Origin: a virus
Taxonomy: Duplodnaviria; Caudoviricetes
Virus record (IMG/VR): IMGVR_UViG_3300042561_002102
Direction: 5' to 3' (one strand)
Length of the DNA stretch: 64,000 bases
Part shown: one piece after another, positions 1 through 64,000 of the stretch
Numbering within the stretch: the first letter of the stretch is position 1
How the letters are laid out: every line of letters begins with the position of its first letter
Notes under the pieces: generated by a model
Told to the model about the DNA's origin: nothing
Database searches by the model: none
What the model saw: the letters and a program-made list of their open reading frames with translations, nothing else
Position numbers and translations under genes: made by a program

Positions 1-77
1 GGTGACTCGACTATTGACCTATCAATTTCTTCTAAAAAGACACCGGGTCTTTTATATTTTCCAATTTGAATTGCCAT
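1..77 (-). CDS. Contractile tail sheath protein, N-terminal fragment (runs off window start; not in ORF track)
   Basis: ATG at 77 on the minus strand translates MAIQIGKYKRPGVFLEEIDRSIVES, matching the typical sheath N-terminal PGV(Y/F)xxE(I)DxS motif; TATATATA at ~100-107 upstream. Confidence 0.75.
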   Translation of the reverse strand, partial: MAIQIGKYKRPGVFLEEIDRSIVES

Positions 78-135
78 ATTTTTTTATTTATTTTGATACT
101 ATATATATTTATTTAAAAGTGATTTTTTACACTTT

Positions 136-990
136 TTAGGATAGTAGAGCGAAATACTCTTTAAAATGTTTCAAACGATCCGCAAGACCGATTGTTCCAC
201 CATTTACTCTTTTCGTTACCGCAGTTACTGTCGCTTCATCACTACCTTTATCACAAATAGCCCAGAGTTTGTTAGAGTCAAAGAAAAAAGCTGCTGATGC
301 TAGAGGATATTTACTAGCTACAAGATCAGGATTGGCAACTGTATCTTCACCTATAAACTTAGCAAAATTAGTATAGTTCGATTTACCGGTGAGTTGGATA
401 TAACCACGACCTCTAAACTTATAACCTTCTTTTGTAGATTCGTCACCATTACCCATACGACCACCGTATACTTTAGATGCTATTTTTTCTGGATTTTTAG
501 CGTAAGAATCAGCAGTGGTGCCAGGGAAATATTTTGGAAATATCTTTTTAAGACCATCAGCTGAGTAATTGAGATTTTCTTGGATGTGCTTGAATCCACC
601 AGATTCATGACCACACTGTGCTAGAAAATGAGCTAAACGAAGTGGTGTAGTAATATTGAATTTCTTAGCAGTGTCAGGTATTTGAGCTATTACGGCATCA
701 GGAATATGACCTTTTAGTTTTTCAAGTTTGAACGTAGAATCTGTTGGAAATACGACATCTTCTTTGATTGGTTTTGCTGCGGCCGGTGCTGTAGGTGCAG
801 TAGTTGCTGCTGGAAACATTTTCGCCCAAGTTCCATCACCAACAATACCATCTGCTGTAAGTCCGTTAGCTGCTTGCCACTCTTTTACTTTCTTTTCAGT
901 TCCAGGACCGAATACTCCATCAGCAGCCAATCCTAATTTTTGTTGAAGTTTTTTTACTTCTTCACCTTTTGAATTTAATTTAATGACCAT
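136..990 (-). CDS. Endolysin: N-terminal peptidoglycan-binding domain + GH19 (chitinase/lysozyme-like) catalytic domain
   Basis: N-terminal GEEVKKLQQKLG..ADGVFGPGTEKKVKEWQ..NGL.ADGIVG (PG_binding_1); LAHFLAQCGHESGGF, ENLNYS and FRGRGYIQLTGKSNY are GH19 phage lysin motifs. Confidence 0.92.
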   Translation of the reverse strand: MVIKLNSKGEEVKKLQQKLGLAADGVFGPGTEKKVKEWQAANGLTADGIVGDGTWAKMFPAATTAPTAPAAAKPIKEDVVFPTDSTFKLEKLKGHIPDAVIAQIPDTAKKFNITTPLRLAHFLAQCGHESGGFKHIQENLNYSADGLKKIFPKYFPGTTADSYAKNPEKIASKVYGGRMGNGDESTKEGYKFRGRGYIQLTGKSNYTNFAKFIGEDTVANPDLVASKYPLASAAFFFDSNKLWAICDKGSDEATVTAVTKRVNGGTIGLADRLKHFKEYFALLS

Positions 991-1036
991 AGTTTTTTAT
1001 TTTTTTTTTTTAGGATATATATAAAATCAAAAATTA

Positions 1037-1438
1037 TTATTTTTTCATGGCGTTTTCAAGTGACTGACGAAGAGCTGAAGAAAACTCAGTTCTCTCGAAA
1101 GGAAGTTTTTCATCTTGAAGTTGAAGTAAGGTTGAGGATACAGAAGTTTTGTTTGATCCTTCACCGATATACTCTTTGCCGTCGATAATAATTTTTGTTT
1201 TAACAATCGTTTTCTTTTGCTTGAACTCGAAAGGTCCGATACGAATACCTTTTGTTGGTGCTTCGATTGAAAGTATTTCTACGTTAATAGCTCTGCCGCT
1301 ATCACATAAGGTATATCTATCGTTAGCAAGTTCCGTAACGATTTGTTTTGCTCCGTAGGTTAGTTTTGTATCTTGGACACCGTTCATGTGAGCGAGTGTT
1401 ATAACACTCGCTATAAAGTAACAAATAATTGAATCCAT
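1037..1438 (-). CDS. Small CsgG-like fold protein (paralog-like to 5767..6459)
   Basis: Segments YGAKQIVTEL, IGEGSNKT and FERTEFSSALRQSLENAM parallel LGVSNRIVENL, SGQGQSTQ and FDQSTVGIATQKALEVAT in the 230-aa CsgG-like protein. Confidence 0.45.
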   Translation of the reverse strand: MDSIICYFIASVITLAHMNGVQDTKLTYGAKQIVTELANDRYTLCDSGRAINVEILSIEAPTKGIRIGPFEFKQKKTIVKTKIIIDGKEYIGEGSNKTSVSSTLLQLQDEKLPFERTEFSSALRQSLENAMKK

Positions 1439-1499
1439 TTTTAATTTCTAGATTTTATCTTGAAATTTTTAATTTCAAGTATAGTTATATATCTAGAAA

Positions 1500-2669
1500 T
1501 TAATCTTGAATTTTAGAAGCAGTTGTTGTAGTTCTGTGTTTACCTTTTGAAACTATCCATATTAGTGAAGTATTCTCAAAGGTTCTAGTATGACTCAGAG
1601 GTCTTGTCAGGTAGTAATTTGGTAAAGTAGAGTTTTGTTCTATATCGAGTTTTTCGGCGTTGGAAAACACTAGATTTTGATTTAATGTTGAATTATTCCA
1701 AAATATATTCCAAGCAGATTTAATATCAAAATAATTTGTTGTAGAGTCTGAGGTTATATCACAAGTGTAAAAATCCCAACTTCTCATCTCTGATGGAAAA
1801 GTTTTCATAAAGAGTAAATAATTCAGTTCTGATTCTATTATTGTGTTAGAGTATTGTGAACTATTTATTGTAGCTCTGAACGTATAGTTTTGTGGATTAG
1901 AAAATGAAGAATTACCCTGCGTATTTGTAAGAATAGTTCCTTGTGGTATCCAAGTTGAACTCTGAACGAAAGGCGTAAAAAGGACGGAGGAGTTAGAGGT
2001 TCCGCTCCAATTTGAACCATTCCTTCCTGGTGTGGTGATTATTTGAGAGTTATCACTATTTGAAATACCCTGTAATGAAGATAGAGAAGCGCAACCAGGG
2101 TGCGAGAGTAGATTTATTCTTACAGTGTTGGTAGTTTCTGATAATACTATTTGAAAATCAGTAAAGAGAGTAGTAGTTGTTCTACAATTATAATATCCAA
2201 TGTGATAACTTACTATAAATCTTCTATTTGGTTGTGATCCGGTAGTTTGGTATCTAACAAAATATCCGGATATCGGAAAGAGATCCATAGCGTTTGCGTG
2301 TATTCCGTTTCTTACTGTATTATTTGGAGAACCACCAACGATATCACCACCCGTATTGGTAAATGAAATCCATCCGTTAGAGCAGATATTTACAGTTGTA
2401 AAATTAGTTCCCCAGTAATTGAAAGTAAAACCAATTGGTAGATTTGATATAGTCTGGTCATCACCGAGAGTAAGTGAAGTTCCTGATGTTGATTCATAAG
2501 CATATGGAACAGATCCTTGTGTGTATCCAGTCTGACCTGGAACAAAATGTTCAACCGTTACTGGAATTCCCTGTGGTATTCTACCATCAATAGTAGAAAT
2601 AGTAATAACTTGGCCAAATACAACACTTGATAAAAAGAGAAAATACGTAACAATTCTAAATATTTTCAT
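1500..2669 (-). CDS. Secreted protein (signal peptide) with beta-sandwich insert and C-terminal dockerin-like module
   Basis: Likely start at ATG 2669 (MKIFRIVTYFLFLSSVVFGQ signal peptide); FTFNYWG..FTTVNICSNGWISF domain typical of Bacteroidota surface proteins; CDITSDSTTNYFD EF-hand-like loop near the C-terminus. Confidence 0.6.
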   Translation of the reverse strand: MKIFRIVTYFLFLSSVVFGQVITISTIDGRIPQGIPVTVEHFVPGQTGYTQGSVPYAYESTSGTSLTLGDDQTISNLPIGFTFNYWGTNFTTVNICSNGWISFTNTGGDIVGGSPNNTVRNGIHANAMDLFPISGYFVRYQTTGSQPNRRFIVSYHIGYYNCRTTTTLFTDFQIVLSETTNTVRINLLSHPGCASLSSLQGISNSDNSQIITTPGRNGSNWSGTSNSSVLFTPFVQSSTWIPQGTILTNTQGNSSFSNPQNYTFRATINSSQYSNTIIESELNYLLFMKTFPSEMRSWDFYTCDITSDSTTNYFDIKSAWNIFWNNSTLNQNLVFSNAEKLDIEQNSTLPNYYLTRPLSHTRTFENTSLIWIVSKGKHRTTTTASKIQD

Positions 2670-2707
2670 TTTAATATATATAAACAAAAAAATAAAAGTC
2701 CAAAAAA

Positions 2708-3133
2708 ATGAAACTTATAAAAAAATTTGAAGAGTTTTCACCAGGTGAAAGTTGGGATAATCTTTCTAAAAAAAGGGGCAGAAAATTAGATCATTTAGTA
2801 GGTCAAACACTTAATTTTAATATCATAACTTATCGCACTGAGGATTTCACCAAAGACGAATTAGAATATAAAAGAAAAACTAACTATGTCGGCACTATAA
2901 AACAAGTTCTAGATTGGGATATTTACGAAGAGCCAAAACTTGTTATTGAGTTACCGGAAAGAACATACAAAATAGGATATAACAAAGCAAAAGATATCTT
3001 CTACATAAGTAGATACTATCTAGCTAATCAAATTTTAGGAAAACGAGATGTTGATAAAAATATTTTAGAAGAGTTTAAACAATTTTTCTATAGTCAACTT
3101 TTCGATCTTGACAAACAATACAGAGATCAATAA
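2708..3133 (+). CDS. Hypothetical protein with capsid-targeting-like N-terminus
   Basis: 141-aa ORF with A-rich leader; starts MKLIKKFEEF. Confidence 0.6.
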   Translation: MKLIKKFEEFSPGESWDNLSKKRGRKLDHLVGQTLNFNIITYRTEDFTKDELEYKRKTNYVGTIKQVLDWDIYEEPKLVIELPERTYKIGYNKAKDIFYISRYYLANQILGKRDVDKNILEEFKQFFYSQLFDLDKQYRDQ

Positions 3134-4281
3134 ACTAAATTCTGTTGATTAGTAAAACCCGGTGTTAGTAAATAAAAATTTGACACACCACCATTTGTAG
3201 GTGTAAAAGTGTAAGTAGATTGAATACCAGGTATCGTATTTCTTAGATCTCCAGTGCTAGAAATAAGAGTATTCCACTGAGTTTGTGTGAAAAGAAGTGT
3301 TCTTTTTTGATAGGATAATCCACCTATTCTTCTTGATGTTAAATAAATATCACCAATAGTTATACTATTATCACCCGTAATCTCGTATTTATGGAAATGG
3401 ATAGAACGTAATGGTATTCTTTGTAAAACAATACTATCAATACCTAAAAAATCAGAACTTGTTAGATTTGACAAAGTTGTCGGTATAGTCACTTCTACAG
3501 ACCATTCATCACCAATTAGTCCTGTTGAAGAAAGAGAATATTGACCAGAACTATTTGTTTGTGAAGTTGATTGTAAAGTCCAAGAGCCAGGTGATGAAGT
3601 TGGAATACCAATTTCCGAAGTTTGTAGAGAGTGAGTTGATTGACCGGGTCTTCTCCAAACAACACTAAGACCATCACCTCCGGCATACTCCTGCATTCTA
3701 GCTCGAAAGGTGTATTGAACACCACTTGTTAAGTTAATATTTCCATAAATTGGACCACTCATTCCGTGACCACCGTAATAACTAACTACAAAATTTCCAC
3801 CAATAAATAGATCAGATCCATCATCTGAGTTGATACCAAAAGAATATTGACCACTTGTTTGTGGTATAAATGTTCCAGTAACCTCAACTGAATAATACTC
3901 TCCGTTATTAGGGACTGTGGCTCCTGCGTTTCTGATTGTTGTGAAAGTCGTAAAATTTAGGCAAGTAGTAGTAGGTAGTGTTCCAGTCCATCTAAGTTGT
4001 GTATTTGAAAAACTAGTATTGAATAGTCGATCGAATTCAGATGTTACTGTAGGATATGCTCCGTATTGTGAGGTATTTCCATTTCCCAAGTGTGTTGAGT
4101 ATATTTTCACGTTCATCGTATTAGATAAAACTATAGTAGGTGTTCTTCTGAACAACTTTGTGATAATATTCTGAACAGGAGCATCGCCTTCAGTTCTAAT
4201 AAAACCTGAATGTGTAAAACTTTGCCCTTGAGTCGATAGAGATAAAAAAATAAGTAGTAGTGGAAATATAACTTTTTTCAT
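3127..4281 (-). CDS. Secreted PA14-domain protein with C-terminal dockerin-like module
   Basis: Signal peptide MKKVIFPLLLIFLSLSTQGQ; PA14 motifs YSFGINSDDGSDLFI and GVQYTFRARMQEYAGGDGLSVVW; YEITGDNSITIGDIYL dockerin-like loop. Confidence 0.75.
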   Translation of the reverse strand: MKKVIFPLLLIFLSLSTQGQSFTHSGFIRTEGDAPVQNIITKLFRRTPTIVLSNTMNVKIYSTHLGNGNTSQYGAYPTVTSEFDRLFNTSFSNTQLRWTGTLPTTTCLNFTTFTTIRNAGATVPNNGEYYSVEVTGTFIPQTSGQYSFGINSDDGSDLFIGGNFVVSYYGGHGMSGPIYGNINLTSGVQYTFRARMQEYAGGDGLSVVWRRPGQSTHSLQTSEIGIPTSSPGSWTLQSTSQTNSSGQYSLSSTGLIGDEWSVEVTIPTTLSNLTSSDFLGIDSIVLQRIPLRSIHFHKYEITGDNSITIGDIYLTSRRIGGLSYQKRTLLFTQTQWNTLISSTGDLRNTIPGIQSTYTFTPTNGGVSNFYLLTPGFTNQQNLVY

Positions 4282-5777
4282 AATAGAATTTTAGTTCCTG
4301 TCAGGACTTGCCAGTTTAAAAATGACTGATTTACTTGATAAACACCAGAAAAACTAATAGTCCATTTAAACTTAGAAGTTACTTTCATATCTGTATTTAT
4401 CATAGGAATGAACAATAAACCACTCTGATACCACTGACCTTGGTAATAATAGGTGTAGGGTGAATAAACACCAAGACCTAAAAAATTAATTCCAAGAGAT
4501 CTACCACCCTTGAAATTAGTAAAACCACCACCCATCAATGCCCAGTTTCTAAAATCTTGATCTGATAATTTTCCGGTCGTGAAGGTAGTGCCTGCCATTA
4601 GTGTTACTTTATTAACTTTCTGAGCGTTGAGTAGTGAGGCTGTTAAAAACCAATCGTTGTTAAAATTAGTCATATAAGATGTCGAAAAAATACCCATATA
4701 GTTTTTCATCTTCAAAGAACCATAACCGGACAAATTAAGAATATTCTGACCTGTCTGGTAGTTGATATTTAGACCTTTGATGAAGGTTTGTTCAGTATTT
4801 ACATGTGTTAGTGATGTGTTGAAACGGAAGTTATCATTACCTGTTTTGGTGATATCAGAATCATTTCTAATAACAACTATATCACCTGTAGCAATGAGAG
4901 CACCAGAAGCAACACGTGATGAACCTCGAGATGATTTACCACCACCAGAAGATCCCCCACCATCACTACCTCCACTTTCACCACCACTAGAAACTTGTTG
5001 GTTTTGTTCTCCCAGTGCGGTTACGCCACCAGATTCGGAATTATTTTCTGTAGAACTACCGTTTTGAGTTGAACCACCTCGCTGATTTGACCCACCACCC
5101 CCTCCTGTGTTGTTACCGGGAGCAGAACCATTTCCGGTTCCACCAGTTCCACTACCTGATCCAGAACCACCACCAGAACCAGATCCACCAGTATTTGAAC
5201 CAGATCCACCAGTATTTGAACCAGATGCACCTGAGTTGTTTCCTGAACCATCACCAGCATTACCACCACTGCCACCTGAGTTGTTTCCCGAACCACCACT
5301 AGATGATCCTGAAGAGTTTGAGTTAGATCCATTACCGTTTTGACCTGTAGTTCCTCCAGTTGTGCCGGATCCGATACCACCGACCGAATTTCCTATCGAG
5401 CTAGCCATCGATACAACAGAAGTAAGAGATGCTACATTGTTAGCAGATACACTTCCCAAAAAATTACTTAAATTCGTAGATGCTCCAGAAGCTGCTTGAC
5501 CTCTTTCTGAAGCACACGGATCAGTTCCTGGTGGGAGAGAACTTATAATTCCCTCTCTCCATCTCTCAAGTTCACCATTTTCCATTTCAGCCTGAGTGAA
5601 AGTTCTGAATCTTCCTAAAAAATTAATTGTTACAGAACCACCTATGGGTATTTGAATAGTTTCATTTCTTTGTAAACAACTATTATAATAAGTATAGGTG
5701 AAACTTTGAGCTTTTACACTCAAAATTCCACCTATACAAAGTGTTAAAATAAACGATAATAAAAATTTACCAACCAT
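4278..5777 (-). CDS. Secreted Gly/Ser/Asn-rich protein with predicted C-terminal outer-membrane beta-barrel
   Basis: Signal peptide, ~150-aa G/S/N/T low-complexity middle, and a C-terminal ~200 aa of alternating hydrophobic/aromatic strands ending WQVLTGTKILL. Confidence 0.6.
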   Translation of the reverse strand: MVGKFLLSFILTLCIGGILSVKAQSFTYTYYNSCLQRNETIQIPIGGSVTINFLGRFRTFTQAEMENGELERWREGIISSLPPGTDPCASERGQAASGASTNLSNFLGSVSANNVASLTSVVSMASSIGNSVGGIGSGTTGGTTGQNGNGSNSNSSGSSSGGSGNNSGGSGGNAGDGSGNNSGASGSNTGGSGSNTGGSGSGGGSGSGSGTGGTGNGSAPGNNTGGGGGSNQRGGSTQNGSSTENNSESGGVTALGEQNQQVSSGGESGGSDGGGSSGGGKSSRGSSRVASGALIATGDIVVIRNDSDITKTGNDNFRFNTSLTHVNTEQTFIKGLNINYQTGQNILNLSGYGSLKMKNYMGIFSTSYMTNFNNDWFLTASLLNAQKVNKVTLMAGTTFTTGKLSDQDFRNWALMGGGFTNFKGGRSLGINFLGLGVYSPYTYYYQGQWYQSGLLFIPMINTDMKVTSKFKWTISFSGVYQVNQSFLNWQVLTGTKILL

Positions 5778-6459
5778 TTTGCTCCAGACGCTTTACTAGG
5801 TTCATTGTAGCAACCTCCAAAGCTTTCTGAGTAGCAATACCAACAGTTGATTGGTCAAATCCCATTTCTGGGTTCTTAAAGTAACCTTCACCGAATTGTG
5901 TAGATTGACCTTGACCAGAAGCAACGATATATTGTGAATTTTCTACATTAACTAAACGAATCTGAATACCCATAATAGTAGTATTGGTTTTCTTCAACTT
6001 ACCTTTATCGTAGTTTTCTGAGTATGATACAGAAAAATCATAAATCTCTGCGTAAACGATATATTTTGGTAAGCGAATACCCTGCATTTTTAGTTTAGTT
6101 TTACCATCGTCAAGACCGTCGATTTTCTTTTCCCAGGCGTCGAGCATTTGATTGACTACGGCGTCTTTTTCTTCGGTAAATTCAAAACGATTGGTATATA
6201 ATAGATTTTCTACAATACGGTTAGATACACCAAGACCTAGTCTTTTTTCCCTAAGTTCAGGAAAAGTTTCCCAGAGTTCTTTGTTGACATTCAATTTTGA
6301 AAGCTGCACGGTTTGTTTTTTACCCGTGTAGGTTGAGATAGATTCTAGTGTTCTATCAGTTTTTTCAAAATCCGCTTGATATTGTGTGGTCGAAATACTA
6401 GATTTACAACCAACTACCATCAAGAAACTTAGTGAGAGAATCGATAACCAGTTTTTCAT
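5767..6459 (-). CDS. CsgG-like (curli assembly/transport family) outer-membrane lipoprotein
   Basis: Lipobox LMVVGC; LGLGVSNRIVENLLYTNRFEFTEE, YIVYAEIYDFS and IQIRLVNVENSQYI follow the CsgG/TolB_N-like family pattern. Confidence 0.72.
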   Translation of the reverse strand: MKNWLSILSLSFLMVVGCKSSISTTQYQADFEKTDRTLESISTYTGKKQTVQLSKLNVNKELWETFPELREKRLGLGVSNRIVENLLYTNRFEFTEEKDAVVNQMLDAWEKKIDGLDDGKTKLKMQGIRLPKYIVYAEIYDFSVSYSENYDKGKLKKTNTTIMGIQIRLVNVENSQYIVASGQGQSTQFGEGYFKNPEMGFDQSTVGIATQKALEVATMNLVKRLEQNGW

Positions 6460-6860
6460 TCTTCTCCCTCCTGTTCTTGTTGTTTTTGTCTGAGTCTTTT
6501 CATTCTCTCGGCTGGTGTTTCTTTCTTTTCCTCAGCAGGCGCAGCGGCTGGCTGAGCCTGTGGTTGAGATGCTGGCGCTACTTCTCTGATAGTTTCTTTC
6601 TCTCTGATGACGGTCGTTCCACCACCTCCAGAGTTACTCGATGCGTTGTTTTGGTTGTTGTTTTCCAAGTTGAGATTTATAACCGGAGCAGCCGCTGGTG
6701 CTACTTGTTCAGTTTTTGTCTCTTCACTGTCGTTTCCACCACCTCCGAAGAGAGTAGTAGAAATCCATACACCACCACCTGTTACCACAGTTGCTAGTGT
6801 GCCTACGATGGTCTTTTTCAATCCACCCCAGGTTCCGTCATTTTCGGTTTCTTCTGCCAT
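6456..6860 (-). CDS. Small single-TM membrane protein
   Basis: Hydrophobic segment IVGTLATVVTGGGVWISTTLF followed by a low-complexity N/A/P/E tail; overlaps the next gene by 4 nt (ATGA-type coupling). Confidence 0.6.
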   Translation of the reverse strand: MAEETENDGTWGGLKKTIVGTLATVVTGGGVWISTTLFGGGGNDSEETKTEQVAPAAAPVINLNLENNNQNNASSNSGGGGTTVIREKETIREVAPASQPQAQPAAAPAEEKKETPAERMKRLRQKQQEQEGEE

Positions 6861-6879
6861 AGTTTTTTTTTGTTTTTTT

Positions 6880-8781
6880 TTATTTTTTAATAAACTTATA
6901 TATTTTTTGTTTTGTTCCTGTAGTTAATCTAACAAAATATAAGCCTGGCTTAAGAGTATTTGTTTCAATTCTTCTAGTGACGGTCTGATCTTGTGCTACA
7001 AACTGTGTTTCAGCGCTGTGTAGTTTTCCAGATAGATCGTAGATTTCTGAAGTTAGATTGTCTGGTGTTGTTTGAAAATAATCTACATACATTTCATCTA
7101 CAACTGGGTTTGGATACACTCTGAAACCATTTACAAGTTGATCTACAAGATCTCTAGCTCTTCTACCGTTTACGATTGTAGCATCGGTTGGTGAAGGAAT
7201 GATATTCAAATCTTGTGCTTTATCACTACCAGCTGCTTTATTGATTATTTGTATAGGTGATTCTTCCCAGTTATTGTTTAGGATTTCAAATTTGAAGTTA
7301 AACATCTGAGTTGGATTAGTGATTAGAGAAGGTGACATTTTTGATTCGTGACCACCCCATAGAATTTCACCTGTTTTCGATGAGATAAATGAGTTCCAAG
7401 CACTTGCCTCTTGTCCTACATTAACACCTACAAATTTAAAGATTTGAGGATTGTATTTTAGACCGATTTGAGAAGCACCTACTTTGTTACCATGTGTAAT
7501 AAGTGTTACATTAACATCAACGGTATTATCACCAGAAATAGTAAGTTTAGGTATTCTAAACTGAACTGAATCTTTGATGTTTTGGTAGATCATACCTTGA
7601 TCAAGAACATAAGATGTTCCAGATGTGCCGGTGTTAAGTCTTTGTATTTGAAAAGAAACGTTATTAAGACCCGTTCCAGTAACGTCACCAAGAACATATC
7701 CAAGATAAGTCATTGAGCTCATACCATTAAGTAAGAGATCTACGAGAGTTGTTCCGATGATCGAGGTTTGAAAAGTGTTAGGGTTTGTTATTATTGCATC
7801 AAATTCTGCCTGAGTATAATATCTAACATTGTATTCGTTAGCAACAACTGGTGACCAAGTCGTTCTTCCGGTAGCTAGACGATTAAATATAAGATACGCG
7901 TCAGAAACCGAAATTGAACCACTTCTGTTTACGTCAGCTTGTTGAAACTCATAAGATTGTGCTGTGTCAGCATAAATACTCATATCAGAAAGACGATAAG
8001 CATCTGTGATATTGATAGCTGAGTTATCAGAAAGTGTATCTAAATTTGATACTAATTTCACGTCATAGAAAGAAGTATCGTAAGGTATTTTGATACCAGC
8101 AATACCAAAGGTGTTGGTAGTGAATCTTTGACCTCTTTGATAAGCTTGTGCTGACTTTAGTTTATAGTCAAAGGCAAATGGCATTCCACTTGCAGGAGTT
8201 CCATCAACATTTAATACCGATACTGGTATTAAAAGAGTATCCATCTGAAATCTACCACCAAGATTGTAAGTTCCTAGTGTGTTATCAATACCACTTGTAG
8301 TTGTAGCGATATTGTTGTAGGTTGGTGTTCCAGTGACTCTAAGTGAGTCTACAGATGAAGGATTGAAACCAACATTATGTGGAAGTAAAACCTCGAATAC
8401 TGCGCCATCTGGCCAATCAAAAACAGCCGAAGATCCGGTGTAGATGGCTGTTGCATTTACCCAACCTGGTTGTGAATAATAAGAACCATATTTGGTGGAT
8501 ATCGATGTTGTTGTAGGCCCCCATTTAACAATTGGTTGTTTGAATGAAGCCTGTGGATAAAAAAATCTAACCTGAAAACCAGCATAGTTTGTAAGGGTTG
8601 GATTGTGATAGTGAAGATAAACTTTAGTAGTATCTTGAAGAATACTACCAAGTGTAAACACAGTGTCGATAATAAAGTGTGGAGAAGATGAGTTTGGTGA
8701 TATCAAAACTTCATTTCTACCATTTTGGCCGAACGCATTGAGCGTTATTAGGGCAAAAAGCCCTACAAGAAACTTTTTCAT
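6880..8781 (-). CDS. T9SS cargo protein with cohesin-like, dockerin-like and second cohesin-like domains plus a type-A C-terminal sorting domain
   Basis: Signal peptide ending AFGQ; YAGFQVRFFYP and VGASQIGLKYNPQIFKF cohesin-like strands; ADVNRSGSISVSDAYLI dockerin loop; CTD VYPNP...IYDLSGK...LKPGLYFVRL...KFIKK. Confidence 0.82.
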   Translation of the reverse strand: MKKFLVGLFALITLNAFGQNGRNEVLISPNSSSPHFIIDTVFTLGSILQDTTKVYLHYHNPTLTNYAGFQVRFFYPQASFKQPIVKWGPTTTSISTKYGSYYSQPGWVNATAIYTGSSAVFDWPDGAVFEVLLPHNVGFNPSSVDSLRVTGTPTYNNIATTTSGIDNTLGTYNLGGRFQMDTLLIPVSVLNVDGTPASGMPFAFDYKLKSAQAYQRGQRFTTNTFGIAGIKIPYDTSFYDVKLVSNLDTLSDNSAINITDAYRLSDMSIYADTAQSYEFQQADVNRSGSISVSDAYLIFNRLATGRTTWSPVVANEYNVRYYTQAEFDAIITNPNTFQTSIIGTTLVDLLLNGMSSMTYLGYVLGDVTGTGLNNVSFQIQRLNTGTSGTSYVLDQGMIYQNIKDSVQFRIPKLTISGDNTVDVNVTLITHGNKVGASQIGLKYNPQIFKFVGVNVGQEASAWNSFISSKTGEILWGGHESKMSPSLITNPTQMFNFKFEILNNNWEESPIQIINKAAGSDKAQDLNIIPSPTDATIVNGRRARDLVDQLVNGFRVYPNPVVDEMYVDYFQTTPDNLTSEIYDLSGKLHSAETQFVAQDQTVTRRIETNTLKPGLYFVRLTTGTKQKIYKFIKK

Positions 8782-8786
8782 GGCTA

Positions 8787-18556: not shown

Positions 18557-19192
18557 ATGAAAAGTTATGTAGCTAGATTTGATTCTTACCAAAAACAAAA
18601 AAGAAGAGAAGATATCATCAAAGAATCGGTTCTTCAAGTAAATGATATTTACAAGGTGAGAACCATGGTTGATATTCCACAGAGTCTTATCAACGCTTAT
18701 GTTAAAAAAGTAAAAGATGTTACTGGTAACAATCTTAGACAATTTTTCGGTGATGTTGATATCGCTGAAGAAATAATCAAGCATATCAATCTTAATTATT
18801 TAGATGCTGATAAAATTCCAGCAAATGCTTTGATGGGTGGTCCATCACAAACACAAACACAGACACAAGGACAAGCTCAAGGACAAGCCCAGACACAAGC
18901 ACAACCACAAGCCCAGCCACAAGCACAACCACAAGGACAATCCCAGCCACAAGGTCAAGCTCAGGGACAAGTCGAGCCACAAGGTCAAGCTCAGGGACGA
19001 CCACAAGCCGAGCCACAAGCTCAACCACAAGCACAACCAGAAGATGAAGGACAATCACAGGGTCAAGTTCAAGTTCAAACCCAAGTTCAAGGACAAGGCG
19101 AGCCTGAAGATGAAGATTTTGAAGATCTAGAAGATGAAGAAACTGGTGAAGATGAAGAAGAGAGAGAAGAAGATACGGAAGAACTTCCTTAA
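18557..19192 (+). CDS. Hypothetical protein with Gln/Ala/Pro/Gly-rich repeats and acidic tail
   Basis: QAQPQ/QGQ repeats at ~18845-19100; acidic C-terminus. Confidence 0.65.
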   Translation: MKSYVARFDSYQKQKRREDIIKESVLQVNDIYKVRTMVDIPQSLINAYVKKVKDVTGNNLRQFFGDVDIAEEIIKHINLNYLDADKIPANALMGGPSQTQTQTQGQAQGQAQTQAQPQAQPQAQPQGQSQPQGQAQGQVEPQGQAQGRPQAEPQAQPQAQPEDEGQSQGQVQVQTQVQGQGEPEDEDFEDLEDEETGEDEEEREEDTEELP

Positions 19193-19215
19193 CATATAAA
19201 AAAAAATAGAAAATG

Positions 19216-19243
19216 ACCTCACTTTTTCAAGTGGGGTTTTTTT
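19216..19243 (+). terminator. Rho-independent terminator
   Basis: acctcact / agtggggt stem (one G-U pair) followed by a T-run, just downstream of the 18557..19192 stop. Confidence 0.65.
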
Positions 19244-19272
19244 CTGCCTCAAATATTTCAATATATAGAATT

Positions 19273-19884
19273 ATGATGATAAAAACCTTCGAAAAGTTCA
19301 GGCACCAGGAGATACTCATTATTGTGGATGTTCAGAAAAGTTTCCGTAAATTTTTTACAGAGATGTATCTGAACGAGTTGAAAAAATACTGCAAAGAGTT
19401 TGATAAGGTCTATTATATTTTTGATAATCATGTTGATGGTAAAAATGTTGATCAAGATTATCTCTATGATAGAAATGTTCAGGTCGAAGGTCATCCGGAT
19501 CTCTATGAGTTTCCTAATATGGAAGATATGATTGAAAAAAGATATAATTATGATGTTGATGTTGAATTTTTCAAAGATGTTCTCACTCACAAAACTTATC
19601 AAGAGATTAAAAAATTAGAATCAAGAAAAAAATTGAAACGTGGAGATTTTTTCAGAACAAAAGAAAATACGATACTCGTCTATATCGGAAATAATCATCA
19701 GTGGTTTCACTGCCCGAAGAAACTCTACGAAGTTTTAGTAGAGAACACAGAAAATACCATTACAATTGTGGGTGGTAGTGATAAAGAGTGCCTAGAAGAT
19801 GTTTTTATCACTGCCTCTGCACTTGGCGTTGAGATGAAAAGAAATTGGAAATATATCTACTCGGGATCTCATTGTCCTTTATAA
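19273..19884 (+). CDS. Isochorismatase/cysteine-hydrolase family protein
   Basis: LIIVDVQKSF (catalytic Asp) and IVGGSDKECLEDV (catalytic Cys loop). True start is probably ATG 19273, after the TATATA motif and the terminator, not 19213. Confidence 0.6.
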   Translation: MMIKTFEKFRHQEILIIVDVQKSFRKFFTEMYLNELKKYCKEFDKVYYIFDNHVDGKNVDQDYLYDRNVQVEGHPDLYEFPNMEDMIEKRYNYDVDVEFFKDVLTHKTYQEIKKLESRKKLKRGDFFRTKENTILVYIGNNHQWFHCPKKLYEVLVENTENTITIVGGSDKECLEDVFITASALGVEMKRNWKYIYSGSHCPL

Positions 19885-19897
19885 ATAAGTATTGAAG

Positions 19898-20281
19898 ATG
19901 AGAAATATACTCGATTTTTACATACTTTATCCGGGTCATCCAAGATACGAAAGTGCTAATTTAATTGAAGACGATCTTATACGTATCATTATTCAAAAAT
20001 ATGAGATGATTATTTTTACTATTAAAGGAGATGTTCTTGGTGATCCAAATTTTGGAGCTTCCCTAGAAAGTCTTCTTCATACCACTCTATTATCAGGAAT
20101 TGCGGTAGAAGAGAGTATCAAGGCTCAAATAGACACTTATATACCAGAGCTACAGGGAAGAAAATACACATTAAGAGTTGAATTTATTCAAGATAATACC
20201 GACTTCAGAGAAGTTATGGTAATTTATTTTCAAATCGCTGACTATGATGTCTATTCCATATTCGGCGAGAGTTCTATGTAA
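19898..20281 (+). CDS. Baseplate gp25/GPW-like protein
   Basis: IFTIKGDVLGDPNFGASLESLL matches the gp25 TxxGER..P.FG motif; TATAAATA at 19880-19887 upstream. Confidence 0.7.
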   Translation: MRNILDFYILYPGHPRYESANLIEDDLIRIIIQKYEMIIFTIKGDVLGDPNFGASLESLLHTTLLSGIAVEESIKAQIDTYIPELQGRKYTLRVEFIQDNTDFREVMVIYFQIADYDVYSIFGESSM

Positions 20282-21257
20282 GGCTGATTTCTCTCATACG
20301 ACCTATGAACGCAACTGCTACTACTAGAGGATCAGAGGAAGTTTGTAAAAATCTCTGAGATTCACTCAAAATCCAATTGTATTTGAATAATTTTTCAGAA
20401 TCTACTTTTTTGTTTTCTAGATGCCAAAGTATAAAGCTCTTACCCCATAAATCTAAAAATTCTACTACACGATCAGAACCAAATTTATCTGATATAAAAA
20501 AATATATCTTTTCATAATCTATATTTTTGTCATAAATAAGAGAATAGCACTCTCTGATCAAATCATTTGAAATACTTATACCTGAAAAATTAGATTGACC
20601 AGAATTTTTATAATACTCAAGTTCAACTAGTATAGATCTGAAATCTGGGAATTTTTTTTTGATGAGAGAGACCAAATCTTCTTTGGACATCGACAGATTT
20701 TCACTAGGTAAGATTTGATCGTTGATCTTTCTGAACATTTCTATTTTTAGTGCTCTCTCCTCATCAATACTTTGACACTCAAGATTAATTTGTATGAAAC
20801 GACTTCGAATACCTTCAGATATTTTACTAAGATGATTTGTAGATAGTATAAACCGAACATTCTTGGTAGAGTAATCTTCTATGTATGCTTTAAGAGCGTC
20901 TTGATATTGAATTGAAGTTCTATCGAATTCATCTAAAAAAACATACTTAATCAGATTGGTCTCTGATTGTTCTATATCAAAGTCGAGAAATACTTTAGAG
21001 CAGAACTCGTCTATTTTTCCTCTCAAAATATCTATAGAAGTATAGAAAGAAGAGTTTATCTCGATGTGTGGTGAATTTTTAGAGTATTTACCAATAAGAA
21101 TTCTTGCAAGAGAAGTTTTACCTATGCCGTAATGTCCATGTAGAATAACATTTTGGGTGAGGCCAGATGAAAAATAATCTCTGACTCTTTTTGGTAATAG
21201 AAGATCTTCGAACTTTTTAGGTCTCCACTTATCAGAAATAAGAAGTTGTCTGTCCAT
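20274..21257 (-). CDS. Sliding-clamp loader AAA+ subunit (gp44/RFC small-subunit-like)
   Basis: KWRPKKFEDL, Walker A GHYGIGKTS, Walker B LDEFD, RSRF sensor. Likely start at ATG 21257 (ORF track extends to TTG 21296). Confidence 0.9.
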   Translation of the reverse strand: MDRQLLISDKWRPKKFEDLLLPKRVRDYFSSGLTQNVILHGHYGIGKTSLARILIGKYSKNSPHIEINSSFYTSIDILRGKIDEFCSKVFLDFDIEQSETNLIKYVFLDEFDRTSIQYQDALKAYIEDYSTKNVRFILSTNHLSKISEGIRSRFIQINLECQSIDEERALKIEMFRKINDQILPSENLSMSKEDLVSLIKKKFPDFRSILVELEYYKNSGQSNFSGISISNDLIRECYSLIYDKNIDYEKIYFFISDKFGSDRVVEFLDLWGKSFILWHLENKKVDSEKLFKYNWILSESQRFLQTSSDPLVVAVAFIGRMREISLT

Positions 21258-21310
21258 TGGGTTGATTATATGTGGAGGATTTCCGATTGTTTTCAAGAAA
21301 GATTAAAAAA

Positions 21311-21342
21311 CAAATATATACAAAAATATGATAGGAAACAAA
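21311..21342 (-). promoter_or_regulatory. Candidate Bacteroidota sigma-A promoter for the clamp loader gene
   Basis: Minus strand reads TTTG (21342-21339), 20-nt spacer, TATATTTG (21318-21311). Confidence 0.45.
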
Positions 21343-22062
21343 TTTAATTTTGATGATGTCTATTTCAGGGATTTGACTATTTGTCTTTTAGACTTATTAC
21401 AAGGTAAGTTGAAATGGATAAATAGGTTTTCTGAAGGAGATAGACAAGTTGAAGTTCCTATGTATTATTCTCTAACAGGTGATGAAAGATACCTACTTGA
21501 TTCTTTTTCCGATGACGTAGTTTCTAACAATCGTCTTGTTGAGATAAATACCGATATTATCCCACGAGGTCATATAACACTCAAGTCTTGGAACATCAAA
21601 TCTGATGATTTCACGAATCCAAACGTTTGGCTTAAAACCATAGTTGAAAATGAAAGTGAAATAAAAACGATGCTTTCAAAAGTTAGAGCTATACCAATAC
21701 AAGCTAGTTACGACCTTTCAATAAAAGTTAAAAGTGAAATAGACGTATTCAAATGTTCTCAAGCAATTATGAACACTCTGTGGTTGTATCGATATATGTA
21801 TTTTGAGTATAATTATATGAACATCGATGCGGTGGTTATAGTTCCAGATACAGAACAAGTAACCATTTCTAGAGAAAAGAATTTAACTTCAGATAATACA
21901 ATAAAAATTGATGTATCACTTGAGGTTCACTCTTACTACCCAGCTTTTATGGAAAATTTAGAAGATTATAACTCTGCAGCTCTTTCACAATGGCGAGGTA
22001 ATCTATATACAACAAAAAGTAGATCTGGTAAATCAACCAACGATTTGGTCCAAAAAATATAA
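21328..22062 (+). CDS. Tail terminator / sheath stabilizer (T4 gp15-like)
   Basis: VYFRDLTICLLDLL..., QVEVPMYY and IPRGHI resemble the gp15 vPi.Y / LPR pattern. Confidence 0.55.
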   Translation: MIGNKFNFDDVYFRDLTICLLDLLQGKLKWINRFSEGDRQVEVPMYYSLTGDERYLLDSFSDDVVSNNRLVEINTDIIPRGHITLKSWNIKSDDFTNPNVWLKTIVENESEIKTMLSKVRAIPIQASYDLSIKVKSEIDVFKCSQAIMNTLWLYRYMYFEYNYMNIDAVVIVPDTEQVTISREKNLTSDNTIKIDVSLEVHSYYPAFMENLEDYNSAALSQWRGNLYTTKSRSGKSTNDLVQKI

Positions 22063-22132
22063 TTTAAAAAAAGGTAAAAAACACACTTTTTAAATAATAT
22101 ATATAGTTTAAAAAAAATAAACATTTTTTAAT

Positions 22133-23416
22133 ATGAAGAACTTGAAATTAGAATTATTTAACTTTGTAAGAAGTTTAAATTTAGATCAGGAAGAAATCTC
22201 GACCATAGTAAATTCACATATGGGTGCTATAGGTAGAGTATCTGAAAAGCAGGTAATTTCCTCCTTGAACGAATCATTGAAAATTCATACCTATGATAGA
22301 TCAGTAAAGAATTTACTCGAATCACTCAATGATGACGTGGCAAATCATAGCCTTATTTATGAACTAAAGCACCTCTATAATGTTCTTAATTCTAAGAATC
22401 AAGGTGAGCTTTATAGACAACCTATTAATGTTGTTCTTGAAGTTATCAACATGGAGTCTGATCAAGATAGATTAGGAAAAATTGTAAATGAGCTAGCTAT
22501 TTATGACTGGGTTCCTGAAATTAAACTATTTGTTCATAATCTTACTAAATCTCCTGAGCAAAGATCAAATCTTCTATCAGGGGGTAGTTCAGAAAGTGTC
22601 TATACTATAGTTGAGCAAGTAGAAGGTGGTTATTGTGCATTTATCAACGGCAGTTGGTTCCTTCTAACCGAGAGTGGCGTTGAAAAGACCCTTCTTGAAA
22701 ACTGGGTTAAAAATGATGAAGATCTTAGAACTCTTAGAAACATCGAAACTGGTCTAAGGTATTCAATGATTCATGAAGATAGAATTAATTTCAGAATCTC
22801 TGAAAACTTAACTATCGGTCTTTCTGTAGCTAACGAAGGACTTATCTATATCAATGATGATAAGATGAACAAAGAAACTACACTAGAGACCTTATTTCAA
22901 TCACCTATTATTCCTATTGCTAACAAAAACTTCTATCCCATTCTATTAGAAACACAGAAGAATATCGATAAGTTCGTTGAACTTGATGTAGTTAAAAGAG
23001 TAACTAATTTAGTTAATCCATATTTAGAATGCTTTGTATTCAATTACAAAGCAGGCAACTATGTTTATCGTTGCGATCAAAGATACGGCAATTCATTCTA
23101 TAAATACGACACGGCACTTGAGCTTGTAAATGAAATCAAAAATGAATTAAATAGCGATCTTACCTATTTCTTTGAGAATAAGTTAGATAAAGAAATTGTA
23201 AAAAATAGAAGATTAGAAGATAAAGAAAGAGAAATAACTCTAAAATTAGAAGACGTAAATATAAATCTATCAAAAATCAATAATTCACTAAGAGTTACCG
23301 GAGAGTCAAAAATTCTTTTAGAGGCTCGTCAAAATCTTACAAAAAGAAAAGAACATTTAGAAGAAGAGTTGATGGCAGTCAAAGAAGTAAAGAGTTCAAA
23401 TAAGTATAAAATGTAA
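22133..23416 (+). CDS. Hypothetical (probably virion) protein with C-terminal coiled coil
   Basis: 427-aa ORF downstream of TATATATA; SLNES and LLES potential prohead-protease sites. Confidence 0.6.
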   Translation: MKNLKLELFNFVRSLNLDQEEISTIVNSHMGAIGRVSEKQVISSLNESLKIHTYDRSVKNLLESLNDDVANHSLIYELKHLYNVLNSKNQGELYRQPINVVLEVINMESDQDRLGKIVNELAIYDWVPEIKLFVHNLTKSPEQRSNLLSGGSSESVYTIVEQVEGGYCAFINGSWFLLTESGVEKTLLENWVKNDEDLRTLRNIETGLRYSMIHEDRINFRISENLTIGLSVANEGLIYINDDKMNKETTLETLFQSPIIPIANKNFYPILLETQKNIDKFVELDVVKRVTNLVNPYLECFVFNYKAGNYVYRCDQRYGNSFYKYDTALELVNEIKNELNSDLTYFFENKLDKEIVKNRRLEDKEREITLKLEDVNINLSKINNSLRVTGESKILLEARQNLTKRKEHLEEELMAVKEVKSSNKYKM

Positions 23417-23437
23417 AAAAAAAGTTCGGGAAGATGT

Positions 23438-23473
23438 AAAAACCTCTATATAACATAGGGGTTTTTACTTTTT
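23438..23473 (+). terminator. Rho-independent terminator
   Basis: aaaaacctcta / taggggttttt stem followed by T-rich tract after the 23416 stop. Confidence 0.5.
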
Positions 23474-23526
23474 AAACAAAAATTGAAAACTTTTAACAAA
23501 TTATACAATAAAAAAAATTAAAACCT

Positions 23527-23892
23527 GTGTATCTTCATAATAAAGATCTTTACATGGAGATAATTGTCTCCAAAGCAACTGGAAAACTCACCAATAAATC
23601 TAAACTTATGCTAGAAATTCTAGCAAAAAGAACGATTAAAAAAATGAGATATAGAAGTAACGATGATAAACTTGACTGCTATCAGTCGGGAATTCTGGAT
23701 ATGTTCTCTAACTGGTATAATTTCAATGAAGAAAAATCAGATAATGCCTTTGCTTACTTTACCGAAATATTTAAAAGAGGTATTGCTCGTGGTTACAACG
23801 ATTTATACAAGAAAAAAGGAGATAATGATCATCAAATAAGACTTATTTCTATAGAATCATCAAACGATGGACAAGGATTACATTCTATTTAA
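23527..23892 (+). CDS. Late-transcription sigma factor (T4 gp55-like), short form
   Basis: YLHNKDL start and NWYNFNEEKSDNAFAYFTEIFKRGI match the gp55 NF...KS.N.FAYFT signature; GTG start. Confidence 0.78.
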   Translation: MYLHNKDLYMEIIVSKATGKLTNKSKLMLEILAKRTIKKMRYRSNDDKLDCYQSGILDMFSNWYNFNEEKSDNAFAYFTEIFKRGIARGYNDLYKKKGDNDHQIRLISIESSNDGQGLHSI

Positions 23893-23906
23893 GAAAAAAT
23901 ATTACT

Positions 23907-24344
23907 ATGAATAAAGTATCACTTCGTAAAAAAATACAACTTTATCTTACTTATAGAAAAACTTTGGAAAAAAACAGAGAAGATCTATTTCAAAATTTCA
24001 CTAGTCGTATCGATAAAGTTTATAGGATTTATACGGTAATAAATTTGCCTAAAGAAGAAATGGAAGAACCCTATAATTTCAGAAAAAGAGATTTAGATAT
24101 TTTTGCAGAAAAATACATTCGAGAATATTCACAAAATATGGGTAAATATCTCAATAATTTAGGATTGAATGAACTTTATGATATTTATGAAGTAAAAAAA
24201 GTAGATAAATTTTCGTATTTAATTGTTATAGGATTCAGATTATTCAACACAGATAAACTAGCAAAGAATTTTTGGTTGAAAGTATTACCCTGGAGTCTCG
24301 GAACATTGATTTTAGGCTCTATAATTTTGAAACTTCTTCTATAG
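23907..24344 (+). CDS. Hypothetical protein with C-terminal TM
   Basis: 145-aa ORF; hydrophobic C-terminus WSLGTLILGSIILKLLL. Confidence 0.6.
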   Translation: MNKVSLRKKIQLYLTYRKTLEKNREDLFQNFTSRIDKVYRIYTVINLPKEEMEEPYNFRKRDLDIFAEKYIREYSQNMGKYLNNLGLNELYDIYEVKKVDKFSYLIVIGFRLFNTDKLAKNFWLKVLPWSLGTLILGSIILKLLL

Positions 24345-24373
24345 GGTTTATATAAGTTACAAACAATTTAAAA

Positions 24374-24829
24374 ATGTCAAAATATTATAATCTTTCACAA
24401 GACTCAATTAACCTATTCAATCAGATTTTTGATACCAAAGCATTTCCATTAGGAATAAACTTTGCTTTTATTGGTCACGAAGAGCAAAAAGAACTTATTA
24501 AAATCTCAAAAGTTCCCGATCAGTATAACTTTCTACTTCAAAATGAACTTCTTGTTTGTATGAACGAAGAGCTTATCTCTAAGTTTGATGAAGAAAGTGT
24601 TACTATTCTTATAGAACAAGAACTTGATAAAATAAGTATCAATCTAGATACTGGTAAAATTAAGTTTGTAAAACCTAATCTCTCTACTTTCACTTCTCTT
24701 ATCTCGAAATATGGTCTTGAAAAAGTAGGAAGAGCTAATCAAATTGAAGATTTATACAACGAACAACAACTCGATTCTGAACAAGGATTTGTAGAACAAA
24801 AAAAATCACACTATGGAAAACGAAAATAA
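24374..24829 (+). CDS. Phage metallopeptidase-like domain protein lacking HExxH
   Basis: LIKISKV...ELLVCMNEE...ILIEQELDKI resembles the phage metallopeptidase fold, with EQELDK where HEL.H is expected. Confidence 0.4.
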   Translation: MSKYYNLSQDSINLFNQIFDTKAFPLGINFAFIGHEEQKELIKISKVPDQYNFLLQNELLVCMNEELISKFDEESVTILIEQELDKISINLDTGKIKFVKPNLSTFTSLISKYGLEKVGRANQIEDLYNEQQLDSEQGFVEQKKSHYGKRK

Positions 24830-25481
24830 AAAACTAATTGAAACCGCTACGGTAAAGCCAAAACTTACAATATTCGAAAACGAAATCGAATATAGACTTC
24901 TTGATCTAGAGGATGAAGTTCAAATGGATAGACTCATAAGTCAAATAGAAGACTATATGAAAAACAACAACGGATATGGTGAAAGTGATAACACGAAAGA
25001 TATTCTTTATGCTGACGCACAAGGATTATGGAACGAATACGCTAAAATCTTGAGAGATGTAAAATTTACTTTTTATATTAATAGAAAGCAGTATCAATTT
25101 TTGACTGAACTTCTTCGTGATAAACTTGAATATGACGTTAATACAATATTTATAGCTATTGAACTGACCGATATGCTTGGAACTTGGGTCTCTGAAGGCA
25201 CTAACAAAGATGATACTTCAGTAAAAGGGTACCAGGCTAATGCTACCGAAATGACCTATATGTATCACCTTATCGCAAAACATAAAGTAAAAGGTCTCGG
25301 ATATTCTACCTATATTTTTGCTGATATTTTAAGGAGAATTGGTGAAATCTCTAAGATTATCAACTATTATGATAATCACGCTAAGCAACTCTCTACAGAT
25401 ATACAAAAATGGGTTGCTTCTTTTGAAGATCCAGAAACAGGTGATGATGTAGCACCACCAGAAGGTCAAGAAACAAAATAA
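24813..25481 (+). CDS. Hypothetical protein
   Basis: 222-aa ORF overlapping the upstream gene by 17 nt. Confidence 0.6.
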   Translation: MENENKKLIETATVKPKLTIFENEIEYRLLDLEDEVQMDRLISQIEDYMKNNNGYGESDNTKDILYADAQGLWNEYAKILRDVKFTFYINRKQYQFLTELLRDKLEYDVNTIFIAIELTDMLGTWVSEGTNKDDTSVKGYQANATEMTYMYHLIAKHKVKGLGYSTYIFADILRRIGEISKIINYYDNHAKQLSTDIQKWVASFEDPETGDDVAPPEGQETK

Positions 25482-25506
25482 AATCCCAACAGATTTTATC
25501 TATCCG

Positions 25507-25540
25507 AAAAAAAAACACACCTTAGGGTGTGTTTTTTTTT
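25507..25540. terminator. Bidirectional rho-independent terminator
   Basis: aaaaaaaaacacacc-ttag-ggtgtgtttttttttt perfect hairpin with A- and T-tracts between convergent genes. Confidence 0.85.
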
Positions 25541-25542
25541 GA

Positions 25543-27270
25543 TCAAATACAGTAGTAAGAGGACATAATCGACCCATTTGTATTGATCTGTAGAGGTCTT
25601 TTTGTCCCTACACCACCAACTGTAAGTGCTATCCACTTTCCACCACCATTTGTAGGTGTGGTAAGTGCGGCATCATCATAGATAATATCTCCATTAATTA
25701 AAAACGCTAATGATTTAGTGCTATAATAAGCTCTGACTGTTTGATAAGTTGAACAAGCACCAGCTGCGTTTATAGCATCCGGAGTAGTTCTACCTAAGAA
25801 TGTAAATAAGGTTGGAGTTGGTGTGGGTGTTCTTGTTGGAGTAACAGTTGGTGTTTTGGTTACTGTAGGAGTTGGGGTTTTAGTTGATGTTATTGTGGGT
25901 GTAGGTGTAGGACTCATAACAGGATTTTCATTCTGTGGCAAACCCCAAACGAGTTTAATGGATTTACTTTGTGAGTACAAATTGGAAAGATTAACAGAAA
26001 TCTGAGAGAAAGTTCCAGAGAATTTTATTATACCTGTAGCCATGTTAGCACCACTTAAAATATAACTAGATTCTGATACTAATGAAGATTTTAGTTCTGG
26101 ACAATCGTTACAATCACAACACATAGAATAAGTTGAGCTAAATTGTAAATATTCCGTATTCGTAATACCTGATTGGGAGAAACCTAGATGATAGATAGCT
26201 AAAACAGGATCAGATACGGGAGAATTGAAGACAAAACTATGTGTTCCATTACAAACCATCCTGAATCCACCTGTTCTTTCAGGATTTCTAATATCACAAC
26301 TCATGTAATTGTAGGCACTCGAATAAGTATTTCCACCACAAGAGAACGTAGCACAAGATCCAGCACCAATTTCGCAGTTGTGGCCAGCTATATCTATTGG
26401 ATAAATTGTTCTACTTGGTGTTGTGCACAAACCAGATACGTTATTCTCTACCGTGTTTATGAATTGAGAAACTAAATTGTAAAGACTAGAAGATGATGTT
26501 GGTGAACTATAGAAATTTGCTGTTCTAGGAACAGGATCTACAAAACTACCACCGTTGGGTTGAGACCAGTCAAGACCATTCAAGTAAGACCATAAATAAA
26601 CTCCATCACCTTGTGTACATTCAGGACAACCAGGTGTTGCGCTAGGTGTCTGTGTTAATGTAGGTGTCAGGCTCGGTGTTAAAGTTGATGTGATTGATGG
26701 AGTAGGTGTGTTGGTGGGTGTCGCTTCTGGTGATGCACCGGGTGATCTTGTTATACTAGGTGTTACTGTTATTGTGGGTGTTAATGTAGGTGTAACTGTT
26801 GAGGTTGAACTTGGTGTGGATGTAGGTGTGTCAGTTGGTATTGGACTCTCAGTTGATGATGGTGTAGAAGTATTCGTTGGTGTTGGATCTGGGGATATAC
26901 CGGGAGTTTTAGTTAAAGTTGGTGTTGGTGTCGGGGTAGAAGTGACAGTGGATGTTACAGTTAGTGTTGGTGATACAGCAGGCAAAGAAGTGTGCGATGG
27001 AGATGGTGTAATAGAAGGTGTCAAAGTTATAGTAGGTGATGGTGTTGGTGTTAGAATATAGTTAGATACTAAAACTGTATAATCACAACCATCACAGGTA
27101 AAAATATAAGTTCCATTTAACTCATCCGATCCTCGGCCGTATAAAATAGGATCAAAAGTCCAAGGAAAACTAAAAGTAGAACTAATATTTAAGACACCTC
27201 CACCACTGGGAAAAATAAGTTGTAATGTGCAGTTTGTAAGCGGACTAGCCTCAAAAGTTACTGTAGCCAT
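25543..27270 (-). CDS. Thr/Pro-rich (mucin-like) modular protein, putative virion fibre/decoration
   Basis: Conserved Cys-containing N-cap, two TP-repeat linkers, Cys-rich middle domain, C-terminal IYDDAALTTP domain; no signal peptide. Confidence 0.6.
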   Translation of the reverse strand: MATVTFEASPLTNCTLQLIFPSGGGVLNISSTFSFPWTFDPILYGRGSDELNGTYIFTCDGCDYTVLVSNYILTPTPSPTITLTPSITPSPSHTSLPAVSPTLTVTSTVTSTPTPTPTLTKTPGISPDPTPTNTSTPSSTESPIPTDTPTSTPSSTSTVTPTLTPTITVTPSITRSPGASPEATPTNTPTPSITSTLTPSLTPTLTQTPSATPGCPECTQGDGVYLWSYLNGLDWSQPNGGSFVDPVPRTANFYSSPTSSSSLYNLVSQFINTVENNVSGLCTTPSRTIYPIDIAGHNCEIGAGSCATFSCGGNTYSSAYNYMSCDIRNPERTGGFRMVCNGTHSFVFNSPVSDPVLAIYHLGFSQSGITNTEYLQFSSTYSMCCDCNDCPELKSSLVSESSYILSGANMATGIIKFSGTFSQISVNLSNLYSQSKSIKLVWGLPQNENPVMSPTPTPTITSTKTPTPTVTKTPTVTPTRTPTPTPTLFTFLGRTTPDAINAAGACSTYQTVRAYYSTKSLAFLINGDIIYDDAALTTPTNGGGKWIALTVGGVGTKRPLQINTNGSIMSSYYCI

Positions 27271-27314
27271 ATTAAACTATATATTCTAAAACAGAGCTAT
27301 CACACAAACAAAAT

Positions 27315-27581
27315 TCATGAAAGTTTTATAAGTTTTATTTTTAGATCTCCTGAACCTTTGATTACTCGATGATAGACACCTTTTGGTATAAAAATTTTAC
27401 CGGATATTATTTTAGGAAGTTCATTATCCATTTGTATCATCCAATCTGTTCCAGATAATGACTCAATTATTCTATCTTCTCGATCTCTATGCCAAACATA
27501 ATCACCAGAATCAACATCTTGATCGAAAGTTCTTAGGAAGATATTTTCACCTATCGTTTTTTCTTTGAAAGGTAAATTCAT
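27315..27581 (-). CDS. Small cupin-like protein
   Basis: WHRDRE and IFIPKGVYHRVIKG cupin-type motifs. Confidence 0.6.
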   Translation of the reverse strand: MNLPFKEKTIGENIFLRTFDQDVDSGDYVWHRDREDRIIESLSGTDWMIQMDNELPKIISGKIFIPKGVYHRVIKGSGDLKIKLIKLS

Positions 27582-27607
27582 AAATTTTTTTTTTAATATT
27601 TTTTATT

Positions 27608-28189
27608 TTACCAGAACCCCGGATATGACTTACCCCAAAGAGAGGAGAATCTGTTAGCACGACATGCCCAGTAACCAGGTGTCATTTTATCCTTTTTTTC
27701 ACGACAATTATGTCTTTTCGAAAATCTAGCTCTTGCTTTCGGATCACTAACTTTAGCATTTAGACCACCTTTTACATCACCAAAATGAACTACTTTCACA
27801 TTTCCAGTCTTGGGGTTTTTAACATAAACTTTATACTTTTTAGGTCCTGAACTTCTCATAGGTTTTCCAAGACTTACTTTTTTTCCTTTATATTCAGCTT
27901 CTGTAATAAACTCATCACAAAGTATCGGAAAATCAAGTGGCACCATTTCCCCTTCGAACTTTGCCCAAAGACCTAGATCACTCTCTTCAAAAAGAACTCG
28001 ATCAGCATCACTCAATAATTCTTGATGATTTCTTGATTCTCTTATCAACTCGAAAAATGAAGTAGATCCAGGTCTAAATATATTTTCCAAAACTGATATC
28101 TTATTTTCTAAGTGATAAACTAGATTATTACTTGGCTTCTTATCGATGAAGTCCTCGAATTTTAATATATTCTCGTAAATATTTTCCAT
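27608..28189 (-). CDS. Conserved T4-like phage hypothetical protein (basic C-terminal domain)
   Basis: AEYKGKKVSLGKP...KKYKVYVKNPKTGNVKVVHFGD...RHNC...GYWAC pattern recalled from large aquatic myoviruses; ITE site precedes the domain. Confidence 0.6.
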   Translation of the reverse strand: MENIYENILKFEDFIDKKPSNNLVYHLENKISVLENIFRPGSTSFFELIRESRNHQELLSDADRVLFEESDLGLWAKFEGEMVPLDFPILCDEFITEAEYKGKKVSLGKPMRSSGPKKYKVYVKNPKTGNVKVVHFGDVKGGLNAKVSDPKARARFSKRHNCREKKDKMTPGYWACRANRFSSLWGKSYPGFW

Positions 28190-28250
28190 AACTTTATCCA
28201 GGGGTATTTTTTGTTAGTTTATATATATATCTAAATTTGAAACTCAGAAA

Positions 28251-31200
28251 GTGATAGAAGAAAAACTTATTTTCTTTGATAAAGAAGGTAACCAGATTAA
28301 TACCAAATGGAATGACGAATCCCAAGTGTGGGAGGCTGATTTAATATTTTCTGAAAACTCTTCAGACACCTTTAGAACTTATGGTCTTTATTCATTTGAA
28401 AAAATTGATGCCTTTAATTATCTCTCAGATAAGATGGTGCTTGAAAAATGGCAACTTTTCAATGAAAGAGGATTTGATTACTATGGATCTTCTACTCAAA
28501 GTTACAAAGTATCAAAAATAGAACCAGAGAATAGAGATAACACATTCTATTCTAAATGGATCTATGGTCCTAATTTTGAAAGAAATTTTCCAAAAGGTTC
28601 CTATTTGAGATTTGAAAGTAATATTTTTAATCTAGGAGATACCAATACAATTTATCAAATTATCGATACTAAGAAAGATGCGGTGATGATTATATCAACA
28701 CAAAGTAATTCTAGTTTTTATACAAATTGGTCTGGTTCTTATTCAAATTCAAATACTTACCTAGGTGTTACAGTTTCTGGGGTAAATTTTCTTTCGGTTG
28801 GGGATTATAGATATTCTGATGGTTCAACCAAATTATCAAGTTGGTCAGAACAATATTTCGATAAAAGAGTTTTTAACGGCAGAAAACTAACCGTTGTTAA
28901 TTCTACAGAAAACGACGGCATCTATACTATATTAAATAAAGATCTTAAAGATAGTGAATATACTGAATATTACTTTTTTGAAGACTCAGTAGATACAGAT
29001 GATAATATCATAGCTCGACTAACACTTCTTACAAGACTTCCTATTGTTTACCAGGGAAATATAGGTCTGAGTGGTAGTAATATATTTTTTTCGAATAGTA
29101 TAGGAGATTTTCTAAAGCCAGGGAGCGTATTCTACATACCTGAATCTTCTTTGAATACTTCAACACTTCAAGTTGATAATATCTTAAATTTCAATCAGAT
29201 TCTAACAGGTAGACTTTTTGATCAACGTGATTTGGTTGTTTATAATGGAAAAATTTATCAGTGTATTCAATCTTATACACATAGTATAAACTCACCAGTA
29301 TATCCATCAGATACTCTCTATTGGTCAGATTCACCAGATTATCTACCACTTACCTCAACAGTAACTACAGAAAATTTATCCAATGCTACTATTCAATTAA
29401 ATAATAATGTTTTGATATTTGAGGGTGGAACTTATTCACCAGCAAATATTACTAATACCCAAAACATAGCAAAATTTGTAGATAAGTTTGAAGATGAATT
29501 TCTTAAGTTCGGTCTTATTTTAACATTTGATGGTAGAAAACTACTCGTAAAACCACAATATTCATCGAAATACTTTGATATAAAATTCTATAAGAATAGT
29601 TACCTTACCGAAATCACCTCGAGTGAAATCACATACAATAGAAATTTAGAGATCACTGAAAAACTAGTTCTAGAGAAAAATAGAGATTTTTCCCAAATTT
29701 TCAATTATAATATTTACCTTTCAGATATAGATGATTTTGGTATCGAAATTACTGTAAACTCACAGATTTATCATCAAGATACTGTTTGGGCTTATAATGG
29801 AGTGAGTGTAGATATTGAAAAAACAATAAATCTTACTCTTAAAGCTTGGAGAGATAAACATTTTGCCGAGCTTTCTAAGCTAGGTGTGGTTATTACTCTA
29901 TCAAGTAAATGGGGAACATCCTACTACAACATTATAAATCTATCTAGTTTTTATCCAAATGTCGAGTTAAGATTCTCAGTTAGGGTAGGAACTACAGCAA
30001 AATATGATATTCTCTACTATGTTGGTGAGTTTTCACGCGTAGGGCCAAGATTAGGGTTAGTGCTTAACGGTCAAGAATTTACTGTAACATCAGCAACATC
30101 TAATTCTGGATACTTAGTGAAAGAGACCATCGATAGTTTAATTACAACTTGGCAAGCTTATTTGAATCAATTGGGAGTGTTCATAACAAGAGTTAATGAT
30201 ACTACTATAGAGGTCAATACTCAAGATATTACTAAAATTAGATCCCTTACATTTAATACCTATTTAAACCTTTTGCCTGGTGATTCTGCTGAAAATTATA
30301 TTATCAAAGCAACCGGTAATTTAGGAAATCTTATCACATCAAACGCACTCATTTTGGGTAATTATCTAGGTGTGACTACTAGCAATGTCCAGGATTTTTA
30401 CGATGTGAATTTTTCTTTGGGTATGCCAGTATCTTTACTCAATTCTACTTTTACCTATAATAATCGTGATTATAACATCATAAACTTATTCAGAATGTTT
30501 ATGAATCTGAGTTATGAAGGTCCTTTCTGGTCTTCCCCCTGCAGAGATACGGATAATATTATAGTTAGTTATCCGGATGGATTTACCTATACTTATTGTC
30601 AGCCCTATTCAAATGTTATCGGTGCTGAATTTAGTATAGGCGCTTGGACTAGTTCTTTTTTTACTGGAACTTTTAGTCAAATTTCAAGTTATTTTTTATC
30701 TTCACAAAATATTCTTTCAGGTGCTGTTGATGTGATATACACACCTATTTCACAAAAATATTATGTTTTAAGTAATAGTCTTGAATCATTTGATGCTGTC
30801 TCTAAATATCGTCTAAAAAATATTAATTTAACAGGTAATTCTGGGTCAAGATTCCTAAGAAATAACAGTTACAACGGATATCTTTATGTAGCAACACAGT
30901 TTCTCATTTATAAAATAAATCCGTTCTCAGATGAAATTGTTTCAACTTTTTCAGTTCAAGAACCATATGATCTTGAAGTAAATGAAGTAAATGGTGATAT
31001 TTATCTTACACTTACTTATGAAAATGATTTTCTTATTTATGACAAAAATCACACACTTTTAAAGAATCACGATCTTTTACAAAATGGTAGAAGAATTGAA
31101 ATAAATCCAGTAGAGAAAAAAGTATACGCAACAACACAAACCAACAAACTTGTCGAGATAGATACACAAACAAGAGAAGTTTCAGCTTCTTATTCAATTA

Positions 31201-34007
31201 CTAATTTGGGAAGAGATATATTTTATCACCCACCTTCTTCTACAATTATTGGTCTTGCTAATAATACAATCTATACACTCAAGAGTGGGACAGTTTCAAC
31301 AAGTTATCCTATCACTTTGGATACTACTGGAAATGCCTTTTTCTCCTACAATACAGACAGATCAATTTCAATTCTCATGGATCCAGCAGGAAAATTATAT
31401 GGATTCGATGATGAACTAAATAATGTATATTCGAGTAACTTTGCTAGTAACGGTCGTATTTCAACTAATCCAGTAGATCAAAACTTTTATGTTGGTCTGA
31501 CCAATAAAGCTACTGTTATAAATTCACTTACCGGTCTTACTAGATACTCACTTACTACATCTGCAAATCTTACAACAAATACACACAATCCCCAAAGAAG
31601 AAGTATTTTATTTTTACAACCCTCTTTGAATAAATTAGTTGAGGTGAGTGTTCAAATTGTTATAGCTCAATCATCTATTATTCAGAATTTCGAAGAGATT
31701 GCTGATGAATATTTTGGAGCTCTTTCACAAGACTACATACCTGAGAGTACATATTGGGTAAGAGGCAGAGAATTTATAAGAAAACCAAGAGAAAAATTTG
31801 ATTTTGAAGCTCCATATCCTACACAATTCATCTGGAAATGGAAAGATGTTGTAAATACTGATTTTTTTCTTTTTGATTTTTCTGGAAATTTACTCGAAAC
31901 CACTGGTTCCTATTCATATACAGGTCCGAAACCATTGACTGAAATTGTTCTTAACAAAAAACCAAATAGATATCTAGATAGAGTAAAAGATCCCAAATAT
32001 CAACAAACTATATTTGATGATATTTATTATAGTTTACCCTATAAAAACTCAAATACCGACCTAAGTTTTTTACCACAATCACAAGAAATTTTTATTGGTT
32101 TCAATACAAAAATTGAAGGTGTTAGTCTAAACACACTACAACTTTTCAAAAGAGATGTAGCTACTTTTTCTGTTATACCTACTCTATCAAATAATAATAT
32201 AATTCATTTAAAATTAGATACACGTGATGAAAAGATCATAGGTAAAATTTCTCTCGATTCAAATTCACTAGAAAATTTTCTAGAAGATTCGAATGATGTG
32301 CCAAGAGGTTTCATAATAGGACAAATCATACAAATTAATTTAGTAGATGTAACAAATCTAAAAAATCAATATATTTCTTATAACAACGGATTAAAAGTAA
32401 AAATATTAGAAATATACCCCAAAGAAATTGTAGTCGATTTTCTAGAGGATGCCTTTATACCGGAATCAAACATAGTTTATGATTATCCAGAGAATGGTTC
32501 GAATACTTTTTTGAAAACAACAATTTTTGTTGTTGATAAGTTATTGGCTAAATTTAATTTTCTAGCACAAACAGAAATAGAAGATCCACGTTTTGAGGTT
32601 GAAATTTCAAACACCGGAAAAGATCTATCAACTGAAATTGCTTGGATATTCAAACAATATGATATAAATGAACAGGGTATAGACTGGAATTTTTTGAATC
32701 CAAAAAGAAAAGAATTTCTCTATACTAGAGATGAAATATTCAATTATGTAGGTAGTTATAAAGCTATTATTAATAGTATAAATTATTTTGGATATAATGA
32801 TCTTATCCTCAATGAATACTATAGAAATATTGATCCTGAATCTCAAAATTTTGGTAAACTATTCAAAGTTGAAATACCAGATATTTTTGATAATACAATA
32901 AAGGGTTGGAATGAAAGAGATTTTCTAAAATTCAATCTACCCAATCCTAAGTTTACATCTACGAAATTATTCAATCTAGCCTATAAAATAACTGATAGAG
33001 AAGGGAATTATGTAATTCACTATTCTGTAATAGAAGCTCTTGTAAAATTACACGGATTAAAATTATGGCTTTCAAAAAATGTTATACCGATTACACATCG
33101 TATTTTAGATATTACCGGAGAAGCTAGTTTTGTTGGAACTAATACAGTTACACATAGAAATTATGATGTTAAAATCATTAAAATTTCAGAAGATTTTTCA
33201 CCAATAGATTTTAAAATTAATGAAGCTTACCTACTACCCATAACAAGTGGTTCTTATGTATTCAATGTAGCAGTTGATTTCTTTACTAAATTGACCTTGG
33301 AAGATCCTTTTAGTGTAGAAATACGAACCTATCAAACATTCAAAGAATGGGAACCGTTCAAATCTTATACGATAGGTGATAAGGTTAGATATTTTGATAA
33401 GTTATATGAATCTGTTAAGAATAACAACAAAATTAATAATCCGAGAAAGTATGAAAATACATCAAATTGGAATGAACTTACGAACTATACGCCTGGACAG
33501 ATTACGATTTATGATAATTTAGCCTATATTTATGTTGGAACACAGAGCTTGTTCGATTATTCGACCTTTTCACAAAGTCCTGTAGTAGATACAAACAAAT
33601 GGACAAATATTTCTTATTGGAAAAAAATCGGACTAGAACCTGTTCAATCTATTAATCAATATAAAAACACACTAGATACTTTCAATTTTACTGTTGATAC
33701 AACGGTTGATCCTTTTATTACTCTAAAAACAATATCTGAAAATGGTAGAGGCGGATATTATATTGTTAAGAAAAACTATGAAATAAGATGGCTTGACGAT
33801 AAAACACAACCAGTTCTTATTCTAGCCGAAGATCCACTACCTGATAGAACTTTATATACAACCACTACGACTTCTACAACAACAACTTGTCCAGATAATT
33901 GTATCAACTATCAGTTCTGTGAAGATATTAACTTTACCTGGTATTTCTGTAGGAATGATGATTTTTCATATTGTGTGGATGATTTTACCTATTCAACAAC
34001 ATCTTAA
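28251..34007 (+). CDS. Very large structural protein, probable baseplate wedge/tail component with beta-propeller and CBM-like repeats
   Basis: 1918 aa; GSYKAIINSINYFGY resembles tail/baseplate KGT..(I) motifs; YVTN-like blades (PYDLEVNEVNGDIYL, RRIEINPVEKKVYAT); W..F..YTIGDKVRY...YES CBM5/12-like repeats. Confidence 0.55.
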   Translation: MIEEKLIFFDKEGNQINTKWNDESQVWEADLIFSENSSDTFRTYGLYSFEKIDAFNYLSDKMVLEKWQLFNERGFDYYGSSTQSYKVSKIEPENRDNTFYSKWIYGPNFERNFPKGSYLRFESNIFNLGDTNTIYQIIDTKKDAVMIISTQSNSSFYTNWSGSYSNSNTYLGVTVSGVNFLSVGDYRYSDGSTKLSSWSEQYFDKRVFNGRKLTVVNSTENDGIYTILNKDLKDSEYTEYYFFEDSVDTDDNIIARLTLLTRLPIVYQGNIGLSGSNIFFSNSIGDFLKPGSVFYIPESSLNTSTLQVDNILNFNQILTGRLFDQRDLVVYNGKIYQCIQSYTHSINSPVYPSDTLYWSDSPDYLPLTSTVTTENLSNATIQLNNNVLIFEGGTYSPANITNTQNIAKFVDKFEDEFLKFGLILTFDGRKLLVKPQYSSKYFDIKFYKNSYLTEITSSEITYNRNLEITEKLVLEKNRDFSQIFNYNIYLSDIDDFGIEITVNSQIYHQDTVWAYNGVSVDIEKTINLTLKAWRDKHFAELSKLGVVITLSSKWGTSYYNIINLSSFYPNVELRFSVRVGTTAKYDILYYVGEFSRVGPRLGLVLNGQEFTVTSATSNSGYLVKETIDSLITTWQAYLNQLGVFITRVNDTTIEVNTQDITKIRSLTFNTYLNLLPGDSAENYIIKATGNLGNLITSNALILGNYLGVTTSNVQDFYDVNFSLGMPVSLLNSTFTYNNRDYNIINLFRMFMNLSYEGPFWSSPCRDTDNIIVSYPDGFTYTYCQPYSNVIGAEFSIGAWTSSFFTGTFSQISSYFLSSQNILSGAVDVIYTPISQKYYVLSNSLESFDAVSKYRLKNINLTGNSGSRFLRNNSYNGYLYVATQFLIYKINPFSDEIVSTFSVQEPYDLEVNEVNGDIYLTLTYENDFLIYDKNHTLLKNHDLLQNGRRIEINPVEKKVYATTQTNKLVEIDTQTREVSASYSITNLGRDIFYHPPSSTIIGLANNTIYTLKSGTVSTSYPITLDTTGNAFFSYNTDRSISILMDPAGKLYGFDDELNNVYSSNFASNGRISTNPVDQNFYVGLTNKATVINSLTGLTRYSLTTSANLTTNTHNPQRRSILFLQPSLNKLVEVSVQIVIAQSSIIQNFEEIADEYFGALSQDYIPESTYWVRGREFIRKPREKFDFEAPYPTQFIWKWKDVVNTDFFLFDFSGNLLETTGSYSYTGPKPLTEIVLNKKPNRYLDRVKDPKYQQTIFDDIYYSLPYKNSNTDLSFLPQSQEIFIGFNTKIEGVSLNTLQLFKRDVATFSVIPTLSNNNIIHLKLDTRDEKIIGKISLDSNSLENFLEDSNDVPRGFIIGQIIQINLVDVTNLKNQYISYNNGLKVKILEIYPKEIVVDFLEDAFIPESNIVYDYPENGSNTFLKTTIFVVDKLLAKFNFLAQTEIEDPRFEVEISNTGKDLSTEIAWIFKQYDINEQGIDWNFLNPKRKEFLYTRDEIFNYVGSYKAIINSINYFGYNDLILNEYYRNIDPESQNFGKLFKVEIPDIFDNTIKGWNERDFLKFNLPNPKFTSTKLFNLAYKITDREGNYVIHYSVIEALVKLHGLKLWLSKNVIPITHRILDITGEASFVGTNTVTHRNYDVKIIKISEDFSPIDFKINEAYLLPITSGSYVFNVAVDFFTKLTLEDPFSVEIRTYQTFKEWEPFKSYTIGDKVRYFDKLYESVKNNNKINNPRKYENTSNWNELTNYTPGQITIYDNLAYIYVGTQSLFDYSTFSQSPVVDTNKWTNISYWKKIGLEPVQSINQYKNTLDTFNFTVDTTVDPFITLKTISENGRGGYYIVKKNYEIRWLDDKTQPVLILAEDPLPDRTLYTTTTTSTTTTCPDNCINYQFCEDINFTWYFCRNDDFSYCVDDFTYSTTS

Positions 34008-34067
34008 AAAAAAATATAGAGTTAGGATATAGAAAAATTTTATATATAATCAAAAAGTGTTAAATAA

Positions 34068-34712
34068 ATGGCAATAGTAACTTGGAATACAGCAAATCAA
34101 AATAATTGCACACTTACCTATACATCCAATTTAGGTGGTTCGATAACTGCTACAGCTGGTAATCCGTCCTTCCCTTGGGTATTCAATCCGACAGATTATG
34201 GTCTAACTTCAAATGATATTTATGGCACTTATAGCTTTAATTGTAGTGGTTGTATTTATACTAGATTTTTAAATACACCTTCTACAACTACTACTACTAC
34301 TTCTACAACCACAGTAGCTCCAGCTAGCTCTACCCCAACACCAACTGTTACCAAAACACCAACAATTACACCCACACCAACTATCACTGGAACACCGGGA
34401 ACATCGCCATCGAATACACCAACAGAAACACCAACAGAAACACCGACACCTAGTGTCACCGGAACTCCAAATGCTTCACCTAGCCAAACACCAACAGAAA
34501 CACCAACAGAAACACCGACACCTAGTGTCACCGGAACTCCAAATGCTTCACCTAGCCAAACACCAACTGAAACACCAACAGAAACTCCAACACCAACAGT
34601 GACAGAAACACCTACATCAACACCAACCCAAACCGTAACTATGACACCTAGTCAAACACCAACTACATCAGCCACAACATTATGTGCACCAGTCAGATTA
34701 ACACTACTATAA
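34068..34712 (+). CDS. Thr/Pro-rich protein with conserved Cys N-cap
   Basis: NCTL...[11 protein letters not shown]...[10 protein letters not shown] followed by TP repeats. Confidence 0.65.
34416..34559 (+). repeat. Perfect 72-nt tandem duplication (24 aa x2)
   Basis: Unit encoding [24 protein letters not shown] at 34416-34487 and 34488-34559. Confidence 0.9.
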
Positions 34713-34735
34713 AATTAATAATATAAAATACATGA

Positions 34736-37700
34736 ATGGCAACATTCTCAGCGATAGAAAACTATTATGGAATCACCTCGAGTGCTAATGTCAATATATT
34801 TGGCGGTAAGTATATCGATTGCTCTATATGTAATGCCTTCATATCAGATTCTAAACTTCAAAATTGTTCATTAGATAATGATTTTGTTGAAAGAACAATA
34901 GTCATAGATACCAAGTTTACTGAATCGATTGTTAAAGATTCAGATATTGAATCTAGCAATTCCATTATTGTAAAAACAGTTGATATTTGGACTTTTTTAC
35001 CAAGTGCAACATCAAGTGATTTAGATAATGCGACTGGTGTTCTAAAGATTTATGTGAATGATTTTGATATTGAAAAGTTTAATATTTTCGATTCTATTTA
35101 TACAACTAACTTAAATAAGAAGAACCTTATTCAAAATCTTAATTTAGATCAAATTATAGAACTACCCTATGAAACAAGATGGGTGTTCAATAACTTTTTG
35201 AATGATGATATATCGAATGATTTGATATCTGTTACATTCAAAAAATCTGATGAAAATAAATATAAGACTATTGTTATAAATGAATTAGATATTTATAATA
35301 GTTTTACATATTTAAATGATCTATTAGACGAGAACAACAAACCCTACGGTTCAATTGATATTGAAATTGGAAACTATTTAGCTAATAGCTATTTTGGTTT
35401 AAGACACTATATTGATTTTCATATTGACGTATATTCTAGACCAATACTTATTTCGGCTACTGTTTCTTTTGTGCCTTTACTTGATGTAGATACTTCAATA
35501 AGTTTAAATTTAGTAATTAAAAATAGTTCACTTATTGACGTAAGTTTACCAAGTACATATTTTATAGCTAAGCAAAATAACTCAACATTCAAAGTAACAA
35601 ATACTCTTCGTAACTTCATTTTGGATACCTCAACATATTCAATTAGTTATTCAATATCTAGTGATACGAGGGTTAGTTGGGTTCCACGTTTTCATGTAAG
35701 GCTCATACCTGGGGATCCTCTCTGTGAATGTTGTACATCGACTACAACACTACCGGTTTGTGCAACAGATTTATTTACTTACTCTATTATACTTGGATGT
35801 GCTCTAGATGATTTTACATATTCTTTTGTTTTACCAACACCTACACCGACAATTACATCAACGAACACACCTACAACTACTCCAACTGAAACACCTATTA
35901 CTTCTGCTTCGTCTACTCCAACGGAAACACCTACACCAACAGTAACAAAAACACCATCCACATCACCGTCACAAACACCAACGAATACACCTACATTATC
36001 AGTAACACCTACTATAACACAAACTATTTCTGAGACACCAACACTCACACCAACAAATACTCAAACACCAACGAATACACCTACATTATCGGTAACACCT
36101 ACTGTAACACAAACTATTTCTGAGACACCAACAAATACACCTACATTATCGGTAACACCTACTATAACACAAACTATTTCGGAAACACCTACAGAAACTC
36201 CTACCAATACACCAACTGTTACTATAACAAAAACACCAGGACTTTCTGATACACCTACACCAACTATAACTGATACTCCAACTCAAACCCCCACGAATAC
36301 ACCAACACTAACCTCTACTCCAACTCTCACTCCTACAAAGAGTTTAACACCAACCCCTACTCAAACACCAACTCTCACACCTACAAGTAGTTTAACACAG
36401 ACCCCTACAAATACACCAACACTTACACAAACACCAACTCTCACACCTACAAGTAGTTTAACACAGACCCCTACAAATACACCAACACTTACACAAACAC
36501 CAACTACCACCTCATCATTGACCCCGACACCAACTGTTACTGAAACTCCAACCGAAACACCAACCGAAACACCAACACCTACACCAACACCGATAGATGA
36601 ACAGCAACAATCAGTCTATTTTTACGGGAATCAGGGATACGGTTCTGGAGAAGGTTCTTATCTATCGTTCTCAAACACAACATTTATGAGCTTAACTGGA
36701 TCTTTAATGGACGGAACACCAACCGTAGTTCCGAAATTTACATTATCTATGTGGATCGAACCAGATTGGACACCGGGGTTAGGATATCCAGCCTATCTAT
36801 TCGAATTGAGAACACAGGAATATCCGATAGCTTATGGGATCACAGGAAGTCAAATGAGAATTTATTATGATGCAGAGACCGGGTATAATGCAGTGCAGAT
36901 GAGCTTAGAGTATTTTATAGATGGAAAGTCTGCATCTACATATATGAATTGGATACTTTCTACTGGTAGTAACGCCGATATAACAGGTATCTACGCTACT
37001 GGCCAATCATCTTGGAATTCATCGACTAGTCCTACATTTTCTATGCTCACTTTTGTTATGGATGGTGATCAGACTGGAATTACAAATCAGTTCAGAATGT
37101 TCTGGAATGGATTTACTCTTTCTGGAACGGGTAGTGCGACACCGGGGTTTGTTGCCGAAGAATCTGTGTATAGTTTTTACTCATCCAATAGATCAAGTTA
37201 CATACCGGCAACCATGAGTGGCGTATTAGGTGCTTACTTTTGGCCAAGAGCTTTCTGGGCTGATAACCTATTCTTCTACTGGAATTCTCTTTCTCAACAG
37301 CAGATTAGAGACCAATTGTGGAACACTTCTCAACCACTTTGTAACTATTCAAATCTATTCACTGGATCCTTATATTGGAACTTTAATTCCAACATGAATC
37401 CATACAGATCGGTTGGTAACCAACTAACTCTATCACCGGTGGGTGTAATACTTGATGCACCTACAATCTCAACAACTCATTCGGTTTCGTGTGTTACTCA
37501 GCTGTTGGATAATGTTTGGACTAATGTTTATGATAATTACTTTGGATGTGCTAACTATGTCAGAGGTGTCTATTGTGATGGATCTGGAGATCAATCATGT
37601 ATGTCGTCACCCGATACTTACTATACAGACTATAACATTGGTTCAGAAGATAGGTTCTATCTAGGAATGACTTTCTATTCTGATGCTGCACTTTCTACAC

Positions 37701-37828
37701 CTGTATCACTAGGGGGCACTTGGTATTTTGCCTTCACTCTTAGTGTTGCTCCTGGTAGTGGAACTCTTTATGAAATGAATAATTACAATCTTTCTGCCAC
37801 ATATAGTTTGGGCGAAAGTTGTGTATAG
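34736..37828 (+). CDS. Large Thr/Pro-rich modular protein with LamG/concanavalin-like C-terminal region
   Basis: ~250-aa TP linker; FTLSMWIEP and [10 protein letters not shown]...FRMFWNG LamG-like strands; C-terminal [10 protein letters not shown] domain. Confidence 0.6.
35981..36190 (+). repeat. Three near-identical 60-nt coding repeats ([20 protein letters not shown])
   Basis: Copies at 35981-36040, 36071-36130 and 36131-36190. Confidence 0.85.
36362..36505 (+). repeat. 66-nt tandem repeat ([22 protein letters not shown] x2 plus partial)
   Basis: Identical units at 36362-36427 and 36428-36493. Confidence 0.85.
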
Positions 37829-37849
37829 TAAATATATAACCTAAAAAAA

Positions 37850-38653
37850 ATGGCAAGAACCAGATTTAACTCACCAAACATAGGAAATTGTTCTCTTGTC
37901 TACTACTCAGATCTTGGATCTACTCTAAGTGTAAGTGGGCCAATATATTTTCCCTGGTCATTTGATCCCACACTCTATGGTTTGACTGCCACAGATTTGA
38001 ACGGCACTTATAGTTTTCTTTGTAATGGTTGTGCTTATGTAGTTTCTGTGACAGAGTATAGTCCAGCATTGACACCGACACCTACAAAAACTTTAACACC
38101 AACACCAACACTTACACAGACACCTACTATAACATCCACAGTAACTGTAACACAGACCTCAACACAAACGAATACTATAACACCTACAGAAACACCAACT
38201 GTGACTCCAACACCAACTATTACTTCAACACCAACAATCACAAATTCCTCAACACCGACCCCTTCAATTACACCAACTCTTGAAACTTCATCAACACCAA
38301 CACCCACCGTAACTAACACACCTACTGAAACACCAACAAATACACCTAGCTCTACTATTACAAATACACCAACAATCACACCTACACCAACACTTACACC
38401 TACTATATCTTTGACTCCTACCCTAACACCAACACCAACTTGTCCTGCTTGCTACGAATACGAAATAAGTCAAGTTGGAAAAGCTAGTGGTGGTGAATAT
38501 TCTATGATCTTATGTAGCGGAACACTGACTTCGGTAACAGTTAGTTTAGGTAATACATTCTCTACTGGCTGCCTAAAAGAAGGAACAATTACACTTACCT
38601 CTGGTGTTCAGGGTGATATAACACAAGGTGTTAATTGTGGATCGGCTTGCTAA
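37850..38653 (+). CDS. Thr/Pro-rich protein with conserved Cys N-cap and Cys-rich C-terminal domain
   Basis: NCSL...FPWSFDPTLYG...GTYSFLCNGC, TP linker, CPACYEY...LCSG...GCLKEG...NCGSAC. Confidence 0.65.
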   Translation: MARTRFNSPNIGNCSLVYYSDLGSTLSVSGPIYFPWSFDPTLYGLTATDLNGTYSFLCNGCAYVVSVTEYSPALTPTPTKTLTPTPTLTQTPTITSTVTVTQTSTQTNTITPTETPTVTPTPTITSTPTITNSSTPTPSITPTLETSSTPTPTVTNTPTETPTNTPSSTITNTPTITPTPTLTPTISLTPTLTPTPTCPACYEYEISQVGKASGGEYSMILCSGTLTSVTVSLGNTFSTGCLKEGTITLTSGVQGDITQGVNCGSAC

Positions 38654-39384
38654 TCCAAGCTATACATATAATCGTAAGCTTTTGATTTAATCTCTAGAAG
38701 TTTTCCGATATATCCATTTCTACGAAGAAGCTTAAAGACTAAATTTTCAATTGAAAATTCTCCTGATTTTTCAAGTGATGATTTTCTAGCATCTTTAATT
38801 TTTTTCCAAATCTTTCTGAATCTTTGAGATATCTCTTCGTAATCCTTTGTTCTTTCGAGATCGAATCCTAACTCATCAATATCGTTCATTATTTTAGAAG
38901 CTTTTGTTTTGATGAGCTCTTCATCTGGCTTAAAATTTGATAAACTTGGTTTAATAATCCATTTATTTTTAAGTATTGAAAATTGACCTGATGGTGTTCC
39001 CTTGTGAGATACATCTTGAATAAAACTCTCCACGTTGTAACCTTTTATTTTAATATCATGCTTTTCGTTCCAAATTTTACGAACTGAATCCATATACTTC
39101 TCAACAAGTTCATATTCTTTGTTGACATCTAAAAAATCAATAACAATGTGCAGATCAATATCAGAATATTTAGACCAGTTGTAGTTTGCTAAACTGCCTG
39201 TAAAAACAATATCTTCAATTTCAATACTCATTTCTAGACTATCAATAATATCAGTGGCTATTTTAATAAGATTGCCTCTAACTTCGGTATCGAGTTCCAT
39301 TTTATCGTTCCAGAATTTCTTATTGAGCTCTTTTTGAAGATAGAAAGATTTTATAGGTGTAAATTTTTTAGTTCTGCTTATCAT
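38650..39384 (-). CDS. Pol-beta superfamily nucleotidyltransferase
   Basis: FTGSLANYNWSKYSDIDLHIV (GS...DxD) plus a third acidic residue in VESFIQD. Confidence 0.8.
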   Translation of the reverse strand: MISRTKKFTPIKSFYLQKELNKKFWNDKMELDTEVRGNLIKIATDIIDSLEMSIEIEDIVFTGSLANYNWSKYSDIDLHIVIDFLDVNKEYELVEKYMDSVRKIWNEKHDIKIKGYNVESFIQDVSHKGTPSGQFSILKNKWIIKPSLSNFKPDEELIKTKASKIMNDIDELGFDLERTKDYEEISQRFRKIWKKIKDARKSSLEKSGEFSIENLVFKLLRRNGYIGKLLEIKSKAYDYMYSLD

Positions 39385-39426
39385 AAATTGTGATATAAAT
39401 TTTTAATATATATTAAATCTTAAACT

Positions 39427-40965
39427 ATGATAATCACTAAACTTGAAAATTTTATTGGCGAATCTATTCTACAAGCTTCCAGTGAGTTGAAATCTTTACT
39501 TACTAATCTTGACGATCGGATATCGAAGGTATTACTGAGCCTAATTGGTAAAGATGTAAAAACAAATTATAATTTCTTAAACTTAAGTGACGAAGCTGGT
39601 AAATTTACTTTTACAAGTGATTCTCAAGCTAGTAGAAAACTCTCTAAAGGTGTAACTGAAGAAGAAATATTCTCTACTGGCAGTAAATCTTATGTAGGAA
39701 GAATAGTTCACTCAATACTAGAAGACAACGGTATTGAACATACTATGCAAGAAATCGAAATATTCACCAATAAATTCAAAGCAGCCGTAGAGTTGGGAAG
39801 ATTTCGTGATAGAATAAAAGTAGTTAGTGGTGATGATATAGCTTTTTGGTATTCAGAAAATAACTACAATGAGAGAACAAGAAAAGGTATGGGTCAACTT
39901 GGAAAATCTTGTATGAGAAGTAGCAGAATCTCGAAATTTTTCAAGATTTATACGATGAATCCAGATACGGTTAGAATGGTCATTATTTTAGATGATGCTG
40001 AAAAACTCTCAGCTAGAGCACTACTTTGGAACTATTCAGGTAAATTTTATCTAGATAGAATTTACTTTACAGAAGATTCAGAGCAAGAGTTGATGAAAAA
40101 ATGGCTTGAAAAATATTATTTACTAAGACCGTTAGATAAACTTTCTCTTTCGGATGATGTTGTTATTAAAAATACTGAAAACCCAGATGGAACATTTAAT
40201 AAGTATCCTTATATGGATACTTTTAAATTTTACAACCCAAAAAAGAAAACTCTTCGTGTTTTAGAACCATCAGACAAAAGTGGTTGGATTCAGATTTCAG
40301 ATACTGGTGGTGGATTTGAGTATTTAGATAGAATATGGTGTGAGAATGAACAGGAGTGGTATCCAGAAGACAAGTGTGTTTATTCACAATATGATGATAT
40401 TTACATACATAGAGATAACGCGGTTTATTCTAAGTATTACTCGGATTACCTATATCGACCAGATGCTGTTTTTTCCGAAACGCAAAATAGTTGGCTTAAA
40501 GAAGGAAACTCTATTACCTTTTACACAGATTTCAATCAAAATGGAAAGGACGTCGTTGATAGAGATGAAATTATGGGTATTTGTTTTCCTAAACTAATAG
40601 AAGTTAAAAAAACTTACAAGGTTGTGTGGTTTAGTGATAAACTTTTCGATTCTGGTGAAAATAGTAGAACGCTAGTTGAGGATTACTACGATCTCCTAGT
40701 AAAATATTTTCCTCCAGAAGATGTCGAAATAAAATCAGAAGGTGAAAATAGGTATACCTTAAGTTCTCGTGAATATCCAAACTTTCTGGTGGTCGAAAAA
40801 AGGATATTGCTTGCTAATTTTTCATATCCAACATTACAGAAATTTTTTTGGGAAAAATTCAAATTAGTTGTTGATTATCATCTTGAAAAATATTGGTTTG
40901 AACAGGGCCTTAAAAGATACTGGAAAGAGATAAAGGCTAAAAAAAATATTCAAGTAGAGTGGTAA
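39427..40965 (+). CDS. Hypothetical protein (paralog of 42699..44207)
   Basis: GQLGKSCMR, RALLW, YLDRIY, YPYMDTFKFYNP and WCE..E.YPEDKCVYS motifs. Confidence 0.7.
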   Translation: MIITKLENFIGESILQASSELKSLLTNLDDRISKVLLSLIGKDVKTNYNFLNLSDEAGKFTFTSDSQASRKLSKGVTEEEIFSTGSKSYVGRIVHSILEDNGIEHTMQEIEIFTNKFKAAVELGRFRDRIKVVSGDDIAFWYSENNYNERTRKGMGQLGKSCMRSSRISKFFKIYTMNPDTVRMVIILDDAEKLSARALLWNYSGKFYLDRIYFTEDSEQELMKKWLEKYYLLRPLDKLSLSDDVVIKNTENPDGTFNKYPYMDTFKFYNPKKKTLRVLEPSDKSGWIQISDTGGGFEYLDRIWCENEQEWYPEDKCVYSQYDDIYIHRDNAVYSKYYSDYLYRPDAVFSETQNSWLKEGNSITFYTDFNQNGKDVVDRDEIMGICFPKLIEVKKTYKVVWFSDKLFDSGENSRTLVEDYYDLLVKYFPPEDVEIKSEGENRYTLSSREYPNFLVVEKRILLANFSYPTLQKFFWEKFKLVVDYHLEKYWFEQGLKRYWKEIKAKKNIQVEW

Positions 40966-42686
40966 TCAAAGATTTCAGGCAGTTTCTTATCAGGGAAAAC
41001 TTAGATGCTGCTAGAAAGTTTTTAGATAAAACTATTTATAAAGAGGATGAACCTGCACAAAAATTGTTTCGTAAAACTTTTGACAGGATTATCAAAAGAT
41101 TAGGATCGAAAGTTGGATGGTCATTACTTTTTACCCGATTTTATTTTCAAGAAGGTATCGAATTGTCTAGACTTTTTAGAGATGAGAATACACCTGAAAT
41201 CGGAGCTCTTTACGATAGACTTTCAGGTATAAATCCGGGCGATCTACCTCGTCAATTGGATGAATATCCAAAGCTTGAAAATGGATTCGAAATACTTTCT
41301 GATGATATTAGAGATTTAGAAGAGAGGGCGAGTGTGAAAGATTTCATACAAAACTTACCAGGTCAATTTGTTGTAACAAATAAATATTCATCTAAACTTG
41401 GTCAAACTATACCTTCTATGAAAGAGGAGTTTAGAAGAATGTCGCCAGAAAAAAAAAGAGAAGTTATTCAACTTGCGATAGCTATTCGTCAATCAGGAGA
41501 GGCTAAATACAAAGCTTTCATACAAAAAGTTAAAAGATATGGATCCCTATCAGAACTTATAACAGCAGGTAAAAAATATTTACTTGCTCTAAATCTTGAA
41601 CAGGAAGAAAACTATCTAGAAAAGATAAGTTCACTTCCTGAGAAATTTGTAGAAGTTCTTTTCGATAGATTTTCTATCTATATTGTAAAAGTAGATAGTT
41701 TTTTTGTAAATCAAAGATTACACGGTATGACTTCACATTGTATAGCAAAAGATATTGGACACTGGAATACCTATTATCTACCTGAAAATACACAATACTA
41801 TATTACAAACTTTAATCTTGATTCGTCAGATCCTCTATCAGTTATAGGAGCGACGGTTTATCCCAATGGGAAATTCAAGACTATTCACTCTAAATTCGAT
41901 AAAAAGATGAGTACAGACGAACTTATTTCGTATCTTGATGGATTAGAAAAAGAATTTAGAATTGATATCGATTTACTAAAATTTCTAAAACCGATAACAT
42001 ATCCAGAAATATTAGTTCGAGAAAAAAGAAAAGAGGCAAATATAAAAATTAAAAAAACAGGACTTTCTTTAGTAGAGATCCAAAAATTACTAGAGGATGG
42101 AGCAGATCCAAATGGAACTTTTGGAGAACCTCTCAAAAATGCCATAAACGAAAATAACATAGAAAAAGTTGAATATCTTTTACAAAACGGAGCGGATCCC
42201 AATATCTTAGAAAGAGAACTATCTTTCGGAAATGTTTTTAGTATAAAATCAAAAGAGATTTTTTTCTTACTTATTCGTTATGGATTAAAGAACACATCTA
42301 CTAAAACTTTATTTAGAATATACGATGATTTTTCTAAAGAGGGTCTACAATATTTAGTTAGAGAACTAGGTATAGAATCTATAAATCGGTTTGATGCTCA
42401 TTTATTGAGAAAGTCGGTTGTTCGTAAAGAAGTAGATTCTGTTAGGTGGCTGCTCCAAAAAGGAGCTAATCCTACCGTTAGAGGTGGCGAGCCTATACAT
42501 CTAGCTATTGATGAATATAAAAAAATCGAGAAGATTTCACCTGAACAAGCTAAAAAAGTTCTAGATATTATTGGTTTATTATACAATAGTCTTGAGACGA
42601 GTGAAATAGGTAGAAAAATTATTCAGGGTGTTAGTAAAAGTCCAGATAGATTGGAGATATTGAATAAATCTAGAAAAAAATATTAA
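40959..42686 (+). CDS. Ankyrin-repeat protein with PcfJ-like central motif
   Basis: LLEDGADPN, EPLKNAINENNIEKVEYLLQNGADPN, VRWLLQKGANP..GGEPIHLAI ankyrin repeats; MTSHCIA resembles the PcfJ-like M.HC motif. Confidence 0.7.
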   Translation: MVIKDFRQFLIRENLDAARKFLDKTIYKEDEPAQKLFRKTFDRIIKRLGSKVGWSLLFTRFYFQEGIELSRLFRDENTPEIGALYDRLSGINPGDLPRQLDEYPKLENGFEILSDDIRDLEERASVKDFIQNLPGQFVVTNKYSSKLGQTIPSMKEEFRRMSPEKKREVIQLAIAIRQSGEAKYKAFIQKVKRYGSLSELITAGKKYLLALNLEQEENYLEKISSLPEKFVEVLFDRFSIYIVKVDSFFVNQRLHGMTSHCIAKDIGHWNTYYLPENTQYYITNFNLDSSDPLSVIGATVYPNGKFKTIHSKFDKKMSTDELISYLDGLEKEFRIDIDLLKFLKPITYPEILVREKRKEANIKIKKTGLSLVEIQKLLEDGADPNGTFGEPLKNAINENNIEKVEYLLQNGADPNILERELSFGNVFSIKSKEIFFLLIRYGLKNTSTKTLFRIYDDFSKEGLQYLVRELGIESINRFDAHLLRKSVVRKEVDSVRWLLQKGANPTVRGGEPIHLAIDEYKKIEKISPEQAKKVLDIIGLLYNSLETSEIGRKIIQGVSKSPDRLEILNKSRKKY

Positions 42687-42698
42687 TAAATAGATATT

Positions 42699-44207
42699 AT
42701 GAAGATAAAAGGTTGGCAAGATTTCATACTAGAAAGTGTTCTACATAGTTCTGATAAGTTTTTAGATTATCTTAGAAGGATTGACAATAAGATAGCTAGA
42801 GAATTGATAAATCTTCTAGGAAAGGATATTAAAACAAAGTATAACTTCTTGAATGTTGCAGATAGTGAGGGTGATATTTTTTTCTGGCCAGATTCTAAAG
42901 TTCAGAAAGATAGTTCAACACTTTCAACTAGACCCTCTAAAGGATCACTTGGAAGAGTTATAGGCGGAATACTTAGAGATAATCAGATTGAGTTTACCTC
43001 TAAAGAACTCGAAGATTTTGTAAGAAGATTCGGAGCTCTATGGCTAGCCGAAAACGTTGACCCCAATAGATATCAAATAGTTGAAGGTGATGATATTCGT
43101 AAATGGTATTTAGAATCTAACTACTCAGAAGAAACCAAATCAGGGGTGGGGACTTTGGGAAAATCTTGTATGAGATACAAACATTGTAGTAAGTTTTTGG
43201 ATATTTATGTTCTCAATCCAAAGGTAGTAAAGATGTTGATTCTTTTAGACCAGAAGGGTGAGCTAAGAATGAGAATGCTCGTTTGGGATTTAGATGATGA
43301 GTATTACTGCGATAGATGTTACTATACAAGAGAATCAGAACAAGGTGCAGCTATTCAATGGCTTGAAAAAAACCTAGACAAACCTCTTATAACCGATTTG
43401 GATTCAGAATATGAATACTACATAAAATTAGAAAAATCTACTCTATCTGGCGGTGAATTTACACATTACCCCTATATGGATAGTTTCAAGTATTATAATC
43501 CAAAAGAAATGGAGCTATCGACTGAAGAACCTGAAACTGAAAGAAAAGATTGGTATTTAATCAATCAAACGGATGGTGGCTGTGAACGACTAGGTATCGT
43601 CTATTGTGTTTATGAAGACGGAGAGTATCCCGAAGAGGATTGTGTTTGGAGTGAACCAACCGGCACTTGGCTCTTACGAACCAATGCCGTAGAATCCACT
43701 TACCACCAGGGATGGTTACACAAACCAGCTAGCGTGTGGTCTGAAAAACTCGGAAGTTGGATAGTGAAAGCTGTCTCAAAAGAAGCTTGGATTGATCTAA
43801 AAAAGACTAAAAAAAGTTGGTTACCTACTAATTTAACTTCTAGTTTTATAAGTGGTGGTCGTCTAGAGTATTGGGATTCAGACCTAAAAAAGCAAGATGA
43901 AAAACCAGAAAAGGTTATATTGGACTGGTTACTCGAAAAATATCCAGTAAGTGAGCTAAAAATAAGTAAGCGGGAAAAAGATCAACTTATGGATTCTCAA
44001 ATTTACTACAAAAACTTTCCCGTTCTTGAGTTCATTTCTAAGATTGGTATAGTTGGTGGTACTGTTTTTTCAGATGAAATTACGAGAGAAATTATCCAAA
44101 CTTTTTTCTCTGGTGAAGAAGATAGTTCTAATTATGAGATGGGTCAAATAATGCACAGTGCTAGATTTAATTATACAAAGATGATCCAAAAACACTTTGA
44201 AAAATAA
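42699..44207 (+). CDS. Hypothetical protein (paralog of 39427..40965)
   Basis: GTLGKSCMR, RMLVW, YCDRCY, YPYMDSFKYYNP, YCVYEDGEYPEEDCVWS. Confidence 0.7.
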   Translation: MKIKGWQDFILESVLHSSDKFLDYLRRIDNKIARELINLLGKDIKTKYNFLNVADSEGDIFFWPDSKVQKDSSTLSTRPSKGSLGRVIGGILRDNQIEFTSKELEDFVRRFGALWLAENVDPNRYQIVEGDDIRKWYLESNYSEETKSGVGTLGKSCMRYKHCSKFLDIYVLNPKVVKMLILLDQKGELRMRMLVWDLDDEYYCDRCYYTRESEQGAAIQWLEKNLDKPLITDLDSEYEYYIKLEKSTLSGGEFTHYPYMDSFKYYNPKEMELSTEEPETERKDWYLINQTDGGCERLGIVYCVYEDGEYPEEDCVWSEPTGTWLLRTNAVESTYHQGWLHKPASVWSEKLGSWIVKAVSKEAWIDLKKTKKSWLPTNLTSSFISGGRLEYWDSDLKKQDEKPEKVILDWLLEKYPVSELKISKREKDQLMDSQIYYKNFPVLEFISKIGIVGGTVFSDEITREIIQTFFSGEEDSSNYEMGQIMHSARFNYTKMIQKHFEK

Positions 44208-44217
44208 AACTAAGCTG

Positions 44218-45822
44218 TTATACAGATTTACTTACAAGTAATTTTTCTTTAACAAAATATAAATAATCTATTTGTGTGTTTAAGAAACAATCTATGGCGT
44301 GCTTTGGTGTTTCTACAATTGGTTCTTGGTTATTGAAAGAAGTGTTTAAAATCATCGGAACTCCTGTTTTTTCAAAAAACATCCTTATAAGATCATAGTA
44401 ATATCCATTATCTTGTGAAGTTACTGTTTGAAGACGCGCAGTATTGTCGTTATGTAAAATAGCAGGTACAAATTGTCTTTTTTCTTCTCTCACAGGAACT
44501 GCAAAGCTCATGTAGGGACTGTCTATATCAAATTCAAACCAATTTGGCACCTCTTCTCTCAATACCGAGGGAGCGAATGGTCGGTAACTTTTCCTGTGTT
44601 TAACTTTTAAATTGATAAGATCTTTCATATATGCAAATCTTGGATCTGCTATAATACTTCGATTACCAAGAGCTCTTTTTCCTGATTCACTGCCTTCGTT
44701 GAATAGAGAAATTATTTTTGAACCTGTCAATAAATCTACTATCTTATCAACATCTATATTCTGAGTAATAGTTAGATTTTCATAGTTTGTAAGAGTATCT
44801 AAGACTTGTGATGAAGTATAAGTTTTTCCCAAATAAGAGGTATGATGCTCTTGAACTCTTGGATTATCTAAAATATGATACCAAGTATATTTAGCAGCTC
44901 CTATTGATAGTCCACTATCATTTGGTGCCTGATCACAAAATACGTTATATCCCTTTTCGATTAATATTTTAGATATTTTACCAAGTGCTACACAATTTAG
45001 AGAAACACCACCAGAAAAACAAATATTTTTAATTTGTTTGGTGTCCGGCGTAGTGTCTAGATGGGAAAATACAAAATGTATCATCAACTCTTCTGTTGTG
45101 TATTGTAGAGCGGCTGCTATATGAAATCTATTCTCGTCTGATTTTTGGATCTCTTCTCTAAAAAAAGTTATGAGTTCGGTATATTTCATATTGGAAGATT
45201 CTTGCCAAGCCCAAAGATTTTCAAATCTTAGTTCATTTATTTTAGATAAATATTTTGAATGATCACCAAATGATGCCATAGCCATTAATGTTCCTGATTC
45301 ATCCCCTTTGGGCGAACAGGCAAATCCCATATCTAATACAGATTGTAGAAAGAATGTCCATATAGATCCTATATTGAAAGTATGTCCACGATATACTGGA
45401 TATATTTTATTTTCATTTCCAAGAAAAACACAATTTGTGGCGAGATACCAATCGTTTTCAAAGCCGCCACCATCAAATGTGAATATTATAGATTTTTCGA
45501 AGTTAGAGTTATAAAAAACAGATGATGCGTGACAAGTATGATGTCCTACATAATCAATTTTTTTTCCTGTCTCGGTGAATATTTCTTCACCTATATCTGT
45601 GTGCCAACCCCATACACTAACAAACTGATCAAAATCTTCTATCTTGAAATCCTTAAAGATCAAATTCTTGATTGTATCTGAAAAGGGTGGTTTATTGTTA
45701 AAAAGGCCATCGTGTTTTATCCTAGTAAATCTTTCTAGTTCATTATGTAGAACTATTTTACCATTTTCTATTACACAATAAGATGCGTCATGTGGGGTAG
45801 AGGCATAAGATAATATTCTCAT
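44218..45822 (-). CDS. Carbamoyltransferase, NodU/CmcH/TobZ family
   Basis: PHDASYC, HHTCHASS, TFDGGG, SGGVSLNCV, PNDSGLSIGAA, RALGNRSIIADP, RPFAPSV, LNTSFN. Confidence 0.93.
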   Translation of the reverse strand: MRILSYASTPHDASYCVIENGKIVLHNELERFTRIKHDGLFNNKPPFSDTIKNLIFKDFKIEDFDQFVSVWGWHTDIGEEIFTETGKKIDYVGHHTCHASSVFYNSNFEKSIIFTFDGGGFENDWYLATNCVFLGNENKIYPVYRGHTFNIGSIWTFFLQSVLDMGFACSPKGDESGTLMAMASFGDHSKYLSKINELRFENLWAWQESSNMKYTELITFFREEIQKSDENRFHIAAALQYTTEELMIHFVFSHLDTTPDTKQIKNICFSGGVSLNCVALGKISKILIEKGYNVFCDQAPNDSGLSIGAAKYTWYHILDNPRVQEHHTSYLGKTYTSSQVLDTLTNYENLTITQNIDVDKIVDLLTGSKIISLFNEGSESGKRALGNRSIIADPRFAYMKDLINLKVKHRKSYRPFAPSVLREEVPNWFEFDIDSPYMSFAVPVREEKRQFVPAILHNDNTARLQTVTSQDNGYYYDLIRMFFEKTGVPMILNTSFNNQEPIVETPKHAIDCFLNTQIDYLYFVKEKLLVSKSV

Positions 45823-45888
45823 TCAATATTATATATCCTATATTGTAGTTGTTTAACAACCAAATGAAATATTTTAATAAAATGAGTT

Positions 45889-46449
45889 ATGAATACACCA
45901 TTTTCAAATATTACTTTTCCGTCTAGGAAATCTATCTTAGAAAACAACAAAACACCAAATCTTGACTCTAGTGGATATGTCCAGAAGCTAGTTGAAGACG
46001 CACAAAAAATAGATCTTGATAAAGTTGATTTTTCCAACGAGGGAAATTTCAAACCTCGTTCTAAAATTGTAGAGAAACAAAAAGAATATTTTTGGGTAAG
46101 AATTTATCTAGAACACGAAGTTAATCTTAAACAAGAAGATAAAATCATTATTAAAGATTTACTCTACGATGAAGAGCTTGAAGTAGAGTTTATGTTCTGG
46201 GGAAAAAAGTATAAAAAAGGTTCAGATGGAAGAGAACTTACCGAGTTTGATCCAGAAGACGATAAGAAATGCGCAGTTTTAATGATTGATTCTATACGTA
46301 TCAATACTAAATCTGATGATATTCCCTATATAAGAACTCTCTTTCCCTTAAGTAGATGGTTTAGACCCAATTATATTAAAAGAGAAGATCTTCAGTTTAT
46401 ACCAAAGAAAACTGGTGTTCCGATTGAGTATTATTCAGTAGATTTTTAA
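45889..46449 (+). CDS. Hypothetical protein
   Basis: 186-aa ORF divergent from the carbamoyltransferase, directly upstream of the polymerase. Confidence 0.6.
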   Translation: MNTPFSNITFPSRKSILENNKTPNLDSSGYVQKLVEDAQKIDLDKVDFSNEGNFKPRSKIVEKQKEYFWVRIYLEHEVNLKQEDKIIIKDLLYDEELEVEFMFWGKKYKKGSDGRELTEFDPEDDKKCAVLMIDSIRINTKSDDIPYIRTLFPLSRWFRPNYIKREDLQFIPKKTGVPIEYYSVDF

Positions 46450-46484
46450 GTGAAACTAAATAGTGTTTTTTTCTATAAATCTCT

Positions 46485-47981
46485 ATGTTAGTCGATGCTG
46501 TTTATATTTCACCAAAAAAGAAACTACTGGTTTCATACGTAGATAAAACCGGTAATATCAAATTTAAAAACTATAACTGGACCAATCCAAAAAGATATAT
46601 TACATGTGATAGTGGAGATCCAGATAAACATCCAAAATACAAATCTTGGGATGGTAAGTGTGCTAAGTTAGTAGATACCGATAATCCTGATAGATACGCT
46701 ATTTACGAGTATCTAGATGCTCTTCCCGAAGCTGAAAGAGATATTCTTTTTGAGTATAATCTACCTAAAATTTACTTCATTGATATCGAAACCGAGATCG
46801 TAGATGGTTTTCCAACAGCCGAAGATACACCTACACAAGTTCTCTCAATTTCTATTGTTTATGACGATAAAATTATATTACTTGGTCTAAAAGATCTCTC
46901 GATTGAATCTCAAGAAAAAATCATTTCAGATACCAACGAATATTTCAAAGATTTCAAAGCAGATTATAAACTTAAATACTTGAAATACGACGATGAGTTC
47001 GATCTATTGAACTCTTTTTTCAACAAGATGGTTCCACAAATGCCCCTTCTAACGGGTTGGAACTTCCTTGATTACGACTGGAAATATCTAGTTAATCGTT
47101 CTAGAAAACTTAAAAAGATTATTAACGGTGTTGAATATACAATCGATCCGAATGTATCGTCACCAACCAAAAGAATGAGTAAAATCTGGATGAAAGAGAT
47201 TGATATTCCCCAACATCGTATGGTGTTTGACTATATGCAACTCTACGAGATTTGTGATACTTCAATCAAAGTTAAAGAATCATCTTCTTTGGATTTTGTA
47301 GCTAATAAACTGACTGGAACTCAGAAGATTAAATATTCAGGTTCGTTACAAAAACTTTATGAAGATGACTTTGAGCTATTCATGTATTACAACGCAGTTG
47401 ACTCGGTGCTAGTTCAAAAGATACACGATGTCAAAAATTACATCTCTATTATTTTCGCTATATCGTGCCTTGCTAAAATAAAGATTGTTGATGTTATTTC
47501 TCAAATGAATAACTCTCTAGCTTCTCTTGCTATTACTGAAGGTGTGTTGAGATGTAGATTCAGAGAAGAAGAGAATATGGTATTATTCAAAGAAGAGAAA
47601 AAAGGAGCCGACGCAGAAGGATTGAGTGGTGGTTGGGTTAAAGATCCGGTTGTAGGTATGAATAAGTGGTGTGCTATTTATGATTTTGCATCACTTTATC
47701 CTACGACCCAGCGTCAGTTCTACATAGCTCCTGAGACTTGTCTTGGTAAAAAAGATAAAGCTCGGCCTACACACACCGAGAGTGGTATTGAGATCCAAAG
47801 TGACAAACATGTACTATGCGTGAATGATGTTATTTTTGAGAAAAGAGATTCACCAACACTAAGAATGCTGAAAGATGTTTATTCTGATAGAAAAAAGAAT
47901 AAAAAGATAATGCTTCAAAGAAAAGAAGAGCTTAAAGAAGTTCAAGAAAAAATAAAAAAATTAGAAGCTAGTCTTCTGTAA
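46485..47981 (+). CDS. Family B DNA polymerase, N-terminal subunit (exonuclease + motif A) of a split enzyme
   Basis: ExoI DIETE, ExoII GWNFLDYDW, ExoIII YNAVD and motif A YDFASLYP are present; the ORF ends in the first fingers helix with no KxxxNSxYG or YGDTDS. Confidence 0.88.
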   Translation: MLVDAVYISPKKKLLVSYVDKTGNIKFKNYNWTNPKRYITCDSGDPDKHPKYKSWDGKCAKLVDTDNPDRYAIYEYLDALPEAERDILFEYNLPKIYFIDIETEIVDGFPTAEDTPTQVLSISIVYDDKIILLGLKDLSIESQEKIISDTNEYFKDFKADYKLKYLKYDDEFDLLNSFFNKMVPQMPLLTGWNFLDYDWKYLVNRSRKLKKIINGVEYTIDPNVSSPTKRMSKIWMKEIDIPQHRMVFDYMQLYEICDTSIKVKESSSLDFVANKLTGTQKIKYSGSLQKLYEDDFELFMYYNAVDSVLVQKIHDVKNYISIIFAISCLAKIKIVDVISQMNNSLASLAITEGVLRCRFREEENMVLFKEEKKGADAEGLSGGWVKDPVVGMNKWCAIYDFASLYPTTQRQFYIAPETCLGKKDKARPTHTESGIEIQSDKHVLCVNDVIFEKRDSPTLRMLKDVYSDRKKNKKIMLQRKEELKEVQEKIKKLEASLL

Positions 47982-47990
47982 AAACCAAAA

Positions 47991-49643
47991 ATGTCACTAT
48001 ACAAAGATGTAAATAGATTCAAACCAAGGCAAGAGCAAGTAGATTGCCTTGAGCATATGAAAGTTGTTTTAGATGAAAATCCAAAAACAAAGTTTTTTCT
48101 ACTGAACCTTCCGGTCGGAACTGGTAAATCACATCTAGCGATGATGTTTTCAGATTACTATACCAGAAAGATAAATAAAACTGCGAAAATCGATATCGTA
48201 ACAGCTTCGAAAATCCTACAAGATCAATACGAGGATGAGTATGTAAGTATTTGTAATCTCAAAGGTAAAGAAAACTATAACTGTCAGCAGTATAGCTGCT
48301 CGTGTATGCAGGGTAAAGAGTTTGGAAAACTTAATAAATCTCCCTGTGATATGTGCCCCTATGACGAAGCTAGAAACGGTTGGATTGGTGGTAAAATTTC
48401 TCTTACTAACTTCTACCTCTATCTTATTTATACAATTTATAATGAAAAACTACTCGATCTGAGAAGTCCAAATGTTTTAATCGTAGATGAAGCTCATGAA
48501 CTTGATTCGGTGATATCTGATTTTATTTCTATTAAAATTACAGAAAACACAATCAAAAAGTTGAAGTTTCCAGATGAAAGAGGTATTATCAATAAACTCA
48601 AACGTGTTACGAATATCGCCACCTACATTAACTTTCTAAAAGAGTTTGTTATTGATATTTCAGAGAATATAGCTGAGCTTCAAAAAACGATGGGTGAATC
48701 ACCAAGAAGTGCGAAAGCCGACAGACGTGAAAATAGAATAGGAAAAATCACTGGTAGTAAAAACCCTGATATGAAGCTCATGAATATCTTGAATGATCTG
48801 ACAAGCTATATCACCAAGATTGAACTTTTTCTAAAAGAATGGGAAGCCACACCAGACAATTGGGTATTAGAAACTAACTGGAACGAAAAGACACGTCAAA
48901 AAGAACTCTCACTTGAACCTATCTGGTCACAAGAATACTTGAATAAATATCTTTGGTCTAAGTATGATCTAGTTATTTTAATGTCTGGAACTATTATTGA
49001 TAAGGAACTTTTTTGTGATATCAATGGTATCAATCCAAAAGAGGCTATTTATTACTCTATACCTTCCCCTTTTGATGCTCAGAATAGAAAGATTTTCTAT
49101 TTACCGATGGGGAAAATGTCTTGGGAGAAAAAAGAAGAAACTTTCAAGAACTATGTCGAGGTCTTACCGAAAATCTTGAAAAAATATTCCGGTAAAAAAG
49201 GTATTATCCATACGAACTCGTTTGAGCTTTCTGGTTGGATAAAAGAGGCGGTATCGGATGATAGACTACTTTTTCATGATAGTGATAATAAAAATGAAAT
49301 TTTACAACATCACTACCAAACCGACAAGCCTTCGGTGATTGTTTCACCATCGATGTCCACAGGTGTTTCTTTTGATCATGATAGAGCTAGATTTCAGGTG
49401 ATTGCTAAGATTCCCTACCCAAGTCTTGGTTCTCAGAAAAATAAAATGAGAAAGCAGCAAAATCCAAACTATTACGCCTGGAAAACTTGCTGTGGTATTA
49501 TACAAATGTGTGGAAGAGCTGTTCGTTCACATACAGACTTCGCTGATACGATTATTATTGATTCGTCTTTTGGTGATGTTTTGAGGTATTCATCTAAGTA
49601 TTTACCTCAATGGTTTTTGAGTTCAGTTCAGAGTAAAGGTTAG
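47991..49643 (+). CDS. DinG/Rad3(XPD)-like SF2 helicase
   Basis: Q motif KPRQEQ, NLPVGTGKS, Cys cluster (CQQYSCSC...CDMCPY), DEAH, MSGT, QMCGRAVR. Confidence 0.88.
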   Translation: MSLYKDVNRFKPRQEQVDCLEHMKVVLDENPKTKFFLLNLPVGTGKSHLAMMFSDYYTRKINKTAKIDIVTASKILQDQYEDEYVSICNLKGKENYNCQQYSCSCMQGKEFGKLNKSPCDMCPYDEARNGWIGGKISLTNFYLYLIYTIYNEKLLDLRSPNVLIVDEAHELDSVISDFISIKITENTIKKLKFPDERGIINKLKRVTNIATYINFLKEFVIDISENIAELQKTMGESPRSAKADRRENRIGKITGSKNPDMKLMNILNDLTSYITKIELFLKEWEATPDNWVLETNWNEKTRQKELSLEPIWSQEYLNKYLWSKYDLVILMSGTIIDKELFCDINGINPKEAIYYSIPSPFDAQNRKIFYLPMGKMSWEKKEETFKNYVEVLPKILKKYSGKKGIIHTNSFELSGWIKEAVSDDRLLFHDSDNKNEILQHHYQTDKPSVIVSPSMSTGVSFDHDRARFQVIAKIPYPSLGSQKNKMRKQQNPNYYAWKTCCGIIQMCGRAVRSHTDFADTIIIDSSFGDVLRYSSKYLPQWFLSSVQSKG

Positions 49644-49945
49644 TCTTGTGGCTTAGAGGCAAGAAGTTGTCTTCTTCTGGCAGCTCCTGCTTTTTGTCTA
49701 ATCATCTTCATTATTTCTTCACGAGACTTTCTTTTGGGAGTTCTAGTCATAGAATTTCTCTCGGATCTTGATTCACCAAGTGGTGAGATACCCTCTGGCA
49801 TATCATCATCACCTTCGATAGTATCTTCTCCTTCGAGATCAAACTCAGTAATCTTTTCTTTACCCTTTAACATAGGTGAGTCTTGCTCTATATTTTGAAT
49901 TTCCTGCTCTGGTTCGTAATTTTCGAAAGTCTTTAAAAATTTCAT
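49640..49945 (-). CDS. Small hypothetical protein with capsid-targeting-like N-terminus
   Basis: MKFLKTFENYE; acidic middle, basic end; TATATATA upstream. Confidence 0.6.
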   Translation of the reverse strand: MKFLKTFENYEPEQEIQNIEQDSPMLKGKEKITEFDLEGEDTIEGDDDMPEGISPLGESRSERNSMTRTPKRKSREEIMKMIRQKAGAARRRQLLASKPQD

Positions 49946-50103
49946 GTTGTGTTTTTTTTCTTGTATATATAAAATTTATTTTCTGGAAAAAATCAACTTT
50001 TTGATACAAAATATTTGAATATTCTCTGGGTGAGTCTTATACGAGCTTGTGAAAGAAATTCATCAATTGTATCGATTATGAAAATATATATTTGAGAAAT
50101 TAT

Positions 50104-50134
50104 TTTGTATAGAGAGATAAAATGGGTATATTTG
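50104..50134 (+). promoter_or_regulatory. Bacteroidota sigma-A-type promoter upstream of the nuclease-methyltransferase
   Basis: TTTG (50104-50107), 19-nt spacer, TATATTTG (50127-50134); matches the TTTG-N19-21-TAnnTTTG consensus. TATAAATA follows at 50137-50144. Confidence 0.6.
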
Positions 50135-50150
50135 CATATAAATAGACTAT

Positions 50151-52604
50151 ATGAAGAAACTATTATCCTGGGCACTTAACGAGAAAGATGTTGAGAATTT
50201 TTGGAGAGCTCAACTTATGAAACTTTTTCCAGGTGGAAAAATGACCTCACCGTTCAATACAGACGGATATTTAGAGGATGACGGTGGTAAAGTCACTGTC
50301 TTGTTCGAAGCTAAATACGAACAAAATCTTAGCGATAAGTTGTCCCAGGTTTCTGTTTTATCTCAGACCTTATTCTACTTGAAAAAGTTTGAAAAAAATG
50401 GTCAAAGACTACCCAGAGTAGTTTTTATTGCTGATAGAAATGAAGCTTTCGCTCTACATACAAATTGTCTTGCAAAATATCTAGATTTTCCACTAGACTG
50501 GAACTCGGCAGCTTCGTCTAGTTCCAGATTGAATCCAGAGTTGATTTCTAAAATGTTAGAAGATGATACTATTTTACCTTTCGTTTTTAATGTAGTCGAA
50601 GGTTTCAATTTTGTAGCTATTCAAAAAAAGATATTGAGTCTATCTCACGATGTAAAAAGATTAATAAAGATCACTGAGCACAACATCACTTCAGTGTTTG
50701 AATATTTTCAGAAAAATGTCTTAGTCAAGAATAAATTATCAGTCAATGAAACCGCTAATTTGTTTATTAACTTGATTATCAATCCTGAAGATAATTATCT
50801 ACATCCAGTAAAAAGGCATACTCTAGTAACTAAATCGTTTGGTCCTATACAGATCAACGGTGAGAAGTTAATGGCATTTTTAGAGCACTTTGATGGTAAT
50901 CAATATTGTATGGAAGAAAAAGAAAAACTTACTTCTATTGTTGATAGGCTTATCGAAGATGAAACAAGAAGAAGAAAAGGTGAGTTCTTCACACCTACAG
51001 TTTGGGTAGATGAAGCACACAAGATGATCTCTGAAGCTTTTGGTGATAACTGGAAAGACGAGTATGTTGTGTGGGATCCCGCTTCGGGAACACTTAACTT
51101 GACCCGGGATTATCATTTTAGGGAGTTATACTGCTCAACTATTGAGGCGTCGGATTTACAAACAGCCGATCAGATGGGATATAATCCAGAGGCAGTCAAG
51201 TTTCAGTATGATTTTCTTAATGATGGTATAGTTGATGGTAATATTGATATTGAAGGTGATACAAAATTACCAGAGGGTTTGAAAAGAGCTCTGTTAGAGG
51301 GTAAGAAGATGATTGTTTTGATGAATCCACCTTATGGAACTGCTAATAATGCCGGAACCACAGAAGGTGATCATAAATCAGGCATCGCCATGACCGAACT
51401 GAATAAGATGATGAAAGTTGAAAAATGGGGCGCTTCGTCTCAACAACTATATGCGCAATTTCTGTTTAGATTGACTAAGTATCACAATCTGAAAATTTGT
51501 CTTTTTTCTCCACCACTTTTTATGAGTGGAAGTTCTTATAAAGAATTCAGAAAAAAGTATTTTGATTTTTATGGATTTGATAGAGGATTTCTTATGAATG
51601 CAGGTGAATTTGATGGAACATCTGATTGGGGGTTGTCTTTCACAATTTGGTCAGATGTGAACAATGACAGAACTGATTTTGAGCTAAGTGTTGGAAGTTC
51701 TAATGAACTTGGTGATGTTGAGTTTTTTACAAATAAACTTATCTATAACTTAGATAATAAATTAGAAGCCTCGAAATGGGTTAGGTCGCCATTGAAAGGA
51801 TTGAAAACTTTTGATGTTCCAAATTTTTCTAGTGGATTAAAACTCAAAAATTCTGGTATATGTAAAGTTATCAAAAATAATCTAGGTTATTCATACAGTG
51901 ATAATAATAATATTGCTAAAAATAATCAGAGTGTTGGGTTATATAGTCTGTCCAACGCTGCTGCTCATGGATTTTCTATCAATGAATCTAATTTTATAAT
52001 TTCATCCTGTCTATTCACTTCTAGAAGACTTATTTCTGGAAAACAAGCCACGTGGATAAATTGGTGTGACGAATATATGGCACCAGATGAATCACATCCA
52101 CTTTGGGAACAATTTAGTTTAGATTCTATTGTCTATTCTCTATTTGAATCCAAATCAAACCAATCCTCCCTTCGTCAAATAGATTACAAAGACAAAAAGT
52201 GGGACATCAAGAATGAATTTTTCTGGATGTCTAAATCTGATATGTTAAAACTAGCATCGGATCATTCTTATGATGAACTCTATCGTGACGCCAGAACAAC
52301 TGAAGAAAGACACGTCTATAATCTTCTTCATAATGAGGGTATATACTCTCGTCTTTCACCTGACGCTCGTGAGGTTCTTGATATGGCAACAGAACTTGTT
52401 AAAAAGTCATTCCCTATGAGAAAACCACTCAATGAACAACATCCAGAGTATCACTTAAATACTTGGGACGCAGGTTGGTACCAAATCAAACTTATACTCA
52501 AAAAGTTCTATCCCGCTGAACTTATCGAATTCGGTAGAAAATACAGAGCCTTTGAGGACAGAATGAGACCACTCGTGTATGAGGTTGGATTTTTGAGGAA
52601 ATAA
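50151..52604 (+). CDS. Fused PD-(D/E)xK nuclease + N6-adenine DNA methyltransferase (Type IIG/IIL-like)
   Basis: N-terminal NTDGYL...LFEAKY nuclease motif; RKGEFFTP, VWDPASGTLNL (motif I), MNPPY (motif IV); long C-terminal recognition-like region. Confidence 0.8.
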   Translation: MKKLLSWALNEKDVENFWRAQLMKLFPGGKMTSPFNTDGYLEDDGGKVTVLFEAKYEQNLSDKLSQVSVLSQTLFYLKKFEKNGQRLPRVVFIADRNEAFALHTNCLAKYLDFPLDWNSAASSSSRLNPELISKMLEDDTILPFVFNVVEGFNFVAIQKKILSLSHDVKRLIKITEHNITSVFEYFQKNVLVKNKLSVNETANLFINLIINPEDNYLHPVKRHTLVTKSFGPIQINGEKLMAFLEHFDGNQYCMEEKEKLTSIVDRLIEDETRRRKGEFFTPTVWVDEAHKMISEAFGDNWKDEYVVWDPASGTLNLTRDYHFRELYCSTIEASDLQTADQMGYNPEAVKFQYDFLNDGIVDGNIDIEGDTKLPEGLKRALLEGKKMIVLMNPPYGTANNAGTTEGDHKSGIAMTELNKMMKVEKWGASSQQLYAQFLFRLTKYHNLKICLFSPPLFMSGSSYKEFRKKYFDFYGFDRGFLMNAGEFDGTSDWGLSFTIWSDVNNDRTDFELSVGSSNELGDVEFFTNKLIYNLDNKLEASKWVRSPLKGLKTFDVPNFSSGLKLKNSGICKVIKNNLGYSYSDNNNIAKNNQSVGLYSLSNAAAHGFSINESNFIISSCLFTSRRLISGKQATWINWCDEYMAPDESHPLWEQFSLDSIVYSLFESKSNQSSLRQIDYKDKKWDIKNEFFWMSKSDMLKLASDHSYDELYRDARTTEERHVYNLLHNEGIYSRLSPDAREVLDMATELVKKSFPMRKPLNEQHPEYHLNTWDAGWYQIKLILKKFYPAELIEFGRKYRAFEDRMRPLVYEVGFLRK

Positions 52605-52686
52605 TACTATATAATTAAACAACATAATTTCAAATTATATAAATGATAACCTTGATACAGCTTCAGGGTAAAAAAAAAATCATAGT

Positions 52687-54297
52687 ATGAATAATAATCA
52701 ATTAGATCATTACGAACAACCAGATGTTGAATTAAAAGATTTTTCAACAAATCAACAAAAACACAAAATCATCTTTACACCTAGATCTTTACAAGATATG
52801 GTGAAAGGTTCAGGATTTACATTTAATCAATCTATAGCAGAATTTATCGATAATTCTTTAGATGCTGGCTCTACAAAAATAGAAATAAGTGCTAGGCGTC
52901 AAAAAAATGATTATTTTTCTATAGAAATAAAAGATAATGGAAGTGGTATGTCTGATGATATACTAGAAAAATTTACACAAATAGGTTATGGAAACCCGGA
53001 AAATTACTCTACTACACAAATTTCTAATTATGGTTTAGGTGCGAAATTTGCTATAATCAACATTTGTAAAGAAGGCCCGGTCGTTATTGAAAGTGTATCT
53101 AATGGAAATAAAATAAAATTGAATTTTTATACAGATATACAAGAACCTTATGTTTCAATTGAAAAAAAGGAAATTACTAACGAGGCTAATTATACAAAAT
53201 TATACATACCTAATCTTGAGGTTAATGGTGCTAAAATTTCTAAAAATCAACTTGATTCTCTAAAAAAATTTATAGGCGCCACCTATTTTCCACACATAGA
53301 ACGCGGAAATCCTTTGAAAATTGAATTTTCCGTAGATAGAGAAGAACCAGTTAGTATAGATTTCACAGATCCCATTTATAGAAATTTAACAGAAAGGGAC
53401 GGAGTAGAGAAAAATGATGAACAATGTATGATAGATGGATACCTAATCTCAGTAAGAGGAAGGTGGTTCAATAAAATGCTATTTTCTACAGATAATTTCA
53501 ATTTACACGACAGTAAACAAGGTGGAACTGGTTTTGCTGCAGCTAGAAGTGGGATTTATTGGAGACTCAACGGAAGATATATCAAAATGGGTGATGGGGA
53601 TTTTATGAGTAGAGATTCTTTTCAACAAAAACTTAATCATTTAAGAATAGAGGTGGATTTAGATAGAGTTTTTATTGAAACTTTTGGTATAGGGTTCAAT
53701 AAATCTAAAATTTCAATTGATCGAAACAATGAAAAATTGAAAGATTTTTTCAATTTAATAAACGATATCATTAAATGGGCTGAGAAAAAATACATAGATC
53801 AAAATAAACAAAATACCTCACAAGATCCAGAAATTACAGAAGAAAGAGACAATATAAATAGAGATCTTTCTGCTATTAGAAGACAAATAGGTCATGAAAA
53901 TTATAATGAGCTTTTACCAGAACTCTCAAAAGCTAAAGTCTTAACAGAAAAAGAAAAAACCGAGAAAACCAAAAATAGACCTGATGGATTGCAATATAAA
54001 AAATCTAACCTTCAGTTTAGGTATGTCAACAATGGAAAGTTTGATAGAGCTTTTGGTTACGGTAAAGAAAACGGTCAATTGGTCGTAGATCTAAATTTGG
54101 ATCATCCATTTGTTGAAAATTATATAAAAGCAGATAGATCGTCGAAAAAAGCTTTTGATATGATGCTTTTATCCTTCATAGAGGGATTACTTGATACTAG
54201 ACGTGAATTCAACTCTGATGTAGATTTTGCTAATTGGGAAGATTACATGGTAGACAACTTCAGTCGTAGAATGTCCAGGTACTTTACACACTATTGA
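52687..54297 (+). CDS. GHKL/MORC-family ATPase
   Basis: SIAEFIDNSLDA (N box), IKDNGSGM (G1), NYGLGAKFA (G2), NYTKLYI; C-terminal VVDLNLDHPF. Confidence 0.82.
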   Translation: MNNNQLDHYEQPDVELKDFSTNQQKHKIIFTPRSLQDMVKGSGFTFNQSIAEFIDNSLDAGSTKIEISARRQKNDYFSIEIKDNGSGMSDDILEKFTQIGYGNPENYSTTQISNYGLGAKFAIINICKEGPVVIESVSNGNKIKLNFYTDIQEPYVSIEKKEITNEANYTKLYIPNLEVNGAKISKNQLDSLKKFIGATYFPHIERGNPLKIEFSVDREEPVSIDFTDPIYRNLTERDGVEKNDEQCMIDGYLISVRGRWFNKMLFSTDNFNLHDSKQGGTGFAAARSGIYWRLNGRYIKMGDGDFMSRDSFQQKLNHLRIEVDLDRVFIETFGIGFNKSKISIDRNNEKLKDFFNLINDIIKWAEKKYIDQNKQNTSQDPEITEERDNINRDLSAIRRQIGHENYNELLPELSKAKVLTEKEKTEKTKNRPDGLQYKKSNLQFRYVNNGKFDRAFGYGKENGQLVVDLNLDHPFVENYIKADRSSKKAFDMMLLSFIEGLLDTRREFNSDVDFANWEDYMVDNFSRRMSRYFTHY

Positions 54298-54459
54298 AAG
54301 AACTTAAATTTTTCAATTTTTATTCCACTTTTTTTATTTTTATTCGTATTATTGTCTAATAAAATACAAAGAACTCTATCTGATAACGAATCAATATGTC
54401 CATTCAAAGTATTTTTACAAAAAACTCGTGCTGGACGAAGAAAAAAATAATTTATTAAA

Positions 54460-55104
54460 ATGATAAGAACTTTTCATCAATTTATTCGACAAACATGTTG
54501 GAAATCAGATGACAAATATGCTATAATAGGAACAATTCATCCACATAGAGTAGATGATTTTGATCTGAACTTTTTTTATGGAAATAAGGGTTTTCTCTGG
54601 AGCATACTCGGACAAGCTTTTCCAAATCTAGATTTTACAACCGTAGAATCTATAAAAAGAATACTATCGAGAAATCGTATTTGGATTACAGATATGATTG
54701 AAGAATGTAGTAGGCCACATGAGAGAGAAACCAGAGATAGTCATCTATATGATTTGAAATTGAATACTAAACTTATAGAAGAAGGTCTTCGGGGATCACA
54801 AATTGATACTATATTTCTAACTTCAAGATTTGAAAGGAATAACGCTGCTGAATTGTTTATAAGAGCTTTTGGTTTAGATCTTTTATCATGGAACGAAGAA
54901 TTATCACAGTTCATTATACCTTCTTCTAAATTTGGTAGAGAAATCAGAGCAGTAGTTCTCTTCTCACCGTCTGGTCGTGCGAATCTTGGTATTTCTAGAT
55001 CAAAATCATATCTAGCCAGTAAAGATAGATACGGTCAAGAAAAGAATCCAGTGGCTTTATTCAAGATTGATTTTTATAGAGATAAATTCGCATTCTTAGT
55101 ATAA
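54460..55104 (+). CDS. Uracil-DNA glycosylase superfamily protein
   Basis: IIGTIHP, FFYGNKGFLWSIL, IWITDMI and VLFSPSG match the UDG-like (Mug/family-6 type) motif order. Confidence 0.65.
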   Translation: MIRTFHQFIRQTCWKSDDKYAIIGTIHPHRVDDFDLNFFYGNKGFLWSILGQAFPNLDFTTVESIKRILSRNRIWITDMIEECSRPHERETRDSHLYDLKLNTKLIEEGLRGSQIDTIFLTSRFERNNAAELFIRAFGLDLLSWNEELSQFIIPSSKFGREIRAVVLFSPSGRANLGISRSKSYLASKDRYGQEKNPVALFKIDFYRDKFAFLV

Positions 55105-55125
55105 ATATTTTTATATATACCCAAG

Positions 55126-55899
55126 ATGACAAACAACTTTAGAGTCTTAAAATGGAAAGATCATTCGCAAAGTATCGATCTAGCTCAAGATTTTCTAGAA
55201 AATATCAAATCTTCTCTATTTGAGGCGAAAACCGAAAACGATGAAAATGAAATAAAAAAGTTTCTCGAAAAAGTTAAAGCGGACCTTTCTCTAAACTTTG
55301 CCTTTGCCTCTACTTTTGGAACCGGTGTTGGATTTGCTCTACCTATTGTTAAAGATCTTATAGAAAATGGGAATCTTCAAATCGAAGCTTCTTCAGAAAA
55401 CTTGATACTTCTTACGATTACTTGTTTTACTATAACCTACTTAGAAATCAAAAAAGGTCAACTAGAACCTTTACAAGTAGATCTTCTTAGAAAAGATTCA
55501 AAAAGTCTTCTTACAGAACTTAAACTCAGAGGTATTGGTGGTGGCATTGTTAAAAAAGTTATTCAAGTTTTTGAGGTCATTTCTCAGATTTTCAACTACA
55601 TTTTCAAGGCTTTCGGTCTAGTTGTTCAGGGATTTTTAGATATTTTTGCCTATACAACGATTCTTGTTCCTTTTATGAACGGCGTGAAACATATCGTAGG
55701 TAAATACGATCTCACGGTTGATAATTTTGTAGGAAACTTTACTTCACTTGGTATTGGTGTTACTTCACTTGTTGCTAAGCATGGAATAAACTACATCAAA
55801 TCAAAACTCAAGAAGAACCTTGGTAAAGATTTTGATGGATTAGATACAACGAAATCTTCACAAAACGAAGTAGAAATAATACAAGATAAGTTTTTTTAG
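55126..55899 (+). CDS. Hypothetical protein with hydrophobic segments
   Basis: 257-aa ORF downstream of TATAAATA/TATATATA. Confidence 0.55.
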   Translation: MTNNFRVLKWKDHSQSIDLAQDFLENIKSSLFEAKTENDENEIKKFLEKVKADLSLNFAFASTFGTGVGFALPIVKDLIENGNLQIEASSENLILLTITCFTITYLEIKKGQLEPLQVDLLRKDSKSLLTELKLRGIGGGIVKKVIQVFEVISQIFNYIFKAFGLVVQGFLDIFAYTTILVPFMNGVKHIVGKYDLTVDNFVGNFTSLGIGVTSLVAKHGINYIKSKLKKNLGKDFDGLDTTKSSQNEVEIIQDKFF

Positions 55900-55932
55900 A
55901 ACATTTTTAGCTTTTTTATATAGAAATGAAAC

Positions 55933-57270
55933 ATGACTATTTCTCTAGAAAAGATATTCTTTGTTTGGATATTACAAAATAAAAGCTTCTTTGCTAAAGT
56001 AGAATCAAACTACTTTAGAAATAAGGAGATTGAAACCATTTATAGAATAGTTAAAAAATACCTGGTAGAAAATCCAGAAGCAGAAGTTCCTTCACCAAAA
56101 CAAATCTGGGAGATGGTATCTCTAGAAGATAGAGATGGTCTTATTACTCGAGAAATCTTTAAGGCTATTCTTACAACTTCACTGAGTGAATATAATGAAG
56201 ATCACTTTATACGACCTAAAATAGCTACTTGGATACTTACCAACCGTATGAAAAGCGGTGGTGTTGATATTATCGAAGAGCTCAGATCACTTGATAACAA
56301 AGTAGAGCTCGAAGAGGTACAAACTTCAGCAGGTAAGATAAAAGAAATCGTTGATCTTATGTCTAAAGTTGAACTTGAAGACGACGAAGATCTAGGTAGT
56401 GATTTCGATGTAGCTGAATCACACGTTCAAGATAACTCAAAGTTTAAGGTAAAGTCAGGATTTGAAACGATTGATCATATGCTCGGTGGTGGGTGGGATA
56501 TACAAACCTTAAATTGTGTGATGGCCGAGACCTCGAACGGTAAGTCGTTATGGATGCAGAACTTCGCCTGTAAATCAGCCGATAACGGATTTAATGTTCT
56601 CTACATCACTTTAGAGATGAGTGAAAGAAAAGTCATGAAACGACTGGGTTCAATGCGACTTAAAGTTCCTATTAACGATTACGACAGAATATCAAAAGAT
56701 ACACCACTCATCTCTAGAAAAATCGAAGCCTTGAAATCTCAAGGTCAAGATATGGGTCAAGATCTTTTTGAGAAGAAACTTGGTAAAATCATTACCAAAT
56801 TCTGGGCTGCTGGAACAGCTACCGTAGCTGATTTTGATAACTTTATACAAAAACTTCGTGATAAAAGAGGAATCAAAATTGATTTGATTATTGTAGATTA
56901 TATTACACTTGTAGCTCCACCAAAAGGCATCGGTGGTGATTCACTCTATATCCGCGGAAAGAATATAGCCGAAGGTCTAAGAGCTCTGGGAGCTAAGTGG
57001 AACGCACCGGTCATCACCGGTATACAAGTAGCTAAAGACGCATGGAACTCGTCTGATATAACACTAGAATCAGTTCCAGAATCAAAAGCCATCGCTGAGA
57101 CAGCAGATACATTTTTTGCCATTATAAGAACTGAAGAGATGAAACGGGCTAAATATTATAGATTTAAATTATTAAAACAAAGAGACGGCGATTTTTTAAG
57201 ATCACAAATAAAAATAAATTTGAACGATAGTTACTTAACTCTCGAAAATGATCAATTTATTGATCAGTAA
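55933..57270 (+). CDS. Replicative DNA helicase (T4 gp41/DnaB-like)
   Basis: SGFETIDHMLGGG, Walker A AETSNGKS, YITLEMSE, IIVDYITL, TGIQ, LKQRDG. Confidence 0.9.
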   Translation: MTISLEKIFFVWILQNKSFFAKVESNYFRNKEIETIYRIVKKYLVENPEAEVPSPKQIWEMVSLEDRDGLITREIFKAILTTSLSEYNEDHFIRPKIATWILTNRMKSGGVDIIEELRSLDNKVELEEVQTSAGKIKEIVDLMSKVELEDDEDLGSDFDVAESHVQDNSKFKVKSGFETIDHMLGGGWDIQTLNCVMAETSNGKSLWMQNFACKSADNGFNVLYITLEMSERKVMKRLGSMRLKVPINDYDRISKDTPLISRKIEALKSQGQDMGQDLFEKKLGKIITKFWAAGTATVADFDNFIQKLRDKRGIKIDLIIVDYITLVAPPKGIGGDSLYIRGKNIAEGLRALGAKWNAPVITGIQVAKDAWNSSDITLESVPESKAIAETADTFFAIIRTEEMKRAKYYRFKLLKQRDGDFLRSQIKINLNDSYLTLENDQFIDQ

Positions 57271-57305
57271 ATTCAATTAATTGAACTAAAAAGAAAAAAT
57301 TATGA

Positions 57306-58199
57306 ATGAAAGAAAACGACGAAGAACCGATCGTCCCTGAGCCAAATGATGAAGAAATCAGCGAAGAGATTATCTTTGATGATGACGAATCTGGAGATAT
57401 AGTAATAGAAATTGAAGAAGACCTGGACGATTTCTTAAAACCAGTAGAAGAGATAGCAGTAGAGAGCGATCCATTTGGCTCAGCGGATCTTAGCGTTTCC
57501 AAGCACGCTGAAGAAGGTAAGCACCGCCTAAAATACGATACTATTTTCAAGGGCAAAAAAGATAACATCACACCAGAAGATGAACTCGAAGAACATATCA
57601 ACTACGAAAATCTAGAGGTTGATAAATCATCAACTTATTGGTTTGAATCTCAAGATAATGAAAATTATATTCGCGAGAAAAAAGTAAAAGAGCGAATCTA
57701 TAAAGTTCTTTCCCAAAAAACCGATTTAAACTTTGTAAATAATCGTAGAAAACCATCAAGAGTAGATTTCAATAACTACTATTACATCTTAAAAACATCT
57801 CTAGTAGATGAAGGTTTCACAAACGTTGAGATATTTAATGAGTTATCGGTTTATTTTTCAGATAACCTTTTCAATATGTTCAAGCTTCTAGATAATAAAT
57901 GGAGAAATCTCATTATAAACGAACTACAAGAGCATATCGGCAAAAGAAACTACTCAAAGGATGTTGAATATAAAAATATTTTTATAGGAACAGAGATAGA
58001 ATTTGCCTGGTTCGATGAATTCGGAAACGAGATAAAAATAACCGGCGCGGTAGTTGAGAAGGTAGAATCGGAAGATTATCTAAAAGTTGATTCCTACGAG
58101 AGATTCTATGAGATGAAGCTCTCGAACGTTCTTAGAATATTAAATAACACAAAGTTCAAAAATAATCTCAATAAGTTAAACAACCTAGACTTTCTATAA
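57306..58199 (+). CDS. Hypothetical protein with acidic N-terminus
   Basis: 297-aa ORF between the helicase and nrdA. Confidence 0.6.
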   Translation: MKENDEEPIVPEPNDEEISEEIIFDDDESGDIVIEIEEDLDDFLKPVEEIAVESDPFGSADLSVSKHAEEGKHRLKYDTIFKGKKDNITPEDELEEHINYENLEVDKSSTYWFESQDNENYIREKKVKERIYKVLSQKTDLNFVNNRRKPSRVDFNNYYYILKTSLVDEGFTNVEIFNELSVYFSDNLFNMFKLLDNKWRNLIINELQEHIGKRNYSKDVEYKNIFIGTEIEFAWFDEFGNEIKITGAVVEKVESEDYLKVDSYERFYEMKLSNVLRILNNTKFKNNLNKLNNLDFL

Positions 58200-58240
58200 A
58201 TCTTTTTTTGCTCTAACTATATAATAATCCACTAAAAAAA

Positions 58241-60796
58241 ATGAAGACAAAAATGAATATAAGCGTTACGAAAAGAAACGGAAAAAAAGAACCCCTAATG
58301 CTCGATAAGATACTAGAAAGAATCAATCAGCAGACCTACAATCTTGACTCAAAATACATAGCACCTTTTGATATTGCTCAAAAAGTTATCGAAGGTATCT
58401 TTCCAGATATCGAAACCAGAGTTCTAGACAACCTAGCCATGGAGACTTCAGCTGCGCTGACAACAAAACATCCAGACTACTCAATACTAGCAGCTAGACT
58501 AGCTATTACTTCTCTTCATAAAGAAACGAAGAAAAGTTTTTCTGAAACTATGAAAGATCTTTATGACTACATAGATCCAAAAAGTAAAAGGCATTCACCT
58601 GTAATTGCTAAGAATTTCTTGGATCTAGTTCTTTCTAATAGTGATAAACTAGACTCTGCTATTGTTCACTCGAGAGATCACCTCTTTGATTATTTCGGCT
58701 ACAAAGTTTTAGAAAAATCATACCTTCTTAAACTAAATGGTCGAGTAGCTGAAAGACCACAATATATGTTCATGAGAACTGCTCTACAGATTTGGGGTCA
58801 AGATATCGATAAAGCTATCGAGACCTACAATCTCATGAGTGAAGGATACTACACACACGCCACACCAACACTCTTCAACTCTGGAACATCTAGACCACAA
58901 CTTTCAAGTTGTTTTCTACTTGATGTAGAATCTGATTCTATTGAAGGTATCTTCAACACACTTCGCGAGTCAGCTCAGATTTCTAAAAACGCAGGTGGTA
59001 TCGGAATTGCTTTTTCTAAAGTAAGAGCTAAAGGAACTTACATCGCTGGAACCAACGGTTCGTCAAATGGTATTATTCCTTTCTTGAAAATTTTTAACGA
59101 AACAGCAAGAGCAGTCGACCAAGGCGGCGGAAAAAGAAAAGGATCGATATCTATCTACATCGAGCCCTGGCACTCGGATGTTATGGAGTTTTTAGATCTC
59201 AGAAAAAACCAAGGTAAAGACGAAATCCGCGCTAGAGATTTGTTTCTCGCGATATGGATGAACGATCTTTTTATGGAAAGAGTAGATTCTGATCTCGATT
59301 GGACCTTGATGTGTCCTCACGAATGCCCAGGTCTTACCGATACTTGGGGTCAAGAGTTTAGAGATCTCTACATAAAATACGAAAGTGAAGGACGTGGTAA
59401 AAGAACAATGAAAGCTCGTGAAGTTTGGAATAAAATTTTAGAATCACAAGTAGAAACCGGAACGCCTTACATTCTTTACAAAGATTCCATTAACGAAAAA
59501 TCAAACCAGGCAAACATCGGTATGATTAAAAACTCGAATCTTTGTGCTGAAATCGTAGAAGCCGTAGGTATCACCAGGGCCGGAACTGAAGCTCTGAAAA
59601 ATAAAGAACTTCTCGAGAGTGTTGGACTGGGTGATTTCTGGGGTAGAGAAACTATCAATGAAACAGCAGTTTGTAACCTAGCATCGATATCACTACCGAA
59701 GTTCATAAACAAAAACAAAAGCTACAATTTCAAGAAACTAAGTGAAGTTGCATATGCGGCTACTATAAACCTCAATAATGTTATTGATACTAACTTCTAC
59801 CCTATTGAAGGAGCAAAATTCTCGAATCTTCTTCACAGACCGATCGGCCTTGGAGTTCAAGGGTTAAGTGATGTGTTTTTTATTCTACAACTCGCTCATG
59901 ATTCACAAGAGGCAAGAAATCTTAATCGTGAAATTTTTGAGACGATTTATTTCTCTGCTTTAAGAGCGTCTTGTGATCTAGCTAAGGCACATGGTCACTA
60001 TGCTACTTATCCAGGTTCTCCTATCTCACAGGGTCTTCTCCAACCTGATCTATGGGGCGTAACTCCATCAGATCGTTGGGAATGGAAAAAACTTCGTGAG
60101 GATATCAAAAAATGGGGTGTAAGAAACTCACTACTAACTTGTATTATGCCAACAGCTTCGACCGCTTCTATTCTAGGAAATGAGGCTTCTTGTGAAGCGC
60201 AGACCTCAAATCTTTATCTAAGAAGAGTTCTATCGGGTGAATATATTATTATCAACAAACATCTTGTTAGAGAACTATCGAAACTAGGTATATGGAACGA
60301 ATCGGTTAAAAATAAAATCATACAAGAAAACGGTTCTGTTCAGAATGTTCCTGAAATACCTACAAACATCAAAGAGATCTATAAAACCGTCTGGGAAATC
60401 AAACAAAAAGATGTTATCGATCTAGCTGCTGACAGAGGAGCCTTCATCGATCAAACTCAATCGATGAATATCTTTATGGAAAATCCAAATTTCGCAAAAC
60501 TCACAGCGATGCACTTTTACGGATGGGGTCGTCGTAACTTCTTAAATGATAATGAAGGAAATCCACAAATACCTACTGGTGAAGATATCCAGATCTATTA
60601 TGATGGAAACGGAAATCCAAAATATTATCGTCATAAGAAATCAAATCTAAAAACAGGTATCTATTACCTAAGAAACAAATCAGCCGCAGATGCGGTGAAA
60701 TTCACCGTTCAAAACGAACAAAAGTCACAAGAAGAGCAACTCGAACAAATAGCTTGTTCTCTTGATTCGGATGATTGTCAAGCGTGTAGCGCTTGA
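58241..60796 (+). CDS. nrdA: Ribonucleoside-diphosphate reductase class Ia alpha subunit with ATP cone
   Basis: VTKRNG ATP cone, HATPTLFN, QLSSCFL, SNLCAEI, VCNLAS, RPIGLGVQG, MPTASTA, TGIYYLR, C-terminal CQACSA. Confidence 0.96.
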   Translation: MKTKMNISVTKRNGKKEPLMLDKILERINQQTYNLDSKYIAPFDIAQKVIEGIFPDIETRVLDNLAMETSAALTTKHPDYSILAARLAITSLHKETKKSFSETMKDLYDYIDPKSKRHSPVIAKNFLDLVLSNSDKLDSAIVHSRDHLFDYFGYKVLEKSYLLKLNGRVAERPQYMFMRTALQIWGQDIDKAIETYNLMSEGYYTHATPTLFNSGTSRPQLSSCFLLDVESDSIEGIFNTLRESAQISKNAGGIGIAFSKVRAKGTYIAGTNGSSNGIIPFLKIFNETARAVDQGGGKRKGSISIYIEPWHSDVMEFLDLRKNQGKDEIRARDLFLAIWMNDLFMERVDSDLDWTLMCPHECPGLTDTWGQEFRDLYIKYESEGRGKRTMKAREVWNKILESQVETGTPYILYKDSINEKSNQANIGMIKNSNLCAEIVEAVGITRAGTEALKNKELLESVGLGDFWGRETINETAVCNLASISLPKFINKNKSYNFKKLSEVAYAATINLNNVIDTNFYPIEGAKFSNLLHRPIGLGVQGLSDVFFILQLAHDSQEARNLNREIFETIYFSALRASCDLAKAHGHYATYPGSPISQGLLQPDLWGVTPSDRWEWKKLREDIKKWGVRNSLLTCIMPTASTASILGNEASCEAQTSNLYLRRVLSGEYIIINKHLVRELSKLGIWNESVKNKIIQENGSVQNVPEIPTNIKEIYKTVWEIKQKDVIDLAADRGAFIDQTQSMNIFMENPNFAKLTAMHFYGWGRRNFLNDNEGNPQIPTGEDIQIYYDGNGNPKYYRHKKSNLKTGIYYLRNKSAADAVKFTVQNEQKSQEEQLEQIACSLDSDDCQACSA

Positions 60797-60804
60797 CAAT
60801 CGTC

Positions 60805-62271
60805 TTACTTTTTAAATTTAGAGATTAACTCTACTTTTTCGTTGATTCTTTCAAGCTCTTGAAGATAAACTTTCGATTCTTTAAGATATTTCGAAAGTTC
60901 TTTAACCCTATCGAAGTCGGCCTTATCAAGTGCCTGATCTATCTCATCATTAAGACGAGATTGTGACCAGGTAGATGGGTCGGCTTCTTTTTGTGCTGTT
61001 TTTTGCTTGAGATCAGCTATATCATCCTGTTCTTCTCCATCCGAACTAGTAGTTGCTAGATCACCATCATCTGGATAATCACGAGTAATCCAATCTATAA
61101 TACCATCTATCTGGTTTTTAGCACTTGATGCTTTATATTTAGCATCATTAAGAACAAATCTACCATTCTGGAGATCGAAACAAGAGAATATTTCTTTAAC
61201 AATATCTAAAAATAATTTATCCGAATATTCTCCGCCATTATTTGGGTGTCTTGAAAGTTCGATCAATACGAACTCGACCATGTTTTCACCATCATCAATT
61301 CTTTTTGAGCTATTTTTAATACAACGTTTTGTAAATTCAATAAACATCATACGAGCAACTGGCCCATAACGAAAATCTTCAGTTTCATCTTTGAAGGATG
61401 AGGTATACTTTTTAATATCTTGTTCTTTTTCAACATCTCCGGTGTTAGATACTGCTCTTGGACCAAGACGAATAAGTGCTTTTGAAGCTTCGTGTAGTAG
61501 CATTGTAAAATCAAGAGCTCTTACGATAATCCATATTTGTTTTGGATCTCTATTCCAATCAACGTCATTTGAACCGGCCATACCAGCTGGTTGATTCTTC
61601 ATCATTCTTGCTTTATCATCACCCGGCCAAGCCCAGTCTAATTTATTTCCTAAGCGCATCGTATCGCTTGTTATTCTTTTAAATTCAGTAGCTTTATATC
61701 CGAATATTTCTTCAAGATCTTGATCGATAGTAGGATAACTATTCATTATTTCTTCTACCTCAAATCCAGCACCTTGACCGAGCATATCAATTATTTTTTG
61801 TTTTGACACGCTATATTTGATATCTTTAGGTGTGTCAGATGATAGAGTTTTTTGCGGAAATGCCGGTTTTTCTCTCAATCTTGGAGATTCATCAATAACA
61901 TCTTTACCTTCTGGTAAGATTTGCATATCAAAGATGATTCGTCTTTTCGTGGTCGCCTCAGCTACTTCGATAAGATCTTTATATTTGTGTTGAATAATCT
62001 TTTCTGCTAACTCAGAAAGACTATTTAATCTCTCTATTTTTTCAACTTGAGTTAATTTTTTACCCCTATCGTCTTTTGACATAATATCTTTAGCACGATC
62101 AAGTAACCCCATGAGCTCTGGTCCAAACTGACGCATTTGACTTGGATCATCGGGTGTTGTTCCTAGAGTTTCTCTAGCGTATCTTTTCGATTTTGGAATA
62201 AAATCATCTGGTAATCCTTCGATATCTTTAACATCGACTTCTTCTTTGATAAACTTTAGAAAATTCTTCAT
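60805..62271 (-). CDS. Hypothetical protein with capsid-targeting-like N-terminus and UVR-like C-terminal helix
   Basis: MKNFLKFIKEE; LLHEASK; LNDEIDQALDKADFDRVKEL resembles a UvrB/UvrC (UVR) motif. Confidence 0.55.
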   Translation of the reverse strand: MKNFLKFIKEEVDVKDIEGLPDDFIPKSKRYARETLGTTPDDPSQMRQFGPELMGLLDRAKDIMSKDDRGKKLTQVEKIERLNSLSELAEKIIQHKYKDLIEVAEATTKRRIIFDMQILPEGKDVIDESPRLREKPAFPQKTLSSDTPKDIKYSVSKQKIIDMLGQGAGFEVEEIMNSYPTIDQDLEEIFGYKATEFKRITSDTMRLGNKLDWAWPGDDKARMMKNQPAGMAGSNDVDWNRDPKQIWIIVRALDFTMLLHEASKALIRLGPRAVSNTGDVEKEQDIKKYTSSFKDETEDFRYGPVARMMFIEFTKRCIKNSSKRIDDGENMVEFVLIELSRHPNNGGEYSDKLFLDIVKEIFSCFDLQNGRFVLNDAKYKASSAKNQIDGIIDWITRDYPDDGDLATTSSDGEEQDDIADLKQKTAQKEADPSTWSQSRLNDEIDQALDKADFDRVKELSKYLKESKVYLQELERINEKVELISKFKK

Positions 62272-62435
62272 CTTTTTTCAAAATATTGATTTATCTCTCC
62301 CTTCCCTTCGTTGGAGAGTGTTTTATAGATCTCTTGTAATCTCTCTACCATCATATCTGCACCACTTTTTGTCACAGGTTTTTGTTGTGTTGTGGCAGGA
62401 TCCGAGAAACTTTCGAACTTACGAATGTGCTTCAT
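62268..62435 (-). CDS. Small protein missed by the ORF track (55 aa)
   Basis: Translates MKHIRKFESFSDPATTQQKPVTKSGADMMVERLQEIYKTLSNEGKGEINQYFEKR; the stop overlaps the ATG of 60805..62271 (ATGA); TATATA ~20 nt upstream. Confidence 0.75.
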   Translation of the reverse strand: MKHIRKFESFSDPATTQQKPVTKSGADMMVERLQEIYKTLSNEGKGEINQYFEKR

Positions 62436-62515
62436 AATAAACTTTTTTTAGGTATATATAAAAAACTAAACTTTATTATTCTTCTTCATATACTATCTAC
62501 TAAACGAAAAAACTC

Positions 62516-63232
62516 ATGAAAGAAGAATTTTTAAAGTATTTACAACTGGACCACGGTATTCCGAAAGACGGTCTTCTATCCCAGGTATCTAATATGACAC
62601 CTTACATCTTAGAAGAAAGAGAGATGCGTGTTACACAAATTGATGTATTCTCCCGTCTTATGCGTGATAGGATCATCTGGTTGTCAGGTGGCGTCGATCA
62701 GCACATGGCTGATATTGTTCAAGCTCAACTACTTTTTCTTGACTCGGTTGAAAAGAAAGATATTACTCTTTATATCAACTCACCAGGTGGATCGGTTATG
62801 TGTGGATTGGGAATCATCGATGTAATGAACTATATTAAGTCTGATATTGTAACGGTGAATGTTGGTATGGCAGCGTCGATGGGAGCTGTTCTATTATCTT
62901 CGGGAACTAAAGGTAAAAGAGCTTCCCTGGTCTATTCAAAAGTAATGACCCACCAAGTAAGTCACGGTCTTTCTGGTAATGTTCAAGATACCACAATTAG
63001 TCATCTCGAATCTCATAAATATAACTATATTTTATTCAAGATTCTAGCTCAAAATTGCGGAAAAACATTCGATGAAATTTTCGAGATTTCAAGACGAGAC
63101 AGATGGTTCAACTCTGATGAAGCACAGAAATACGGTCTTATCGATGAGGTCATCAAACCAGAAGGTTCAAAATCTATTACCCAACTTTTGGAAGGTTTTG
63201 ACGAATACTACAAAAAAGAAATCTCTAGGTAA
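62516..63232 (+). CDS. clpP: ATP-dependent Clp protease proteolytic subunit
   Basis: DVFSRLMRDRII, YINSPGGSV, GMAASMGAVLL (Ser), MTHQ (His), RDRWF (Asp region). Confidence 0.95.
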   Translation: MKEEFLKYLQLDHGIPKDGLLSQVSNMTPYILEEREMRVTQIDVFSRLMRDRIIWLSGGVDQHMADIVQAQLLFLDSVEKKDITLYINSPGGSVMCGLGIIDVMNYIKSDIVTVNVGMAASMGAVLLSSGTKGKRASLVYSKVMTHQVSHGLSGNVQDTTISHLESHKYNYILFKILAQNCGKTFDEIFEISRRDRWFNSDEAQKYGLIDEVIKPEGSKSITQLLEGFDEYYKKEISR

Positions 63233-63290
63233 AAAAAGAATCTTTTCATCTCCAAAGTTTTATATATACTAAAAATATAAAATAAACAGG

Positions 63291-63764
63291 ATGAAAAGAT
63301 TTTCTCAAGACTTACGATTTCCATCAAGACCACTACAAAAAATATTCGAACAAGACCAGAGTGTTCAAGTTGTAGAAACTAAAACAGGACCAGCTCAGTT
63401 TTTCTCTAAGATTTTTGAATCTAGAGAAATAGCACACGTATATCATCTACAGCTCAAGGGTGACATGGGTTCCTATGCTTCTCACATAGCTCTTGGTGAA
63501 TACTACGACGGAGTAGTCGATCTTCTAGATGAACTTATTGAGGTTTATCAAGGTCAATACGATATCGTTCAAGGTTATAATATAATTGATACGACTTCTA
63601 CTCAAAATCAAGATAAACTAGAATATTTCAGTAGTGTAGTGGATTATCTTAAAAATTCAAGATATACCTTACTAAGTCAAGATGATCCACATTATCAAGC
63701 TATAATTGATGAGATTATTAATCTATTATACAGACTTATCTATAAATTAAGATTTTTGAAGTAG
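63291..63764 (+). CDS. Ferritin/Dps-like four-helix protein (DUF5856-like)
   Basis: AHVYHLQ...SYASHIALGEYYDGVVDLLDELIEVYQG helical metal-ligand pattern. Confidence 0.65.
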   Translation: MKRFSQDLRFPSRPLQKIFEQDQSVQVVETKTGPAQFFSKIFESREIAHVYHLQLKGDMGSYASHIALGEYYDGVVDLLDELIEVYQGQYDIVQGYNIIDTTSTQNQDKLEYFSSVVDYLKNSRYTLLSQDDPHYQAIIDEIINLLYRLIYKLRFLK

Positions 63765-63808
63765 ATTTTTATTCCTTCCAAAAATAGTAAAATTTTATAT
63801 ATATTTTA

Positions 63809-64000
63809 ATGATAAAATTTTACTCGTCCAGACTTCTCAATAAAGTAGAAAAAACTACAATATCTGGAGTAGCCAAAACTTCTTTTTTTACAGAAATATC
63901 TACGGGTGTTTCTCCTGGAACCAGAATGTTTATTCTGAACGGTAACTACGACTCGAATGATTTCATTCGTAAAAGTAGATATGGTAAATTTGTGGATGGT
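63809..64000 (+). CDS. Partial ORF running off window end
   Basis: ATG at 63809 directly after TATATATA; open to 64000 (MIKFYSSRLLNKVEKTTISG...). Confidence 0.5.
   Translation, partial: MIKFYSSRLLNKVEKTTISGVAKTSFFTEISTGVSPGTRMFILNGNYDSNDFIRKSRYGKFVDG

Follow-up and report, generated by a model that had tools for sequence, protein, structure and literature searches.

The operon and its genome

The window, the whole 64,000-nt stretch of DNA analysed, comes from an IMG/VR record and belongs to a large lake-water phage of Bacteroidota. A terminase, a DNA polymerase, helicases, RNR and an adjacent endolysin are present, which identifies the window as phage, and the gene cluster described here is phage-encoded. 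All elements of the original prediction were recovered in place on the minus strand. P0003 (6880..8781, minus) encodes a 633-aa scaffoldin-like protein, and the operon closes with W133 (P0052; 1037..1438, minus), a 133-aa protein present in 52 loci and with a homolog, gp019, in phage immuto. As context, the endolysin gene (136..990, minus; phrog_181 endolysin, E 3e-69) follows directly, 46 nt downstream of the operon, and W116 (P0053; 8787..9137, minus), by its sequence a small two-helix membrane protein, sits 5 nt upstream of P0003, a position kept in close relatives; its designation as a holin is only a guess.

P0006 (6456..6860, minus), which is kept in all loci, encodes 134 aa, with a single membrane helix at the N-terminus and a charged tail of low complexity. 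Between its stop and the P0005 start there is a 4-nt overlap, and neighbouring genes from P0006 to P0002 overlap by 4–11 nt. P0005 (5767..6459, minus), the operon's most conserved gene, encodes a 230-aa lipoprotein (lipobox VVGC) placed in the CsgG/LpoB superfamily by Atlas and transitive homology: its Atlas features match CsgG/HfaB/LpoB clusters at 0.95, and a homolog from a KSB1 MAG, 42% identical to it, passes the Pfam CsgG cut-off (25.7 versus 20.8 bits). No direct Pfam or PDB sequence match was obtained for P0005 and the viral members of alignment A5. P0004 (4278..5777, minus; 499 aa) combines a signal peptide, a small N-terminal domain, a Gly/Ser/Asn-rich linker of about 200 aa and a C-terminal outer-membrane beta-barrel (aa ~290–499), and the Atlas model of aa 290–499 resembles DUF481, the KdgM porin and autotransporter barrels (TM 0.72–0.80). 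The CsgG-family lipoprotein and the barrel could form an alternative route or anchor for proteins that lack a CTD. The phage origin and this lipoprotein–barrel pair, both absent from the first reading of the locus, alter its picture.

A scaffoldin-like protein with two cohesin folds and a T9SS tag

P0003 is ordered as signal peptide, Coh1, beta-sandwich, dockerin, alpha/beta extension, linker, Coh2 and T9SS type A CTD, on the basis of Pfam (Cohesin, Por_Secre_tail and a sub-threshold Dockerin_1), TIGR04183, an AF2 model (pLDDT 73) and VIA-align. The prediction of two cohesins holds, with both regions of the model aligning to solved cohesins. Coh1 (aa 30–180; 8242..8694, minus) has a cohesin fold by structure, matching the ScaB cohesin 5nrm_A at VIA Z 13.4 (rmsd 2.8 Å, 133 aligned residues); at the sequence level it could be matched neither with Pfam Cohesin nor with Coh2 (hhalign probability for Coh1 versus Coh2, 5.7%). 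Coh2 (aa 399–540; 7162..7587, minus), the only cohesin that Pfam detects in P0003, scores 28.4 bits against a cut-off of 24.1 and matches 6kgd_A at VIA Z 14.2 (rmsd 2.7 Å, 134 aligned residues); Pfam Cohesin matches the Coh2 region in all 33 of 33 relatives.

The beta-sandwich (aa 183–246; 8044..8235, minus), five strands in the AF2 model, occupies the position of the cellulosomal X module, and 3kcp_A (CipA CohI9-X-DocII) aligns with residues 33–308 of the model; for this part, the cargo copies gave weak SdrD_B and CarboxypepD_reg matches. The dockerin core that follows (aa 250–305; 7867..8034, minus), with helices at 258–268, 277–282 and 292–303 in the model, reaches 19.3 bits with Dockerin_1, under the 22.9 cut-off, and carries two Ca2+ loops, of which TLSDNSAINITD is partly degenerate and DVNRSGSISVSD canonical. 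Weak Dockerin_1 matches also occur in 10 of 33 relatives (best E 4e-4), and the top match of profile A3 among PDB sequences was the dockerin 2ccl_B (E 0.75). The alpha/beta extension (aa 306–365; 7687..7866, minus), which includes the YTQAEF helix, aligns, in the cargo proteins, with the segments containing FTQTQW and FSNAEK. Both this extension and the final strands of the beta-sandwich (TTN..G, Y.V.V) belong to a module shared by the three proteins.

The CTD (aa 551–633; 6883..7131, minus) scores 43.5 bits with PF18962 and 48.7 bits with TIGR04183, and its model aligns with the mirolase CTD 8qb1_A at VIA Z 10.7. In agreement with the claim that only one protein bears the export tag, a Por_Secre_tail/TIGR04183 CTD occurs in P0003 alone across the 82-kb record. 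Whole P0001 and P0002 had no match to CTD models at E ≤ 0.1, and 31 cargo modules had none at E ≤ 1.

Cargo proteins with exchangeable heads

The 384-aa cargo protein P0002 (3127..4281, minus) consists of a signal peptide, a PA14 head (aa 126–218) and the shared dockerin module (aa 235–384; 3130..3579, minus), the dockerin core of which spans aa 269–329 (nt 3295–3477). The predicted PA14 domain is clear (42.9 bits, cut-off 24) and provides a lectin-like head. P0001 (1500..2669, minus), described from sequence and hhalign, has a signal peptide, an N-terminal beta-rich head and the shared module as its last 150 aa (nt 1503–1952). This protein had been given as 395 aa; it is present, but is likely to be 389 aa long, with translation most likely starting at the ATG at 2669. 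A NIDO-like lead for its head is weak, consisting of a sub-threshold NIDO match in the relative P0054 and an Atlas lead.

The domains that distinguish the shorter proteins are variable, as originally proposed, but are N-terminal heads rather than insertions. Heads are swapped while the dockerin module stays: PA14 (7), C-type lectin (5), LamG (3), GEVED (2), legume lectin (1) and Mtd_N (1) occur among 33 representatives, and the heads of P0001 and P0002 are found both fused and unfused.

A dockerin module shared by three proteins

P0003, P0002 and P0001 have in common a module of about 110–150 aa built around a dockerin core. When the three were compared pairwise by BLASTP, nothing was significant (E 0.08 to above 0.3); the homology is visible only through relatives, in profile comparisons at 93–97% probability. 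By hhalign, P0002-type and P0001-type C-termini match at 97.3% (E 2.4e-11), P0002-type and P0003[180–350] at 93.2% (E 2.9e-7), and P0001-type and P0003 at 94.0% (E 1.4e-7); a second hhalign comparison, of alignment A2 with A3, gave 96.8% (E 3.1e-10). The alignment recovered in this way is the one originally drawn as three blocks. An HMM built from cargo modules only matched the 82-kb record at exactly P0001, P0002 and P0003 (in P0003 at aa ~222–342, E 9e-8), and among 2121 ORFs of related loci it found 39 scaffoldin-size matches (E 5e-8 to 6e-4) as well as 61 shorter, cargo-sized ones (under 600 aa). Searched against 1.84 billion proteins, the cargo profile found Cohesin+Por_Secre_tail proteins of 627–641 aa (E 3e-14 to 2e-7) and also true Dockerin_1 proteins with 6–8 repeats (profile positions 36–92).

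The module exceeds a dockerin in size, with beta strands ahead of the core and, behind it, an alpha/beta extension. As noted at the outset, a T(T/N)N..G strand is present, and its T and G are invariant across 31 modules. Cargo dockerins lack the first Ca2+ loop (a 4-residue deletion), and those of the window have a degenerate second loop (EITGDNSITIGD, DITSDSTTNYFD); canonical loops occur in relatives (for example, DLNNDGKLTVGD and DLSNDGIVTIED). None of the window's copies reached the Pfam Dockerin_1 cut-off. The AF2 model of the P0002 module (pLDDT 88, pTM 0.82) is one compact unit including the flanking strands. In an exhaustive VIA search of 48,161 PDB chains with this model, the best 12 were all dockerins, aligned to residues 35–95, with Z scores (4.2–2.4) that are low because the domain is small; the top three Foldseek matches were also dockerins.

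Conservation across phages

The operon was found in at least 54 viral loci or contigs, and its linkage still holds where scaffoldin identity has dropped to 28%. One dockerin cargo or more is present in 36 of the 36 viral loci that extend far enough, and in every complete locus examined the module is found together with two cohesin folds. The cultured Flavobacterium phage immuto also carries the operon, with a naturally split scaffoldin: gp014 comprises a signal peptide and Coh1-dockerin without a CTD, gp015 a signal peptide, Coh2 and the CTD, and gp013 joins a C-type lectin to the shared module. Most simply, the immuto scaffoldin halves would be held together by dockerin and cohesin. The operon is best read as one conserved in large aquatic phages infecting Bacteroidota.

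Proposed display of lectins on the infected cell

The anatomy fits the mini-cellulosome logic originally suggested for the locus: one CTD-tagged protein with two cohesin folds, three dockerin proteins, a conserved arrangement and shuffled heads. Swappable lectins are probably hung on the infected cell by a cohesin–dockerin plug and socket, docking being the best-supported reading. In this model, the operon would send a set of exported proteins to the envelope of the infected cell. P0003 would reach the periplasm by way of host Sec and then be directed by its type A CTD through the host T9SS for surface export or attachment; some Bacteroidota release type A CTD proteins rather than anchor them. 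P0003 would offer two cohesin domains and bear one dockerin module, and P0002 and P0001, as lectin-type binding heads fused to the same module, would dock on the cohesins in a Ca2+-dependent manner. Exchangeable sugar-binding heads may thereby be shown on the infected cell, its debris or vesicles, and the dockerin of P0003 itself could join scaffoldins to one another or to Coh2. Candidate purposes are the aggregation or capture of host cells and the masking of receptor glycans. We put export of the scaffoldin and dockerin-tagged lectin heads, with display on the infected cell, at an even chance. The cargo dockerins count against docking in being atypical, with the first Ca2+ loop deleted and the second degenerate in the window's copies, as do the sub-cut-off Dockerin_1 scores and low structural Z. 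Outside cellulosomes, no partner is known for many cohesin and dockerin modules. The display model leaves the roles of the CsgG-family lipoprotein, the barrel, the membrane protein and W133 unexplained.

The CTD-less proteins might cross the outer membrane by hitch-hiking on the scaffoldin, through the CsgG-family lipoprotein and barrel, or by release at lysis. In piggy-back export, as first proposed, they would bind the cohesins in the periplasm and pass the T9SS as a folded complex, which is speculative and rather unlikely. The record has three dockerin proteins and a single CTD, the T9SS carries folded, very large proteins (PMC9251779), and in immuto the Coh1-dockerin half is not covalently joined to the CTD-bearing half; carriage in trans would account for this most simply if fused and split scaffoldins are equivalent. 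However, our literature search found no published T9SS co-transport of an untagged partner, and the operon's own outer-membrane components could serve instead. The scaffoldin would then leave by the T9SS, and the lectin–dockerin proteins would cross or insert through P0005 and P0004, helped by P0006 and W133, with docking only outside the cell. Pelagimyophages are known to bear CsgG/CsgF clusters (PMC7029224). Here, P0005 belongs to the CsgG family through transitive homology, the P0004 barrel with its long disordered linker resembles an autotransporter or curli-type partner, these genes are translationally coupled with a cargo gene, and the trio of membrane protein, CsgG and barrel stands alone in a bacterial MAG. 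We nevertheless consider such a two-route assembly unlikely: P0005 itself falls below every CsgG model, many superfamily members, such as LpoB, are not channels, and in the KSB1 locus the trio works without dockerin proteins. Moreover, what passes through known CsgG channels is small, unfolded amyloid subunits rather than 40-kDa lectins.

Another reading has the shared module binding no cohesin and instead acting as a common address or structural module, for example for the P0004/P0005 outer-membrane complex, Ca2+ or a glycan, with the cohesins serving otherwise; it seems quite improbable. Its size and single compact fold with flanking strands (pTM 0.82), the lost first Ca2+ loop in cargo copies and its presence on the scaffoldin, where a pure socket protein would not need it, are consistent with such a role. 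By contrast, two cohesin folds accompany the module wherever a complete locus was examined. In the PDB, only dockerins match the module's core, and profile searches link that core to true Dockerin_1 repeats; scaffoldins of the adaptor type, combining cohesins with a dockerin, are usual in cellulosomes (the Coh-X-Doc stretch aligns to 3kcp and 4fl4). The operon adjoins lysis genes, so a lysis-related role is allowed, in which it would disrupt or remodel the outer membrane late in infection, P0006 and P0005 being spanin-like and the lectin and cohesin parts secondary. The endolysin gene downstream and the two-helix membrane protein upstream fit this reading, as do the endolysin-type genes flanking the operon in most relatives. 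It is very improbable, however, in view of the immuto operon, which is not adjacent to lysis genes, and of the head diversity, which indicates ligand recognition; spanins, as far as we know, are small and have no lectin, cohesin or T9SS parts.

Comparison with known systems

Read as a cohesin–dockerin display system, the operon resembles the cellulosomal scaffoldins (Clostridium thermocellum CipA CohI9-X-DocII and anchoring scaffoldins; 3kcp, 4fl4), which like P0003 carry a dockerin of their own, preceded by a beta-sandwich, in addition to cohesin folds, with dockerin-tagged partners encoded nearby. Unlike cellulosomes, the system is phage-encoded, has a Gram-negative host and uses a T9SS CTD anchor rather than SLH or sortase; its cargo proteins are lectins, not enzymes, their docking is predicted, and their dockerins are flanked by extra structure and contain one Ca2+ loop, which is often degenerate. 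The Bacteroidota phage 'Cryophage' encodes variable type A CTD proteins, one with PA14 (Bellas et al. 2020, PMC7468147). Each cargo there has its own CTD, whereas only the scaffoldin is tagged in the present operon, and that report describes no cohesin, dockerin or CsgG-like genes. Curli-type (type VIII secretion) clusters of pelagimyophages (PMC7029224) and methylophage Melnitz (PMC9004378) likewise place a phage-borne CsgG-family gene in a conserved cluster of exported, functionally obscure proteins, for which cell aggregation ('sibling capture') has been proposed. Their hosts are SAR11 and OM43, and they have CsgF and lack cohesin, dockerin, lectins and a T9SS tag; the resemblance of P0005 to CsgG is only distant. 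Non-cellulosomal modules from Archaeoglobus fulgidus (cohesin 2xdh) and Clostridium perfringens (NagH/NagJ; 2ozn, 2jh2), all three of which appear among our structural matches, have the same folds outside cellulose degradation. Those are cellular proteins, whereas the folds described here are encoded, along with lectin heads and a T9SS anchor, in an operon conserved among phages.

Gene organization and phage setting

From W116 (8787–9137), a small flanking gene and the upstream-most of the run, to the endolysin (136–990), all genes are co-oriented on the minus strand. Between these lie the genes for the scaffoldin-like P0003 (6880–8781; 633 aa), for P0006 (6456–6860), with one membrane helix, for the lipoprotein P0005 (5767–6459), for the barrel protein P0004 (4278–5777), for two cargo proteins, P0002 (3127–4281; 384 aa, PA14 head) and P0001 (1500–2669 from its ATG; 389 aa), and for the small flanking protein W133 (1037–1438). 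P0003, P0004, P0002 and P0001 all begin with Sec-type signal peptides. Successive genes from P0006 through P0002 overlap by 4–11 nt, and P0003 lies upstream of P0006 at a spacing of 19 nt. The virus record contains phage genes encoding terminase, DNA polymerase, helicases and RNR. The operon is widespread: at least 54 IMG/VR contigs carry the P0003 family with the same downstream genes, and the window sequence recurs in many lake-water metagenomes, from many runs. A PHROGs search gave no match for any operon protein, and neither did a megablast comparison of this region with GenBank phages.

When metatranscriptome contigs were aligned to window positions 1–12400, short pieces, some of them mismatch-free, fell on the endolysin, W133, P0005/P0006, P0003 and W116, and none fell on the cargo genes or on 9523–12400. 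The pieces came from four freshwater or aquatic libraries in three studies; because contigs of RNA libraries cannot prove transcription, they are at most a weak hint of it.

The 457-nt gap separating the two cargo genes contains an opposite-strand ORF of 141 aa (2708–3133, plus strand). The corresponding gap in L007, a relative with 93% identity, holds an extra 309-aa ORF (15234–16163) with a TnpB-like zinc-ribbon end of the IS200/IS605 type, and 220 nt of the gap align between window and relative at 88% identity. Upstream of the operon, a gene for 861 aa (9763–12348, minus strand) and, further away, one for 1030 aa (34736–37828, plus strand) both match phrog_15511, of unknown function; in relatives the versions are 900–1040 aa long and have variable parts. 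CheckV assigns the whole record (82.5 kb) a completeness of 14%, a figure that would mean a very large genome; this estimate may be off, because related contigs reach 186 kb and a cultured relative has 160 kb.

A dockerin-like module shared by three proteins

The original prediction aligned one module in P0001, P0002 and P0003. When the three proteins were compared with each other by BLASTP, the module did not reach significance (E 0.079, above 0.3 and 0.84), so the alignment alone could have been chance, and it was the relatives that decided the matter. P0003 belongs to a tight family of proteins that are approximately 633 aa long, and module profiles were built from 20 P0002-type and 22 P0001-type C-termini from related IMG/VR loci. 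With hhalign the two cargo types matched each other at a probability of 97.3%, and P0003 aa 180–350 matched either type at 93–94%, with 96.8% in a separate run on the module alignments; profile–profile comparison recovered the predicted alignment. An HMM of the cargo module only, searched against the 82-kb record, matched exactly three proteins, namely P0001, P0002 and P0003 (aa ~222–342, E 9e-8), and among the 2121 ORFs of all fetched loci it matched 39 of scaffoldin size and 61 shorter ones of cargo-gene size (<600 aa). From 1.84 billion proteins, the cargo profile recovered Cohesin+Por_Secre_tail proteins of 627–641 aa (E 3e-14 to 2e-7), and chimeric proteins at other loci align over the module to P0002 (E 1e-67) as well as to P0001 (E 4e-23). 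Taken together, these sequence comparisons show that the shared module is real. The profile A2 matched about 300 representatives in public data, with generic repeat proteins among them.

Positions 36–92 of the cargo profile recover proteins with six to eight Dockerin_1 repeats (P0099, P0135 and P0159), at E-values of 4e-13 to 1e-8 that are sums over several repeats. In Pfam, P0003 scores 19.3 bits for dockerin type I (PF00404; aa 252–302), below the cut-off of 22.9, and P0001 and P0002 have no match to this family; 10 of 33 scaffoldins match Dockerin_1 weakly, as do 5 of 31 cargo modules. PDB sequence searches with the module profiles gave no significant match, the best being dockerin or X-dockerin chains (E 0.1–0.75). 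The fold of the P0002 module is predicted with confidence (pLDDT 88, pTM 0.82), and when this model was compared exhaustively with 48,161 PDB chains the best 12 were all dockerins (Z 4.2–2.4, model residues 35–95). Eleven of these superpose at an rmsd of 2.5–4.2 Å over 47–59 residues and the double-dockerin 8x39_B at 5.4 Å over 86; the Z values are low because the dockerin core is small, about 55 residues. Foldseek likewise placed dockerins in the top three positions (TM 0.64–0.70 by target), with nothing in the PDB at E ≤ 0.001. In its predicted model, the cargo module has the three-helix F-hand fold.

The module is larger than a dockerin: its core sits between a β-hairpin (T-T/N-N-x-x-G ... 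Y-x-V-x-V) on the N-terminal side and a strand–helix–strand extension (FTQxEW) on the C-terminal side, with counterparts in P0003 at aa 215–246 and 319–363. Both Ca2+ loops are retained in P0003. In the cargo modules a 4-residue deletion has removed the first, and they do not show the duplicated pair of segments, with a 12-residue Ca2+ loop in each, of type I dockerins; the second loop is degenerate in the window's cargo copies and canonical in relatives (for example, DVNGDGKITISD and DLSNDGIVTIED). The modules of the window are divergent dockerin-like modules, homologous to dockerins, that fall outside the strict Pfam family.

Cohesins and sorting signal of the scaffoldin

P0003 was correctly singled out as the only export-tagged protein. 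Behind its signal peptide it has a T9SS type A sorting domain (CTD; aa 555–631 in Pfam and NCBIfam; TIGR04183, 48.7 bits; PF18962, 43.5 bits), and the predicted fold of aa 551–633 matches the mirolase CTD at Z 10.7. P0001 and P0002 have no match to type A, B or C CTD models (E ≤ 0.1 for whole proteins, E ≤ 1 for the modules), and the record as a whole has one CTD and one Pfam cohesin gene.

The second cohesin of P0003, Coh2, is detected by Pfam (PF00963, aa 408–534; 28.4 bits, cut-off 24.1), as it is in all 33 family members. PF00963 does not recognize Coh1 by sequence, and hhalign found no detectable similarity between Coh1 and Coh2 (5.7% probability) despite their common cohesin fold. In the AF2 model of P0003 (pLDDT 73; cohesin regions about 60–85), Coh2 (aa 399–540) matches 6kgd_A (Z 14.2, 134 residues, 2.7 Å) and Coh1 (aa 30–180) matches 5nrm_A, a ScaB cohesin (Z 13.4, 133 residues, 2.8 Å); both are modelled as the nine-stranded jelly-roll β-sandwich of cohesins. 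These structure matches bear out the description of P0003 as a protein with two cohesin-like domains. The model also has a five-stranded β-sandwich at aa 183–246 and three dockerin helices at aa 258–303, and 3kcp (CipA CohI9–X–DocII) aligns over aa 33–308.

Exchangeable heads on the cargo proteins

The PA14 domain expected in P0002 is present at aa 126–218 (42.9 bits; PF07691 cut-off 24), and P0001 has a β-rich head for which NIDO is a weak lead. The head types seen across 33 representatives comprise PA14 (seven), C-type lectin (five), LamG (three), GEVED (two), legume lectin (one) and Mtd_N (one); the heads carried on the module are lectin-type and freely exchanged. Close relatives encode a 571-aa fusion in which the P0001 head is joined to P0002's PA14 head and its module (L005, 14219–15934; L008, 13183–14898; L009, 13216–14931; L026, 10926–12641). 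In the window the two heads are on separate genes; this is direct evidence of head shuffling. Most full-length cargo members start with a signal peptide, and one or two cargo genes are present in 36 of 36 loci that reach far enough. Two distant cargo proteins also lie in operons with a scaffoldin, of which the one compared is 28% identical to P0003.

C-type lectin folds and Mtd_N, the latter a domain of the tropism determinant of Bordetella phage BPP-1, are usual targets of diversity-generating retroelements. A reverse transcriptase was sought in the record on this lead and none was found.

In one clade (L012–L016, about 13200–14325), the cargo ORF has only 211 aa when counted from its first ATG, even though about 500 nt more separate it from the gene upstream; a frameshift or an N-terminal truncation of a PA14 cargo could account for this. 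Several loci have an extra gene of ~272 aa between the P0004 homologue and the cargo (L037, 12649–13467; L041, 13458–14282; L043, 13605–14417; L055, 13780–14604; and others), the product of which ends in NYDF, as an outer-membrane barrel does.

The outer-membrane set

P0005 has a lipobox and an Atlas feature match of 0.95 to CsgG/HfaB/LpoB clusters. By sequence, neither P0005 alone nor the viral members of its alignment matched anything in Pfam or the PDB; a 42%-identical homologue in a KSB1 MAG scores 25.7 bits against Pfam CsgG (PF03783), above the cut-off of 20.8. P0005 is therefore predicted to be a CsgG-superfamily lipoprotein. P0004 ends in an outer-membrane barrel that follows a long Gly/Ser-rich linker. 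A scan of genome contigs with P0005 yielded a single bacterial locus, in this KSB1 MAG (METF01000126.1, 516–4550), where a small membrane protein, a CsgG-family lipoprotein and a barrel protein with an acidic linker are encoded together, and no cohesin or dockerin gene was found in the locus. The operon thus divides into two blocks, scaffoldin with cargo and the outer-membrane set, and the latter may be of cellular origin. The KSB1 locus also encodes another CsgG-like lipoprotein and additional small barrels.

A split scaffoldin and possible routes to the cell surface

By tblastn, the scaffoldin is also present in the cultured Flavobacterium phage vB_FspM_immuto (NC_055915.1; 160 kb; host Flavobacterium sp. 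LMO8), where annotation, HMM and BLAST identify it as two proteins. gp014 has Coh1, the module and its own signal peptide and lacks a CTD; gp015 has a signal peptide, Coh2 and the CTD. gp013 is a C-type lectin with the module (E 2e-27), and gp016–gp019 are homologues of P0006, P0005, P0004 and W133. In this immuto region (6930–12812), the lectin cargo gene lies upstream rather than downstream of the scaffoldin. Proteins of ~365 aa that stop at the same linker also occur elsewhere (P0137 and P0164). Because one protein exists both fused and split, the two halves are expected to work together, and a putative dockerin–cohesin contact is the obvious tie between them; of the indirect evidence for docking, this is the strongest.

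Architecture and conservation, as read from sequences and models, fit a cohesin–dockerin assembly, so that the interpretation first proposed is partly supported. The reading we prefer, held with about as much doubt as belief, is a phage-encoded display system in which the scaffoldin P0003 would leave through the host T9SS and the lectin–dockerin proteins would dock onto its cohesins. A complex prediction for Coh1 and Coh2 with the P0002 module (score 0.02, mark 0.32) has no bearing on binding either way. We think it quite improbable that the module serves as an address for anything but cohesins. Still less credible is that the operon, the run of which extends to the endolysin, is a lysis accessory.

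How the untagged proteins would reach the surface admits several answers. They might hitch-hike on the scaffoldin across the outer membrane, as originally proposed: the T9SS would export CTD-less dockerin proteins that had bound a cohesin of the single CTD-bearer in the periplasm, the candidates being the lectin cargo and, in split versions, the whole Coh1–dockerin adaptor (immuto gp014). The split scaffoldin lends modest support to such transport, with the CTD-bearing half carrying its partner in trans; no published precedent was found in the literature, and we regard this proposal as unlikely. The CsgG-family lipoprotein and the barrel that the operon itself encodes could instead provide the passage, a route that is predicted from the P0005 and P0004 assignments and that we hold to be distinctly unlikely. 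Release of the untagged proteins at lysis was also considered.

Comparison with known systems

On the preferred display reading, if docking is real, it would give phages a means of altering the stickiness of the infected cell, with host-cell capture, aggregation, receptor masking against other phages and trapping on debris as possible effects. The exchangeable lectin heads differ among related phages much as receptor-binding proteins do. Docking would also raise the question of whether the T9SS carries untagged partners, which, if true, would amount to plug-and-play decoration of the host surface by phages; the question is directly testable because the cultured pair of immuto and Flavobacterium sp. 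LMO8 carries the operon.

We found no paper describing cohesin–dockerin genes in phages, and literature on cohesins or dockerins with T9SS, or on T9SS piggy-back export, contained no description of this system. Phage-encoded T9SS cargo is known from 'Cryophage' (PMC7468147), in which every cargo has its own CTD, in contrast to the window, where the scaffoldin alone is tagged. Pelagimyophages carry CsgG/CsgF clusters for which a role in aggregation has been suggested (PMC7029224). We rejected a cellulosome proper, the definition of which needs dockerin-bearing glycoside hydrolases on a CBM-bearing scaffoldin, because the heads are lectin-type; no enzyme or CBM was found among the cargo heads or the operon proteins of the window. 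By analogy, the operon may work like a cellulosome without being one. Its logic is like that of cellulosomal adaptor and anchoring scaffoldins, whereas anchor, cargo type, cell envelope and viral origin differ; if docking is real, this would be a cellulosome-style plug and socket that is unusual three times over, in its Gram-negative surface, its T9SS anchor and its being encoded by a virus.
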